Below are positions 1 to 64,000 of a stretch of DNA of 64,000 bases, in pieces. The notes below the pieces were generated by a model. That model had not been told where the DNA came from. It ran no database searches and saw nothing but the letters and a program-made list of their open reading frames with translations. This stretch comes from Terriglobia bacterium. GTDB taxonomy: Bacteria > Acidobacteriota > Terriglobia > 2-12-FULL-54-10. How positions within the stretch are numbered: the stretch's first letter is position 1; each line of letters begins with the position of its first letter. The DNA is taken from assembly GCA_963666975.2 (NCBI GenBank), contig CAXVYR010000004.1:1216001-1280000 (forward strand), given 5' to 3'. A program made the translations under genes and the position numbers.

Positions 1-58
1 GCTTGGCCACCTGCGTCAATTTGGCGATATTCAATTCTTTTAATTCTGCTAAATCCAT
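1..58 (-). CDS. rho: Transcription termination factor Rho, N-terminus (gene continues off the window edge)
   Basis: Minus strand from ATG at 58 reads MDLAELKELNIAKLTQVAK, resembling the Rho N-terminal helical domain; GGAG SD just upstream. Only 19 codons are visible. Confidence 0.7.
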   Translation of the reverse strand, partial: MDLAELKELNIAKLTQVAK

Positions 59-536
59 ACCAACTCCCGGACATCTTCTTGGATTCGTGTAAGGGACTAA
101 GCGTGGAAAGCAAAGAAGAGCCGCTCTCCGCTCATTCGCGCTGCTGGCGCGCAGCCGAACGTAGCAGGCCAGCGTCCCCCTTTCCCCTACTTTCGTTCCA
201 GCAATTTCACCGCTGCCCCGGTTGCGAGCCCAAGCAGGCGATGAGGCCTCGAAACCATCGCTCCCTTATTTGGCTCCCACTCATCTGGCTCCCAGCAATT
301 TGGCGTTTTCTTCCCTTCCTCAGCAGAGAGAAGAAACCGGGGCGGACAACGTTCCTCTTTTCAGCTTCATGGATAATCAGGATAGAATAATCACGTCGCG
401 GGAAATGATCTGCGGGAATCCACCGGAATGTAACCCCCCGCAGAAAAAATTATCGCCAGGGGATGAAATCAGCCTCCTTCCGAATCGGGTCGGAAAGAAT
501 ATTCTAAGACTCAAAGGAGGGAAATGCTCGCCTTTC

Positions 537-2960
537 TCATTGCGTCAGCGACCCCTGCCCAGAAATGTCCTTGGGTTGAAAGTCGGCGGCCATGGGCGCA
601 TCCGGCGCCAGTGGCTGCAGGGGCCGTTCCAAAGCAATCTGCAACACCTCATCCATGGTCTCGACAAAATGAAGCTTTAAGTTTTGCTGAATGATGTCGG
701 GAATATCCGCCATGTCTTTTTCGTTGTCTTTTGGCATAATGACCGTGCGAATTTCTGCACGGTGAGCCGCCAGCAACTTCTCCTTCAATCCGCCAATCGG
801 GAGAACCTTTCCGCGGAGGGTAATCTCGCCCGTCATAGCGACATCCCGCCGCACGGGGATTTTGGTCAGGGCGCTGGCCAGAGTCGTAGCCATGGTAATT
901 CCCGCCGAGGGGCCGTCTTTGGGGATGGCGCCTTCCGGGACGTGAATATGCACGTCCAACCGGCGGTAGAAATCCCGGTCCAGTCCCAGCAGGTGGCTCC
1001 TGGAACGCACATAACTCATGGCGGCCTGGGCTGACTCCTGCATCACGTCGCCCAATTTTCCCGTTAAAGTAAGCCTTCCCTTGCCATCCATCAAAGTGGC
1101 TTCGGTCGACAGAATCTGGCCGCCAACTTCCGTCCAGGCCAAGCCGACTGCCAGCCCCACCTCATTATTTTTCTCAGTCAACGTATCCCGGAACTTGACG
1201 ACCCCCAGGTAATCCCCCAGGTTATCCGGAACAACGGAAACCTCCAGGTCGCGGCCTTCCTTGACGACCTTGCGGGCCACCTTCCGGCAGACGTTCGCGA
1301 TCTCCCGCTCCAGGTTGCGGACCCCGGCTTCCCGTGTATACGACTGGATGATGGCGGCGAGCGCCTCATCGGAAAAGCTGACGTTGTTTTCGGTCAAGCC
1401 TGTGGCCTTCTGCTGCTTTTTCACCAGGAAGCGTTTGGCGATCTCAACTTTTTCAAGCTCCGTGTAGCCGGACAGGCGCAGCACCTCCATCCGGTCCTGC
1501 AAGGCCGGGGGGACGGTGTGCATCACGTTGGCCGTGCAGATAAAGAAGACCTGCGACAGGTCGTACTCCACATCCAGATAATGGTCCATGAACATAAAAT
1601 TCTGTTCCGGATCCAAAACTTCCAGCAAGGCGGCCGAGGGGTCGCCGCGAAAATCCATGCTCATCTTCTCCACTTCATCCAGCATGAACACGGGGTTCTT
1701 GGTCCCTGCCTTTTTCATCATCTGGAGAATTTGTCCGGGAAGCGCGCCGATGTAGGTGCGCCGGTGGCCGCGGATTTCCGCCTCATCGCGAACGCCCCCC
1801 AGCGAGAGCCGCACGAACTTGCGTCCGGTAGCGCGGGCAATGGACATCCCGAGCGAGGTTTTCCCCACTCCGGGAGGACCGACGAAACAGAGAATGGAGC
1901 CTTTGGGATCTTTGACCAGGCGGCGCACCGCCAGAAACTCAAGAATCCTCTCCTTGATCTTTTCCAGGCCGTAGTGATCCTCTGAGAGAATCTTTTCGGC
2001 CCTTTCCATATCTTTGATCTCTTTGGTCTTCTTTTTCCAGGGAACCGCCAGCAGCCAATCGAGATAGTTGCGGGATACGGTGGATTCGGCCGACATGGGC
2101 GGCATCATTTCCAGCCGCTTCAACTCCTGGGAAGCTTTTTCTTTCGCTTCCTTGGGCATTCCGGCCGTTTCGATCTTTCTCTTCAATTCATCGAGTTCGC
2201 TCTTTTCGCCCCGGCCCAGCTCCTTTTGGATCGCCTTCATCTTTTCGTTCAAGTAGTATTCTTTTTGGGCGCGTTCCATTTGCCGCTTGACCCGGCCCTG
2301 GATGTTGCGGTCCACGTTCAATTTCTCGATCTCCAGCTCCAGGATGTTGGCGATCCGGTTCAGACGCTCCGTGGGATCGAAGATCTCCAGCAACTCCTGC
2401 TTCTCTTCCATGCTCAACTGCAGGTTGGCTGCAATGGTGTCGCTGAGCTTGGCGGCGTCATCCACCCGCGCAGCCGCAACCATCGTTTCATAGTTCAGGC
2501 TCTGGCTGAGCTTGACGTACTGCTCAAACAGCGCGGTGACGCGATTCACCAGGGCTTCCAGCGCGGGGCTCGTCTCCGCCTTGATTTGGACGGGGCGAAC
2601 CACAGCCCGGAAGAAACCATCCTCATCGCTCATGCTGAGAACCTTGCCCCGCTCCACTCCCTCGACCAGCACTTTGATGTTTCCGTCCGGCAACTTCAGG
2701 CTCTGAACGATGGTCACGATGGTGCCTACTTGATAGATATCGTTGGAACTGGGCTCATCAACGGAAGCATCGTGCTGGGTCGCCAGAAAGATCCTCTTGT
2801 CGCCCGCCATCGCCTCTTCCAGCGCTCGCACGGAGCTTTCCCGCCCGACCACAAACGGAGTCATCATGTAGGGGAAGATCACCACGTCCCGGATCGGGAG
2901 CATGGGCATTTTGCGGCTTTCGGTCTTTTCCTGGCTAATGAGCATTCTTCCTCTTTCCAT
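537..2960 (-). CDS. lon: ATP-dependent Lon protease
   Basis: LON N-domain, Walker [10 protein letters not shown], catalytic PKDGPSAG and GGLKEK; downstream of clpX. Confidence 0.98.
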
Positions 2961-3005
2961 TTCCTGCCGGGCTGGCGTGGTCCGTATTCACGCCGTCCAG
3001 CTTTG

Positions 3006-4289
3006 CTATCCGGCCTTCTCTAAAAGTTTGATGCTGATTTCCTGGTCCTCGACCATTTCCGGAGTCACTAGGAAGTCTCTTGCCTTCCTCTGGGAAGGTA
3101 GATGGTACATCAAATCCAGCATCAAATCTTCCAAAATCATGCGAAGTCCGCGGGCGCCGACCTTCCGTTCCTGAGCCTTGGAAGCGATCATTTCCAGAGC
3201 CTTTTCGGCGAAACGCAGCCGCACATTCTCAAACTCAAACAGCATCTGGTACTGCTTTACCAGTGCATTTTTGGGAGTTGTGAGAATCTGCACCAGGGCC
3301 GCTTTGTCCAAATCCTCCAGGACGGCGATGGCGGGCAGGCGTCCCACAAACTCCGGAATCAACCCGTACCGGATCAGGTCCATCGGCTGGACCTGATCGA
3401 GCATGTCAATATCGCAACGCGAAGCTTCTCGCGCCGGGGCTTCCGCATGGAATCCGAGCGATTTTTTCCCGATCCGCTTGCGGATGGTTTTTTCCAATCC
3501 GACAAAGGCCCCGCCGCAAATGAACAAGATGTTGGTGGTATCCACCGGAGTGAATTCCTGATGAGGATGTTTCCGTCCTCCCTGCGGGGGAACGTTGGCC
3601 ACCGTCCCTTCCAAAATTTTCAGCAGGGCCTGCTGGACTCCCTCTCCGGAGACATCCCGCGTGATGGAAGGATTTTCATCCTTGCGGCAGATTTTATCGA
3701 CCTCATCCACGTAGATGATGCCCTGCTGGGCGCGCGCCACATCGCCTCCGGCGGCCTGCAGCAGCTTCAGGATGATGTTCTCCACATCCTCGCCGACGTA
3801 TCCGGCCTCGGTCAGCGTGGTAGCGTCCACGATCGCGAACGGCACCTCCAGGAGACGGGCCAGCGTCTGGGCCAGCAGCGTCTTGCCGGTTCCGGTGGGG
3901 CCGATCAGCAGGATGTTGCTCTTGGTCAATTCCACTTCAGGGTTCCGCTGACGGGACATCTGGATCCGCTTGTAATGGTTATAGACGGCTACCGCCAGCT
4001 TCTTTTTGGTCTTCTCTTGCCCGATGACGTACTGACCTAAAAATTCCTTTATTTCCTTGGGCTTGGGCAATAAGTGCAGGCCCGATGCAGGGGCAGCTGC
4101 GTGGTCATCTTCCAGGATGGAGTTGCAGACCGCCACGCACTCGTCGCAAATGTAAGCGCGAGGATAGTCACTAGGCGAGGAAATCAGCTTGCCCACCGTC
4201 TCCTGTTCCTTATGGCAAAAGGAGCACTTCAGGTTCTCGTCCGATGCGCCTCGTTTCACTTTTTGCCTTTCTCGCTGCCTTGTTTCCAA
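3006..4289 (-). CDS. clpX: ATP-dependent Clp protease ATP-binding subunit ClpX
   Basis: C4 zinc finger CSFC...[29 protein letters not shown]. Start codon uncertain. Confidence 0.98.
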
Positions 4290-4387
4290 ACGGCGGTTCG
4301 ACTCTCAGGGTTCGACTCTCAAAACGTCACTCGGAACAGGGCGCGATAATTTCTTTCCTGAAGATTTGTTTTCCGACGCTGATTCCC

Positions 4388-4975
4388 TTATTTGTGTTTG
4401 GAGATGATCTCATCAACAATCCCGTATTCTTTCGTCTGCTCTGCATTCATGATGAAATCGCGCTCCACATCCTTCTCAATCTTTTTCAAATCCTGGCCGG
4501 TATGTTTCGCCAGTAAGTTATTGGTAGCCTCCCGCATGCGCAGAATTTCCCGTGCTTGAATGTCGATGTCGGTGGCCTGCCCGGAAAGCCCGTCCATAGA
4601 AGGTTGGTGGATCAGCACACGCGCATTGGGAAGAGAAAAGCGCTTTTTGGGCGCCCCGGATGCCAGCAGCAGGGCCGCCATGCTGGCAGCCTGGCCAATG
4701 CAGATGGTGGAGACATCGGGACGAATAAATTCCATCGTATCATAAACAGCCATACCGGCTGTGATGGACCCTCCGGGACTGTTGATATAAAGGTATACAT
4801 CTTTCTCCGGGTCCTCGGCCTCCAGAAATAAGAGCTGCGCTGTAACCACGTTGGCAACGCTATCGTCAATGGGAGTGCCAATAAAGATGATGTTGTCGCG
4901 GAGAAGCCTGGAATAAATATCATAGGCCCTCTCCCCTCTATTGGATTGTTCTACCACCATTGGGATCAGTGCCAT
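4388..4975 (-). CDS. clpP: Clp protease proteolytic subunit ClpP
   Basis: [10 protein letters not shown] start, [19 protein letters not shown] motifs. Confidence 0.98.
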
Positions 4976-5071
4976 AACGAAACCACCCACCTCCCTTTCC
5001 ACTCTAGGAGCTTCCCGGCTCTCCGGCCTTCCCACTGAATGCTCGTCCGGGGCAAGATTTCACCTCGCCCA

Positions 5072-6355
5072 CTATGAAGCTGGTCTGCTGACCTTACGAA
5101 AGATAATCTCGAGAGCTTTCTCGATGCGGATCCTAGCTCTGATCTTATCCAGCGCCCCCTCCTTTGTCAAGCGAGACCGTATCATGGCCGCCGTCTGCTG
5201 GCTGGCTGCCGCGATTTTTCCTATCTCTTCTTCAATATCGGCTTCTTCGGCTACAATCTTTTTCTTTTCTGCAATTTTTTCCAAGATGAGAGCGCTTTTT
5301 ACCTCCTGCAGAGCGCTTTCCTGCTGGGAAGCACGCAGCTTCTTCCAGTCCATCTGCAGGCTTTTCAAATCAACGCCCTGCGCCGTCAGTTGGCGCCGCA
5401 GCCGCTCCACTCGCCTTTCCATTTGGCGTTCGACCATGCTCTCCGGAACGGGAAAGTCATGGAGTTCGACCAACTTCTGCCGGAGCTGGTTCTTGGCTTT
5501 CTGCTCCGCCTCCTCGCGCTTGGCCTTCCCCAATTCGTCCTGGACCCGCTGGCGGAGCGCATCCAGCGAGGCAAACTCGCCCATCTCGCGGGCGAAGTCG
5601 TCGTTCAACTCAGGCAGAATCTTTTTTTTCAACCCCAACACTTTCACCTTGTAGGCGACGGTTTTCCCGGCCAGACGCGGGTCGTTAAACTCCGGGGGAT
5701 AGGCAATCTCAAATCGACGTTCCTCGCCGAGTTGAGCGCCTTTCAGATTCTCCGTAAACTCTTTCATTGTGTTGGCGCCGCCGATCTCACACAACACTTC
5801 CTCGACCTTTACCGGCGTGGAGTCCCTGCCGGGAGAGATCCCCTCAAAACCGATGCTGGCAAAGTCGCCTTCCTGCAGGGGCCTGTCCTCCAAATTGACG
5901 TAGGTGGCAGCCTGTTCCCGCAAACGGTCGAGGTTTTTGACAACCTCTTCCTCGCTTACCTTCGACTCTTCCAGCGGTACAGACATGTCCTCGTAATTTT
6001 CCAACTGAAACTCAGGCAGAACCTCCACCGTCGCCTTGAACCGGAGGGCGGTGTCGTCGGCGAACTGCACATCGGTAACTGAAGGATATCCGACCGGCTC
6101 CCAATTCTGCTCTTGCGCCCGGACCCGGACATATTCGGGCACCAGTTCCTGCAACACCTCGGAGCGAATATCGTCCCGAAACTTCTGTTGAATGAGAGAA
6201 ACCGGAGCTTTCCCGGGCCGGAAGCCGGGCAGCCGAACGCGGCGCTGCAATTGAATGGCAACCGCATCCAACCGCTTCTTCACCACCTCTGGAGGGATTT
6301 CTATCTCCATTACCCGACGGCAGCTCTCTGACACGGGGAATTTGACCTCTTTCAA
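5072..6355 (-). CDS. tig: Trigger factor
   Basis: Ribosome-binding PGFRPGKAP motif, FKBP-like middle domain, tig-clpP-clpX-lon order. Confidence 0.95.
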   Translation of the reverse strand: MKEVKFPVSESCRRVMEIEIPPEVVKKRLDAVAIQLQRRVRLPGFRPGKAPVSLIQQKFRDDIRSEVLQELVPEYVRVRAQEQNWEPVGYPSVTDVQFADDTALRFKATVEVLPEFQLENYEDMSVPLEESKVSEEEVVKNLDRLREQAATYVNLEDRPLQEGDFASIGFEGISPGRDSTPVKVEEVLCEIGGANTMKEFTENLKGAQLGEERRFEIAYPPEFNDPRLAGKTVAYKVKVLGLKKKILPELNDDFAREMGEFASLDALRQRVQDELGKAKREEAEQKAKNQLRQKLVELHDFPVPESMVERQMERRVERLRRQLTAQGVDLKSLQMDWKKLRASQQESALQEVKSALILEKIAEKKKIVAEEADIEEEIGKIAAASQQTAAMIRSRLTKEGALDKIRARIRIEKALEIIFRKVSRPAS

Positions 6356-6659
6356 TGAATGGGGGTGTTGGGCGGCTTATGGGAACAGTTCCGTACCAAG
6401 CCCCTGGCACTGTCACTAGCTATTATACCGCGCTGCGATTGCCTAATGTGTGATTGCGGAGGAAACCGGCGACTGAGTAACCCCGAAGTAACCCCTAAGC
6501 CACCCTTGTTTAGTAACCACCGTTGCCGGATTTGCTGTGCGTTGCCGGAGCTGTCGTGGAATGCCCACTATAAGCAGCGCCTTTTCACAAAGTCAATCCT
6601 CATCCGCCGAATCGCTCTGCGAGCGGATTTTTGCCGCGAGCCTGCCGCCAGAAGCCAGC

Positions 6660-6959
6660 TTACTGGACAGCGAGCTGCGCTCCGGAACCGGGGTCCAGCT
6701 TAATCTCCCCAAAGGTCCTCTCGTAGTTGGAAACGTTCTGGCCCAGAATATTCAGCAGGGCCTTGGCTTGTTGCGGGCTCAGATAGACGCCCTGGAAGTT
6801 GACGATATTCATCTTATCGGGAGCCGTTTGCGACATGGTCCCGAACAGGAGAAGAAAATCCCAAACACTGACGCGGATCTGCACGCTGTTGGAGTACCCT
6901 TCGCGGTAGTCTCCGGTCTGTGTGATCTGAATTTGCGGTTGCTGCGATGGGGCAGTCAT
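6660..6959 (-). CDS. DUF3467-family small protein
   Basis: YSNSVQIRVSVWDFLLLFG...VYLSPQQAKAL pattern; GGAGG SD upstream. Confidence 0.75.
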   Translation of the reverse strand: MTAPSQQPQIQITQTGDYREGYSNSVQIRVSVWDFLLLFGTMSQTAPDKMNIVNFQGVYLSPQQAKALLNILGQNVSNYERTFGEIKLDPGSGAQLAVQ

Positions 6960-7040
6960 AATTCCTCCGCCGCAGGTGCGGCTGGCTCATCATCGCCCGA
7001 ACCGGAAGGCGAAGTCAATGCTCGCCGGACTGGAAAGAGC

Positions 7041-7136
7041 GTTCCGGTGCCTGATGGGGTTCCCTCAGGCACGCAGAACTTGGAAATCATCATCAGCGGC
7101 GTCCCGAGCAACACCGTCACCATCGCCGTGCAATAG
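7041..7136 (+). pseudogene. Orphan C-terminal fragment resembling the acidobacterial TIGR03437-type C-terminal domain
   Basis: VPVPDGVPSGTQNLEIIISGVPSNTVTIAVQ* with no credible upstream gene body. Confidence 0.5.
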
Positions 7137-7238
7137 TCTCTTTCACCCGTGCGGGCCCCGCTCCTGCGTTTCCCGAAAGGCCATGCTATAATGAGCAAAA
7201 TTTTCAGCGGTCAGCAGAATACGCTTTCGGTTCCAACC

Positions 7239-7952
7239 ATGAACCCGGACTTACAACTACTCGTTGAACTGCAAGAGCTGGACAGCGCCATAGGAGGCCT
7301 TTCGGCCGAGATGCAACGCCTGCCGAAGAAAATTGCGGAGATCGAAGGACAGCTTGCCGCCCATATCCAAAAAAGGGAGGCCGACCAGCAAGCCCTGGCG
7401 GGAAATCAACAGGCGCGCCGCAAGTGGGAAAACGAGATTGCCGCCCTGCGGGAGAAGATCAGCCGCTACCGGAACCAAACGCCGGACGTGAAAACGAACG
7501 AGCAGTACCGCGCGCTCCTCCATGAAATTGAATTCCATGAAACGGAGATCCGCAAGCTGGAGGATGAAATTCTTGCCGAGATGGTAGCGTCCGAGTCTTT
7601 GGAAAAAAGCTTGCAAGAGTCAGAGCAAAGTCTGGCCGAGGAGCGCTCTCGCGCCCAACGGGAAATCGCAACCGCCGAAAAGCAAAAACAGGAAGAGGAG
7701 AAAAAACTGAGCGAGGTCCAGGCCCGCCGGGAAACGGCACAACAACGGCTGTCAGCCGACGTTTACGCGCGCTACCAGCGGATTGCCGCCCTGCGCAAGG
7801 TGGCGGTCACCCCCGTATCCGATGGCGCCTGCCAGTCGTGCTACGTGCGGCTCCGCCCGCAGGCTTACAACGACGTCAAAACCAACCAGCAGATTCTCGT
7901 CTGCGAGAGCTGCGCCCGCATCCTGTATTATGCGCCGCCGCCGTCCGAGTAA
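7239..7952 (+). CDS. Coiled-coil protein with C-terminal C4 zinc ribbon (CT398/DUF164-like)
   Basis: LVELQELD start, long coiled coil, CQSC...CESCARILY; typical position upstream of RNase HI. Confidence 0.9.
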   Translation: MNPDLQLLVELQELDSAIGGLSAEMQRLPKKIAEIEGQLAAHIQKREADQQALAGNQQARRKWENEIAALREKISRYRNQTPDVKTNEQYRALLHEIEFHETEIRKLEDEILAEMVASESLEKSLQESEQSLAEERSRAQREIATAEKQKQEEEKKLSEVQARRETAQQRLSADVYARYQRIAALRKVAVTPVSDGACQSCYVRLRPQAYNDVKTNQQILVCESCARILYYAPPPSE

Positions 7953-7961
7953 AGCAGAGCC

Positions 7962-8531
7962 ATGTCCTCCCCATCCAAACCGCCCCTGCCCACCTCGTCA
8001 TCGGAACGGGTGGCCTACATTGACGGAGGCTCCCGGGGCAATCCCGGACCCGCCGGCTACGGCGTAGTCATTCAGGACTCGCAGGGCCGCACGATCGAGA
8101 CGCTGTCAAAGCGCCTGGGAAAAGCCACCAACAATGTCGCTGAATATCAGGCCCTGCTGGCTGCTTTGGAGTACGCCGGTCGGAAACAGCTCCAGCGGCT
8201 GAAAATCTACTGCGATTCCGAACTGGTCACAAAGCAGATGCAGGGACGCTACCGCGTGAAGAGCCCTGAGCTGAGCCCCCTATACGAGCGCGCACGGGAA
8301 TTGGCCAGCCAACTAGACCATTTTTCCATCCAGCATGTGCCCCGGGAGCAAAACCGACAGGCTGACCGGCTGGTCAACGAAGTTCTCGACCACGGGAAGT
8401 CCACTCCGCGCCTTCCGGTGCATTCTTTTTCGGCAGTAGTGGAAGCAGGAAAGCTCAGACCCTTGTCCCCTGCCCCGGAGCTGGAGGAGGGAATGGAATA
8501 CGAGGTTCGCGCGCGCAAGCGGATCAAGTAA
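7962..8531 (+). CDS. rnhA: Ribonuclease HI family protein with a short C-terminal extra domain
   Basis: YIDGGSRGNPGPAG, TNNVAEY, DSELV, HVPREQN..AD motifs. Confidence 0.93.
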   Translation: MSSPSKPPLPTSSSERVAYIDGGSRGNPGPAGYGVVIQDSQGRTIETLSKRLGKATNNVAEYQALLAALEYAGRKQLQRLKIYCDSELVTKQMQGRYRVKSPELSPLYERARELASQLDHFSIQHVPREQNRQADRLVNEVLDHGKSTPRLPVHSFSAVVEAGKLRPLSPAPELEEGMEYEVRARKRIK

Positions 8532-8807
8532 GGCGAGCCAGGACAGGCATTGCCGAATTCGGACTTTTCCTCTGCCAAATTTCTCTCAAACTTCGTCTTG
8601 GATTTTCGGGTGGAATGAATTAACATAGGTGTGTTTAATTGTACAATTTTGCCATGTTACCTTGCCCCCAGCTCGGAATGGCCTACCCTTCTCAAATCCC
8701 GAGAAATATCTTTATACACGAACATAACGGAAGCGGTATTGGTCACGAATCCGCCTTGGCTCCCTCGCGAGGCTCCGTCAAGGCTCCCTCGAAAGGATGA
8801 CATTCTC

Positions 8808-9578
8808 ATGGCTATTTACGCTTACTGCCTCCTTCGCCTGCCCGCAGAGGAGGACTGGCCCGTTATGCAAGGGATTGACGACCATCCGGTGTTCCCGCTC
8901 CGGTGCGGGAAGTACACGATGTTGCTGAGCCGTTTGGACCGCAATTACAGATTTACTCCCCGGTCCATCGTGCAGCACGGCCAGGTTATCGGCCGCGCCT
9001 TTGAAACGCACACCGTGCTGCCGATGCGTTTTGGCACCTCTTTCCAAACCGAAAAACAAATCGCTCAACTGATTCAGGAAAACCGGAGTGAACTGCTGGA
9101 AGCTTTCTGTCGGCTGCGTGGCAGGGCCGAGATGCGCTTGAAGTTGCTCCTGCCTCCGGACGTTCAGAACCCAGAAAGCCCGAAGAAATCTCTTCCGAAT
9201 TCCCGGGAGGCTGGAAAGCGCCGTCCGAACGGGAATGGAGCCGGGAAGCCAGCGGACGCTCCGATGGACGCAAGGAACCGCCTACTGGCCGAGCAACTAG
9301 CCGTCTGGGCACGCGGGATGTTTCATCCTCTGGAGCAGCAGGTTCGCTGTCGCATGAATCCGGGCAGCGAGTTGCTGGTGGATTGCGCCCACTTGATCGA
9401 GAACAAAAGAGTGGCCAGCTACCAAAAGTTACGTCGGAGCGCGGCAGAACAGGTGAAAGGTTGTGACCTCCGGATCAGTGGCCCGTGGCCGCCCTATCAC
9501 TTTCTGCCGACTTCCATTCGGATGCCTGCGGCCACTCCGCCCGTACTCAGAGCCCGGGCGGCGGTAGCCGCTCGGTAG
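8808..9578 (+). CDS. GvpL/GvpF-family protein (orphan)
   Basis: YAYC start, TVLPMRFGT and SGPWPPYHF motifs; AAGGA SD before ATG 8808. Confidence 0.85.
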   Translation: MAIYAYCLLRLPAEEDWPVMQGIDDHPVFPLRCGKYTMLLSRLDRNYRFTPRSIVQHGQVIGRAFETHTVLPMRFGTSFQTEKQIAQLIQENRSELLEAFCRLRGRAEMRLKLLLPPDVQNPESPKKSLPNSREAGKRRPNGNGAGKPADAPMDARNRLLAEQLAVWARGMFHPLEQQVRCRMNPGSELLVDCAHLIENKRVASYQKLRRSAAEQVKGCDLRISGPWPPYHFLPTSIRMPAATPPVLRARAAVAAR

Positions 9579-9696
9579 GAAGCTGCGGACGGAATTTCAC
9601 CTCAACCGGAGGCGGGAAAAATACAGCCGATTTCAAAGGTGCAAGTAACGGAATTGTATTCCGGAGTGTTCTTGGGTCGGAGGGATAACCTCCGGG

Positions 9697-11631
9697 TTAT
9701 TGAGCTATGGTCGTGAGTTGCGCTATGGCGTCTTCATTAATCCATAGATCGCCGGCGGAGGCCATGTTGTCTTTGAGGTTATCTTGATAAGTTTCAAAAG
9801 TGAGTTGCCGTTTTCTTGTCAGTAACCGTTGATGGATCGCCATTGCTTGCTGTTCCAGATCCTCTTCTTTGGCCGGCTCACGAGAGGCTACCTGGTAGAA
9901 AATGTGGCCTCCTCCTGCCAGTACCGGCCCAACCACTTCTCCCACCTCCGCCTTAAACGGCTTCGGCCCCAGCTCGCTCATATTTCCGAAGGAAGGGATG
10001 GCTCCCTGCCGGGTGAGCGGCTCGGTGACCTCGACCGCCAGATCCAACGCGCGGGCAGCCTGTTTGAGATCTCTCTTCTCCAGTTGATCCAGGCGCTCAG
10101 TTAGCTGATCGGCTTTGGTCTGGGCCATTTCCCGAGATTTCACAGAAACATAATTCATCCGGACCTGTTCCTGAACCTCCTCGTATTCCCCCGAATGACC
10201 GGGAAACACGTCCAACAGGAGCGGGACCGCGTACCCGTCCGGACCCTGGATCGGCAAGGCCACCTCGCCCTTTTCCAGCGCAAAAACCTCTTCCATAAAA
10301 GACGGCGAATTCCCGATGCGGGGAAGCGTTTCACCGCGAACAAATGGAGGGGGGGCTAGAACTACTGCGCCATATTGCTCCGCCAAGGACTCGATATCCT
10401 CCGGAGCGCGCCGTAAAGCTGTGGCCGATTGCTCGGCCATCTGGAAAATCCCGGAGTTGACCTTCTCCTCAAGCAGCGCACTCTGTATCTCCACCTTCAC
10501 TTGCTCCAGCGTCCGCAGAAGGGGTTGCTCGTGCGCCATCACCTTGAGAATATGAAACCCGTAAACGGTCTCAATCAAATCACTGAGGGTTCCCGGCTCC
10601 AGGGTGAAGGCCGCATTTTCAAACTCCGGCACAGTCTGCTGCCGGACAATCCATCCCAGATCCCCGCCGTTGGGCGCGGACCCCGGGTCCTCGGAATTTT
10701 CTTCCGCCAGAGCCGCAAAATCAGCCCCTTCTTTCAATTGCTCCAGCAAACCGGAAGCTTTCTTCTGGACCTCCTCCACCTTCTCCGGGGTCTTGTCGGG
10801 AGTTCGCAGAAGGATGTGGCTCACTTGGACGCGCTCCTCGATCCGGTAATTATCCTTATTGCTATCGTAGTATTCTTGAATTTCTTCCTCAGAGACGGTT
10901 GTCGCTTCGCGCAGCTTCTGGTTTTCCACATACAGCATCTGCACGGACCTTTTTTCCGGAACCGGGTAGCTTCCCCGGGTTTCCTCGAAATAAGCTTTTA
11001 GCTCGTCTTCGCTCGTGCTGACCTCGTCCTGGAATGAAGCTGGATTCAGGAAAACATAGTCCAACAGCACTTTCTCATTTTCGTTATGGAAGGTGGCGCT
11101 GACCTCCTCCGGCGTGACGGTGAGCGAGTCGGTCACAACTTGGCGCAGCTTCTCGTTCAGCATAGCATCCCGGTAGCCCTGTTCGAACTGGGCCACGGTC
11201 ATGCCATTTGCCGCAATCATATCTTCATATTGTTGCTGGCCGACAAACTTCCCGTCGGGAAACAAATTGGGGTCCTGCTGCAACCGCGCCTGCCATTCGT
11301 CCCTGCTGACTTCCAACCCCAGCCGCCCGGCCTCCTGGATGGTGACCTTTTCCAGAATCATCCGGTTCAGAATGGAGGAGTAATAGATCGGCATTATCTC
11401 CGGAGGAATGTTGCTCTGGCGGCTGACCTGAAACAGCCTTCGCTGCAAATCCCAGGAAGTGACCTCCTCCCCGCCCACCTCCGCCACCACGGCGTTGGGA
11501 ATGGCGCCCGTAGTGGAGGTGTCCATAATGCCGGGGATCAACGTGATGACCATGGCGACGGCAATCAACACCAGAATCGACCCCACCACGAAGCGGGTGA
11601 CTATGTCCTTGCGCCGAAAGATATTGAGCAT
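9697..11631 (-). CDS. ppiD: PpiD-like membrane-anchored parvulin peptidyl-prolyl isomerase/chaperone
   Basis: N-terminal TM, SurA-N domain, VSHIL...FAALAEENSEDPGSAPNGGDLG...YGFHIL. Confidence 0.88.
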   Translation of the reverse strand: MLNIFRRKDIVTRFVVGSILVLIAVAMVITLIPGIMDTSTTGAIPNAVVAEVGGEEVTSWDLQRRLFQVSRQSNIPPEIMPIYYSSILNRMILEKVTIQEAGRLGLEVSRDEWQARLQQDPNLFPDGKFVGQQQYEDMIAANGMTVAQFEQGYRDAMLNEKLRQVVTDSLTVTPEEVSATFHNENEKVLLDYVFLNPASFQDEVSTSEDELKAYFEETRGSYPVPEKRSVQMLYVENQKLREATTVSEEEIQEYYDSNKDNYRIEERVQVSHILLRTPDKTPEKVEEVQKKASGLLEQLKEGADFAALAEENSEDPGSAPNGGDLGWIVRQQTVPEFENAAFTLEPGTLSDLIETVYGFHILKVMAHEQPLLRTLEQVKVEIQSALLEEKVNSGIFQMAEQSATALRRAPEDIESLAEQYGAVVLAPPPFVRGETLPRIGNSPSFMEEVFALEKGEVALPIQGPDGYAVPLLLDVFPGHSGEYEEVQEQVRMNYVSVKSREMAQTKADQLTERLDQLEKRDLKQAARALDLAVEVTEPLTRQGAIPSFGNMSELGPKPFKAEVGEVVGPVLAGGGHIFYQVASREPAKEEDLEQQAMAIHQRLLTRKRQLTFETYQDNLKDNMASAGDLWINEDAIAQLTTIAQ

Positions 11632-11844
11632 CGCTATACCTTTTCTGTGTGCCTTTTTCTTTTATGGAACCGGGCTCATTCGCTTTGACGACCCCACATG
11701 CATTGTCTGTTGGCTCCGCGCTGATCGCGGATGGCGCCCTCTTGCCTGTGGAGAGAATATCACCCTGAAATATTATAACCCCTTCCGCTACCCGCCGCCA
11801 ATTCTGATCCGCCCATCCTCTCCAGTGGGATGGAATTCTTCCCG

Positions 11845-11888
11845 GTTACTACGATGTTACTGCGATGTTACTGCGATGTTACTGCGAT
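11845..11888. repeat. 11-bp tandem repeat x4 (GTTACTGCGAT) overlapping the HAD stop codon
   Basis: Three exact copies plus one with a single mismatch, read directly. Confidence 0.95.
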
Positions 11889-12499
11889 TCGACCTCCACG
11901 CCGTTGCGCAGAAGCTCATTCCGCAACTGTGCGGTGTTCTGATAGTGGATTGTGCGCATGCCTAAAAGTTGCGCACACTCCAGGTTGAGTGGGCGGTCAT
12001 CAATCAACAGGCTCTCCTCCGGAGGACGCTGCGTAATCTGCAATGCCCGGCGATAGATGGCGCAATCCGGCTTTCTCACGCCTAGAAAACAAGAACTGAA
12101 AAAGGCGCTGAAGTATTTGCGCAGGCGGAAGTGCTCGATGCGATACAGGTTCAACTCCAGCGACTCGTTATTCAGCGTGGCCATCCGGTACTTCCCGGAA
12201 CCGGCCAGCCGCTCCACAATGGCCAGCGTATCCGGTCGGGGCTGAGATTGAGCGAACAGGAAGGCTTTGAATTCGTCCCTGGAAAAAGGCCGCGCCCGGC
12301 AGAATATGGTCCGGTCCAGATATTGTTCCAGCGTGAGACGGCCCGTCTCAAAGTCCGCGCTGAGCATTTCGTGCCTGTTCTGGAAGTCTTCCCAGTCCAG
12401 ATGAAACCGCTCGGCGGCACGGTGGCGACCCTCGCGGTCCCAGCCGTTGGTCAGCATCACACCGCCCACATCCCAAAAGAGCGCACTAATTTCAGCCAT
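11879..12499 (-). CDS. HAD-superfamily phosphatase
   Basis: FWDVGGV motif I, TLNNE, RKPD, IDDR; start overlaps the pgi stop. Confidence 0.9.
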   Translation of the reverse strand: MAEISALFWDVGGVMLTNGWDREGRHRAAERFHLDWEDFQNRHEMLSADFETGRLTLEQYLDRTIFCRARPFSRDEFKAFLFAQSQPRPDTLAIVERLAGSGKYRMATLNNESLELNLYRIEHFRLRKYFSAFFSSCFLGVRKPDCAIYRRALQITQRPPEESLLIDDRPLNLECAQLLGMRTIHYQNTAQLRNELLRNGVEVESQ

Positions 12500-14261
12500 C
12501 GAGCGCCGCCAGGAGCCCTCTGAGTCCAGCCGGAACGTTGTTCCCCAAGCTAACTTGCAACACGCGGCGGCCTCGCTGCCGCAAGGCCTGGAAGTCTCCC
12601 AGAGCCTGGGCACGGATGAGCGCGCCGAAGGAGTAGGTCGTTTCCGGCACGGGCAGATCAGAGGCCGGTTCGTCCACCAGTTGCAGAAAAAGGCCTGTAT
12701 TCGGCCCGCCCTTGTGAAGCTGGCCTGTGGAGTGCAGAAAACGGGGCCCGAACCCCACCGTGGTCGCCAGATGCAGGCGATCCCGGAGCCTCACGCGAAG
12801 CTTTTGCAGGACGGCGGCCGTTCCCGCCGCAGGAGCCACGTAGGCATGAATGGCAAGGTAGTCGCCCGATTGAGCTTCCTTCAACCAGGACCCCAGCGCC
12901 TCTTTGATCTCCTCGCCGCGCTCCACCGACAGTTCCCTGACTCGTTCATCCCCCAATCCCTTGGCTCGTCCGCTTTTCGCGGCCATGGCCTCGCGGGCCA
13001 ATTCCTTGGCCAACTGCACATCGGGCTGGTTGAAGGGGTGGATTCCCAAAACCGCGCCTGCTGCCGCAACCGCCACCTCCCATCGGAAAAACTCCTGACC
13101 CAGATCTTCTTTTTCCGATAAATTGATGCGGACCACGGGATGGCCGGCAGCCTCCAACGCAGCAGTTCGAGTCTCCAGCGCCGCGTTCTCCTCCCCCCGC
13201 ATACACAGGCGGACGAAGAGGCGGTCCGTTCCGTACGTTTCCGGCGCACCAAGCGGTTCACCGACTACCGGGATGATTCCCTTGCCGTCTTTGCCGGTGC
13301 TTTCCGCGACGAGCTGTTCGATCCAGTGGGGCAAGGCATCGAGCGAGGGAGATGCCAGCAAGGTCAGCTTGTCTTGTCCGCCGCGAGCCGCTTCCCCCAA
13401 AGCGGCGCCCAGCGCCAGTCCTGGATTCTCCGCCAGTCCTGATTTCTCCGCTAGTGCTGAATTCTCATGGGCAGGCGGTGACGAGCACGCACCGGCCATT
13501 TGCCCGGCCCGTTCCAGCAATCGGCGCACATCAACCCCTACGAGCGCCGCCGGGACGAGACCAAAAACAGTAAGAGCCGAATAGCGTCCCCCGACATCCT
13601 CCGGCGCGGAAAAGACCCGCCGAAAGCTCCGCTCGCTTGCCAGCTTCTCCAGAGGCGTTCCCGGGTCGGTGATGGCGACGAAGTGCCTGCCCGGCGCGCC
13701 TGTCTTTTCTCCCGACCCTGTTTGGCTCAACCGTTGCCAGAAGTAATGAAAGAAGGAGAGAGTCTCGGTAGTCGTGCCCGACTTGCTGGAAACCAGAAAC
13801 AGTGTGTGGGGAAGATCGACCGCGGCCTCGACCGCACGAACCGACTCCGGGTGCGTGCTGTCCAGCACCCTCAGCTCCGGATACCCGCGAGCATTTCCAA
13901 AAGTTCGCTGGAACACCTCCGGAGCCAGGCTCGATCCGCCCATTCCGAGCAGCACTACATGGCTTATACCTTCAGCCTTTGCGCTCTCTGTCAAGGCCGC
14001 AATGTCGTCCAACTGTCCGCGCATGGTCTCCGGCAGGGCAAGCCAGCCCAGCCTGTCGGCGAGCTCCGGGGCAGGCTGCGGTGACCAGAGAGTGTGGTCC
14101 TTCTTCCAGAGCCGCAAGGCAAACTTCTCCGCCTGCCAGCGTTGCAAGATTGCCTCCACGCCGGGTTGCAGTTTCCCCAGGCTGAAGCTCTGGCTGGACG
14201 CGCTGCTTTGGGGGGTGGCCATGCTTTTCTCCTCCAGTTCGGACTCAGTCGGTATGCTCAT
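12492..14261 (-). CDS. pgi: Glucose-6-phosphate isomerase (PGI half of the Tal/Pgi type)
   Basis: GMGGSSL, SKSGTTTET, VGGRYSAL, EQLVAESTGK, PFNQPDV, HSTGQLHKGG. Confidence 0.9.
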   Translation of the reverse strand: MSIPTESELEEKSMATPQSSASSQSFSLGKLQPGVEAILQRWQAEKFALRLWKKDHTLWSPQPAPELADRLGWLALPETMRGQLDDIAALTESAKAEGISHVVLLGMGGSSLAPEVFQRTFGNARGYPELRVLDSTHPESVRAVEAAVDLPHTLFLVSSKSGTTTETLSFFHYFWQRLSQTGSGEKTGAPGRHFVAITDPGTPLEKLASERSFRRVFSAPEDVGGRYSALTVFGLVPAALVGVDVRRLLERAGQMAGACSSPPAHENSALAEKSGLAENPGLALGAALGEAARGGQDKLTLLASPSLDALPHWIEQLVAESTGKDGKGIIPVVGEPLGAPETYGTDRLFVRLCMRGEENAALETRTAALEAAGHPVVRINLSEKEDLGQEFFRWEVAVAAAGAVLGIHPFNQPDVQLAKELAREAMAAKSGRAKGLGDERVRELSVERGEEIKEALGSWLKEAQSGDYLAIHAYVAPAAGTAAVLQKLRVRLRDRLHLATTVGFGPRFLHSTGQLHKGGPNTGLFLQLVDEPASDLPVPETTYSFGALIRAQALGDFQALRQRGRRVLQVSLGNNVPAGLRGLLAALDG

Positions 14262-14432
14262 AGTCTACCTCGCGAACCGCGCCCGTGCCTACCCGGAGTC
14301 TTACGCTCTGAACAATGCGGAACCCAGCGACAGAATCGACGCCACTCCGGACCGTCCTCAACAATTCCCTGCATTTGCTCCTTGCATTTGCAACCGAAGC
14401 AGGGTAGAAATTGCGAACAAGGAGATGCACGA

Positions 14433-14975
14433 ATGAAGCAGACACTTTACTGGGAGACGTTCGACTCGCCGCTCGGAAAGATCATGGTTTGCTGCTCCGG
14501 CCAGGGACTGCGCGAGCTGTCGCTGGGCTCCCGGCAGAAACTGCGAGGCCGCCGGAATGGCGCGCACCGCCTGGCTGGAAGTGCCGAGGAGCAGCGGCTC
14601 CGCGCCAGCCGTTTCAATAAAGAAAATGGGGCACTCCTCGCTCGCCGCGCCGTCGCCGAACTGAAGGAGTATGCGGCTGGACGCCGGAAACGGTTTACAG
14701 TGCCTCTGGACCTCCAGGGCACCCCCTTCCAGATGAAGGTCTGGCGGGCTCTGCTTAAGATTCCTTACGGGAAGACGCGCTCCTATCAGCAGATCGCCAG
14801 AGCGGCGGGCAATCCCCGTGCTTCCCGCGCCGTCGGCATGGCAAACCACTACAACCCGGTGGCGATCATCGTTCCCTGTCATCGCGTCATCGCCAGCGAT
14901 GGGTCGCTGGGAGGCTATGCCGGAGGTTTGAAAAGGAAAATGCGGATATTGCGGTTGGAACGGGCGGGTTCGTAG
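14433..14975 (+). CDS. ogt: Methylated-DNA-protein-cysteine methyltransferase
   Basis: GTPFQ..VW, IPYG, RAVG, active-site PCHRV; AGGAG SD. Confidence 0.93.
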   Translation: MKQTLYWETFDSPLGKIMVCCSGQGLRELSLGSRQKLRGRRNGAHRLAGSAEEQRLRASRFNKENGALLARRAVAELKEYAAGRRKRFTVPLDLQGTPFQMKVWRALLKIPYGKTRSYQQIARAAGNPRASRAVGMANHYNPVAIIVPCHRVIASDGSLGGYAGGLKRKMRILRLERAGS

Positions 14976-15139
14976 CGCCCCGCCGCCAGGAACAACAGGA
15001 GGGTCGGTACATAGTTCAGTCCTGGTTCAGTCCTTCCTGCCCTGCTCGGAATGCAGCGCGGGAAACAAACCACCTGAAGTCGCTGGCGGGGCCAAAACGA
15101 GCCGCCAAGCCACTCCAAAACAGGCCTTTTCGATTCTAC

Positions 15140-15206
15140 TTGACACCGGGGGGGGGCTGGAGCATATTTTTTGGCGAAGGGAAAGGTCAATATCGGAAAT
15201 TCCGAT
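15140..15206 (+). promoter_or_regulatory. Putative sigma70 promoter with a G9 spacer tract, followed by a palindromic operator
   Basis: TTGACA (15140-45), 17-bp spacer containing nine G, CATATT (15163-68); ATCGGAA-A-TTCCGAT at 15192-15206. Confidence 0.5.
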
Positions 15207-15377
15207 CAAGAGGAAGAATGGTGTTCACAAAGACTCATCGCAAGAGCTTCTGAAGCCAATTCTTTTTGTTTCTGCCCTTGACTGGAGAGGGCTATCCCGC
15301 AGCACAAGGCGCACCAAAAGTCTTTTAACTCTCATTAATTAGAACGGTTTCAATAAGTTATCTGGAGGGGCGGAAGC

Positions 15378-17270
15378 ATGAAAAGAAAAGGGACCTATAC
15401 ATTGCTGCTATTAGGTGGGCTGTTGTGGTGGAGCAGTTTGCTGTGGGCTCAACAACAAACACCGGACACCATCCTGTACAACGGAAAGCTGGTAACGGTG
15501 AATGACCACGGGATCAATGGGAACTTGGGCACAATTGCCGAAGCTATTGCGATTCGAGGGGATTCGATTCTGGCCGTTGGTAGCAATGCGCAGATTCGCG
15601 CCCTGGCCGGTTCGAACACGAAGAGTATTGACTTGAGGGGCCGGATGGTAATCCCAGGCCTGGCGATCACCCATGATCATCCGCAAGATTGGGACCCGCT
15701 AAATCCGTACATCGTCCGAAAGGTGGTAAATGACGATATACATATTGAGCGGTTCTTGTGGGAAGAACCGCCGGAGCAGCAGGTGCTAATGCTACCGCGA
15801 TTGTTGGAGGAATCAGTCAGGGCAGCTAAGCCCGGGCAATGGATTCGGATCAGCATGCTGTATGGAAAACAATACAAGGGACGAGAGGTAATTCAAGGGT
15901 CCTTTGGAAGACAGCTCACCAAGCAGATGCTGGACTTGATCGCTCCGAATAACCCGGTACTGATTCGCGCCGGTTTCGTGGGGACACTGGTGAATCAAAA
16001 GGCCATCGAGGTGGTCTACGACTACTGGAGAGAATGGGGGATAACAGAAGAGAGCCACTTGGCAAGTCTACTTGGAGGAGACCCGCAAACAGGAGTCGGC
16101 AGTACGAATTACCGCAAAATCGAGCGGAATATACTATATTCCCCGGACGTATTGAAGGAGATTCTCCGTCTGGGCGGATCCTGGTGGGCAGGTTACGGAA
16201 TCACGCTGAATTCCACGGCCATGTATACAGGAGGTGCGCTGACTGCGTATAACGAACTTGACCAAAAGGGACAATTAGAGATCCGAATCCCCTGGACGTG
16301 GAGAGTTACGGAGGGAAGCCTGCCCGATCAACCTATGACGTCGAATACCTACAATCTCCTTCTTGTGAACGCGATGATGGGCAAAGGGTCTGATCACCTG
16401 TGGCTCGCAGGGGGTTGGCCGCCTGGAGTGGGAAGCAGATGTATTTCAGTGCCGGGAATTACTCCAGAAGCGCAACAGTTTGTTAAGGATACTCCTTGTG
16501 AGCTGGATCCGGTCACGGGAACGCGGAACAGGCAGGCATTGTACAACTATATAAGGGCCGGGGGAAGATTGACTGGTGCTCACACAGATGGCGACAAAAA
16601 CATGGATTACTTGTTGGAAATCGTTGAGCGGGCAAGTAAAGATGCCGGGATGACGCTGGATCAGATTCGGGCCAAACGGCATACGTGGGACCATCTGGCG
16701 TATAACCCACGTCCGGACCAGATTCCGCAGATTAAGAATCTCGGGTTCATGTTAGGTGGCTGGGACATGTATGTATGGGAAGGAAGAGCGCACCAGGTAC
16801 TGCTGGATTTCGGCGAAGAGGCAGCTCAATGGGTGGTTCCGCGGAAAAATTTGCTCGAGGCTGGTGTGAGGCAAAGCGTTGAAATCGATCGGCCTCTTGG
16901 ATACACAGACTTGACCTTTTTCACTGTTCTCTATGCGGGCATTACCCGAAAGGATCAGGAGGGAAGAGTGAATGCTCCTCAGCAGGCTGTCAGTCGGGAG
17001 GTCATGCTAAAATCGGCCACCCTGAATGGAGCCTATTACATGCTGCGGGAAGAAAAGTTGGGATCGCTGGAACCAGGAAAGCTTGCTGACCTGGCTGTCT
17101 TGGATAGGGATTATCTGACCATTCCGGTGGATGACATTCCAAACATCCGAGTATTGATGACTATGCTTGGAGGCAAGGTAGTGCACTTGGTCCCGTCGCT
17201 GGCCCGGGAAACCGGGATGCAACCCGCTGGATCCCAGGTTACCTTGGGTGGCCCGGCTGCACAATGGTAG
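15378..17270 (+). CDS. Exported amidohydrolase-3 (YtcJ-like) family protein
   Basis: Signal peptide, IDLRGRMVIPGL..THDH, C-terminal GSLEPGKLADLAVLDRD. Confidence 0.85.
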   Translation: MKRKGTYTLLLLGGLLWWSSLLWAQQQTPDTILYNGKLVTVNDHGINGNLGTIAEAIAIRGDSILAVGSNAQIRALAGSNTKSIDLRGRMVIPGLAITHDHPQDWDPLNPYIVRKVVNDDIHIERFLWEEPPEQQVLMLPRLLEESVRAAKPGQWIRISMLYGKQYKGREVIQGSFGRQLTKQMLDLIAPNNPVLIRAGFVGTLVNQKAIEVVYDYWREWGITEESHLASLLGGDPQTGVGSTNYRKIERNILYSPDVLKEILRLGGSWWAGYGITLNSTAMYTGGALTAYNELDQKGQLEIRIPWTWRVTEGSLPDQPMTSNTYNLLLVNAMMGKGSDHLWLAGGWPPGVGSRCISVPGITPEAQQFVKDTPCELDPVTGTRNRQALYNYIRAGGRLTGAHTDGDKNMDYLLEIVERASKDAGMTLDQIRAKRHTWDHLAYNPRPDQIPQIKNLGFMLGGWDMYVWEGRAHQVLLDFGEEAAQWVVPRKNLLEAGVRQSVEIDRPLGYTDLTFFTVLYAGITRKDQEGRVNAPQQAVSREVMLKSATLNGAYYMLREEKLGSLEPGKLADLAVLDRDYLTIPVDDIPNIRVLMTMLGGKVVHLVPSLARETGMQPAGSQVTLGGPAAQW

Positions 17271-17505
17271 TTTGCCATTAAACTGTTCCTCACGTAACGT
17301 TCCCTTTTGACGCGAATTCCGGCCTCGCGGAGGAGAATCTCCGCCACTTCGCCCCTCTTTTCCCCCCAGGCTCCCATGTTCTCTAACGGTCTCCTAAGCC
17401 ACCTGTTACTCCAGGTTTGATGCTGATAGGATTGGAAAATTACTGGATTGCAGTGGCCGGTCGTCAACCTCGATTTTCAGTTTTGTAATTGAAAGGGGCC
17501 AGATC

Positions 17506-19363
17506 ATGCGAAAGCTAACGGTAGCCTCTCTGTTCGTCGCTGCTGGGGTTCTTCTCCTCACGCTACTCATGAGGCCCAATTCGGGATTCACCCAAGGACC
17601 GGCGCAGGATCTACTAACGGTGATCGAGGGAGCCACTTTGATCGACGGCGTAATATGACGGCACGGGCGCGTCCCCTCTTGCGGATTCCGTGGTGGTGAT
17701 TGCGGGCGACAGGATTCAAGCTGTGGGCGAAAGAGGCTCTGTGCCATACCCGCAAGGGGCCAAGATTATCGATGCTCGGGGCGAATATGTGCTGCCCGGC
17801 TTGATCGACGGCCATGTGCACGGAATGGAATGGGCTCTGGAACTGCTCCTGGCACATGGGGTAACGACGATCATCGAGCCGGGGGGAGGCAGTGAATGGT
17901 CCTTGGCCCTGAGAGATGGCATTGCGAAGGGAAGAATCCGAGGACCTAGAATTTTTTCTGGCGCTGGACTCATCCGCGGACCTGTCAATCCCGATGATCC
18001 GTTCTTCCATCTAGACGATCCATACTACTTCAAGGAAAACCCGAACTCCACCACGCCTCAAAGCAAGGTCCCCAGCGTTGAGGAAGCAATGCAAATTGTC
18101 GAGAGAGGGGCGAGGCTTGGCCTGAAATGGATCAAGGTATACGACGGCGCCACTCCAATGATAAAAGCTATTTTCGGAGTCGCAGACCGTCATGGGATGC
18201 GAAAAATTGGCCACACAAGAAATGCTCGCGAGGCCGTCGCCTTTGGGTACGATATGATCGTTCACACCAAGGGCATTGCCCGAGGAACCATCAAGGATCC
18301 GGAGGTGCTTCGCCGTGTCGACAATGCGGCTGATCTCAATGCCTATATGGACTTCCAAGAGGCAGACCGGCTGATTGCGGATATGGTTGCAGATGGAATC
18401 TTTCTAAATCCTACCCTGAGATCGGAGTGGGGCTGGGCCTGGAAAGAGAAGTTCCAGAAGGAAGACTTTGACCTATTGTTCAACAATCCAGGGCTCACCT
18501 ATATCCCACTGGGTATTCGTATGTCCATTGTGAATGAGTACAATCAGTTGTCCATCTATTGGGCGCGGAGTTACAAGCCATTCGCGGAATTCTCCCCTTC
18601 CGAGCAGGAGATGAAGCGGAAAGCTCTCAAAAACATCCTCGAATTTGTTAAGAGATTTGTTGACGCGGGGGGTAAGATCGTTTCGGGAACCGATACATTA
18701 TCCACGTATGGCTTAAGTCTGCACCAGGAACTTCAGATACTAGTCGAGGAGGTTGGTTTGTCGCCCATGCAGGCGATCTTGACTGTTACTAAGTATCCTG
18801 TGGAGTTTTTGCGCGTGGAGGATCGGCTTGGATCAATCGAGACGGGCAAGCTGGCCGACCTGCTCATTGTTGAGGACAATCCGTTGCAAGATATCCGAAA
18901 CTTGCGCAAGGTAAAGATGGTTTTTAAGGAAGGCAAGGTCATGGATATCAGTTACCATCCGGACTACGTCATCCCTTTTCCTGCTACCAGGCCGATGCTG
19001 AGCTCGAGCCATAGCTTTCCCATGCCATTGATCAAAAGCCTCTCTCCCGAAGTTGTAACGGAAGGTGGCGGCCCGCTGGAACTGACTATCAATGGAACGG
19101 GGTTGATCCCTCAGTCGGTCGTACACTTTAAGGGCGTGCCGGTGCCCACCCAGTTTATTAACCAGTTTATTAACCTGTTTCAACTGAAAGCGAGGATTCC
19201 CGCAGATTTGCTGGAAAAGGGAGGGGTCTTCCCGGTGGAAGTCGTCAACCCGTCGCCTGCCGGAAGTACCACCCATGCCGTTGGGGCGGAAGAGATCCGG
19301 CTCCTTGGTTTGTTACGAGGAGAGAAATCGAATGAGCTCGGGTTAATTGTGAAATTCAATTAA
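17506..19363 (+). pseudogene. Exported amidohydrolase with C-terminal IPT/TIG-like domain, frameshifted by a 13-bp insertion
   Basis: ORF from ATG 17506 (signal peptide, IEGATLIDG) stops at 17656-58. Removing 13 bp joins it to TGASPLADSVVVIAGDRI...LPGLIDGHVH...GSIETGKLADL. Confidence 0.8.
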
Positions 19364-19428
19364 GAGCACCCCCGCCCGAACCATGTGTTTGAGGTAGTCC
19401 GCTTCTGGGAACACTGTCGCGAGCGGAG

Positions 19429-19580
19429 CTAGAACATTTCTCCCGATAGTGTATAGGAGGAATGTAGCACCGCCATCCCCTCGGCTGGCTCGGGGCAAGC
19501 TCTGGCGGCCCAATGGGCCAGCGAGGACGCTGGCGCTACGTGGCTGCCGAAACTCTACACCTACGGGAGAAATGCCCTAG
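19429..19580. mobile_element. 152-bp MITE with IS630-like terminal inverted repeats and internal REP-like hairpins
   Basis: Left end CTAGAACATTTCTCCCGATAGTGTA vs reverse complement of right end CTAGGGCATTTCTCCCGTAGGTGTA (20/25); left end matches the IS630 end at 23200 (21/25). Confidence 0.75.
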
Positions 19581-19830
19581 CTCCTGAAAGGTTCTCCGCC
19601 AAGAACGGCTATTCCCGCCAACTGTCGGCAGCGGTCCAGCCACCGTTGAACTCGCCTGTCAAATGGTCGAGGATCGCCGCAGAAGCAATTCTATGAAACA
19701 TGCAGGGTTTACCTCAGATTTGGCAGATCGGTCCTGCCTAGTCTCCTAGCGTTTACCTATCCGGCGGGCAGGATTAGTAAATATAACGCCGTTACTCAAG
19801 ATCTATCCTGGCGACTGCCGTCCTCCCCAC

Positions 19831-19858
19831 ACTTCCCACAACGCGACTTATGGGGAGT
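19831..19858 (+). other. dif-like (11-6-11) tyrosine recombinase site
   Basis: ACTTCCCACAA-CGCGAC-TTATGGGGAGT; arms are near-inverted repeats. Confidence 0.45.
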
Positions 19859-20064
19859 AATCCGGGACTTGTCCGCCTCGACCGCACTCGGCGTCCGGCT
19901 ATAAGCCCAGTAAACCCTGTCTCCAATTGCTTTCCCGTCTCACCTCATGTAACCTTTCCCAATAATCTCAATTTGACGGGGTTAAAACGTGCCCATATCC
20001 CCAAGTGCCCGTCTTGGCTCATACGAGGTCCTCAGCCCGCTAGGTGCGGGTTGGATACAGTACC

Positions 20065-22610
20065 ATGGAAGATGAAATCCAATCCCCAAGACAGAGGCAG
20101 TCCGAGGACGATATTCAGAAGCGGCTTTCGGAACTCGAACAGATTTACCGAACAGCCCCAGTCGGCCTCTGTTTCATCGACACCGAATTCCGTTACATTC
20201 GCATTAATGAGCGACTGGCTGCTTTTAACGGTAAGCCGGCGTCGGCGCATATAGGTCGCACTGTCAGAGAGGTTATCCCGAAAATTGCACCGACTGTGGA
20301 ACCCTTGCTCCGGCGGGTGCTTGAAACGGGTGAGCCAGTGCTCAACTTAGAAATTTACGGCCCCAAAGCGTCTGAGCCCGAAATAGAACGAGTCTGGTTG
20401 ATTGAATACTACCCGCTCAAGTCGAAAAACGGCAGTGTGAAAGGCATCACCGCAGTGATCCTAGACATCACCGCTAGGAAGCGGGCCGAAGAGCAGCTCC
20501 AGAAGAGCGAGGCACACAACCGGGCCCTGCTCAACGCGACACCGGATACGATATTTCAGATCAACAAAGACGGCGTATTCCTCAGCTGGAAAGGAACAAA
20601 AGATGTCGGGCTATTTGTGACTCCGGAGCAATTCTTAGGAAAGCACATTTCGGAAGTCTTGCCGCCCGATGTGTCCGAATCGGCCCTGCGCTCCTTGAAT
20701 CGGGCGCTGCAAACGAACAAGACACAAACCCTTGAATACCGCCTTCCGGCAAACGGCCGGACGCAAGATTTCGAGGCCCGGTTTGCCGTTTCCGGAGAGA
20801 ACGAGGCGATCATCATCGTGCGCGACATCACCGAGCGCAAGCGGGCGGAAGCAGAAATCCAAAGATTCAGCCATGAACTCGAGCAGCGCGTCAATGAACG
20901 CACAGCACAGTTGCAGCAGAGCGAAGAGCGGTTCCGATCCCAATATGAAGGGATTCCACTTCCCACCTACTCCTGGCAGTTGACCGGTGACGATTTTGTT
21001 TTGATCGACTGCAACGATGCTGCACGCGAAATAACACATGGCGGTATCGTTAAGTTTCTAGGAAAAACTGCCAGAGAAATTTTCCCGGACAGGCCGGACA
21101 TTGTCGAGGAAATGTGGCGATCCTATAAGGAAAAGACACCCTTCAAGCGGGAATACGTTATGCCAATGCGCACCACAGGTAAGGTGAAGCGTTTCGCAGT
21201 TACCGGTACGTTTATTCCACCCGATTTGCTCATGGTTCATTCGGAAGACATCACGGAGCGGGCACTAATGCAAGAGGCTCTGCGGGAGAAAGAGGAGCAA
21301 CTCCGCCAGGCACAGAAGATGGAGGCCATCGGGCAGTTGGCGGGCGGGGTGGCGCACGACTTCAACAACCTGCTCACGGGCATCATTGGTTACAGCGACC
21401 TCCTGCGGGAGGAATTAGGGCGGTCCCATCCTCTCGACAAGATGGTGCAGGGAATCAGGGAATCGGGAGAGCAGGCCGCTTCTCTCACGAACCAGCTACT
21501 GGCCTTCAGCCGAAAGCAGGTGCTGCAACTCAAGGTAATCGACCTAAATGAAATTGTGACCGGGATGGAGGACATGCTGTATCGGATGATCGGTGAGGAC
21601 ATTGAACTTGTGACCAACCTCGACCCGGAACTGGGGCAAACCAAAGTCGATCCAGACCAGATCAAGCAAATAATTCTGAACTTGGCAACTAACGCTAGAG
21701 ACGCCATGCCCGAGGGGGGAAGTTTCACCCTTGCGACGGAGAACAAGGAAATAGAAGAGGGTGATGTGGAGAGACAGCTGGGTGCAACAGTTGACCATTA
21801 TGTGGTGCTTTCCGTGAGCGACACGGGCAGTGGAATGGACGAAGAAAAGCTGGCCCACGCCTTTGAACCCTTCTTCACCACAAAGGAGGTGGGTAAAGGA
21901 ACCGGACTCGGGCTGGCCAGTGTTTATGGAATTGTGAAGCAAAGCGGCGGCTATATCCAAGTTTCCAGCGATCCCGGAATTGGTACGAAATTTCAGATTT
22001 ACTTTCCGAGGGTCAGCCGGACCATCCCAGAGCACATTCCGCCTGCCGAGATACAGGAGCCCCCCCGCGGCACTGAAACCATTTTACTGGTGGAAGACGC
22101 AATCCAGGTGCGGCAAATGATCAGTTCCATCCTCAAAAAGAATGGATACACTGTCTTGGGAGCCAGCAACGGTGCTGAGCTCTTCAGATTGCTCTTCAGA
22201 TTGCGAAGAAAAGCAAACAACCGATTCGCCTGCTTCTGTCCGATATGGCATGGGTAACTACCGCGAGGTGATCCCGGAGATGGCCAACAGCGCTGGGGTG
22301 TCGAAGTCTGCCGAGCAAGGAGCGCGGCGGCTGGAAGAACTGTTGGCGCGGCGCTGGGAGGAGGTCGAGATTCTGGTGATTTACCTGGACGGAATGCGGT
22401 TCGGGCATGAGCGGACCAGAATTGGCCGAGCAGCTAACAGTACATCGCAAAGACATGGAAGTGCTTTTTATCTCAGGCTATGCGGCCCACCCCTTGGTCC
22501 AAAACCGCTTAACGGCGAAGAATAGGAATTTTCTGTCGAAACCTTTCAAACCAGAAACTCTATTGCGGAAAGTGCGGGAGTTGTTGGACGCACAGAAGGG
22601 CATGGGGTAG
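20065..22610 (+). pseudogene. Multi-PAS hybrid histidine kinase (CckA-like) with disrupted receiver domain
   Basis: Three PAS-like segments, HDFNNLL H-box, EPFFTTK..GKGTGLGL. Receiver split by a frameshift near 22180 and an insertion at 22253-22403; it resumes as MSGPELA...FISGY...SKPF. Confidence 0.85.
22253..22403 (+). mobile_element. Internal fragment of an IS256-family transposase
   Basis: Reads NYREVIPEMANSAGVSKS...LLARRWEEVEILVIYLDGMRFG; flanked by GGCATG direct repeats at 22247 and 22404. Confidence 0.65.
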
Positions 22611-22636
22611 CTAAGGGCTGCCCGAAGGACGAAGTA

Positions 22637-22702
22637 ATGCAAATCAATGTGCGCCTGAACTGGTTGGAAGAGCTGAAGCAGCGGGTGCCGACTGGACGAT
22701 AA
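22637..22702 (+). pseudogene. Orphan C-terminal tail resembling acidobacterial Ser/Thr kinase-beta-propeller proteins
   Basis: MQINVRLNWLEELKQRVPTGR* resembles the recurrent C-terminal motif INVVLNWFEELKR.VP; no gene body upstream. Confidence 0.5.
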
Positions 22703-22852
22703 TCAGAGCCGGAGCCTCCGAGAATTTCCCATCAGCAGCTTCCTGTAACCACCCCCCAGATGATTCACCCCCTGTTCAGATACGGCTTCCCAGCAGAATA
22801 GCCGTCAGCGGACAAATTTGCCACGATTACCCTTGAGCGACGCTGTAGTGTA

Positions 22853-22880
22853 GTTGGACATAAACGGTGTTGTGGGAAAT
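22853..22880 (-). other. dif-like XerC/XerD site
   Basis: Reverse complement ATTTCCCACAA-CACCGT-TTATGTCCAAC; one arm is 10/11 identical to the arm at 19831, the other begins with XerD-type TTATGT. Confidence 0.5.
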
Positions 22881-22957
22881 AACCCCTGACTAGTCGTTAG
22901 CGTTGCTCGGGAGCGCCTCGGTGCAGTGAGGTGGGGAAGGGGGCAGACGTTTTTCCG

Positions 22958-23031
22958 ACGGGGTGCCCAAACAGAGTTTTCACCTCTTCCTGAAGGAGTG
23001 CGAATGGCGCTTCAATGGCGGTAACCACCGG
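22958..23031 (+). mobile_element. 74-bp exact fragment of the IS1595 transposase 3' region
   Basis: Exact reverse complement of 39534-39607. Confidence 0.9.
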
Positions 23032-23199
23032 CGCTTTCGATAACGGGACAATAAGTCAATTGGGCTTCGGCGAGGGAAAGGCTGCTGCAAGCACTTGGTT
23101 GCAATGGAGTTCGTTCGCGTTTTGCGGCAGGTTGTTTGAGGATTTCTCGGGGCATTGTAGAGTCAAGCGGCAGGGTTAGAGGCCGGGTTAAAGACAGAG

Positions 23200-23628
23200 C
23201 TAGAGCATTTCTCCGCTTAGTGTAGATCATAGCCGCAGTGGGCGAACCAAGCGGAGGCGTTGTTGGGGGTGATCGTGGCGATGGCCTCGGAGATTGCCTG
23301 CTCGAGCACGTCCACGCTGCGGGCCTTCAGCCAACGGAGCTTCTGTTTCGCCTTCCCCCAGCATGGTTCTATCGGGTTGAAGTCGGGCGAGTACGGCGGC
23401 AAGTACCGCAGTTGGGCTCCGGTGGCCTCGATGAGTTCTCCGACTCCCTGAACTTTATGCGCCCCCAGGTTGTCCATGACCACGATCTGGCCCGGTTCCA
23501 GCCGGGGACACAGCACGTGTTTCAGGTAAGCCAGAAAGACCTCTCCGTCGGTGGGCGACTCCATGGTCAGGGTCGCCAACCATCCCTCGGTGCTCATCGC
23601 TCCCAGAAGCGTCAGCGTGCTCCAGCGG
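23200..23628 (-). mobile_element. Truncated IS630-family element (transposase C-terminal half plus terminal repeat)
   Basis: VVMDNLGAHK, YLPPYSPDFNPIE DDE motifs; end CTAGAGCATTTCTCCG at 23200; N-terminus missing. Confidence 0.88.
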
Positions 23629-24014
23629 AATGCTTCAATGCTGACATCAAGAGCAGCCTTGCTTTGGGTAGCACTCGATTCCATTGCAGCCCGGCTTTGA
23701 ACCGCACTCGATTCGATGGATTCGCTGGCTTGATGCTCCATCAGTTTATTTTACTGGTCCATGATCTTAGTCTGTCGGCTCATGAGTTCGCTCTGCTGAT
23801 GCAGGATGAAGAGACCAGCAGCGGCGAGAAAGGCTCCGATTATGGTCAAAGCAACTTGCCACCATTCATATCGAGTCAACGATTTCCTGCCATCGGAGTT
23901 TTGATTGGTATCGCTGGGATGTGCCTGTTGGTTTACGGGATTTACCTCGCTCTCGTCGGGCCGCTTCCCCTTGGGATCGCCCTTATCGTTGCCGGATTCA
24001 TTCTCTATTGGCAT
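23629..24014 (-). pseudogene. Single-TM hypothetical protein with a premature stop, truncated by the IS630 fragment
   Basis: MPIENES...WQVALTIIGAFLAAAGLFIL...IMDQ*NKLMEHQ...SIEAF in one frame; TAA at 23751-53, then fused to transposase sequence. Confidence 0.55.
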
Positions 24015-24138
24015 GGAGCTCACCGATTCCTTGATTGGAGCGAGCCACGGCGAAGGTGTTATCTCGCTGTGGGTTCGTAAATCCGGAATAGGCCCAGAGC
24101 CCGCCGTCCGGCGGGCCATTGGCTACATGCTCAGGGCG

Positions 24139-25062
24139 CTACCGGCGCCGATGACGACGGCCCTTGTGGGAATTGGAACGAAGATGAATGCTAAATCCTG
24201 CGCCAAATCTTGATCGCTGGGGGCGGTAAAATCCTCTTCGGTGGTGGCCGTAATATCGCGGCCCGGAATAAAAATGGAAACTGGTTCCGTAGGAGAAGCG
24301 CCGGTACGGGTACCCGTATGGGCTGTAGTAACGGTACTCGGGATAGTAGGCCGGAGCGGGCGGCGGGCCTGCGCGGCGCTGTAGTCTCGGCAGGTCGTAG
24401 TCTCCCTGCCTGACCGGCTGGAAGGCCGGGCCGGACTGCCCGGTGAATATCGTCAGCGGCGCCAGAGTGCGGAACGTCAGCACGGACTCGGGATACACCT
24501 CCGTAGGCTTTCCCCGCGTAACCAGCACCCCGATGATGGATGCAGCGGCTCCCGACAGGGCTCCAATTCCCGCGCCGCGTCCGCCATCGGCAACGGCGCC
24601 GATCGCCGCTCCCATGCCCGTTGCCGTTGCGATCACGGCGGCGTCCTCGCCGACCGATGCGCCTCCGGCGTACTCCATCAACTGCGTCACCACGGGCAAT
24701 TGCTGGCCATCCACCAGACTGATCTCTGTGAGTTCCAGGCCCAGGCGCGACGTCCCGCTCCTGCGCCCGGCTTTCTGCGCTACGGCCACACGGCCTCCGA
24801 CGGTCTGCCCGCGCCGCGCGACGACGAATCCGCCGACAACCAGCGGTTGCGCCAGCGACGCCAGGAAGGAATCTCCCGGCAGGTTGTGTTTGCTGGAAAG
24901 CTGCTGGTCCACCCGCACGGAGATCCATACACCGGCCGGCAGCAGGAGCTGCGAGGGCGGCTGGGCGGCCCCGTAAGGTTGCTGGGCATGTCCGGGCATT
25001 GCCACGGTCAGGCAAAAAGCGAACGTCGCTGCGGCTAACCATATTTGTTGTGAGAGCCTCAT
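24139..25062 (-). CDS. Secreted hypothetical protein with glycine-zipper-like segment and Tyr/Arg-rich tail
   Basis: Signal peptide after AGGAG SD, LPAGVWISVRVDQQLSS, GAAIGAVADGGRGAGIGA. Confidence 0.75.
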   Translation of the reverse strand: MRLSQQIWLAAATFAFCLTVAMPGHAQQPYGAAQPPSQLLLPAGVWISVRVDQQLSSKHNLPGDSFLASLAQPLVVGGFVVARRGQTVGGRVAVAQKAGRRSGTSRLGLELTEISLVDGQQLPVVTQLMEYAGGASVGEDAAVIATATGMGAAIGAVADGGRGAGIGALSGAAASIIGVLVTRGKPTEVYPESVLTFRTLAPLTIFTGQSGPAFQPVRQGDYDLPRLQRRAGPPPAPAYYPEYRYYSPYGYPYRRFSYGTSFHFYSGPRYYGHHRRGFYRPQRSRFGAGFSIHLRSNSHKGRRHRRR

Positions 25063-25253
25063 AACTAAACTCCTTTCGTGGCGCGAGTCGATTCTACTCC
25101 CTAAGTTATTAAACACAGCTTGTGGCAAGGAAGTTGCGGGAATCCAGTAAGGTTTATTCTGGACGCTGATTCGTGTCCGCGATGCATTGCTTTCCGTGAG
25201 TATGAAGAGTGATCAGGCAGGAATTCCGATTGGAAGAAAGCTTAAAGATGGAA

Positions 25254-25287
25254 AAGCGCCGGACATCTCAAGAAATGCCTGGCGCTT
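25254..25287 (-). terminator. Putative intrinsic terminator downstream of the dienelactone hydrolase
   Basis: AAGCGCC...GGCGCTT hairpin followed by a short T-run on the minus strand. Confidence 0.4.
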
Positions 25288-25324
25288 GATTTCTGCAACT
25301 ACCCTTACCTGATTTTTTGTTTTT

Positions 25325-26209
25325 TCAACCGAGGTTCTTTTTGAAAAATTCCAGTGTCCGGGTCCAGGCGTCCGCGGCAGCCGTTTCGTCGTAACGGGCG
25401 CCGGTATCGTTGAAGAAGGCATGGCCCGCGCCGGGATAAATTTTGAAATCGTAGCTCTTGCCCAGCCGCCGCATGGCCGCCTCCGTTTCGGGAACCCGCG
25501 AGGTGATCCGCTGATCGGTTTCGCCGTAGTTGGCCAGCACGGGAGCCTGAATGTCCGCCATAGCGGCTTCCTCCGGTGTGGTGCCGTAAAAAACCACCGC
25601 AGCCTTCAGATTCGGATTCGCCGTGGCGTACAGGAAGGAACGCTCTCCGCCCCAGCAGAAGCCGATCACGCCCGTCTGGCCCTGCCGAACCATGGCATGG
25701 GACTGCAAGTAGTTGTAAGCGGAATTCAGGTCTTGCACTACGGCTTCGTTGGAGACGTTTCGGAAGGCAGCCCGGGCCGCGTCCGGGTCCGCCATGGAGC
25801 CTGTCCCGCCTTGCCGGGACAACAGGTCAACGGCCAGCGCCGCATATCCTTGCGAGGCCAAGCGGCGGGCCACCTCGCGGATGTGATCGTTCAATCCCCG
25901 GTTCTCGTGGATCACGATCACAGCCGGATAAGGTCCTGTCCCTTTGGGCCGGCTCAGATAGCCCTCCAGCGTCACCCCCTCGCCGGGATACTTCACCGCC
26001 GTGGATGCGATGCTGGCCGCCTCGGACTCGACCTGCGAGAGAACCGACATCGCCCAGCCACTGGTCTCCAGCAGATGGTGAGCCAGTGGATAGGCGCCGA
26101 CCACGGCAATCAGCCGCTCAAAAAAAACTCGCCGGTTGATCTTCCGTTCCTGATAGCTTTTAACAATCTGCTCGATCCGTGGGTCCATCTGTTCGATCCG
26201 CGGGTCCAT
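25325..26209 (-). CDS. Dienelactone hydrolase family protein (YghX-like)
   Basis: VIHENRGLN, GFCWGG nucleophile, YPGAGHAFFND; N-terminal MDPRIEQ duplicated. Confidence 0.9.
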   Translation of the reverse strand: MDPRIEQMDPRIEQIVKSYQERKINRRVFFERLIAVVGAYPLAHHLLETSGWAMSVLSQVESEAASIASTAVKYPGEGVTLEGYLSRPKGTGPYPAVIVIHENRGLNDHIREVARRLASQGYAALAVDLLSRQGGTGSMADPDAARAAFRNVSNEAVVQDLNSAYNYLQSHAMVRQGQTGVIGFCWGGERSFLYATANPNLKAAVVFYGTTPEEAAMADIQAPVLANYGETDQRITSRVPETEAAMRRLGKSYDFKIYPGAGHAFFNDTGARYDETAAADAWTRTLEFFKKNLG

Positions 26210-26315
26210 CGCCGCGTTCCTTAGTTTGGAAACACCCAATAATTAAGCAGGTGAAACCGGCGGGCTTCCGCAACAGGGGGCAGGCTTTCCGGCCCCGCTG
26301 CCGGCGTTGGGAACC

Positions 26316-26864
26316 TTACCGCTGTCGCTGCCGGGGAGCCGACCGGGGAGGCACTAGGCCGTTCAGCCGCATGTAAACCACCAAATTCCCGTAGTGCCCG
26401 TGGTTGTCCTTAAAGTTCCCCATGATGGCAGCCAGGCGGGGAACTTGCCGCCCGCGCATATAGGGGACAATATCCAACAGTTTCTGGTCGTTCAGGTCCG
26501 CCAAAACTTTTTCGCCGTAGTCATAGCTTTCCGTAAGCGCCTGGAGTATCTCCGCGCGGCTCCGGAGATCGTTCAAGCTGTTGCGGTCCACCGGGCTGCC
26601 GGTTCCGGCCGCAAACCCCATAAACATATAATTTTCGCTGGCCAGGTGAATCAGTTGTTCACGGAATGAGCGCACCTCAGGCGTAGGCTTAAAATCATAT
26701 TTGGCCTCCGGCACCGCATCAGCCATCGTGTATATCTGATTTCCCGTAGCTTCCCACTGCTTCCGAAGCTCCTCGATGATCGGGTTTTGAGCGACGGCTG
26801 TCTGCATCCCTGCCACCAGAACGGCGGCTAAAAAAAGAATCTGCTTCCTTCTCTGACGATTCAT
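26316..26864 (-). CDS. Exported DinB-family protein
   Basis: Signal peptide, YDFKPTPEVRSF, HYGNLVVYMRLNGLVPP. Confidence 0.85.
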   Translation of the reverse strand: MNRQRRKQILFLAAVLVAGMQTAVAQNPIIEELRKQWEATGNQIYTMADAVPEAKYDFKPTPEVRSFREQLIHLASENYMFMGFAAGTGSPVDRNSLNDLRSRAEILQALTESYDYGEKVLADLNDQKLLDIVPYMRGRQVPRLAAIMGNFKDNHGHYGNLVVYMRLNGLVPPRSAPRQRQR

Positions 26865-26973
26865 CTTCTCCCCCCCTGCAATGAATTCTAACGGTTGATG
26901 GGCCGCAATCAGCGGCCTTTGTGAATAACGCCGGTACAGTCTTGCCAGCCCCGCTGGAAGGCTGGGCTTCTTC

Positions 26974-27531
26974 CTACTGCGGCGGCCGGGGCTGGCTTGA
27001 GGGCGGCACCATGCCGTTCAAACGCAAGTAGGTCACCATATTCCCGTAGTGCTCTTTGCTGTGGCCGATGGCCTGCACCACAATCACCCACCGCGGCGTG
27101 GGCCTGTTGCGCTGAATGACGGTTCCCATCGCCTCCTGGTCCGTCATGCCGGCCAGCACTTTGGTTCCGTAATCAAAGTACTCCGTGACCGCCTGCAGCA
27201 CATCCTCCCGGGCCGTGAGATGCTCGAATCGTGTATGCTCTCCGGGTTGGGGCACTCCGCCCACGATCTCCATCCAGCTCAGGTTTTCACCGGCTACGTG
27301 AACGATAATCTCACGGAAGGTGCGCACCTCGGGCGTCGGCCTGTAATTATACTTATCCTGCGGCACGGCCTCCGCGACCGCCACCAATTGCCTCCGGGAA
27401 GACTCCCATTGGGCTTTCAGTTCCTCCACGAACCCCTCGGCAGCGCTCGCCGGGACCGCCGCCAATCCTGCTGCCGCCAAAAAGAGAAAAACCTTTCTCA
27501 TTCCATGCTTCATGATTCGCCTCCCTGGCAA
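26974..27531 (-). CDS. Exported DinB-family protein (tandem paralogue)
   Basis: YNYRPTPEVRTF, HSKEHYGNMVTYLRLNGMVPP; start uncertain. Confidence 0.85.
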   Translation of the reverse strand: MPGRRIMKHGMRKVFLFLAAAGLAAVPASAAEGFVEELKAQWESSRRQLVAVAEAVPQDKYNYRPTPEVRTFREIIVHVAGENLSWMEIVGGVPQPGEHTRFEHLTAREDVLQAVTEYFDYGTKVLAGMTDQEAMGTVIQRNRPTPRWVIVVQAIGHSKEHYGNMVTYLRLNGMVPPSSQPRPPQ

Positions 27532-27713
27532 AGAAAAAAACGGCCCCCTCAGGGCCTCATCCTATCAGAAGGAATCCCGCCTGCCTCAACAAGAAGACCT
27601 TATCGCATCCCTCCAACCGACGGCACCATTATAACTCAGGGCTTCGGCGGAACCCGATATTCGTGATATCCGGATTTTGAAATAATCCCAGCCGCCCGGA
27701 AGCGATTCTCCGG

Positions 27714-28073
27714 CTACAGGTTCTTCATGCGGTTTCGGATCTTCTTGGCGAGTTTTTCAATCTGCTCGGCTTTCTGGATGACGGAAACCGACAGGACATC
27801 TTCATTCGCTTTGCTCATTTCTTCCTTGAGCGCGGCTGACAACTCAAAGAGCTGTTCGACTTCTTTCACGACCTGCTCATAGCTGGCCTTGAGTCTTCGC
27901 CGATTAAGTTGCTGCTCGAGCGTCGGCAGGTTTGAGATATCCGGGAGCGGGGGGAATGGCCGGCGGCCGGATCGTCTGAACTGGGCCTCGCCCGCCTGCG
28001 TCGCCCCTGTCAGGAGCGCAACGCAAAGAATAACTGTCCGGAAAGCCGTCCAGCATAAATTATTTTTTCTCGT
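27714..28073 (-). CDS. Exported helical hypothetical protein (119 aa) with apparent ACG start; absent from the ORF track
   Basis: (M)RKNNLCWTAFRTVILCVALLTGATQAGEAQ...VLSVSVIQKAEQIEKLAKKIRNRMKNL*; AGGGGG 6 nt upstream of ACG; in-frame TAG two codons upstream. Confidence 0.65.
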   Translation of the reverse strand, partial: TRKNNLCWTAFRTVILCVALLTGATQAGEAQFRRSGRRPFPPLPDISNLPTLEQQLNRRRLKASYEQVVKEVEQLFELSAALKEEMSKANEDVLSVSVIQKAEQIEKLAKKIRNRMKNL

Positions 28074-28433
28074 CCTCTACCCCCTGGGAATTCTTGCATC
28101 GCCCCAGCTTCCATTGCCCCATGTGAGCGAGGCACTGCGAACTCAGCCCCGCTCGGAGCGGCCGTGGAATTGGGAAAGCGAATTGAATATCCTCTTTTTT
28201 GCAGACGGAAAATCTGAGCCGGGCATGGCTGCAAGAAAAGCAGCGTTGTGAAGGGAGAGTTTGCTCCTTTTCCCATTCCTGGCTGCTCCGAAATAGAGGA
28301 AGCCACACAGCCAGGCTGGCTTTACGGGGCTGCTGCGCCCACTCAGCCTGAGCGTGGATGGATTCGCTCCGAAAGCGGAACGGGAAGCCCTGGCACCGCG
28401 AAGAGAGCAGGCCACGCCCTTCGCCGGGAAACT

Positions 28434-29177
28434 TTATTCCCGGAAATGGAACTGCAGCGTGATTCCCTTGATTACGATCTCATCGCCTTCCCGCAATTCG
28501 CGGACTGCGGTGAGCGGCTCCGAGTTAACCTTGGTGGCGCCGATTTTTTCTGACGGAGCAATGGTGTACTGGCCTTCCTTGCGATTGATGACGGCGGCGA
28601 CATTGGGAGCAAACCAGCCTTTCAGCTTCACCGAAGCCATCGCGTCTTTGCCGATCACACTCAGTTTACTGGTGAGGATGTATTCGCGCTGGTCGGTCTT
28701 GCCGCGGAGCACCGTGAGGCAGCCGATTTTTTCCTGGGTTTCAGTCGCGCCCCCCTCGGAAGCGATGGCGGTGGCCTTGGCCAGAAACTCCCGCCGGCTC
28801 TTGGTATCGAGCACGAATGTCTCTTCCATTTTCGACAACGGCTGCGTAGCTTCGGCGGTTTCTCCTTCCGGCGGCGGCGGCGGTTGCCCGCCCTCATCCT
28901 GAAAGATCAAGGTGTGTTTCCCGATCACAATCTGGTCGCCGTTCTTCAGCGGGCTGCGGCGGATTCGCTGGCTATTTAGGAAAGTGCCGTTCAGGCTGCT
29001 CATGTCTTCTACCGCATAATACCCCTGCTCCAATACGACCCTGGCATGGCGCCCGGACACGGCGAGGTTGTCGATGACTATGTCGTTGCCGGGGGTGCGA
29101 CCGATGCTGATAGCAGCCTTCTGGAGAGAAATTTCTTTCAGAACTGAGGCCTCATACTTTAGGATCAATTTGGCCAT
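28434..29177 (-). CDS. FHA-domain protein (N-terminal FHA plus degenerate second FHA)
   Basis: IGRTPGND, VSGRHA, SSLNGTFLN; start overlaps the PP2C gene end. Confidence 0.9.
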   Translation of the reverse strand: MAKLILKYEASVLKEISLQKAAISIGRTPGNDIVIDNLAVSGRHARVVLEQGYYAVEDMSSLNGTFLNSQRIRRSPLKNGDQIVIGKHTLIFQDEGGQPPPPPEGETAEATQPLSKMEETFVLDTKSRREFLAKATAIASEGGATETQEKIGCLTVLRGKTDQREYILTSKLSVIGKDAMASVKLKGWFAPNVAAVINRKEGQYTIAPSEKIGATKVNSEPLTAVRELREGDEIVIKGITLQFHFRE

Positions 29178-29995
29178 GCCCGATTTCCTCCGAACAGAGA
29201 TCTTAGCAATCTCCTCCACCCCCTTCGGGGGGGAGGCACATTCAGGCGGATAACGATTACGGTCACATTATCCTCCCCTCCGTTGTCGTTGGCAATCTCT
29301 ACCAGACGGTCGGAGGCCCGTTGTGCTGTTTCAGTGTCGGCCAGGATTTGCGCGATAGACGGATCGGAAACCATGCGGGTCAGGCCGTCGGAGCAGAGCA
29401 AAATCTGGTCTCCTTCCTTCATCCACAGTTCATCCATATCCACATTGACGTCAGGCTCTGCGCCCAGCGCCCGGATAATGACGTTCGCCAGCTCCGATTG
29501 CTCCGCTTCCTCCAGGCTGATCAAGCCCTTGCGAACCTGCTCCATGACCAGGGAGTGGTCCTGCGTCAGCTGCTGGAGCTCCCCGCTGCGCAACAGATAA
29601 ATCCGGCTGTCGCCCACATGGGAGATACTGAGAATATTGCCCGAAAGCTGCGCCGCCACCACGGTGGACCCCATGCCGCTGGTGGCGAGTTGCCGCCCGG
29701 CGGCATCATAAATTTCCCGGTTGGAAAGCCGAATGCCGCTGGCCAGCCGGTTTGTCTGCTGGGAAAATTCCGGTCTGTACTCGCCCACCATTTCCAGGGC
29801 GGGATTGCTTGCCGCCTCCCTCATGTGTCGCACTATGAGGTCTGCTCCCATCTGACTGGCCACTTCTCCGGCGGCTTGGCCGCCCATTCCGTCGCAAAGA
29901 ACAAACAACTGCAGGGACTCGTCCACCGCAAAGGCGTCTTCATTGTTTTCCCGGACCATTCCCCGGTCCGTTTTCGCTCCCACTGCAACCCGCAA
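29165..29995 (-). CDS. PP2C-family Ser/Thr phosphatase (Stp1/PrpC type)
   Basis: RENNED, CDGMGG, HVGDSR, LLCSDGL, GGEDN. Confidence 0.93.
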   Translation of the reverse strand: MRVAVGAKTDRGMVRENNEDAFAVDESLQLFVLCDGMGGQAAGEVASQMGADLIVRHMREAASNPALEMVGEYRPEFSQQTNRLASGIRLSNREIYDAAGRQLATSGMGSTVVAAQLSGNILSISHVGDSRIYLLRSGELQQLTQDHSLVMEQVRKGLISLEEAEQSELANVIIRALGAEPDVNVDMDELWMKEGDQILLCSDGLTRMVSDPSIAQILADTETAQRASDRLVEIANDNGGEDNVTVIVIRLNVPPPRRGWRRLLRSLFGGNRAWPN

Positions 29996-30566
29996 AACAG
30001 CCTCCGGTAAACGATAAATCCGAGCACCCCCGCCTTCCGGCAGGCTTCCGGCGCAGAATTCACCGCTAATTCACTTCCGTTTCGATACCGCCTTCCGGCG
30101 TCTTGGTTCACTCCCTGTTAGATGGCTGGCGGCACTCCGAAAAGGACTCGCAAGATAGCCTCGGCTTTGTCGGGCCAAATAGGCTGTTCCGATGGGGTTT
30201 TGATCCAGTAGGAACCAACCTGTAATATATCGACTCCCGTTAGCGATCCCTTCCCCCGCTTCTCTGCTCGCCCCACACATGGGAAAAATCCTTATTACCC
30301 CTGAGCTATGAAGCAGTTGAGCGGATTCTACCGTACCCGCACAACCCCGTCAACAAGCTCCCCCCTTTTGTGCAAGGAACCCGGAGTTATCTTTTTGTGT
30401 CACATTGTGTCACACGCTTCCCCTAGTTTTTGGACTTGGGAGAAAACTTTTCGGCAAGCGGGCGCCAAGAGGAAAAGCTCGTTCGGCACCGGCAATGTGC
30501 ACGGCGGGAGCGGCAGGGTGCTCATCCCGGTGAAAAAGGTCCTCGCGCTGCTGTCTGCTCTGGCGG

Positions 30567-31025
30567 TCACGGTTGGAGCGCCGCCAGCACTTCCTGAACG
30601 TGGCCCTCGACATGCACCTTTGGAAATATCTTCTGGACCTTCCCGGAAGCGTCAATTAGGAATGTGGTGCGCTCCACGCCGAGAACCTTTTTCCCGTGCA
30701 TGTTTTTTTCCTTCAGCACGCCGTATTCCTTGGCCACTTTCCGGTCCACATCGCACAACAGCGGAAAAGGCAGGGAGTATTTCTGCTTGAACTGGTCTTG
30801 CAGCAGCGGAGTGTCGGGACTCACGCCAACCACGGCGGCTCCCAGCTTTTGAAAATCAGCGATTGCATCACGGAACCCGGATGCCTCGGCGGTTCACCCC
30901 GGAGTATCGGCCATGGGGTAAAAGAAAAGGACCAGAGGATGTCCCTGGTAGTCGGTGAGGTTTACCGTGGTGTTTTGGTCGTTCGTCAGTTGAAAGCCTG
31001 GTGCTGGTTGTCCTGCTTCGAGCAT
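30567..31025 (-). CDS. bcp: Peroxiredoxin BCP/PrxQ, probable selenoprotein (UGA at codon 44)
   Basis: MLEAGQPAPGFQL...FYPMADTPG*TAEASGFRD...VVGVSPD...RTTFLID; the single in-frame TGA (30894-96) sits at the peroxidatic Cys position. Confidence 0.85.
30863..30893 (-). promoter_or_regulatory. Putative bacterial SECIS hairpin
   Basis: mRNA UGA-ACCGCCGAG-GCAUC-CGG-GUU-CCG-U-GAUGC: stem with a bulged U and a G-containing apical loop starting 9 nt after UGA. Confidence 0.65.
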
Positions 31026-31053
31026 AGTTTCCTCGCAATATTCAAGTGTTCGG

Positions 31054-31108
31054 TGTTGGGTGTTGGGTGGTAAATGTTAGATGGTGGATATTAGATGTTA
31101 GGTGGAAA
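31054..31108. repeat. Degenerate 7-bp tandem repeat (TGTTRGR-like, about 8 units)
   Basis: tgttggg tgttggg tggtaaa tgttaga tggtgga tattaga tgttagg. Confidence 0.6.
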
Positions 31109-31197
31109 TATCGTCTTGCAATCGAAAGCCGCCGATTGCAGATCTCTCCCGGCCTCCTTCCCGGCAATGGATCAGCCGGCAAAGGCATCCGGATACT

Positions 31198-32727
31198 TTA
31201 AGCTCCTCCGAGTTCTTCCTTTAACAGCTCGTTGACCTTCTGGGGATTGGCCTGACCTTTGGTCTCCTTCATGACCTGGCCCACGAAATAGCCGATCAGC
31301 GACGTCTTCCCGGATTTGTATTGCGCCAACTGCTTCGGGTTGGCGGCGATCACGTTGCGGATTGTGTCGCGAATCTGATCGGAATCGGTAATCTGACTGA
31401 GTCCCATCCTGCCGACAATAGCCTTCGCGCTCTCCGAGGTGCTCAACATTGTCTCAAAGACGCTCTTGGCCATCTTGCCGGAGAGGGTCTTGTCTTGTAT
31501 GAGCACCAAAAGCCCGGTCAGCGCCTCCGGCGAAACGGGCGACTCGCCGATCTGCTTTCCTGCCGCCTTCAGAGCGCCCAGCAAATCACCCATCACCCAG
31601 TTTGCCGCCATCTTCGGTTCGGCGCCCGATGCCGTCACTTTTTCATAGTAGCCGGCCAGAGCTTGGGAAGCGGTCAGCACCTCGGCGTCATACTCACGCA
31701 AGCCGTACTGGCTGACAAATCGGCGCCGCTTCGTATCGGGGAGCTCCGGCAGCGTCTGCCGAATCTCTTCCTGCCAAGCATCGCTGACCATCAACGGAAG
31801 CAGGTCGGGCTCCGGGAAATAGCGGTAATCATGGGCGTACTCTTTGCTGCGCATGCTGACGGTCTTCTGCTGTTCGAAGTTCCAGTGGCGCGTCTCCTGG
31901 GCGACCTTTTCTCCGCGCTCCAGCAACTGCGTCTGCCGCGCGATCTCATAGTCCAGCGCCTTTTGCAGGTAGCGGAAGGAGTTCAGGTTCTTGACCTCGG
32001 CCTTGACGCCTAACTCTTGCTGGCCGCGCGGGCGCACGCTGACGTTGGCGTCGCAGCGCAGGCTGCCTTCCTCCATATTGCAATCGGAGACGTCGAGGTA
32101 CTCCAGTATCTGCTTCAGCCGCGTCACATAATCGTAGGCCTCGGCCGAGCTGCGCATGTCGGGCTCGCTGACGATCTCGGCCAGCGGCGTGCCGCTGCGG
32201 TTCAGGTCCACGTAGCTTTTGTCCTTCGAGTCAGGGAAGCCGTCGTGGATGCTCTTCCCGGCGTCCTCTTCCATATGCAGGCGTGTGATGCCGATTCGCT
32301 TTGTACCCTTTTCCTGAGGGCCGCCCTCAGCCTGTCCATCTCCGGAACGAATCTCAATCCAGCCGTGCTCGGCGAGCGGCTGGTCGAACTGGGAAATTTG
32401 ATAGCCCTTGGGGAGGTCGGGATAAAAATAATTCTTGCGGGCGAAGCGGGAAAACGGGTTTACGCGGCAGTTTAGCGCCAGCGCCGCTTTGACGGCCATC
32501 GCCACCGCTTCCCGGTTCAGCACCGGAAGCGCGCCGGGCAGTCCCAAGCACACCGGACAGGAGTTGGTGTTGGGCGGATCGCCGAAACGGGTGGAGCAGC
32601 CGCAGAAAATCTTGGAGCGCGTCCGCAGTTGGACGTGAACTTCGAGGCCGATTACCGGCTCGTATTTCCCCTTCAGGGCCTCCGGAATTTCCAGCGCGTC
32701 CCTAGTTAGTTCCATAGTTAGTTCCAT
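31198..32727 (-). CDS. gatB: Asp/Glu-tRNA amidotransferase subunit B
   Basis: IGLEVHVQL, RKNYFYPDLPKGYQISQ, HMEEDAGK, YRYFPEPDL. Confidence 0.98.
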   Translation of the reverse strand: MELTMELTRDALEIPEALKGKYEPVIGLEVHVQLRTRSKIFCGCSTRFGDPPNTNSCPVCLGLPGALPVLNREAVAMAVKAALALNCRVNPFSRFARKNYFYPDLPKGYQISQFDQPLAEHGWIEIRSGDGQAEGGPQEKGTKRIGITRLHMEEDAGKSIHDGFPDSKDKSYVDLNRSGTPLAEIVSEPDMRSSAEAYDYVTRLKQILEYLDVSDCNMEEGSLRCDANVSVRPRGQQELGVKAEVKNLNSFRYLQKALDYEIARQTQLLERGEKVAQETRHWNFEQQKTVSMRSKEYAHDYRYFPEPDLLPLMVSDAWQEEIRQTLPELPDTKRRRFVSQYGLREYDAEVLTASQALAGYYEKVTASGAEPKMAANWVMGDLLGALKAAGKQIGESPVSPEALTGLLVLIQDKTLSGKMAKSVFETMLSTSESAKAIVGRMGLSQITDSDQIRDTIRNVIAANPKQLAQYKSGKTSLIGYFVGQVMKETKGQANPQKVNELLKEELGGA

Positions 32728-32877
32728 AAGAAGTTAGTGCCGTAACCAGTTAAACCCATCACAAGCGAATCCCACAACAGGCCACGCCTTTCAGAAACCA
32801 TGCCCAGCAAAGGCATCCGCTACGGCAGCCGGGATTCTGCAAGCCCGTTGCGCCGGAGGGAATTTCCGGTCTCGCTC

Positions 32878-33168
32878 CTAATAAGGGGGATTCAAGAGGG
32901 TCAACTCGAACTCCGCCGGGTCGAGATTCCGGCTGCGGAGCTGGGAGTGGCACTCCTCGAAACTGCTTCCGGCAGCCTCGATCTTTCGCAGGCGCACGTC
33001 CACGTACTCCACTCCCTCCCGGCTCACCTTTCCCGGAGGAGTGTACATCCGAAAGGCCACCCACTTCCCGGCGTGTTCCAAACGCTCCGAAAGGCTCAAT
33101 TCATCCACAGCCCGGCCCACCGGTTCGGGAGCGTTGCTTGCAACTTCGTTCGATTTCTTGCCAACCAT
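32878..33168 (-). CDS. Small hypothetical protein
   Basis: AGGAG SD; GKWVAFRMYTP...LRKIEAAG...LDPAEFELTLLNPPY*; co-oriented with gatB. Confidence 0.65.
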   Translation of the reverse strand: MVGKKSNEVASNAPEPVGRAVDELSLSERLEHAGKWVAFRMYTPPGKVSREGVEYVDVRLRKIEAAGSSFEECHSQLRSRNLDPAEFELTLLNPPY

Positions 33169-33534
33169 GTCTCTCCTTCTACAGCCAAGCCTCTTCTCCA
33201 GCAAGAAACCGTCTTAAGCTGGCAGCAGGCAGATTCGTTGTCCTTCTAACCCTCAGATTATCCTGATGTGCGGCGGGAACTGCAAGGGGTTTTGGCGGGA
33301 TCGTTTATTTTGCTCTTCTTACCTACCAAGTTGCGGTCCTGCGCCTCCTCAATACACTGGGAGGATATACGCCGAAATCACTTTATGCCAGCAATGATCC
33401 AATCCCCGGGCCGGTGGCGGCATTTCTTTACAATTGCACCTCAGTGCACTACGCTATCGGCCAGATTGGACCGGTTTTCTTCGGCCATATTCCCAGGACT
33501 TCGGTAGCTGCTGCCTTATGATAAGGATACCATC

Positions 33535-34960
33535 ATGGCAAAGATCACAGTTGGGCCCGTCATCGGAAAGGTGACCCATAACCGTGGAAGGGTACTGCTT
33601 GAATTGAATGAAAACGCCGAAGTGACCTGTGTCGCAACTCCCCTCAAAGGAAAACGAGTGCGGCAAACCATGTCGTTCAGGAAAAATCGCGCTTCCGTTT
33701 TTCATCTGACCGGGCTTAAGCCTGACACCAGATACGAAATCAAATTCGATGGCGTTAATACGCCTCTGACAGGTACCTTGAAGACATTTGAGCTAAACCC
33801 CAGCCGAATGAACGTGGGAGCGGTAAGTTGCAACTATACCACCAAGCGAGGCGACACTGACCTCTGGGCGGACTTAAGAGACCGATATGTCAAGCAGGGC
33901 GAGATCGATTTGCTTCTCCATATACGCGGCCTTTGCCAAGCGGAGGTCTACGGCGATCAGGTTTACGGAGATATTGCATTTGCCGAAGCTCAGTTAATTC
34001 TGAACGGCAAGACTCCGGGCAACAGAGCGTCAGGAGGAGCAGATATTGGAACTCTATCGGCGACTCTACCGATGGGCCTGGAACGACACCGCCACGCAAG
34101 AAGTTCTGGCCAGCGTGCCTAACCTGATGATTTGGGACGATCACGAAATTCGCGATGACTGGGGCAGCCTGGAGTCTGACAAAAAATCCTCCGCTGTGGA
34201 ATACTACATTGGAACGTTGGCCCGACGCGTGTACCGAGAGTACCAACGGCAACTCTGGGACGATTTTGACCCTGACACAGGGCCTGCTTCTGAACTTGAT
34301 CACCACTTTCATATTTGGGGGCCAATTGGCGTTCTGTTCTTGGACCAACGAGGGCCGAGATCATTCCAAACTGACTCGGCTAGGCCTTACCTTGGAACAA
34401 AACAGTGGGACGAAATAAAGAACGCCCTTAGCGGGTCTAAAGGTATTTTTGCTAATCCATCGGTCCGGGCTCTACTGGTTGTTACTCCAGTACCCTTAGT
34501 TTTTCTAAGCGGCAAGATTTCGGGCGTCGGCAGTCACCTGATGGACGACCTCATGGACCACTGGTCTTACGGGTCACACAGGAAAGAACAAGTAGAGATG
34601 ATTAGACTGCTTAGATACTGGAAAGAAGCCAGGAAGAACGAAAGAGAACTCTTGGTGCTTGGAGGGGATGTTCACATCGGTGGGCACACGGATATCAAGC
34701 GCCGGGGCAACACAATTTTCAAGCAACTGATCACCAGTCCCATCACCAATCGCCCTCCCAAATCGTACGAATTCTATGGGGTCCGAATGCTTATGGAAGC
34801 CCAACAGAGGCTTGGAGAGAGGTACTCATTCGAGCATCACGACTTCACGAATCGGAGAAACTATGGGGTTGTTCTTGTCAGAATCCCACCCAAGGGATTG
34901 CCTAAAGTTGATGGTGTTCTGGTTGAGGCGGTTGCCGATAGGAAGACCGCGAGAAACTAA
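33535..34960 (+). pseudogene. PhoD-like metallophosphatase, frameshifted
   Basis: AVSCN, LLHI[9 aa insert]GDQVYGD, then +1 frame MIWDDHEI, LDQR, DHW, GGDVH, LITSPI; frameshift between about 34004 and 34045. Confidence 0.8.
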
Positions 34961-35114
34961 CCATCCTTAATTGCGGATCGCATAATGTAGTGACGGGTTC
35001 TACCCGTCAGGATCGTCAACCCGATTCCGAGCCGCGCGCGTAAGCAAGCGGCACCAAACGCTGGTCCATGGAGCCAAGTTGCGGGGTTGCTCCCTCACGC
35101 TCGCAGCGCGGCTT

Positions 35115-35618
35115 TTACATGGGGACGACGATGCGCGGCAGCAGCTTGCCAAATCGCGGGGCGGAGCGCTCCGCATCTCCATTCCCCCGTTCGCTTTCCA
35201 ACTGTTCTATCTCCATCCGCCGCATTTCCAGCTCCCGGCGAATCTGTTCGCTCTCCATCAGGTTTCTCTCCGCCCGTCCAATCACCTGATGCACGCTCTC
35301 CAGCAGCTTGATCTCTAGTCGCTCCAACTCCCGCTCCCTCGCCTCCAGTTCCTGGCGAAACTGTTCGCATTCCAGTCGCTCCTGTTGCAGCCGCTCGCCT
35401 TCCACTCGCACTTTCTCTACCAGCTCTCTTTCCAAACGCACTTTTTCCAGATGCACCCTCTGGAGCATTTCGTTCTCCATCCGCTCCCGCTCCCTCTGCC
35501 GCGTTTCCATCGCCCGGCGGCGACTGTACCGAAGCAGGGAGAATACGGAAAAGGCCGCGACGATCCCAGCGACGAGGATGACCCAGTTGTCCGTAGTTAC
35601 CCTCCACTCCGCGTTCAG
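35115..35618 (-). CDS. Membrane-anchored coiled-coil protein directly downstream of smc (start uncertain, possibly CTG)
   Basis: TM segment WVILVAGIVAAFSVFSLL then E/R-rich heptads; CTG overlaps the smc TGA (CTGA). Confidence 0.55.
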   Translation of the reverse strand: MNAEWRVTTDNWVILVAGIVAAFSVFSLLRYSRRRAMETRQRERERMENEMLQRVHLEKVRLERELVEKVRVEGERLQQERLECEQFRQELEARERELERLEIKLLESVHQVIGRAERNLMESEQIRRELEMRRMEIEQLESERGNGDAERSAPRFGKLLPRIVVPM

Positions 35619-38600
35619 TGAGCTGCGGCGACCGCTTTCTGCTCCGGAACGGGCGTCGCGGCTGCGCCGTTGAACTGGACGGAGACGATCTTGGAGACGC
35701 CCGCCTCTTCCATGGTGACGCCGTAGAGAACCGGAGCGACGCGCATGGTCTTTCTGCTGTGGGTGATAATGATGAACTGCGTCTCCCGGCTCATCTCCTG
35801 CAGCAGATTGGTGAAGCGACCGATATTGGCGTCGTCCAGAGGAGCATCCACCTCGTCCAAAATGCAAAACGGGCTGGGCCGGTAGCGAAAGACTCCCACC
35901 AGTAGCGCCAGGGCCGTCAGCGCCTTTTCCCCGCCGGAGAGCAGCAGGACATTTTGCAGACGCTTACCGGGCGGCTGCGCCACGATCTCGATTCCGCAAT
36001 CGGCGATATTTTCCGCGTCCGTCAGGCGCAGAAAACCCTGGCCGCCGTTGAAGAGAACTTCAAAGGTTTGCTGGAAATGCGTGTTGATCTGCTCGAAGGC
36101 TTCCAAGAACTGTTTGCTGGAGATGGCGTCGATCTCCGCAATCGCCTGGGTGGTGTCGCGGATGGAGTCGAACAAATCCTGCTTCTGGAGGTTTAGAAAA
36201 TCGTACCGCTGCTGGGACTCCTCCAATTCTTCCAGAGCCATCATGTTGACCGGCCCGAGCGCCTCGATCTTGCCCTTCAGTTGCCGGTAATTCTCATCGG
36301 CAGCGGCCATCTCCTCCGCATTCAACCGGGGCAACTCTTCCGCCGTCAGCTCCTCCACCTCCATCTGCAGCTCATTGCGGCAGGCCTCCTTCACGTGCGC
36401 CATCTCCGATTCCACGCGGGCCAACTGGACCTCCGCCGCCGTTTTTTCGTTCCTTGTCTCCTCCAGTTTCTGGCGGTGTTGTTCGAGCTCCTGCTCCAAA
36501 ACCGCCAGTCGCTCCCGGTACTGTTCACAATTTTTCTCAAGCTCTGACAGCCGGACGCCCCACTGCTCGGCGCGCTGCTCGGCCTGCGCGGCTTTCTGCT
36601 CCAGACGGGAATTCTCCTCGGCGGCGCTGTCCCGCCGCTGCCGCCACTCCTCCCGTTGCCGGCTGACTTCTTCGGCGCGAACGGAAATTTCCTCGATGGT
36701 ATGCTCCACACGCTCCAACGCGCTGGCCGTCGCCCGGTGACGCTCCTGAAACGCGGCCAGCCGGCTTTTGATCTCCATCGCGTTCGTATTGGCCTGCTCC
36801 CGGGCAGCCTCCAGATCGGCCATGGTCCGGGCCAAGTGGCCGGTTTCAGTTTCAATCTCCACCCGTCTTTGCTCGCGAAGGGAAATTTCCTGCGTGTCCT
36901 GGGCATGCTGCTGGCGGGCGCGCCCGGCTTCGCGGCGCAACCGCTCCACCTCCAAGTTGAATATGGAAAGGCGCTCCGCAGCGCGCTCCAGCCCTTCCTG
37001 TGCCTCTTTCCAATCCCGTTCCGCAACGACCGCGCTCTTCTCCGCCTCGCCCTGCTGCTGGGCCAGCGACTGCACAGCGGCCTGCAACCGGTCGATCTCC
37101 TCCGTCGTCCGGGCCATCTCTTCGCTGGTCCGGGCCATGGTCTGTTCGCGCTCCGCCAAGCTGCGCGTGATTTCGCGGAGCTCCCGCTTCAGGGCCAGGG
37201 GGCCGCCAAGATCGGCTTTACCCGTCGTGACGAGGCCGCCATGGAACCAGTCTCCCTCGGGTGTCAAAAAATACGAGTCCCGGTGCTGCTGGGCGAGAGC
37301 CCGGCCAGCCTCCACATCGGCGACCAGGTAGCTGTGGCGAAGCTTCGGCAGCAACGCGCTCGCCTGCCCGGAAAGCCCGTTTGAAAAACGCAGGTGGGCT
37401 TCCAAAGGCCCCAGCACTCCGGGCAGGGACTCGCAGCTTTCCGCCACGGCGGTTCCGTTTCCGCTGGAAGGCGCCGAGGATGAGGATGCGGAGTGCAGCA
37501 GAAAAGTGGCGCGTCCCGGAATCTCCGTCCGCAGCAGGTGCATGGCTTCGCTCACCGAATCCCAATCCTTCACTACAATGTAGTCGAGCTCCTCCCGCAG
37601 GAATTCCTCTACGATGTGCTCGCAGGCGGTTTCGACTTCGATGAAGTCCGCCAGAACCCCGACGGGCTCGAAGCCGCGCCGTTGCGCTATTTCACTGTTA
37701 TGCTCCGGGCTGTTTTGTTCCTGCATTGCCAACGGCTGCCCGTCTGTGCCGTTGCCGTTGCCCGCCGGAGCCTGCTTCTCGAACAGGCGGCGCACCGTCT
37801 CGGTGCTGTAGGCGCGGCGGGCCAGAATCTCTTCCAGCGAGGAACGGCGCGCGCGCTGGCCCGAAAGCTCCACGCGCAGTTGTTCGAGTTCCGCTCGTTG
37901 CCGCGACTCTTTTTCCCGGGCGTCGCGCAAACTTTCCCCCGACGAGGCGCGCCGGGCAGCGATGGATTCCAGTTCCGCTTGCTGGCGGTTCATGCCCGCG
38001 CTGAGGTCTCCCTGCCGGGAGGAGGCGGCTTCGCACTCCGCCTGCGCCGCCGAGCAGCCGTTTTCTTCTTGCAGGATCTGCCGCTCGGTTTCGCCGAGGA
38101 ATTTTTCCAGTTGAACCACTTGATTGCGGAGCGTGGCGCACTGGTCCACGGTTTCGAGCATCTCCTGGCGCAACTGCCCGACCCTCGCCTCTTTCTCCTT
38201 CATCTCGTTCTGACAGGCTTGCGACTGGCTTTCACATTCGCGCAACCGTCCGGCTGCTGCCTCCGCCTCCGTGTCGATCTCCGTTAAAGAGGCTGCGTGC
38301 AGGTCCCGCTCCGACTTCAAATGCTCCAACCGGGAACGCAACTGGCGCTGCTCCTCCAGCGCCTCCTCCATCCTGCTCTCCAGGTGGGTGATCTCTTGTG
38401 TCTGTGAGGTGACCTGGCTGCGGGCCCGTTCGGCGGCCAGGCGCAGCCCGGACCGCTCCTCGACACCCCGGCGCAGCTCGGCCTCATCGCGCTCGGAGAT
38501 GTGATGCAGCTCCCGCTGCTGCGTCTCCCGGCTCCGGGTCAGCTCGATCTGTTCCTGGAGAGAGCTGTTCCGCATGCTCAACTCCAGGGCAACCCGCACC

Positions 38601-39379
38601 GCCTCCTGCTCGCTTTCCTGGAAGCGCGTCGCCAGCAGAATCCGGAGCTGGCGCCGCATCTCTTCCTGCATCTCCCGGAAACGGCGCGCCCGCCCGGCTT
38701 GCCGCTTGAGCGAATTCACCTGGCGTGTGACCTCCTCCAGAATGTCCTGCACCCGCGCCAGGTTTTGCCGCGAGGCTTCCAGCTTCGCCCATGCCAGTTT
38801 TCGCTTGGCTTTGAATTTGGTGACTCCCGCCGCCTCTTCGATCAAGGCTCTGCGCTCATGCGGCTTGGAGCTGAGGATTTGTCCGATCCGGCCCTGCTCG
38901 ATAATGGCATAGGAGTCCGCGCCCAGGCCGGTTCCCAGAAAAAGCTCCTGAATGTCACGCAACCGGCAGAGCCGTCCGTTCATCAAGTATTCACTCTCGC
39001 CCGAATGGAACAGACGGCGGGAGACCAAAATCTCACCAGGCCGGGAGGCCTTCGAATGTCCGTTCGTCGGGGACTGCCCGGCCGAGTCGGAGGGAGCCGC
39101 TGCGGCGGCCTGCGGGTCGACGATGGTCAGCCGAACTTCCGCCATGCCGGTGGCCTTGCGGCCAGGAGTCCCATTGAAGATGACATCCTGCATGCGGTCG
39201 CTGCGCAACTGCTTGGCGGATTGCTCCCCCAGCACCCAGCTGATCGCATCGCTGATGTTGCTCTTGCCGCAACCATTCGGGCCTACGATGGCTGCAATGC
39301 CGGCACCGTCAAAACTGATCCGGGTACGATCCGCAAACGACTTAAATCCAAACAACTCTATTTGTTGGAGTCTTAACAA
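35615..39379 (-). CDS. smc: Chromosome segregation protein SMC
   Basis: GFKSF, GPNGCGKSN, hinge, LSGGEKAL, LDEVDAPLD; TTG start after AGGAG. Confidence 0.97.
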   Translation of the reverse strand: MLRLQQIELFGFKSFADRTRISFDGAGIAAIVGPNGCGKSNISDAISWVLGEQSAKQLRSDRMQDVIFNGTPGRKATGMAEVRLTIVDPQAAAAAPSDSAGQSPTNGHSKASRPGEILVSRRLFHSGESEYLMNGRLCRLRDIQELFLGTGLGADSYAIIEQGRIGQILSSKPHERRALIEEAAGVTKFKAKRKLAWAKLEASRQNLARVQDILEEVTRQVNSLKRQAGRARRFREMQEEMRRQLRILLATRFQESEQEAVRVALELSMRNSSLQEQIELTRSRETQQRELHHISERDEAELRRGVEERSGLRLAAERARSQVTSQTQEITHLESRMEEALEEQRQLRSRLEHLKSERDLHAASLTEIDTEAEAAAGRLRECESQSQACQNEMKEKEARVGQLRQEMLETVDQCATLRNQVVQLEKFLGETERQILQEENGCSAAQAECEAASSRQGDLSAGMNRQQAELESIAARRASSGESLRDAREKESRQRAELEQLRVELSGQRARRSSLEEILARRAYSTETVRRLFEKQAPAGNGNGTDGQPLAMQEQNSPEHNSEIAQRRGFEPVGVLADFIEVETACEHIVEEFLREELDYIVVKDWDSVSEAMHLLRTEIPGRATFLLHSASSSSAPSSGNGTAVAESCESLPGVLGPLEAHLRFSNGLSGQASALLPKLRHSYLVADVEAGRALAQQHRDSYFLTPEGDWFHGGLVTTGKADLGGPLALKRELREITRSLAEREQTMARTSEEMARTTEEIDRLQAAVQSLAQQQGEAEKSAVVAERDWKEAQEGLERAAERLSIFNLEVERLRREAGRARQQHAQDTQEISLREQRRVEIETETGHLARTMADLEAAREQANTNAMEIKSRLAAFQERHRATASALERVEHTIEEISVRAEEVSRQREEWRQRRDSAAEENSRLEQKAAQAEQRAEQWGVRLSELEKNCEQYRERLAVLEQELEQHRQKLEETRNEKTAAEVQLARVESEMAHVKEACRNELQMEVEELTAEELPRLNAEEMAAADENYRQLKGKIEALGPVNMMALEELEESQQRYDFLNLQKQDLFDSIRDTTQAIAEIDAISSKQFLEAFEQINTHFQQTFEVLFNGGQGFLRLTDAENIADCGIEIVAQPPGKRLQNVLLLSGGEKALTALALLVGVFRYRPSPFCILDEVDAPLDDANIGRFTNLLQEMSRETQFIIITHSRKTMRVAPVLYGVTMEEAGVSKIVSVQFNGAAATPVPEQKAVAAAH

Positions 39380-39466
39380 CTTGCACCTCTCCTGGGAAAA
39401 TCCGGAAGTCCCAATCAGCCACAGGACGCCGGAAATCACATGTCCTTAATTAGTACAACTAATAAA

Positions 39467-40187
39467 GGGGCTGTCCTAGCTAAGGGTGATTCTGTCTCGA
39501 TTTGATCCATGTCTTCAATTGGTTAAGCAGTGTCCGGTGGTTACCGCCATTGAAGCGCCATTCGCACTCCTTCAGGAAGAGGTGAAAACTCTGTTTGGGC
39601 ACCCCGTTGAAGCGCCGAAGATGCCGCTTTGCCTGGTTCCAGAAGTTCTCGATCCCATTGATGTGGTTCCGTTCGTCGACGAACCGTTCCGAGTGGTTGA
39701 TCCGAACATGGTGGAAGTCCGACACATCCAGAGCATCGTAGCTCGAAAAGCCATCCGTGTAGACGATGCTGTCGGGCTGGATCAGGCGCTCCATGATCGG
39801 CATCAACGTGTCCGTACGGGCATTGGGGATCATCACCGTGTAGACCCTTCCTCCACGCTTCAAAAGCCCGAAAACCGGGACTTTCCCGCCAGCACCACGA
39901 CCGCGTTTGCCCTTGCGGCGACCACCGAAGTAACTCTCGTCCACTTCGATTTCGCCGCAAACCGAAGAGGCTTTCTGGGTCTCCTCGGCAATCACCGTGC
40001 GAATCCGTGTATAGAACGAAGCGGCCGTGTTCCGATGAACCCCGACAAGCTCAGCCGCCGCCCGTGCCGTCGTCCCGGCAACGAAGTGCTCCACCAACCG
40101 ATCCCGCTTCGCCTTGCTCAGCCGACTACGCCGTTCGTACATATCGCCATCCTATCCCTAAGCAATCTGCTTAGCTAGGACAGCCCC
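39467..40187 (-). mobile_element. Complete IS1595-family (IS1016-like) insertion sequence, 721 bp
   Basis: Perfect 18-bp TIR GGGGCTGTCCTAGCTAAG; perfect 8-bp target duplication CTAATAAA at 39459-66 and 40188-95. Confidence 0.95.
39480..40142 (-). CDS. IS1595-family transposase
   Basis: EVDESYFGG, KRGRGA, VYTD, HINGIENFW, ECEWRFN. Confidence 0.95.
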   Translation of the reverse strand: MYERRSRLSKAKRDRLVEHFVAGTTARAAAELVGVHRNTAASFYTRIRTVIAEETQKASSVCGEIEVDESYFGGRRKGKRGRGAGGKVPVFGLLKRGGRVYTVMIPNARTDTLMPIMERLIQPDSIVYTDGFSSYDALDVSDFHHVRINHSERFVDERNHINGIENFWNQAKRHLRRFNGVPKQSFHLFLKECEWRFNGGNHRTLLNQLKTWIKSRQNHP

Positions 40188-40231
40188 CTAATAAATTGAC
40201 CCGCTCCGAGCGGTCTGCTGCCAGAAAGAAA

Positions 40232-40277
40232 ATACAGTATATAGATCAGCTACAAATAAATACACAAGATTTTGGGG
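40232..40277. promoter_or_regulatory. Possible tandem NrdR boxes in the original smc upstream region
   Basis: ATACAGTATATAGATC (40232) and ACACAAGATTTTGGGG (40262) resemble acaCwAtATaTwGtgt, 30 bp apart. Confidence 0.4.
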
Positions 40278-40504
40278 TTCTCTATCGGCTAAGACCCGCT
40301 TGAAGAGCCAGTCTGGGGAGCTGCTTTCATTATAGCTCACCTCCCGATCTCCCCTATTGCTTTCCTCTTTCACCACGCACTGAGTGACAATGTACCATTA
40401 TGGTCACCCCCTCCAGGCCACCAAGCAAGAAGAAAAAACTTTCATTTCTGATCGCTTCTGCGGTCTAGCATAGGCTTATAGCTGGATCAGCATCGAGGAG
40501 AGAA

Positions 40505-41491
40505 ATGCCCGCAACGATTTTGCTCGCCGACGACGATGCAGCCATGCGCGAATTTTTGGCTGAGCTGCTGACCGCGCAGGGAATGGAAGTAGTGACCGCG
40601 GGCGATGGCATTGCTGCCCTGGAAGCATTCACGTCTCGCCATCCCGACCTGGTGTTGCTGGACGTACAAATGCCCCGCCTGAATGGTCTCGAGGTTTGCT
40701 GGCGGCTCAAGTCCGATCCGGAAAGCCGCCTGACCCCGGTGGTATTGGTCACCGCGCTTACGGACACAGAAGACCGGATTCGGGGAATCGAAGCCGGCGC
40801 TGACGATTTTTTAAGCAAACCCGTGGACCGGAATGAACTCCTGGCCCGCGTGCGCTCCCTGCTCAAGCTGAAATCCTACACGGATGAACTGGAGCGGGCT
40901 GAATCGGTCCTGTTCTCCCTGGCGCACAGCATCGAAGGCAAAGACCCCTACACTGAGGGTCATTGTGAGCGGTTGTCGGGTTACTCGGCCAGCCTGGGCG
41001 AACGCATAGGATTGCCGCCCGACCAGATCACCGCCTTGCGCCGGGCCGGCATCGTGCACGACCTCGGCAAGGTGGCCGTCCCCGACGCAATTCTTCTGAA
41101 GCCGGGACCGCTCTCGCCGGAGGAATGGAAGATTATGCGGGAGCATCCCGTCGTGGGCGAGCGCATCTGCGCGCCGCTGAAATCGTTTCGCCTGGTGCTG
41201 CCTAGCATTCGCCATCACCACGAGCGGTTCGACGGGTCGGGCTATCCGGACGGGCTCCGGGGGGAGGAGATTCCCCTGACGGCGCGCGTGCTGCAGCTAG
41301 TGGATATCTACGACGCGCTGACCACGAACCGCCCGTACCGGCGCGCGCTGTCGCTGGAGGAGGCGCTGGCGACGATGGAGCAGGAGGTCCGCAAGGGCTG
41401 GTGGGACCCGCACAGCTTCGCCGAACTGCGGCAGATGTTCGCGCAGAGGCCCGCAGTGATGCGTGTACCCGCGCCAGCAGGGCCGAAATAG
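40505..41491 (+). CDS. Response regulator with HD-GYP phosphodiesterase domain (RpfG-like)
   Basis: REC (LADDD, LLDVQMP, SKP) plus HCER, HDLGK, HHERFDGSGYP. Confidence 0.93.
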   Translation: MPATILLADDDAAMREFLAELLTAQGMEVVTAGDGIAALEAFTSRHPDLVLLDVQMPRLNGLEVCWRLKSDPESRLTPVVLVTALTDTEDRIRGIEAGADDFLSKPVDRNELLARVRSLLKLKSYTDELERAESVLFSLAHSIEGKDPYTEGHCERLSGYSASLGERIGLPPDQITALRRAGIVHDLGKVAVPDAILLKPGPLSPEEWKIMREHPVVGERICAPLKSFRLVLPSIRHHHERFDGSGYPDGLRGEEIPLTARVLQLVDIYDALTTNRPYRRALSLEEALATMEQEVRKGWWDPHSFAELRQMFAQRPAVMRVPAPAGPK

Positions 41492-41559
41492 GTTCAGGAA
41501 ACCTCACTCGAATCGGTTTCGTTTTCGATCAGTATATTGACTGAGATCGGAGGAGCACA

Positions 41560-43575
41560 TTGGAACAGGAGTCGCGTATAGAGGCCGCCGAGGCCAGCCT
41601 GCGAGAGATTCAGGAAAAGCTGCAACAAGTGGAACGGAAGGATTGGTGGCTCTGGCTGACGGCCATCTTTGTGATCCTGCTGCTGACCCTGGCAGTCCTT
41701 TCCTTCTCCCTGCCCTCCCTGTTTGTGGGAGGAGGAGACTCATTCTTTCGGTTCCACCTCCAGCAAGGCGCGCGCGGGTTATTGGCTCTCATCCTGGTGT
41801 TCTGCATCTATACCATCTACCAGCAGGCGCTGGTCAAACGGCTCCGTGTCCAAACGGCCGAGCACATTGCCGCAAGGTCCCAGCTCGAAATCCAAGCGGA
41901 ACGGGCTCGCCGGCTGGCCATGCTCGATCCCCTCACCGGCATCTACAACCGTCGTTTTCTCGAGCAATACATGGAGACGGAACTGGCCCGTACCCAGCGG
42001 CAGGGCTACCACCTCACCGTGCTGATGCTCGACCTCAACGATTTCAAGCGGATCAACGACCAGCACGGCCACCTTGCCGGCGACTTGGTGTTGCAGGAAT
42101 TCACGAACCTGCTGAAAAAAGCGATCCGCAACTCGGACATGCTGGTCCGCATGGGCGGCGATGAATTTCTCTTGTTGCTTCCCGAATGCAGCCCCGAGCA
42201 GGTGGGACACATGCTGGCCCGCCTGACGGGACAGGAAGTGGAATTCCACGGACAAAAGATTCCGGTCGCCTTCGCGGCCGGTTGGACCTCCTACCAGTCC
42301 CAGGATACACCCGCACAACTGCTGGAACGGGCCGACCAGGCGCTCTATGCCGACAAGCTTACCGGCAAAGCCAAGGAGGCCATCCGCGAGGCGCAGGTGC
42401 ATACCCAGCAAATACAGAAGATGGAGACGGTGGGACGGCTGGCTGGGGGAATCGTACACGATTTTAACAACCTGCTGACATTGGTCAAGGGTTACAGCGA
42501 ATTGACGCTGGATCGTCTCGGCGGAAGCGACCCGCTGCGCCGCTACATTGAGCAAATCCACCAGACGGCGGAGCGCGCCGGCTCACTGACCCGGCAACTG
42601 CTGACCTTCAGCCGCAAGCGGCAACTGGCTTCTGAGGCAATAGATTTGAACGTGCTGATAGCCGAGATGGAGACGATGCTGCGACGGCTGATCGGCGAGC
42701 ACATCAGCATCGTAACCATTCCGGGAAAGGAACTGGGGCAGGTGGAGGCACACCGGGGGCAGATGGAGCAGGTTATTCTGAATCTCGCAGTCAATGCCCG
42801 CGACTTCATGCCCCAGGGCGGCAAACTCACGCTGGAAACAGCCAACCTTGAGCCATATGAAATCGCTCCCAGCCGGAGCAGCGGAGTCTTCCCGGGACCT
42901 TACGTCATGCTATCGGTAAGCGACACCGGAGCCGGCATGGATGAGAAGACGAAAGCACGCATCTTCGAACCCTTTTTCACCACGAAAGAGAAAGACAGCG
43001 GCACCGGCCTGGGGCTGGCGACCGTCTATAGGGTGGTTCAGCAGAGCGGCGGCTCCATCTGGGTGGACAGCACGCCGGGCCAGGGCACAAACTTCACAAT
43101 CTACTGGCCGCGGGCGGAAAAGAAAACGGAGACGGACCAGCCGGGCGAAAGCAACGCCACGTCTTCCGGGGTGGTTGACGCCATTGCCGGCACTATCGCC
43201 GACACTATTCTGGTGGTGGAAGAAGCCAAGAACGTCCGGCAATCAACTCGCGAGCTTTTGGAGACGAGCGGTTATAGCGTCCTGGAGGCGAGCAACGCCA
43301 CCGAAGCCATTCAGATTGCAGATCAACATCAAGGACCGATCCACCTGCTGCTGACCGATGTGGTGTTGCTGGCGATGAAGGGGCAGGAACTGGCACGGCG
43401 CCTGGCGTCCGAGCGCCCCGAGATGAAGGTTCTCTACATGTGGAGCTGCACCGAAAATGGCACAGCCTACTTCAGCATCTCCGAGTCGGGAACGGACGCT
43501 CTTCCCATGCCGCTCACCCGGGATGCGCTGAGAAGCAAGGTGAGTGAGATGCTCGCCACGGCAGAGAAACAATAA
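41560..43575 (+). CDS. Membrane GGDEF - histidine kinase - degenerate receiver fusion protein
   Basis: Two TM helices, DPLTG, DLNDFK.IND..GH..GD, RNSD, RMGGDEF, then HDFNNLL, EPFFTTK..GTGLGL, and REC with LTDVVL. Confidence 0.85.
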   Translation: MEQESRIEAAEASLREIQEKLQQVERKDWWLWLTAIFVILLLTLAVLSFSLPSLFVGGGDSFFRFHLQQGARGLLALILVFCIYTIYQQALVKRLRVQTAEHIAARSQLEIQAERARRLAMLDPLTGIYNRRFLEQYMETELARTQRQGYHLTVLMLDLNDFKRINDQHGHLAGDLVLQEFTNLLKKAIRNSDMLVRMGGDEFLLLLPECSPEQVGHMLARLTGQEVEFHGQKIPVAFAAGWTSYQSQDTPAQLLERADQALYADKLTGKAKEAIREAQVHTQQIQKMETVGRLAGGIVHDFNNLLTLVKGYSELTLDRLGGSDPLRRYIEQIHQTAERAGSLTRQLLTFSRKRQLASEAIDLNVLIAEMETMLRRLIGEHISIVTIPGKELGQVEAHRGQMEQVILNLAVNARDFMPQGGKLTLETANLEPYEIAPSRSSGVFPGPYVMLSVSDTGAGMDEKTKARIFEPFFTTKEKDSGTGLGLATVYRVVQQSGGSIWVDSTPGQGTNFTIYWPRAEKKTETDQPGESNATSSGVVDAIAGTIADTILVVEEAKNVRQSTRELLETSGYSVLEASNATEAIQIADQHQGPIHLLLTDVVLLAMKGQELARRLASERPEMKVLYMWSCTENGTAYFSISESGTDALPMPLTRDALRSKVSEMLATAEKQ

Positions 43576-43730
43576 CAACGCTATCGATCCACAGTCTTCC
43601 TGAAGCCTGGAACCGGTGCAGCACGCGACCGCACGACCCATTTCAGGGACCAGTACGAAAGCACCATACAAAAAATGACCTTTCCGCTATGGAGCGGGGC
43701 CCGGGGAAACCGTATCTTTGACATAGCCAC

Positions 43731-44156
43731 ATGGAATATCAGATGGCTTCCCTCCCGAACCATTTCCCCCGTTACTTGAGGACGCGCATGCCACCAAGAA
43801 GAAGCCGCAGCCAAAAAACCAGCAGACGCAGTTCCCTTCGTTTTCCCCTGGAGCTACCCACTCGAGTCCGCTGGGTGGAAGACAATCAGACCCGCACCCT
43901 GCATACGCAAACCAGGAATATGAGCAGTTCCGGCCTGTACCTGCTGGCGGAGTCTCAGAACCAGCCAGGCGCAAGGATCGAGTTTGAAATAAAGCTGCCT
44001 GCCGAGATCGTTGAGGGAGCCGGGGTTGTGTTGCGCGGGAAAGGGCATTTGGTCCGGCGTGAAGAACTGGAAAACCGGCGCGTTGGCTTCGCAGCGGTGA
44101 TCGACCAATACCAGATTTCTCCAATAGACTCGCCGGCCGGAGACTCCACGCCTTGA
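43731..44156 (+). CDS. Stand-alone PilZ-domain protein
   Basis: RRSSLRF (RxxxR) and NMSSSG ([D/N]xSxxG); start uncertain. Confidence 0.8.
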   Translation: MEYQMASLPNHFPRYLRTRMPPRRSRSQKTSRRSSLRFPLELPTRVRWVEDNQTRTLHTQTRNMSSSGLYLLAESQNQPGARIEFEIKLPAEIVEGAGVVLRGKGHLVRREELENRRVGFAAVIDQYQISPIDSPAGDSTP

Positions 44157-44303
44157 GGGCATTGGGTGTACGGGCCAGCCCCAGCCCTTCCGAAGTTTCC
44201 CGCCTTCGTTTTCATCCTCCATCCGCTGACAGCCCGGCCTCCGTGTTGACTTAGCCCTTTCCTCCGCATACCATCGTCCTAGAGCCGCTTTGGCAGTTTT
44301 TCT

Positions 44304-44984
44304 ATGAAGTCTTCTTCCCAGGTCCAAATCACAATCCTGGTTGCCGAGGCTCAGCCTATCTACCGGTTGGGGCTCAAACGGCTGCTGGGGGTGGAAGAAG
44401 ATTTCCGCGTGGTGGCCGCAGTAGCGAGCGGACCGGAAGTCTCCGAAGCGGTCCGGAAATTCCGCCCGGACCTGCTTTTGCTGGACTGGGAGCTTTCCAA
44501 TCGCCATCCGTTTGACATCATGCGGGAGGTGCGGAAGATTCATCCGCAGACTCGCGCCGTGCTGCTCAGCGAAGCCACAACCGATGAAGAGATGATAGCG
44601 GCAATCCGGAATGGCGTGCGGGTCGTCCTGCCCAAAGAAGCGCCGCCGGAGACGTTGATCTCCGTACTGCACAAAGCTCACCGGGGCGAAACCTACCTGG
44701 AGGCCCGCCCGCGCGCGCCGGGGGCGGATTCACTCCGCTCCCCGCCGCCGCAGGAGGCGGAAGGGAGCTTGACGGCCCGTGAGATGGAGATCATCAGCCT
44801 GATCGCCCAGGGGTTTCCCAACAAAGAGATTGCCGCGCGCCTGTACCTCAGCGAGCAGACGATCAAAAACAAGCTGCGGATTATTTTTGACAAGCTGGGC
44901 GTCAGCGACCGGCTGGAACTGGCGCTCTACGCCATCCACCACCGCTTGTTTTCCCCTTCCGGTAGCGGCTCGGCCAGCCATTGA
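44304..44984 (+). CDS. NarL/LuxR-family response regulator
   Basis: REC with LLLDW; HTH LTAREMEII...NKEIA..LYLSEQTIKN...KLGVSDRLELAL. Confidence 0.92.
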   Translation: MKSSSQVQITILVAEAQPIYRLGLKRLLGVEEDFRVVAAVASGPEVSEAVRKFRPDLLLLDWELSNRHPFDIMREVRKIHPQTRAVLLSEATTDEEMIAAIRNGVRVVLPKEAPPETLISVLHKAHRGETYLEARPRAPGADSLRSPPPQEAEGSLTAREMEIISLIAQGFPNKEIAARLYLSEQTIKNKLRIIFDKLGVSDRLELALYAIHHRLFSPSGSGSASH

Positions 44985-45028
44985 GCCGCAGGCGGCCTGA
45001 ACAGCATGGTCCAGAGAATTTTGTCGTT

Positions 45029-45107
45029 AGCCACAGAGTCGCAGAGTCCACAGAGAAAAAATAGGGGCGTGTCCCTCTGGCTCCGCGTTCTCTGTGGCTC
45101 TGTGGCT
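45029..45107. repeat. REP-like palindrome of CACAGAG/CTCTGTG units between convergent genes
   Basis: AGCCACAGAG...CTCTGTGGCT with internal 9-10 bp reiterations. Confidence 0.7.
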
Positions 45108-45115
45108 GCCGACAC

Positions 45116-46084
45116 CTACGCCCTGGGATGAGTCTTGTCGTAGACTTCCATCAGTTGGCGGATGGAAATACGGGTGTATTTCTGGGTGCTCGACAGGCTG
45201 CTGTGCCCCAGCAGCTCCTGGATGGCGCGCAGGTCGGCTCCCTCGCCCAGCAGGTGCGTGGCAAAGGCGTGGCGCAAGGAGTGCGGGTGCAGCGTGGAAT
45301 CGCCCCGAAGCAGGATGGAATACTTTTTTACGATGCGGAGCACGGAGCGCGTGGTGAGCCTGCTGCAGCGAGCGTTCACCAACAGCGCCTCGGTCTCGAT
45401 GCCGTTTTTATCGAGCAACTCCCGGCGCAGAGGGGCGTAGTCCTCCAGCGCTGCCGAGGCCTTGGAGCCGAACGGAACGATGCGCTCCTTCTTTCCTTTT
45501 CCCCGCACCAGCAGCACGGTCTCCGCCATGTCCACTTGGTCCTGGTTCAAACCCACTAGCTCGCTCACGCGCAACCCGGACCCGTAGAGAAGCTCCAGGA
45601 TCAGCCGGTCGCGTGCCACGAGCGCCGCCGCGCCGGGTTTGCTGGATGCGGCGATTTTGCCCACGGCGTCAATGAGCTGGTTTGTTTCCTCCGCCGTCAT
45701 GACGTCCGGAAGCGTCTGCGGCAGGCGCGGACTCGCCACCAGTTTGGCGGGGTTCTCCTTCGCCAGACCTTCCCGGCATGCGTACCGATAAAAGGAACGC
45801 AGAGCGGCCAGCTTGCGGGCAACGGTGGCCGGCTTCCGCCGCTGTGCGTACATCTGCCCCAGGTATTCTCTGATCTTTAGATAATCAACTGCGAGATAAT
45901 CGACCGAAATCGAAGACCGCGACTTTTGGGAGGCAGCGGCGCCCTCAGCTCCGGAAGATTTCACGCTGCGAAAAAAAGCTTCCAGGTCGCTGCGATAGTT
46001 TCGCAGCGTGTGAACCGAATAGTTGCGCTCGGCGCGCAGGTGTTCCAGGAATTGTTCGGCAGCGGGATGCAGCGTCTGGCTCAT
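45116..46084 (-). CDS. xerC: Tyrosine recombinase XerC
   Basis: LYGSGLRVSEL, GKGKKER, HPHSLRHAFATH, LLGH..LSSTQKY; downstream of trmFO. Confidence 0.92.
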   Translation of the reverse strand: MSQTLHPAAEQFLEHLRAERNYSVHTLRNYRSDLEAFFRSVKSSGAEGAAASQKSRSSISVDYLAVDYLKIREYLGQMYAQRRKPATVARKLAALRSFYRYACREGLAKENPAKLVASPRLPQTLPDVMTAEETNQLIDAVGKIAASSKPGAAALVARDRLILELLYGSGLRVSELVGLNQDQVDMAETVLLVRGKGKKERIVPFGSKASAALEDYAPLRRELLDKNGIETEALLVNARCSRLTTRSVLRIVKKYSILLRGDSTLHPHSLRHAFATHLLGEGADLRAIQELLGHSSLSSTQKYTRISIRQLMEVYDKTHPRA

Positions 46085-46252
46085 GGATTTATTGATTCAC
46101 CGATTCATTGATTCGCGCAGAACCGACAGGCAAGCATGCCTGTGCTACTCTATTCCAGAATTTCCCGGAGTAGGAGACGATTCAGTCCTGAAATCCAAAA
46201 TGAAGTCCAAAAAAAGTTACGAGGAGATATTGGGCGAGTCGGTGCCGGCCTC

Positions 46253-47698
46253 TCATACGGCTGTTTCCCGTTGCGCGCCCAGCCACTGCTCGAACTCCCG
46301 CAAGGCAAACTGGCACTGGCGGGCGCGGCGTTCCTTCTTGCCGAGCTTGGCAGGGCTTGTGTCACTCAGGTTTGTATCACTCAGGTTTGTATCGCTCCAA
46401 GGCGGTAGCAGGTCGAAGGCGATATTGGCAGGTTGATAGCCGCGCGGATTGGCATGAGAGATGTAATGGCAAAGAGACCCAAAAGCAGTGGCACGGGGCG
46501 GAGCCGCTGGAGCTTCTTCCGCAAGCGCCATCCGGACCGCGTGGATTCCGGCCATCAGGCCCGTGGCGATCGATTCCACGTAACCCTCGACGCCCGAAAG
46601 CTGCCCGGCGAAAAAAATCCTGGGCTGCGCGCGCAACTGGAGCGTGGGAGCCAGCAGCGCCGGAGCGTTGATGTAGGTGTTGCGATGCATCTGGCCGTAG
46701 CGTGTGAACTCGGCGGCCTCCAGGCCGGGGATCATCCGCAGGATGCGCTTCTGCTCGCCGAACTTCAGATGGTTCTGAAAGCCCACTAGGTTGTAGCTGT
46801 CGGCGCGGAGGTTTTCCCGCCGCAACTGAACTGCGGCGTAAGGCATCCTGCCCGTGCGGGGGTCGCGCAGGCCCACGGGCTTCATCGGGCCGAACCGCAG
46901 CGTGTCCGGGCCGCGACGGGCCAGCTCCTCAATCGGCAGGCAGCTTTCAAAGTAATTCAAGTTCTCAAACTCGTGCGTCGCCACCGACTCAGCCGAGACG
47001 AGCGCCTCATAAAAACATTGGTACTCTAGCTTGCTCATCGGGCAGTTCAGATAGTCGCCTTCACCTTCTCCTTTACCTTCTTGATCGCCATTCTGCCCGG
47101 CGGAGTTGCCGCCGCTGCCGGAGGAATCCGCCGCGCGGATTCCCTTGCCGTAGCGGGAGGCGGCGAACACCTTGCCGGAATCAATCGTGTCGGCCTCGAC
47201 AATGGGGCTGATGGAGTCATAGAAAAACAGCCGCTCGCTGCCGGTCAACTGCTGGATGGAGTGCGCCAGCGCGTCGGAGGTCAGCGGGCCGGTGGCTACG
47301 ATCACGACAGCCTCGGTGGGAATGGCGTGCGCCTCTTCTCTGCGAATTTCGATCAGAGGCTCTGCTTCAATGGCCGCCGTGACGCCTGCAGCGAACCGTT
47401 CGCGGTCAACCGCCAGCGCCTGGCCTGCCGGAACGGAGCACTCCCTGGCGACCTCCAGCAACAAGGAGCCGGCCCGCCGCAGTTCTTCTTTCAGCAGCCA
47501 GGGGGCGGAGCCTTCGCGGTCGCTTTTCAGGGAGTTGCTGCAGACCAGTTCGCCAAGCTGGCCGGTCGTGTGGGCCGGGGTCGGGACCGACGGGCGCATC
47601 TCATAAAGTTCCACCGGCACTCCGCGGCGCGCCGCCTGCCAGGCCGCCTCGGAGCCTGCCAGCCCTCCTCCCAAAACTATGATCCTCTGTTGTCCCAT
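46253..47698 (-). CDS. trmFO: FAD/folate-dependent tRNA m5U54 methyltransferase TrmFO
   Basis: GGGLAGSEAA, ELVCSNS, FGPMKPVGL, AGQLSGVEGYVES. Confidence 0.96.
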   Translation of the reverse strand: MGQQRIIVLGGGLAGSEAAWQAARRGVPVELYEMRPSVPTPAHTTGQLGELVCSNSLKSDREGSAPWLLKEELRRAGSLLLEVARECSVPAGQALAVDRERFAAGVTAAIEAEPLIEIRREEAHAIPTEAVVIVATGPLTSDALAHSIQQLTGSERLFFYDSISPIVEADTIDSGKVFAASRYGKGIRAADSSGSGGNSAGQNGDQEGKGEGEGDYLNCPMSKLEYQCFYEALVSAESVATHEFENLNYFESCLPIEELARRGPDTLRFGPMKPVGLRDPRTGRMPYAAVQLRRENLRADSYNLVGFQNHLKFGEQKRILRMIPGLEAAEFTRYGQMHRNTYINAPALLAPTLQLRAQPRIFFAGQLSGVEGYVESIATGLMAGIHAVRMALAEEAPAAPPRATAFGSLCHYISHANPRGYQPANIAFDLLPPWSDTNLSDTNLSDTSPAKLGKKERRARQCQFALREFEQWLGAQRETAV

Positions 47699-47807
47699 GC
47701 TGGATTCATTCTAGCAAACAGAAATAGCAGGCAAGAATCCCGGTCGCTGTCTGATGGTGGATTCGTTCCCGTTAGGCACGGAGAAGACATTCTCTTGAGG
47801 GGGAAAA

Positions 47808-48101
47808 CTAATGGGGATCGACATTACCGCTCTGCCTCTCGCTGGTCCCGTTAGGGTTCTGTGCCCCGCGGCGAGAGCGCTCCAGGATTTGGCGTTCTAG
47901 TCGCTCGAGGGTAGACGGGTCCTGAGCGGGAGGGCCGCAGAGTTCCCGGGTCGCAGCGCCGATGGCGCGCAGTTGCGCCGCGTAGCGCCGGCAGAGGCGG
48001 CACAACAGCAGATGGAAACGGACTGAGAGCCGTTCTCTCCACCCTACCTCTCGAAACTCACCGCTAGCGATCTTACGTGTGACGTCTTTACAGTTGAGCA
48101 T
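47808..48101 (-). CDS. Soluble zinc-binding (zf-HC2/ZAS) anti-sigma factor
   Basis: N-terminal Cys plus HLLLCRLC (HxxxCxxC); no TM; immediately after the ECF sigma. Confidence 0.85.
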   Translation of the reverse strand: MLNCKDVTRKIASGEFREVGWRERLSVRFHLLLCRLCRRYAAQLRAIGAATRELCGPPAQDPSTLERLERQILERSRRGAQNPNGTSERQSGNVDPH

Positions 48102-48105
48102 CAGG

Positions 48106-48690
48106 CTACCCCCTTACACCCTTGGTTTCCAGGCACTCCCGGAGACGGTTCCGTGCCCGGTACAGGAGCACTCCTATGTTAGTGCGCGTCACTTCCAGAA
48201 TCTTACAGATTTCATCAGTGTCGAGGTCCTCCACTTCGCGCAGGATAAAGGCCATCCTCTGCTGGATGGGGACGACTTCAAGACAGTCCCCGATATGTTT
48301 ATTGACTTCCGTGCGGTAAAACTGCTCGTCGGCGGGCTCGGGTGGGCGGACCCAGGTCCCATCGGGTTTGAACCGTTGCTCGACAACGTCGTCGATGTCA
48401 TCCATCTTCCCCTCTCGCTGCAATTCGCGGCGAGCCTCAGCGATCTTTTTGTAAAGGATGCCGAACAACCATGTCCGGACATGGGACCTCCCCTCGAACT
48501 GTCCCGCTTTCTCGATGAAGGTGGCGAAGGTAGCCTGGGTCACATCTTCGGCACGCTGGGGGTCCAGACCGGCAGCCCGTGCGGCGCGAAGGATCTGGCC
48601 CAGGTACGCGTGCACAACGGCTTGGAGCGCGGCGGGCTCGCCCGCCTGAATCCGAGCTGCGAATTGAGGATCGTCCACTGTCATAAGCAA
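48106..48690 (-). CDS. ECF sigma factor
   Basis: AEDVTQATF, FEGRS..RTWLFGIL, EICKIL...VLLYRARNRLRECL. Confidence 0.92.
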   Translation of the reverse strand: MLMTVDDPQFAARIQAGEPAALQAVVHAYLGQILRAARAAGLDPQRAEDVTQATFATFIEKAGQFEGRSHVRTWLFGILYKKIAEARRELQREGKMDDIDDVVEQRFKPDGTWVRPPEPADEQFYRTEVNKHIGDCLEVVPIQQRMAFILREVEDLDTDEICKILEVTRTNIGVLLYRARNRLRECLETKGVRG

Positions 48691-48740
48691 GTCTTAGAGA
48701 GCGTTGTTCCGGATGATATCTGGGCCAGTTGTCCGTTCAA

Positions 48741-48838
48741 GGTGTAATAGGTCGGCTCCTTGGTGCACTCACTAACGAAGCCGGGACCAGATCCTACCCG
48801 GAATTCCGATCTTAACGGGCAAACGGGTGGGCTCACAA
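48741..48838. promoter_or_regulatory. Putative ECF promoter (+) facing a sigma70-like promoter (-), copy 1
   Basis: GGTGTAAT...TGCACTCACTA on plus; TTGTGA-N18-TAAGAT on minus; repeated at 49684. Confidence 0.55.
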
Positions 48839-48873
48839 GTCCCGAATGATCTAACACAAGAAAGGAAACAACC

Positions 48874-49455
48874 ATGACGAGGTACATTCGACAATTAGTG
48901 TTAAGTTTCGTCGTCGGGTTCGTCACGTTATCTGCCGTCGCATCAGCAGCCATGAACACTGAGGGCTCGGAGGCGTTCCAACTGGCGACCAAAATCCGCC
49001 GTGAATTGGTGACTCAGCCTTACTACAGCATTTTCGACAACCTGGCCTACCGGATCGATGGTCCTAAGGTCATCCTTTTGGGAGAGGTCTGGTGGCCGAA
49101 CCTGAAGAACACCGCTGAGCGAGTCGTGGCCAACATCGAGGGTGTCACGAGCGTCGAAAACCAGATCGAGGTCTTACCGACCTCCTTCTACGACGACCGC
49201 CTTCGCCTGGCTACGGCGAGGACCCTGTTCTCCCATCCGGTATTGCGTAAATACGTGCGGCCGGGGGTTTCTTTCGGCCTGCTCTCTAACCGATCCGATA
49301 TCCACGTCATCATGAAGAATGGACATTTGACCCTCGAGGGCGTCGTTCTCCGGAAGTCAGATAGTGACGTCGCCTACATCGTGGCAAGAACTGTCCCCGG
49401 CATCTTCTCGGTGACCAACAACCTGCGTGTAGAGAACACGACGAAGGAGGGCTAA
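48874..49455 (+). CDS. Exported double BON-domain protein
   Basis: Signal peptide; IEGVTSVENQIEV and VPGIFSVTNNLRV. Confidence 0.9.
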   Translation: MTRYIRQLVLSFVVGFVTLSAVASAAMNTEGSEAFQLATKIRRELVTQPYYSIFDNLAYRIDGPKVILLGEVWWPNLKNTAERVVANIEGVTSVENQIEVLPTSFYDDRLRLATARTLFSHPVLRKYVRPGVSFGLLSNRSDIHVIMKNGHLTLEGVVLRKSDSDVAYIVARTVPGIFSVTNNLRVENTTKEG

Positions 49456-49683
49456 ATCCATCCAAACAGTAGACTCCTCATCGAACTCGACCCAGGCAAT
49501 CCGCATCTGAAAACGACGTCCCCGGGTTGCTTGGGTCGTTCTTTCCCGCCCACGAGAGGTTGATGTGGACGCGATACTAAACAGAACCCCTCTCCATCCG
49601 CCGCGGAGACCAGAGACGGTCTTCGCTTAGCGACGTTTTTGCCCATTTGCTCTCGGTGGTTCCCCGCATCTTTCCCCATTCCG

Positions 49684-49790
49684 GGTGTAACAATTCGCCT
49701 CCTCGCTGCACTCACTACCGAGGCCGGAAAAGGATCAGGCCTCCCGGTGGAGACGCCCGGATCTTAAAGGCAAAACGGGTCGGCCTGCAA
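49684..49790. promoter_or_regulatory. Putative ECF promoter (+) facing a sigma70-like promoter (-), copy 2
   Basis: GGTGTAAC...TGCACTCACTA on plus; TTGCAG-N18-TAAGAT on minus. Confidence 0.55.
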
Positions 49791-49902
49791 CGGTCAGGCA
49801 GCTAGGCTGTGCAGCGAGCCAAGGATGAGTCCACAGCCCGCTGGATCTGAGTGCGGTGTGAACTGACCCAAAACCAGAAACCTGAAAAAGGAGAAATTTA
49901 AC

Positions 49903-50367
49903 ATGAACGTAAAAAACATCAAACTTGGCGCCTACGGTGGTTTAGCCGGCGGTGTGGTCTTCGGAGCAATGATGGCAGTGATGGGTATGCTGCCCATGAT
50001 CGGCCAGATGGTCGGACATCCCTCGGCGATCACTGGCTTCCTCGTTCACCTCGGCAATAGCGCCCTGATCGGCGCAGCGTTTGCGACCCTTTTCGATCGC
50101 TTCGTCCACGGCAAAAGCAGCGGGCTGGGCTACGGCCTGCTCTACGGTGGAGTCTGGTGGCTTCTAGGACCGCTGACGCTGATGCCGTTGATGATGGGCA
50201 TGGGCCTGGGTGTGAATTGGAATGCCACTGCGGCAACCCAAATGCTTCCCAGCTTGTTCGGTCATCTCATCTACGGTGCGATCCTGGGAATCAGCTACAC
50301 GTGGCTCCGAAGCCGGACGCGCGGGCACCACTCAGCACCTGCGACAGAGGCAATTCCCACGGCTTAA
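49903..50367 (+). CDS. Met/Gly-rich four-TM membrane protein
   Basis: AGGAG SD; hydrophobic helices with intramembrane His (VHLGNS, GHLIYG). Confidence 0.8.
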   Translation: MNVKNIKLGAYGGLAGGVVFGAMMAVMGMLPMIGQMVGHPSAITGFLVHLGNSALIGAAFATLFDRFVHGKSSGLGYGLLYGGVWWLLGPLTLMPLMMGMGLGVNWNATAATQMLPSLFGHLIYGAILGISYTWLRSRTRGHHSAPATEAIPTA

Positions 50368-50515
50368 TGTGTAATGAGAACCCCTGGCGCTGATGTCCAA
50401 CGATCTAAAAACCCACGGTGGTGAAGCAGTTGGTCGTAAGCCCAATTCCACCTAACTGAAACCGAAGGCCAGTCCGCTTCGACCGACACCTTCACAAAAC
50501 CTTAAGGAGGTTACT

Positions 50516-51031
50516 ATGAAAAAGCAAGCTCTAACGGTTGTTTCGATGGCGAGTCTCTTTGTCCTGCTGGCAGTTGGCTCCGCCTATGCAGACCCTGGCA
50601 GCGAAGTCCGGGCGGATGTCCCCTTCGATTTCATAGTCGGGAATAAAACGTATCCGGCCGGCAGCTACGCGGTTGAGTACACCCAGCCGCAGGGTGCGTT
50701 CTTGATACACATTGCAGAAGACGAAAGCCGACGGACGTTGCTCTGGTCCAACACCGTGCCCGCCAAATCGATAGTGGATCATTCTCCGAAGCTCATCTTT
50801 AACCGTTATGGGGATGAGTATTTCCTCACCCAGGTATGGGGTGGAGGAGACATCGATGGACGTGAACTCCGGAAGTTTCACCGGGAGCGTGAGCAGTCCA
50901 GGGAGTATTTTGCTAAGAATGTGTCGGTAGCTGAAATAGTCTACGTCGCCGCTCTGCCATCAGCAGCGGTTGGATCAGCAGCGGTTGCGCCAGAGCGAAT
51001 GAGCGATCCTATCAAGGCAGACCGTTCCTGA
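50516..51031 (+). CDS. Secreted hypothetical protein
   Basis: AAGGAGG SD, signal peptide, ADVPFDFIVGNKTYPAGSY...KLIFNRYGDEYFLTQVW. Confidence 0.8.
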   Translation: MKKQALTVVSMASLFVLLAVGSAYADPGSEVRADVPFDFIVGNKTYPAGSYAVEYTQPQGAFLIHIAEDESRRTLLWSNTVPAKSIVDHSPKLIFNRYGDEYFLTQVWGGGDIDGRELRKFHREREQSREYFAKNVSVAEIVYVAALPSAAVGSAAVAPERMSDPIKADRS

Positions 51032-51040
51032 AACCCGCCG

Positions 51041-51087
51041 ACGGCAACCCGGGCATGTGCCCTCTTGGGGTTGCCGTTTTGCTTTTT
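51041..51087 (+). terminator. Intrinsic terminator
   Basis: ACGGCAACCC...GGGTTGCCGT stem followed by TTTGCTTTTT. Confidence 0.7.
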
Positions 51088-51274
51088 GGGCCCGCACGGT
51101 GCCGAAGTAGTCGGCTGCAAGAGCAACTCTACCCCGGCAGGAGAAGGCAGCCAGTCAGCTTCGAACATCTTACGCAATAGCCCTTCCAGACAAGAATTCA
51201 GTTCCTAGCTAATGCCCTTTTCCGAAATTGAGTGGCAGAATTTCCGGCGGGGCGGGGCTGCGGGCAAGCAGCCC

Positions 51275-52249
51275 TCAAAAGTGCTGAAAGCCCCGCACCG
51301 GCAGAGGGTGTGCTTTTTCTCCCCGCACCAGCAATAGTTTGCGGCCGGAGATAATATGCCCGACGAGGGTAAGCTGCACGCCGCCTATGCTGCCGGGAAG
51401 CCGGCGCGACCGCCGTGCGGGAACTGTGAACAGTAGCTCTAAATCCTCGCCGCCGTGCAGGGCGCAATCCATCGATGTCCGGGAAGAGCGGGGAAGCGAT
51501 GCTTCTATAATGCTCGCACCCACCCGGCTTTCTTCGCACAAGCGCGCCAAGTCGATTGAGAGGCCATCACTCATGTCGATCATGGCGGAGGGCAGCTTTC
51601 GCTCGCGCAGGTATTGTCCGGCGCGCAGACGCGGCTGAGGGTAAAAGAAAGCTTGCAGAAACTCCTTCCGAACCGGCGATTTTTTTCCTTGCAGGGCGCG
51701 CAAGCCGCTGGCCGCCATCCCGAGTTTTCCGGTCACCCAGATTTCATCTCCTGGGCGGGCGCCGCTGCGCAGGATGGCGCGGTGGCGCGGCGTCTCCCCC
51801 ATCACCATGATGTCGGCGACAACGCCGCTTGCGGAAGCCCCGGTATCTCCGCCGGCCAGGATCACCTTCGCCGCTGCCGCGAGGCGAAAAAAGCCGCGCC
51901 AAAAACCGTCCACCCAGCCTGAGGGCAATCGCCGAGGTAGCCCCAAGGAGAGAAAGGCATACCGGGGCACGCCCCCCATGGCTGCAATGTCGCTGAGCCC
52001 GCGGGCCAGCACCTTGTAGCCCACCGATTCCGCCTCCTGCCATTGCCGCCGAAAGTGCACGCCTTCCAGAAACAGGTCGGTGGTAATCAGGAGGTCCTTC
52101 TGCCGGGAGGCGGCGATAACGGCGCAATCCTCCCCGATGCCACGGCGCAGCGCGGAGGATTTCCCTAGGCGGGCGGCGTGTTGCGCTGCCCGTCGCCGCA
52201 GAAGGTTTACGAATTGTCTTTCGCTGCTAGGTTCTCTTTTCACTGGCAA
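51275..52249 (-). CDS. thiL: Thiamine-monophosphate kinase
   Basis: GIGEDCA, EGVHF, LSDIAAMGG, GGDT, IDMSDGL, GGEDLELLFT. Confidence 0.95.
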   Translation of the reverse strand: MPVKREPSSERQFVNLLRRRAAQHAARLGKSSALRRGIGEDCAVIAASRQKDLLITTDLFLEGVHFRRQWQEAESVGYKVLARGLSDIAAMGGVPRYAFLSLGLPRRLPSGWVDGFWRGFFRLAAAAKVILAGGDTGASASGVVADIMVMGETPRHRAILRSGARPGDEIWVTGKLGMAASGLRALQGKKSPVRKEFLQAFFYPQPRLRAGQYLRERKLPSAMIDMSDGLSIDLARLCEESRVGASIIEASLPRSSRTSMDCALHGGEDLELLFTVPARRSRRLPGSIGGVQLTLVGHIISGRKLLLVRGEKAHPLPVRGFQHF

Positions 52250-52300
52250 CTATCTGCTACTGATGATTGGGTAATGACGCTGCGCGGAGCACGGTTGACC

Positions 52301-52346
52301 AAGATGGACTAAAGATGGACTATAAAGACGGACTAAAGACGGGCTA
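52301..52346. repeat. 11-bp tandem repeat x4 (AAGAYGGACTA) ending in the stop codon of the adjacent gene
   Basis: Units at 52301, 52312, 52325 and 52336. Confidence 0.9.
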
Positions 52347-53399
52347 CGGCGAGCTTGGCGGGGAAGCGTCCGGCTCCAGGAAGCTCAAAACGCTCTCATC
52401 CCACTCCCACCGCAAAAAGACCGACTCCTGCTGATGCTCGACCGATATCCCTGCCAGCAGCGACGAGAAATTTTTCTCCGGCTCCCCGGACTCGCCGGAG
52501 GGTAAAAATCTGAGCAGCGCCAGGATTCCTTCGACCGAATTGGCAATTCGCTCGGCAGCGGCGACGCTGTCGCATTGAGCTTCCACCTGAAAGCGAAGCT
52601 GCGCAGGGCCGTTTTCGTCCGGCAGATAAACCGGATCAACCGGATAAACCGATAGATAAAGCGTCTTGCTTCCTTCGAGGAACCTCCCTCCCAGCTCAAA
52701 CGACCCAATCGGCGGCGGCTCTCCCTCCGCATTCAGCAGCTTTTTCAGTCTTCCCACTGCCCAAACGCCGCTCCCGGCCAGTATGTGGTCGAGGTCATGG
52801 GCCTCCTCGATCTCGGCGGCGGCGGAAGCGGCTGTGTCTCCTGAATGCCTTTGCAAAACCTGCCGGATGGCGTTGATGTCTCCTCCGACAGAAAAGCCGA
52901 CCAAATCAGGATCGAGGTCATGATCGAGCAAGACAAGACGAAAGGGCCTCGACTGCCCGAAGGTAAACACGGTTTGTCCCAGCTCTTTTGCTGCAACGGC
53001 GCCCTGCGACTCGATGTAAGCGGTGATTTGGGGACGGTCCAAAGCGACCTGCGCTACGCCCACCCAGTCCGGTCCCGATTTTGCCAGAGCCAGCCGCTTC
53101 AGGTCCCGTCCATAACTGAATCCGGTGGCGCGCACAAAGTCCTCGTACTCCTGTTCGCGGGGCATCCGGGGCGCTTGGGTCAGCAGTTTTCTGACAACCG
53201 GGCTTGCCTGGAGGGATTCCAGATCGGCCACCGCGTATAGGTCCGACTCTGCGGGCAAGAGCCGCAGCAGGGCTAGACGCGGGTCCAGGTCCGTGCGTGC
53301 GGGCCTGCTGCCGGGAACCAAAAACAGCACCGCTGCCGCGGCAGCCAGCAATCCGGCCAGCAGACCAATGAGCCATATCTTCCTCCTTTTCATGTCCAT
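52344..53399 (-). CDS. Membrane-anchored hypothetical protein
   Basis: KRRK plus hydrophobic anchor, then a long soluble domain; co-oriented with thiL. Confidence 0.7.
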   Translation of the reverse strand: MDMKRRKIWLIGLLAGLLAAAAAVLFLVPGSRPARTDLDPRLALLRLLPAESDLYAVADLESLQASPVVRKLLTQAPRMPREQEYEDFVRATGFSYGRDLKRLALAKSGPDWVGVAQVALDRPQITAYIESQGAVAAKELGQTVFTFGQSRPFRLVLLDHDLDPDLVGFSVGGDINAIRQVLQRHSGDTAASAAAEIEEAHDLDHILAGSGVWAVGRLKKLLNAEGEPPPIGSFELGGRFLEGSKTLYLSVYPVDPVYLPDENGPAQLRFQVEAQCDSVAAAERIANSVEGILALLRFLPSGESGEPEKNFSSLLAGISVEHQQESVFLRWEWDESVLSFLEPDASPPSSP

Positions 53400-53659
53400 G
53401 CTGCTTTGCTCATCTTCATATTGCTGTATCCGGTTTCGTGCTGCTTTGCCTTGAGAAAATCGCAAATCCCTGGACAATTCATAGCTTTCGGTCATAGCTC
53501 CCGGCTGCTATAATAGTCGAAGTGTGGAGAGCTGGGCCGTAAATGTCAAAATATTCTGCGACAATTCGTCTTCCCTTTCTGTTACTATTGGAAAGGTTAA
53601 GATAATTCTTTCGATTGCTGACAGCTCTCTTTTGTGATACTTTATAGGTTTTTGAGAAG

Positions 53660-53735
53660 GCTGGCGTAGCTCAGTTGGCAGAGCATCTGATTTGTAATCA
53701 GAGGGTCAGGGGTTCAAATCCCTTCGCCAGCTCCA
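53660..53735 (+). tRNA. tRNA-Thr(UGU)
   Basis: Cloverleaf; anticodon arm TCTGA-TTTGTAA-TCAGA; GGTTCAAATCC; CCA end. Confidence 0.97.
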
Positions 53736-53835
53736 GTTGATTGGTGCCGCCGGGCAGGCGTTGCGCCGGGAGTGTCTCCTTCTCGACCGGAAGGCGCAGC
53801 AGGATTGTCGGCGCGCCTTGGAGTGATACCGATGA

Positions 53836-53911
<76 letters not shown>

Positions 53912-53928
53912 GAAATTTTTTGATGTCT

Positions 53929-54003
53929 GCGGGAGTAACTCAGTGGTAGAGTCACAGCCTTCCAAGCTGTTGGTCGCGGGTTCGATCCCCGTCTCCCGCT
54001 CCA
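53929..54003 (+). tRNA. tRNA-Gly(UCC)
   Basis: Anticodon arm ACAGC-CTTCCAA-GCTGT; CCA end. Confidence 0.97.
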
Positions 54004-54185
54004 AGACCGATTTAGTTTTCAGGCAGGCTCTTGGCCCGGCCAGTGGAGGCTGGCTGGCAGCGTAGCGAAAAGGATTTTTTGCTTTACCCGCGTGGAGTGA
54101 TTCAGCAGCGCCCCGGGAAAGTCGCGACGAACTGTAAGGACGGCTTGATCTGGGCGGCATCGACATCCAGTGGTTCGCATTGAGG

Positions 54186-54274
54186 GGACAGGTGGCCGAG
54201 TGGTTAATGGCAGCAGACTGTAAATCTGCCGCTCCTTGCGAGCTACGGAGGTTCGAATCCTCCCCTGTCCACCA
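54186..54274 (+). tRNA. tRNA-Tyr(GUA)
   Basis: Anticodon arm GCAGA-CTGTAAA-TCTGC; long variable arm; CCA end. Confidence 0.97.
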
Positions 54275-54506
54275 GCTTTTGATCTGAATGACAGCTTTCC
54301 AGGTCGTCCCAACGGTTGCCGTAAGGTCCTTTCGAGTGATGTTCAGGAATGGCGATACATAGCTGCAACAAGACAGCGAGAGGCATCTGAATGAAATGGG
54401 ATTTCCTGGACATGATTCTTTCTTAGGTTCCCGCCGCCGAACCAGCCGCAAAGCGAAGCGGTGACCTCCAGGCGACGGACTTCAGGAACAGGGAGCAGGA
54501 ATAGCG

Positions 54507-55694
<1,188 letters not shown>

Positions 55695-55772
55695 CGCGGA
55701 GCGCAGACGGCGATATTTTCCGAATCGAAAGAGCTGTTTCCCAAGACGAAACCTTATTTCCAGAGTTGAAGC

Positions 55773-55922
55773 ATGCGTGATATAATCACCTTACAGTGTT
55801 CGGACTGCAAAAACAGAAATTATTCGACCACTAAGAACAAGAAAAAGACCACCGCCCGACTGGAACAGAAGAAGTTTTGCAAGACTTGTCGGCACCACAC
55901 CCTGCACCGCGAGGTGAAGTAG
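55773..55922 (+). CDS. rpmG: 50S ribosomal protein L33 (zinc-binding form); below the ORF-track length cutoff
   Basis: [49 protein letters not shown]. Confidence 0.97.
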
Positions 55923-55974
55923 GCTGGTCAGTTCGTTATTCCTCTCCGGCAGGATGAGAGAAGGCAGGAAAGCG

Positions 55975-56070
55975 GCACGGGCCGGGACGAGTGCTGGACC
56001 AAAGTGCCAGACCAAAGTGTTGCTCCAAAGCGAGACACTAGACGAAGGGCACGGGACCAAGAGCACGGGA
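55975..56070. repeat. Degenerate ~13-bp tandem array between rpmG and tRNA-Trp
   Basis: GTGCTGGACCAAA, GTGCCAGACCAAA, GTGTTGCTCCAAA, then GCACGGGACCAAGA, GCACGGGA. Confidence 0.6.
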
Positions 56071-56143
56071 AAACAGGTGTTATGCCGGGCTCAAGGCGCA
56101 GGGCTGGTTTCCGGACCAGCCCGTCGCGCCAAGCCCCAAATCA

Positions 56144-56218
56144 AGGGGTGTAGGTTTAACGGCAGACCGCCGGTCTCCAAAACCGGATGTGGGGGTTCGA
56201 ATCCCTCCACCCCTGCCA
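56144..56218 (+). tRNA. tRNA-Trp(CCA)
   Basis: Anticodon arm CCGGT-CTCCAAA-ACCGG; CCA end; canonical position before secE. Confidence 0.95.
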
Positions 56219-56297
56219 ATTCTTCTCCTGGTGAAGCTTGGCCCTAACGGAGCCCTGGCATGGAAAGAGAAATCAGAGGGCGTGGATTGAGTTTTTT

Positions 56298-56579
56298 ATG
56301 AAGGAAGCGAATGTCGAAAGCAGGCCCGTCGGCAGAACCGGCAAAGCCAGTGATGCCGGGGGGGCCCTCGCCTCCATCCGGTCCTTTCCGGGCCAAACGA
56401 AGGTCTTCCTCGGAGACGTTCGGTCGGAGCTCAGACGGGTCACTTGGCCGAGCCAGCAGCAGATCCAGGCCACCACGGTGGTGGTAATCCTGACGGTATT
56501 TTTCTTCGGTGTCTACTTCTGGATTCTGGACGGGATTGTCAGCGCCGCGGTCAGCCGCTTATTCCGCTTCTTAGGGTAA
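56298..56579 (+). CDS. secE: Preprotein translocase subunit SecE
   Basis: ELRRVTWPS motif plus one TM helix. Confidence 0.93.
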
Positions 56580-56637
56580 GCGTGGCGGGTTAAGAACGGC
56601 GGCTGGGAACAGCCATTCGCGCACGAGCAGGCAGGAC

Positions 56638-57168
56638 ATGACAAAGAATTGGTACATCATTCACACCTATTCCGGCTTTGAGCGCAAAGTCAAGGAGAGC
56701 CTGGAAAGCCGCGTCAAAGCGTTCGGGTTGGAGGAAAAAATCGGGCAAATCCTGATCCCCACCGAGACCGTGGTGGAGATGCGGGGCGGGAAAAAGGTGG
56801 AGTCATCCCGCTTGTTTTATCCCGGCTACGTGCTGGTGGAAATCGAGATGGATGACAACGTCTGGCACGTGGTAAAGGCCACCCCGAGGGTCACCGGTTT
56901 TGTCGGCGGCGCTCAGAACCCCTCGCCTCTGTCGGAAGCGGAAGTGGATCAGATCATCAACCGGATAGCCACGGCGGGGGAAAGGACCACGCCCAAGCTG
57001 AGCTTTGAAAGAAACGAGACTGTCAAGATTGTAGACGGCCCCTTCAACAATTTCACCGGCGTGGTGGACGAAATCAATATGGACCGGAACACTCTGAAGG
57101 TGATGGTCACCATCTTCGGGCGCTCGACCCCGGTGGAGCTGGACTTTTTGCAGGTGGAGAAACTGTAA
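56638..57168 (+). CDS. nusG: Transcription factor NusG
   Basis: [36 protein letters not shown]. Confidence 0.98.
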
Positions 57169-57243
57169 GCCGTGCGCTGAAGCTCTCGGGCTGCGGTTTC
57201 ACCCAGGGCCTGTATAGCGAGTTTTGGGACTGAGGAGTCGAAC

Positions 57244-57693
57244 ATGGCAAATCCCGCGCCGAGAGGCAAACGGGTTGTAGGACAGATCAAACTCCAGATC
57301 ACGGCCGGCAAAGCAACTCCGGCGCCTCCCGTAGGGCCCGCGCTGGGACAGCACGGCGTGAACATCATGGACTTCTGCAAGACCTATAACGCCAAGACGG
57401 ATGGGAAAGAACTGGAAGGTCTCATCATCCCGGTGGTGATCACCGTCTATGGGGACCGCAGCTACAGCTTTATCACGAAAACTCCGCCGGCGGCGGTGCT
57501 GCTGAAACGCGCGGCGGGGATCGCAAAAGGTTCCGGAGTGCCCAACCGCGACAAAGTGGGAAAGGTGACGGCGAAACAGGTGGAAGAGATTGCCCGCACC
57601 AAACTGCCGGACCTGAACGCAAGCTCGCTGGAGACCGCGGCGCGCAGCATCACCGGCACGGCCCGCAGCATGGGGATCGAGGTCGTCAACTAG
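57244..57693 (+). CDS. rplK: 50S ribosomal protein L11
   Basis: [23 protein letters not shown]. Confidence 0.98.
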
Positions 57694-57715
57694 CGAAGCG
57701 AACAAGGAAAAGCGA

Positions 57716-58417
57716 ATGGCTCAAAAAAAAGGGAAAAATATCGATCACGCGCGGAAAGCCGTGGAAGAGAGGCCCTACGATCTCGCCGAAGCGGTCCCGC
57801 TCCTCCAGAAGGTTCGCTATGCCAAGTTTGACGAAACGGTGGAGGTCGTCATTCGGCTGGGGGTGGACCCCCGGCAAGCCGACCAGATGGTTCGCGGAAC
57901 GCTGGTTTTGCCTCACGGACTCGGCAAGTCCAAGAAGGTGCTGGTGATCGCGGCTGGCGAGAAAGTTCGTGAGGCCGAAGAGGCCGGCGCCGAACTGGTC
58001 GGCGGCGAGGAGATGGTAAAAAAGATTCAGGATGGCTGGACGGATTTCGAGGCCGTGATTGCCACGCCGGACATGATGAAACTGGTAGGCCGTTTGGGTA
58101 AGATTCTCGGCCCGCGCGGCCTGATGCCAAACCCCAAGGCCGGGACGGTCACCTTTGAGGTGAAAAACGCCGTTCAGGAGATCAAAGCCGGCAAGGTGGA
58201 ATTCCGCGTTGACAAGACGGCGTTGATTCACGTCCCGCTCGGCAAGCTCAGTTTCTCCGCCGAACACTTGGTAGAAAACGCGCAGGCGCTGCTGGATTCC
58301 GTGGCCAAGGCCAAGCCTGCGGCGGCCAAGGGAAAGTATGTGAAAGGCATTACGCTTTCTTCCACGATGGGGCCCGGAATTGCGATCCATCTGGCTGCCG
58401 TTGAAGCGTACGTCTAA
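57716..58417 (+). CDS. rplA: 50S ribosomal protein L1
   Basis: [24 protein letters not shown]. Confidence 0.98.
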
Positions 58418-58436
58418 AAAGAGAGTGGAGGAACGA

Positions 58437-58961
58437 TTGAATCGAGACGAAAAGAAACAAGAGGTCGAACGGCTCCAGCAGGACTTGGCCGCGGCTCAGA
58501 ACGTCTTTTTCCTGAATTTTCAGAAAGTGCCCGTGGTAGAGGATTTTGAGCTCCGCAAGCAGGTGCGGGCCGCCGGGGGCCAGTATCGCGTGGTGAAAAA
58601 CACTCTGGTTCGGAGGGGCGGAAAGGGAACGCCAGCCGAGCCGATTCTGGAGTCGCTGGAGGGTCCCACAGCCATGGCTCTGACGGATGACAATCCAGTC
58701 GCCCTGGCCAAGGCCCTCACCACCTATGCCAAGGCCAATCCGAATTTCACCTTCCGTGCCGGCATCGTGGAAGGCCGCGTTGTCTCCCTGCAAGAGTTTG
58801 CGGAACTAGCCCTTCTCCCGAGCAAGGAAGAGTTGCTGGCGAAGGTGATGTACCTGGTCAATGCTCCGGCCCGCGGCATTGCCTCCGCGATGCAAGCGGT
58901 GATGCGCAACATCGCTTCGGTGGTGGATCAGGCGGCAAAGGAAAATAAATTCAAATCATAA
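58437..58961 (+). CDS. rplJ: 50S ribosomal protein L10
   Basis: TTG start after GGAGG; [15 protein letters not shown]. Confidence 0.95.
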
Positions 58962-59019
58962 ACCGGCCGATTGCGGAACAGGGTTTTCGGCTGTCCGAGA
59001 GAGAAGGAGTGGAACCGAT

Positions 59020-59394
59020 ATGTCTGAAAAGGTCGCTACTATTTTGGAAGAGATCAAAGGCCTGACGCTGCTTGAGGCGGCGGAACTGGTCAAGGAAATG
59101 GAAACCGCCTTCGGCGTCAGCGCCGCCGCCCCCATGATGGTGGCGGGAGCGGCAGCGGCCGCAGCGGCGCCCGTCGAAGAGCAAACGGAGTTTAATGTCG
59201 TGTTGACGGCTATTGGTGGCAACAAGATCAACGTCATCAAAGCAGTCCGGGAAGTAACCAGCCTGGGGTTGAAAGAGGCCAAAGACTTGGTCGACAACGC
59301 TCCCAAACCGATCAAAGAGGGAGTTTCCAAGGCTGAGGCAGAATCGCTTCAGAAAAAATTCTCCGAGGCAGGAGCAACGGTCGAGGTCAAATAA
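59020..59394 (+). CDS. rplL: 50S ribosomal protein L7/L12
   Basis: [28 protein letters not shown]. Confidence 0.98.
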
Positions 59395-59686
59395 AACCGC
59401 CGGACCGGCGCCGGGAATCTAAAACGCGCCCCGAGAGGCGTCGTGTCCACGCGGTGATTCCCCGGCAGAATCTCTCTTCCGCGCTGTTCCAGCAAGGAAG
59501 AGGACCCGCAAGAAAGAGGAAAAGTCTCTTGCGAAGCACCTGTTTTTCAGCGGGCATCCCGAGCCTCAACTTCCGCCCGCATTCTGAGGGAACAATCTAG
59601 GGGAAAGCCGCCTCGGTGGTTCTTTATCTTGACTCGGAGAGAGTCGCCGGAGCGCCCTTCTCTCCAGAAACAATCAGGAGCACTTG

Positions 59687-62600
59687 ATGGATCAGAAAGT
59701 GAACGGAGCCGAGCGGGAACGAATTGATTTCTCCAAGATTCGCACCCCGCTTAAAATCCCCAATCTCATTGAGGTGCAGAAACAGTCCTACGACCAATTT
59801 CTGCAAATGAATCTGCTGCCGAGCGAGCGGGAGGATGTGGGCCTGCGGGCCGTCTTCAATTCCATCTTTCCCATCACGGACTTCCGGGGAGTTTCCCAGC
59901 TGGACTTCGTGGATTACTCCATTGGGAACTGGGAATGCAAGTGCGGAAATCTGAAGGGACTGCACCACCTGCGCACCCCCTGCCGGCAGTGCGGCGCGGG
60001 GATCATCACCAGCCCGTATCACACGGGCGAGATCCTGTGCGGCAAGTGCGGCTCTCCCAACCGCAGTCAGGTGGATTTTTGCAACAAGTGCGGCGACCCG
60101 GTCGACCTGCAACTGAAATACGACGTTGCCGAGTGCCAGGAGCGCGGCATGACCTATGCGGCGCCTCTGAAGGTGACCATCCGGCTGACCCTCTACGAAA
60201 AAGACCCTGAGACCGGCGCCAAGGCCATTCGCGACATCAAAGAACAGGAAGTGTTCTTCGGCGAGGTCCCTCTGATGACGGAGAACGGAACGTTCATCAT
60301 CAACGGCACCGAGCGGGTCATCGTGAGCCAGCTGCACCGCTCGCCCGGGGCCTTTTTCGAGACCGCAAAGCAACGAACGTATTTCCTGGGCAAGATCATT
60401 CCCTACCGCGGCTCCTGGGTTGAATTTGAGTACGATGCCAAGAACCTACTCTACGTGCGGATCGACCGCAAACGGAAGTTCCTGGGGAGCATTTTTCTGC
60501 GCGCCCTGGGACTGAAGAACGAAGAGGAAATCCTGCAAAAATTCTACCGCTCGGAGACCATTCATCTCCAGAACAAGAAGCTCTACTGGGAAATCTCCGA
60601 AGGGCTGATCGGGCTGAAGGTTTCCCATCACATCGTGCACCCCAAGACGAAGGAAGAACTGGTTCACGCCGGCCGGAAAATCACTCCTTCTCTCTACAAA
60701 GATATTACCAAGGCGCGCGTGGAGCGGGTGGAGGTGTCTCCGCACGACCTGGAGGGGGCCTGGCTGATGGCCGACGTTGTGGACATGCAGAGCGGCGAGG
60801 TGCTGGCCGAGGCCAACAACGAACTCTCCCCCGCCCTGATCGAACGCTTTATTGAAGCCGGCATCCAGCAGATCCGCGTCACGTTTCCGGAGCGGGAAGA
60901 CGTCGGGATCGTGCTGAATCAAACGTTGAAGAAGGACAGCGTCAAGACTTCCCAGGAAGCATTGATTGAGATTTACCGGAAGTTGCGGCCCGGCGATCCG
61001 CCCACGCTCGACACAGCCACCAACTTGTTCCAGGGCATGTTCTTTGATCCCCGCAAGTACGATTTTTCCCGGGTGGGCCGGATGAAGTTCAACATCAAAC
61101 TGGAGCGGGATACCTCGTTCGATCAGCGGACCCTGGACATGGAAGACTTCTGTGCCGTGCTGCGGTACTTGCTCCAGCTCCGCAAGAACATCGGCTCGGT
61201 GGATGACATCGATCATCTGGGAAACCGCCGCGTCCGGGCGGTGGGCGAGCTGCTGGAAAACCAGTTCCGAATCGGCTTGGTGCGCATGGAGCGGGCCATC
61301 AAGGAAAAGATGTCGGTCTATCAGGAGATGTCCACCGCGATGCCGCACGACTTGGTCAACGCCAAGCCGGCGATGGCGGCGATCCGCGAATTTTTCGGCT
61401 CCAGCCAGCTTTCCCAGTTCATGGATCAGACGAATCCGCTTTCCGAGATCACCCACAAACGCCGTCTCTCGGCTCTGGGACCGGGAGGCCTGAGCCGCGA
61501 GCGGGCGGGTTTTGAGGTGCGCGACGTGCATCCCACCCATTACGGCCGCATCTGCCCGATTGAGACCCCGGAGGGCCCCAACATCGGCCTGATTTCTTCG
61601 CTCTCCTGCTATGCGCGCATCAATGAGTTCGGCTTTATCGAAAGCCCCTACCGCAAGGTGATTAAAGGACGGGCGGTCGATTACGTGACCATCACCCATC
61701 CCGGCGACACGCAGCTCAAAACCGGCGACCATATGGAACTATCCGAGTGGGAAAGCGTCAATCAAGAAATCAAGTCCCGTCACAAGAAGCCGGCGGAGAC
61801 CGAGCCCCATTCCTTTTATCTGTCGGCTTGGGAAGAGGATAAACACGTCATCGCGCAGGCGAACGTGGAGCTGGACGACCGCGGCCGCATTATTCCGGAC
61901 CTGGTGAATACGCGCCAGGCCGGCAACTTTGTGCTGAAACAACGGGATCAGGTCGACTACATCGACGTCTCTCCCAAGCAATTGGTCAGCGTGGCAGCCT
62001 CGTTGATTCCTTTCCTGGAAAACGACGATGCCAACCGCGCTCTGATGGGTTCCAATATGCAGCGGCAGTCCGTTCCTTTGCTCCAGTCCGAGGCGCCTTT
62101 GGTGGGAACGGGCATGGAAAAGGTTGCGGCGCGCGATTCCGGAGCCGTGGCGATCTGCCGCCGCAACGGACAGGTGGAGAAGGTGGACAGCGAACGGATT
62201 ATCGTGCGGGCCGCAGGAGAGGGCGAGCCGGGAACCATGTCGGCCGGCATCCATGCCGATGTGTACACGCTGACCAAGTTCAAACGCTCGAACCAGAACA
62301 CCTGCATCAACCAGCGGCCCATCGTTCGGGAAGGGGATGTGGTGCAGAAGGGACAGGTGCTGGCCGACGGTCCTTGCACGGACCGGGGCGAGCTGGCCCT
62401 GGGCCGCAACGTTCTGGTGGCCTTTATGCCCTGGCGCGGCTACAACTTTGAGGACGCTATTCTGGTGAGCGAAACGATGGTCAAAGAGGACTATTTCACC
62501 TCGATCCACATTGAAGAGCTGGATATCGAATCGCGCGACACCAAGCTGGGGCCCGAAGAGATTACCCGGGACATTCCGAACGTGAGCGAATCTTTCCTCC

Positions 62601-63979
62601 GGGACTTGGATGAGAGCGGCATCATTCGCATCGGCGCCGCGGTCACCCCGGGCGACGTGCTGGTGGGAAAGGTGACGCCGAAGGGCGAAACGCAGCTCAC
62701 CCCGGAGGAAAAACTGCTGCGCGCCATCTTCGGGGAAAAGGCGGGCGATGTCCGCGACGCTTCGCTCGTCTGCCCGCCGGGCATTGAGGGCACGGTGGTC
62801 GACGTGAAAATCTTCTCCCGCAAGGGCCAGGAAAAAGACGAGCGCGCCAAAAGTATTGAGGCCGGGCAGGTCCGGAGGCTCGAGAAAAATCTGGAATACC
62901 AGATCCAGATCCTCGATGACGAGCGGGTCAAACGCCTCTCAGCCATTTTGAGCGGAAAGGCGCTGCAAGCCGACCTGCATGACGAACGCACCAACAAACG
63001 GCTGCTCACCAAGGGGACGGTTCTCTCTCCGGAGACCATCCGTCACCTGAAAGCTCGCGACCTGAAACGGATGCGTCTGGAGGAGAAACGCGATCCGCGC
63101 TTGAACGAGCAGATCGACGAGATTGAGGAAATGACATCCCGCCAGATCGACGTGCTGCGCAAGATCACAGACGAGAAGGTGGGCAAGCTGAAAAAGGGAG
63201 ACGAACTCCCTCCCGGCGTGATCAAGCTGGTGAAGGTCTATATCGCTATGAAACGGAAGCTTTCGGTGGGCGACAAGATGGCCGGACGGCACGGAAACAA
63301 GGGCGTCATCGCCCGGATCCTTCCGCAGGAGGACATGCCGTACCTGCCCGACGGGACGCCCGTGGAGATTGTGCTGAACCCGCTCGGGGTGCCCTCGCGA
63401 ATGAACGTAGGGCAGATTCTGGAAACCCACCTGGGTTGGGCCGCCCGGGTCCTGGGGCTGCATTTTGCCTCCCCGGTCTTTGACGGCGCCACCGAACCCG
63501 AGATCAAGGAAATGCTCCAGCAGGCCGGCCTGCCGCTCTCCGGCAAAACCACTCTCTATGACGGCATGACCGGGGAGAAGTTCGAGCAACAGGTGACGGT
63601 CGGCTACATCTACATGCTGAAACTTTCGCACTTGGTCGACGACAAGATTCACGCGCGCTCCATCGGCCCTTATTCCTTGATTACGCAGCAACCGCTGGGA
63701 GGCAAGGCGCAATTCGGCGGGCAGCGCTTCGGAGAAATGGAGGTGTGGGCGCTGGAAGCATACGGGGCCGCCCACATTCTGCAAGAACTGCTGACGGCCA
63801 AATCCGACGATGTTTCCGGACGGGCCAAAATCTACGAAGCGATCGTGAAAGGCGAGGCGGCCGTGGAGCCCGGCATCCCGGAGTCGTTCAACGTGCTCAT
63901 CCGGGAACTGCAAAGCCTCTGTCTGGATGTCGAGTTGCTTAAGAAATCGAAAGACGTATTAGAAGCGGCCGCGGATTAA
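59687..63979 (+). CDS. rpoB: RNA polymerase beta subunit with N-terminal Cys-rich insertion
   Basis: [35 protein letters not shown]. Confidence 0.99.
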
Positions 63980-63997
63980 CCGCCGGCCCGCAGGAGA

Positions 63998-64000
63998 ATG
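63998..64000 (+). CDS. rpoC: Probable start codon of RNA polymerase beta' subunit
   Basis: AGGAG-A-ATG at the window end directly after rpoB; identity inferred from gene order only. Confidence 0.5.

Follow-up and report, generated by a model that had tools for sequence, protein, structure and literature searches.

Cys-type enzymes of the BCP/PrxQ subfamily of peroxiredoxins carry a peroxidatic Cys, and most BCPs use a resolving Cys at position +5 relative to it; the PrxQ of Xanthomonas has its resolving Cys in helix α3 (C84). 1-Cys BCPs exist as well, and the resolving Cys is therefore optional for BCP membership. In the PrxU of Eubacterium acidaminophilum, a peroxidatic selenocysteine (Sec) was reportedly shown experimentally by Sohling et al. 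in 2001. Other Sec-peroxiredoxins are catalogued under COG1225, which we take to be the BCP group. In the tables of the catalogues, Sec-Prx appears as COG1225, a family that with 43 sequences ranks second in abundance in the Sargasso Sea (PMC1088965, Tables 1 and 3); with 12 genes and 5 Cys-to-Sec events, next to three selenoprotein families in Acidobacteria (PMC1794560, Tables 1 and 2); and as the selenoprotein family 'Prx (TxxU)', entered in a table as PF00578/TxxU (PMC13188914). The bacterial SECIS is described as a stem-loop located right after the UGA, whose small loop at the apex includes a G (PMC1088965). Within the portions of the selenoprotein catalogue literature drawn on here, PrxU is the only biochemically studied Sec-Prx that is cited.

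Measured against these systems, the gene described here is ordinary in kind: Sec forms of the BCP family are already known, and the first-pass annotation of its sequence overstated the novelty of a group that, going by the catalogue tables, has long been on record under COG1225. The gene lies in a stretch of 64,000 nucleotides, the window, to whose positions all coordinates refer unless a genome position is given. With the Prx (TxxU) family, as far as it is tabulated, the gene has in common the Pfam family, a T-x-x-U motif with a peroxidatic Sec, a SECIS after the UGA and a G in the small loop; it differs in its source, a lineage whose GatB is nearest to Acidobacteriota and which is found in runs labelled as sponge metagenome. 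PrxU is likewise a bacterial peroxiredoxin with a peroxidatic Sec, but it belongs to a different subfamily, the window protein scoring 54.2 bits with the PrxU model NF040737, far below the cut-off of 270. The UxxC Prx-like oxidoreductase selenoproteins are in the same Pfam clan, but have a thioredoxin-like UxxC motif instead of PxxxTxxU. Among Cys-type enzymes of solved structure, the Xanthomonas campestris PrxQ (5iiz, 3gkk; the entry titles name C48S and C84S mutants) and the Burkholderia ambifaria enzyme (5enu) are 41–43% identical to the window protein in the fold-search alignment, superimpose with TM-scores of 0.89–0.94 and share the PxxxTxxC loop and the active-site Arg; in place of their peroxidatic Cys the window protein has a predicted Sec, together with Ser at +5 and its only Cys at position 91.

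The reading frame runs on the minus strand from an ATG at 31025, and its sole interruption is an in-frame TGA at codon 44 (30896..30894), in the context YPMADTPG-TGA-TAEASGFRD; position and description agree with the 152-codon BCP frame of the first-pass annotation. The features of the locus are the following:

30567..31025, minus strand: BCP/PrxQ coding sequence of 152 sense codons, a complete frame with its stop TGA at 30569..30567
31030..31034, minus strand: Shine-Dalgarno-like GAGGA, 4 nt 5' of the ATG, identified by reading the sequence
30894..30896, minus strand: UGA codon 44, predicted Sec, the peroxidatic residue of P37-x3-T41-x2-U44 by alignment to the TPGCT Cys
30865..30884, minus strand: bSECIS-like hairpin GCAUCCGG-GUU-CCG-U-GAUGC, with 8 bp, one bulged U and the apical loop GUU
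30879..30881, minus strand: codon 49 (TCC, Ser) at the canonical +5 position of the resolving Cys, its three bases pairing in the stem with two bases of the Asp codon (A and G) and one of the Arg codon (G)
30753..30755, minus strand: codon 91 (TGC), the protein's only Cys, at the end of strand β5 (PLLCD), a candidate alternative resolving residue
30669..30671, minus strand: codon 119 (CGC), the conserved peroxiredoxin active-site Arg, invariant in the 69-sequence alignment A3

Because the catalytic Sec is encoded by UGA, gene callers cut the gene in two. The table 11 list of open reading frames contains one piece of 43 aa (30894..31025) and one of 88 aa (30567..30833); only the latter, the C-terminal half, had been noticed at first, but the former is listed too. 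The two pieces are also stored separately in public protein collections, where a 30-member cluster has formed around the 88-aa piece, with a length of 88 aa in 15/15 of the members listed. Taking all the evidence below together, we are confident that the locus is a genuine, intact selenoprotein gene that has been mis-split in public calls. Immediately upstream lies a gene for a 509-aa GatB-like protein (Asp/Glu-tRNA amidotransferase subunit B; 31198-32727, minus strand), a name given from its appearance and its relatives, and a 276-aa frame downstream (29165-29995, minus strand) resembles, by eye, a PP2C-type Ser/Thr phosphatase with a DGMGG motif. A consensus scan for promoters and terminators gave two weak matches 3' of the gene, one promoter-like (30353..30325) and one resembling a terminator (30468..30451, some 100 nt past the stop), and ARAGORN found no tRNA beside the gene between 29000 and 33000.

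For family searches, C was put for U at the TGA codon. The protein matched PF00578 (AhpC/TSA) with 140.1 bits (cut-off 26, E = 4.7e-41), Redoxin was matched as well, and the cut-off of NF006960, the thioredoxin-dependent thiol peroxidase equivalog of NCBIfam, was exceeded by a narrow margin (142.5 bits against 140). Solved BCP/PrxQ structures were retrieved with E-values from 3e-36 (PDB 5enu) to 1e-27, placing the TGA opposite the Cys of TPGCT, which bears out the initial alignment of this codon to the PxxxTPGC-T peroxidatic motif. An AlphaFold2 model built from 69 sequences has a mean pLDDT of 95.6 and superimposes in Foldseek on 9a4d_B and 5enu with TM-scores of 0.93–0.96 and rmsd values of 0.9–1.2; P37, T41, residue 44 and R119 are invariant columns of the underlying alignment. 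A U-x4-S active site had been read from the sequence, correctly: position +5 is Ser (TCC, 30881..30879), whereas the majority of homologues carry the resolving Cys at this site, and a resolving Cys is found neither there, in helix α2, nor in α3. This does not exclude the protein from the BCP/PrxQ subfamily; it groups it with those BCPs in which the canonical resolving Cys is missing. Its single Cys, Cys91, ends strand 89-91 in the model and is followed by the invariant D92. It is very probable that the gene product is a BCP/PrxQ peroxidase of thioredoxin fold with selenocysteine as its peroxidatic residue, with the actual insertion of selenium as an inference.

The TGA is not peculiar to this genome. 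Matches to the gene were found in 38 of 41 related genomes searched (G000, which carries the window, included) and in 170 genomes of an unbiased phylum-wide sample of 401, in which Sec forms made up 9/150 of the matches listed. For comparison we assembled 51 homologues with 34–88% identity, a TGA-enriched sample built from 30 loci of the related-genome search and 20 regions picked for showing TGA; in this sample the peroxidatic column reads TGA in 35/51 and TGC or TGT in 16/51, so that both members of the Cys/TGA pairs that the first-pass annotation proposed to look for occur at exactly this column. In two homologues (L036 and L048) the flagged TGA sits elsewhere and the peroxidatic column is Cys. 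Of the 13 other genomes in the taxonomic family to which the window belongs, 12 gave a match; the best hit carries TGA in nine of them and Cys in two, and one is a contig-edge fragment that leaves the column uncovered. One of the two with Cys (G011, locus L026) has tandem BCP genes at 1501-1953 and 1994-2443, 40 nt apart, the first with a peroxidatic Cys, Lys at +5 and Cys91, the second with TGA, Leu at +5 and Ala91, which makes them a natural pair of Cys and Sec paralogues. On a tree of the 51 homologues obtained by a quick method, 7 Sec/Cys changes are needed, of which well-supported branches force only 2.

A gene that table 11 cuts at codon 44 and that public calls render as two pieces could be taken for a BCP pseudogene with a nonsense mutation, making only a 43-residue stub. 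Such a stub would leave the remainder free to decay, as the first-pass annotation had recognized, but no decay is seen: for codons 45-150, dN/dS is 0.06-0.16 in 10/10 pairwise comparisons among five orthologues, equal to or below the value for the 43 codons before the TGA, so the downstream part must be translated and under selection. A TGA in the same column of 35/51 homologues from many genera also speaks against a pseudogene, as does the fact that the genome yields no second BCP-type match at E <= 1e-20 and hence no redundant copy. Together with the preserved hairpin and the Sec machinery described below, these observations make a pseudogene hardly credible.

As TGA is one base away from TGC and TGT, an error of sequencing or assembly at 30894-96 had to be considered too, with one of these as the true codon. 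Across 30450-31150, TGA included, contigs assembled from the data of three further studies agree fully with the window; the comparison covered four runs. Over 30775-31037, no difference is seen in a 263-nt contig of a metatranscriptome library either, a match that attests presence, not transcription, and may derive from DNA. With independent assemblies carrying the same TGA, and with TGA also in the orthologues of 9/12 own-family genomes that gave a match, the error reading is refuted at the level of assemblies, and we regard it as the remotest of the alternatives. The 30450-31150 stretch was also found, in part, in runs labelled sponge metagenome, and the host organism may be sponge-associated; a search for sponge, Acidobacteria and selenoprotein in a limited literature collection returned nothing specific.

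Directly after the TGA, the hairpin noted at the outset is indeed present, spanning +9 to +28 and thus beginning 9 nt past the UGA, with its loop beginning 17 nt past it and with an outer 3-bp extension (30888..30860). Folded alone (26 nt), it reaches -10.2 kcal/mol (z = -2.83), and 2/200 shuffles were as stable; in its 61-nt context the total energy is unremarkable (z = +0.73; 151/200 shuffles as stable). Since the 61-nt fold is no better than shuffles, the single-sequence fold is weak evidence. Rfam gave no match in 30500-31100 at E <= 10, a result that is little informative for a bacterial SECIS, since to our knowledge that database has no generic model for this element.

The comparative test proved decisive. 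For the Sec forms it was based on 32 segments in 31 distinct rows, leaving out L062-L064 as a divergent subgroup. Over the eight pairs, 71.4% of the cells are paired and 20 cells are altered on both sides; the resulting covariation score of 0.207 was reached by 0/500 shuffles and lies above every slid register. When the same structure was imposed on 16 segments of Cys forms, 51.6% of the cells were paired, with 3 cells altered on both sides and a score of 0.048, reached by 216/500 shuffles. The signal comes from synonymous positions. The third bases of the Ala (+4) and Asp (+9) codons pair with each other in the stem, and in the 26 Sec-form rows with GCN/GAY they do so as GCG/GAC (13 rows), GCA/GAU (8) and GCG/GAU (1), with 4 rows mismatched, whereas in the Cys forms these bases pair in 2/10, and GCC, the genome's commonest Ala codon, predominates. 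The loop-closing pair covaries as well in the Sec forms (GC 16, AU 7). Folding energies averaged -11.7 for Sec (n=16) and -9.6 for Cys forms (n=15; one-sided Mann-Whitney p = 0.015); because the homologues are related, this value and the shuffle counts overstate independence and are not to be read as probabilities. The stem is not uniform among Sec forms: pairs 16-29 and 17-28 are unpaired in 17/31 rows, and distant Sec forms, e.g. L040, L044, L053, L041, L054, L055 and L057-L061, fall outside its register. On this comparison of sequences, the hairpin is more than chance and is kept through synonymous codon choice in TGA forms only. A covariation that preserves a hairpin directly after the TGA is also not what one would expect of a pseudogene.

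Whether the organism can decode UGA as Sec was read from its genome, an assembly of 4 contigs totalling 4.23 Mb with a completeness of 98.9%. All four components that the first-pass annotation had suggested searching for are present: selA (466 bits in a profile search), selB (a winged-helix domain in a 654-aa frame), selD (349.5 bits; G000:C4:1360322-1361257, plus strand, outside the window) and one tRNA-Sec (anticodon tca in ARAGORN; RF01852, 72.8 bits). In the window itself, the SelD model TIGR00476 weakly matches a 324-aa frame (51482-52204, minus strand), with 56.9 bits, far under the cut-off of 125; this is probably another member of the AIR-synthase-related superfamily and not a second SelD. 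Two sub-threshold matches to the tRNA-Sec model (54186-54270 and 56144-56214, both plus strand, 34-35 bits) are probably ordinary tRNA genes. In the postulated Sec-using acidobacterium, the use of Sec is thus borne out, while 'acidobacterium' is consistent with the data but not proven: the best matches of the GatB neighbour are Acidobacteriota/Terriglobia MAGs with 58-64% identity, a similarity that fits this name but gives no placement.

The selD gene itself contains one in-frame TGA (context AG-U-ASKL), followed 20 nt downstream by a 7-bp hairpin with a GGU loop. Moreover, in-frame TGAs occur in 4/13 PF00578 matches of the genome, namely in the BCP gene and in three Prx-like UxxC genes, each with one TGA and all outside the window:

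G000:C4:418868-419260, minus strand: Prx-like UxxC gene
G000:C4:1108689-1109087, plus strand: Prx-like UxxC gene
G000:C4:863703-864074, minus strand: Prx-like UxxC gene

These AhpC/TSA-family genes have the W-U-x-x-C motifs WUPYC, WUGAC and WUPYC and a hairpin 10-15 nt 3' of each TGA, and are probably Prx-like thiol:disulfide oxidoreductase selenoproteins. At the four UGA sites other than that of the BCP gene, 16-21 nt separate the UGA from the start of the hairpin loop, which reads GUG, GGA, AGUU or GGU, with G in first position in 3/4 and in second position in the fourth.

Near-cognate suppression of UGA does happen in bacteria, and, as selenium insertion into the BCP product rests on inference, the codon might instead be read mainly by a near-cognate tRNA for Trp or Cys, or through a reassigned code. 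The BCP gene's own terminator, however, is TGA, and therefore TGA is not generally reassigned. The UGA moreover occupies the column of the catalytic Cys, at which a Trp would abolish activity, and a covarying hairpin at SECIS distance next to an intact selABCD set favours SelB-dependent decoding. We thus consider decoding by anything other than Sec-tRNA very unlikely, if somewhat less so than the pseudogene or the error. The full Sec machinery also argues against a pseudogene, and with the TGA/Cys pairs, the selection downstream and the independent assemblies it supports the original view that the gene is recoded, not broken.

On the preferred reading of a recoded selenoprotein gene, SelB-GTP carrying Sec-tRNA(Sec) would bind the hairpin 9 nt past UGA-44, with its GUU loop and one bulge, and bring Sec to the UGA in place of release factor 2, whereupon translation would run through 108 further codons to the true TGA stop. 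In the folded protein, P37, T41 and R119 would hold in place the selenolate of U44, which would attack a hydroperoxide, the presumed substrate, and be converted to the selenenic acid. As +5 is Ser instead of a resolving Cys, recycling must go another way. Either the thiol of thioredoxin or glutaredoxin, the probable reductants, would attack directly in a '1-Sec' mechanism, or a selenenylsulfide would form with Cys91, if this residue has a resolving role.

The exchange at +5 is not confined to the window. In the 51 homologues, again a TGA-enriched sample, the +5 Cys is absent in 31/35 Sec forms and kept in 15/16 Cys forms. It is replaced by S (16), N (4), K (3), R (2), I (2) or, once each, G, H, L and Q, and the Ser codon is UCC in 11/14, compared to 28.9% UCC among Ser codons genome-wide. 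UCC is the ideal +5 codon because the pairing partners of columns 16-18 are two bases of GAY (Asp), A and G, and one of CGN (Arg), its G. In the four Sec forms with a retained +5 Cys, the stem register is shifted. Cys91 follows a complementary pattern: in the clade with the window's family it is present in 9/10 sequences without the +5 Cys and in 0/3 with it, and among database Cys forms in 5/7 without the +5 Cys compared to 9/61 with it. From this distribution, Cys91 may be a candidate resolving residue that replaces the +5 Cys in the window's bacterial family. Elsewhere, 18 Sec forms have neither Cys, so that recycling by an external thiol, in a 1-Sec mechanism, must be workable too.

These patterns suggest a scenario in which the gain of Sec forces a new recycling chemistry. 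The stem would have to pair with the invariant Phe-Arg-Asp codons (UUC CGN GAY), and a Cys codon (UGY) at +5 would place a G-G mismatch in mid-stem. A SECIS lying over helix α2 would thus displace the canonical +5 Cys because the RNA constraint favours UCC (Ser) in the stem; recycling would then follow the 1-Sec route, or Cys91 at the end of strand β5 would be recruited as the new resolving residue and form the Se-S bond. The codon choice of the stem and the takeover by Cys91 are two readings that are compatible with each other. We put the scenario forward tentatively and consider it more doubtful than probable: a test of independent pairs for Sec against loss of the +5 Cys found only 2 pairs on well-supported branches, and with only 2 independent contrasts, neither multiple origins of Sec nor a link between Sec and the loss is statistically supported. 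The only possibly new aspect is how the SECIS, the lost resolving Cys and Cys91 are connected, though such a connection is only suggested by the comparison of homologues; the limited collection of literature that we searched held no text on the resolving-Cys status of Sec-BCPs.

Because public predictions hold fragments of the split gene, functional profiles lack the principal BCP-type peroxidase of an entire lineage. With UGA codons in selD, in three UxxC Prx-like genes and in the BCP gene, the organism appears to depend on selenium for its redox defence, a dependence that bears on its ecology and, for an organism whose DNA turns up in runs labelled sponge metagenome, on the choice of cultivation media. 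For the family, the data set provides a clean natural case of an RNA element within a coding region that is paired through synonymous codons, and this coding-region SECIS may also have pushed out a residue of the catalytic cycle, the +5 Cys.
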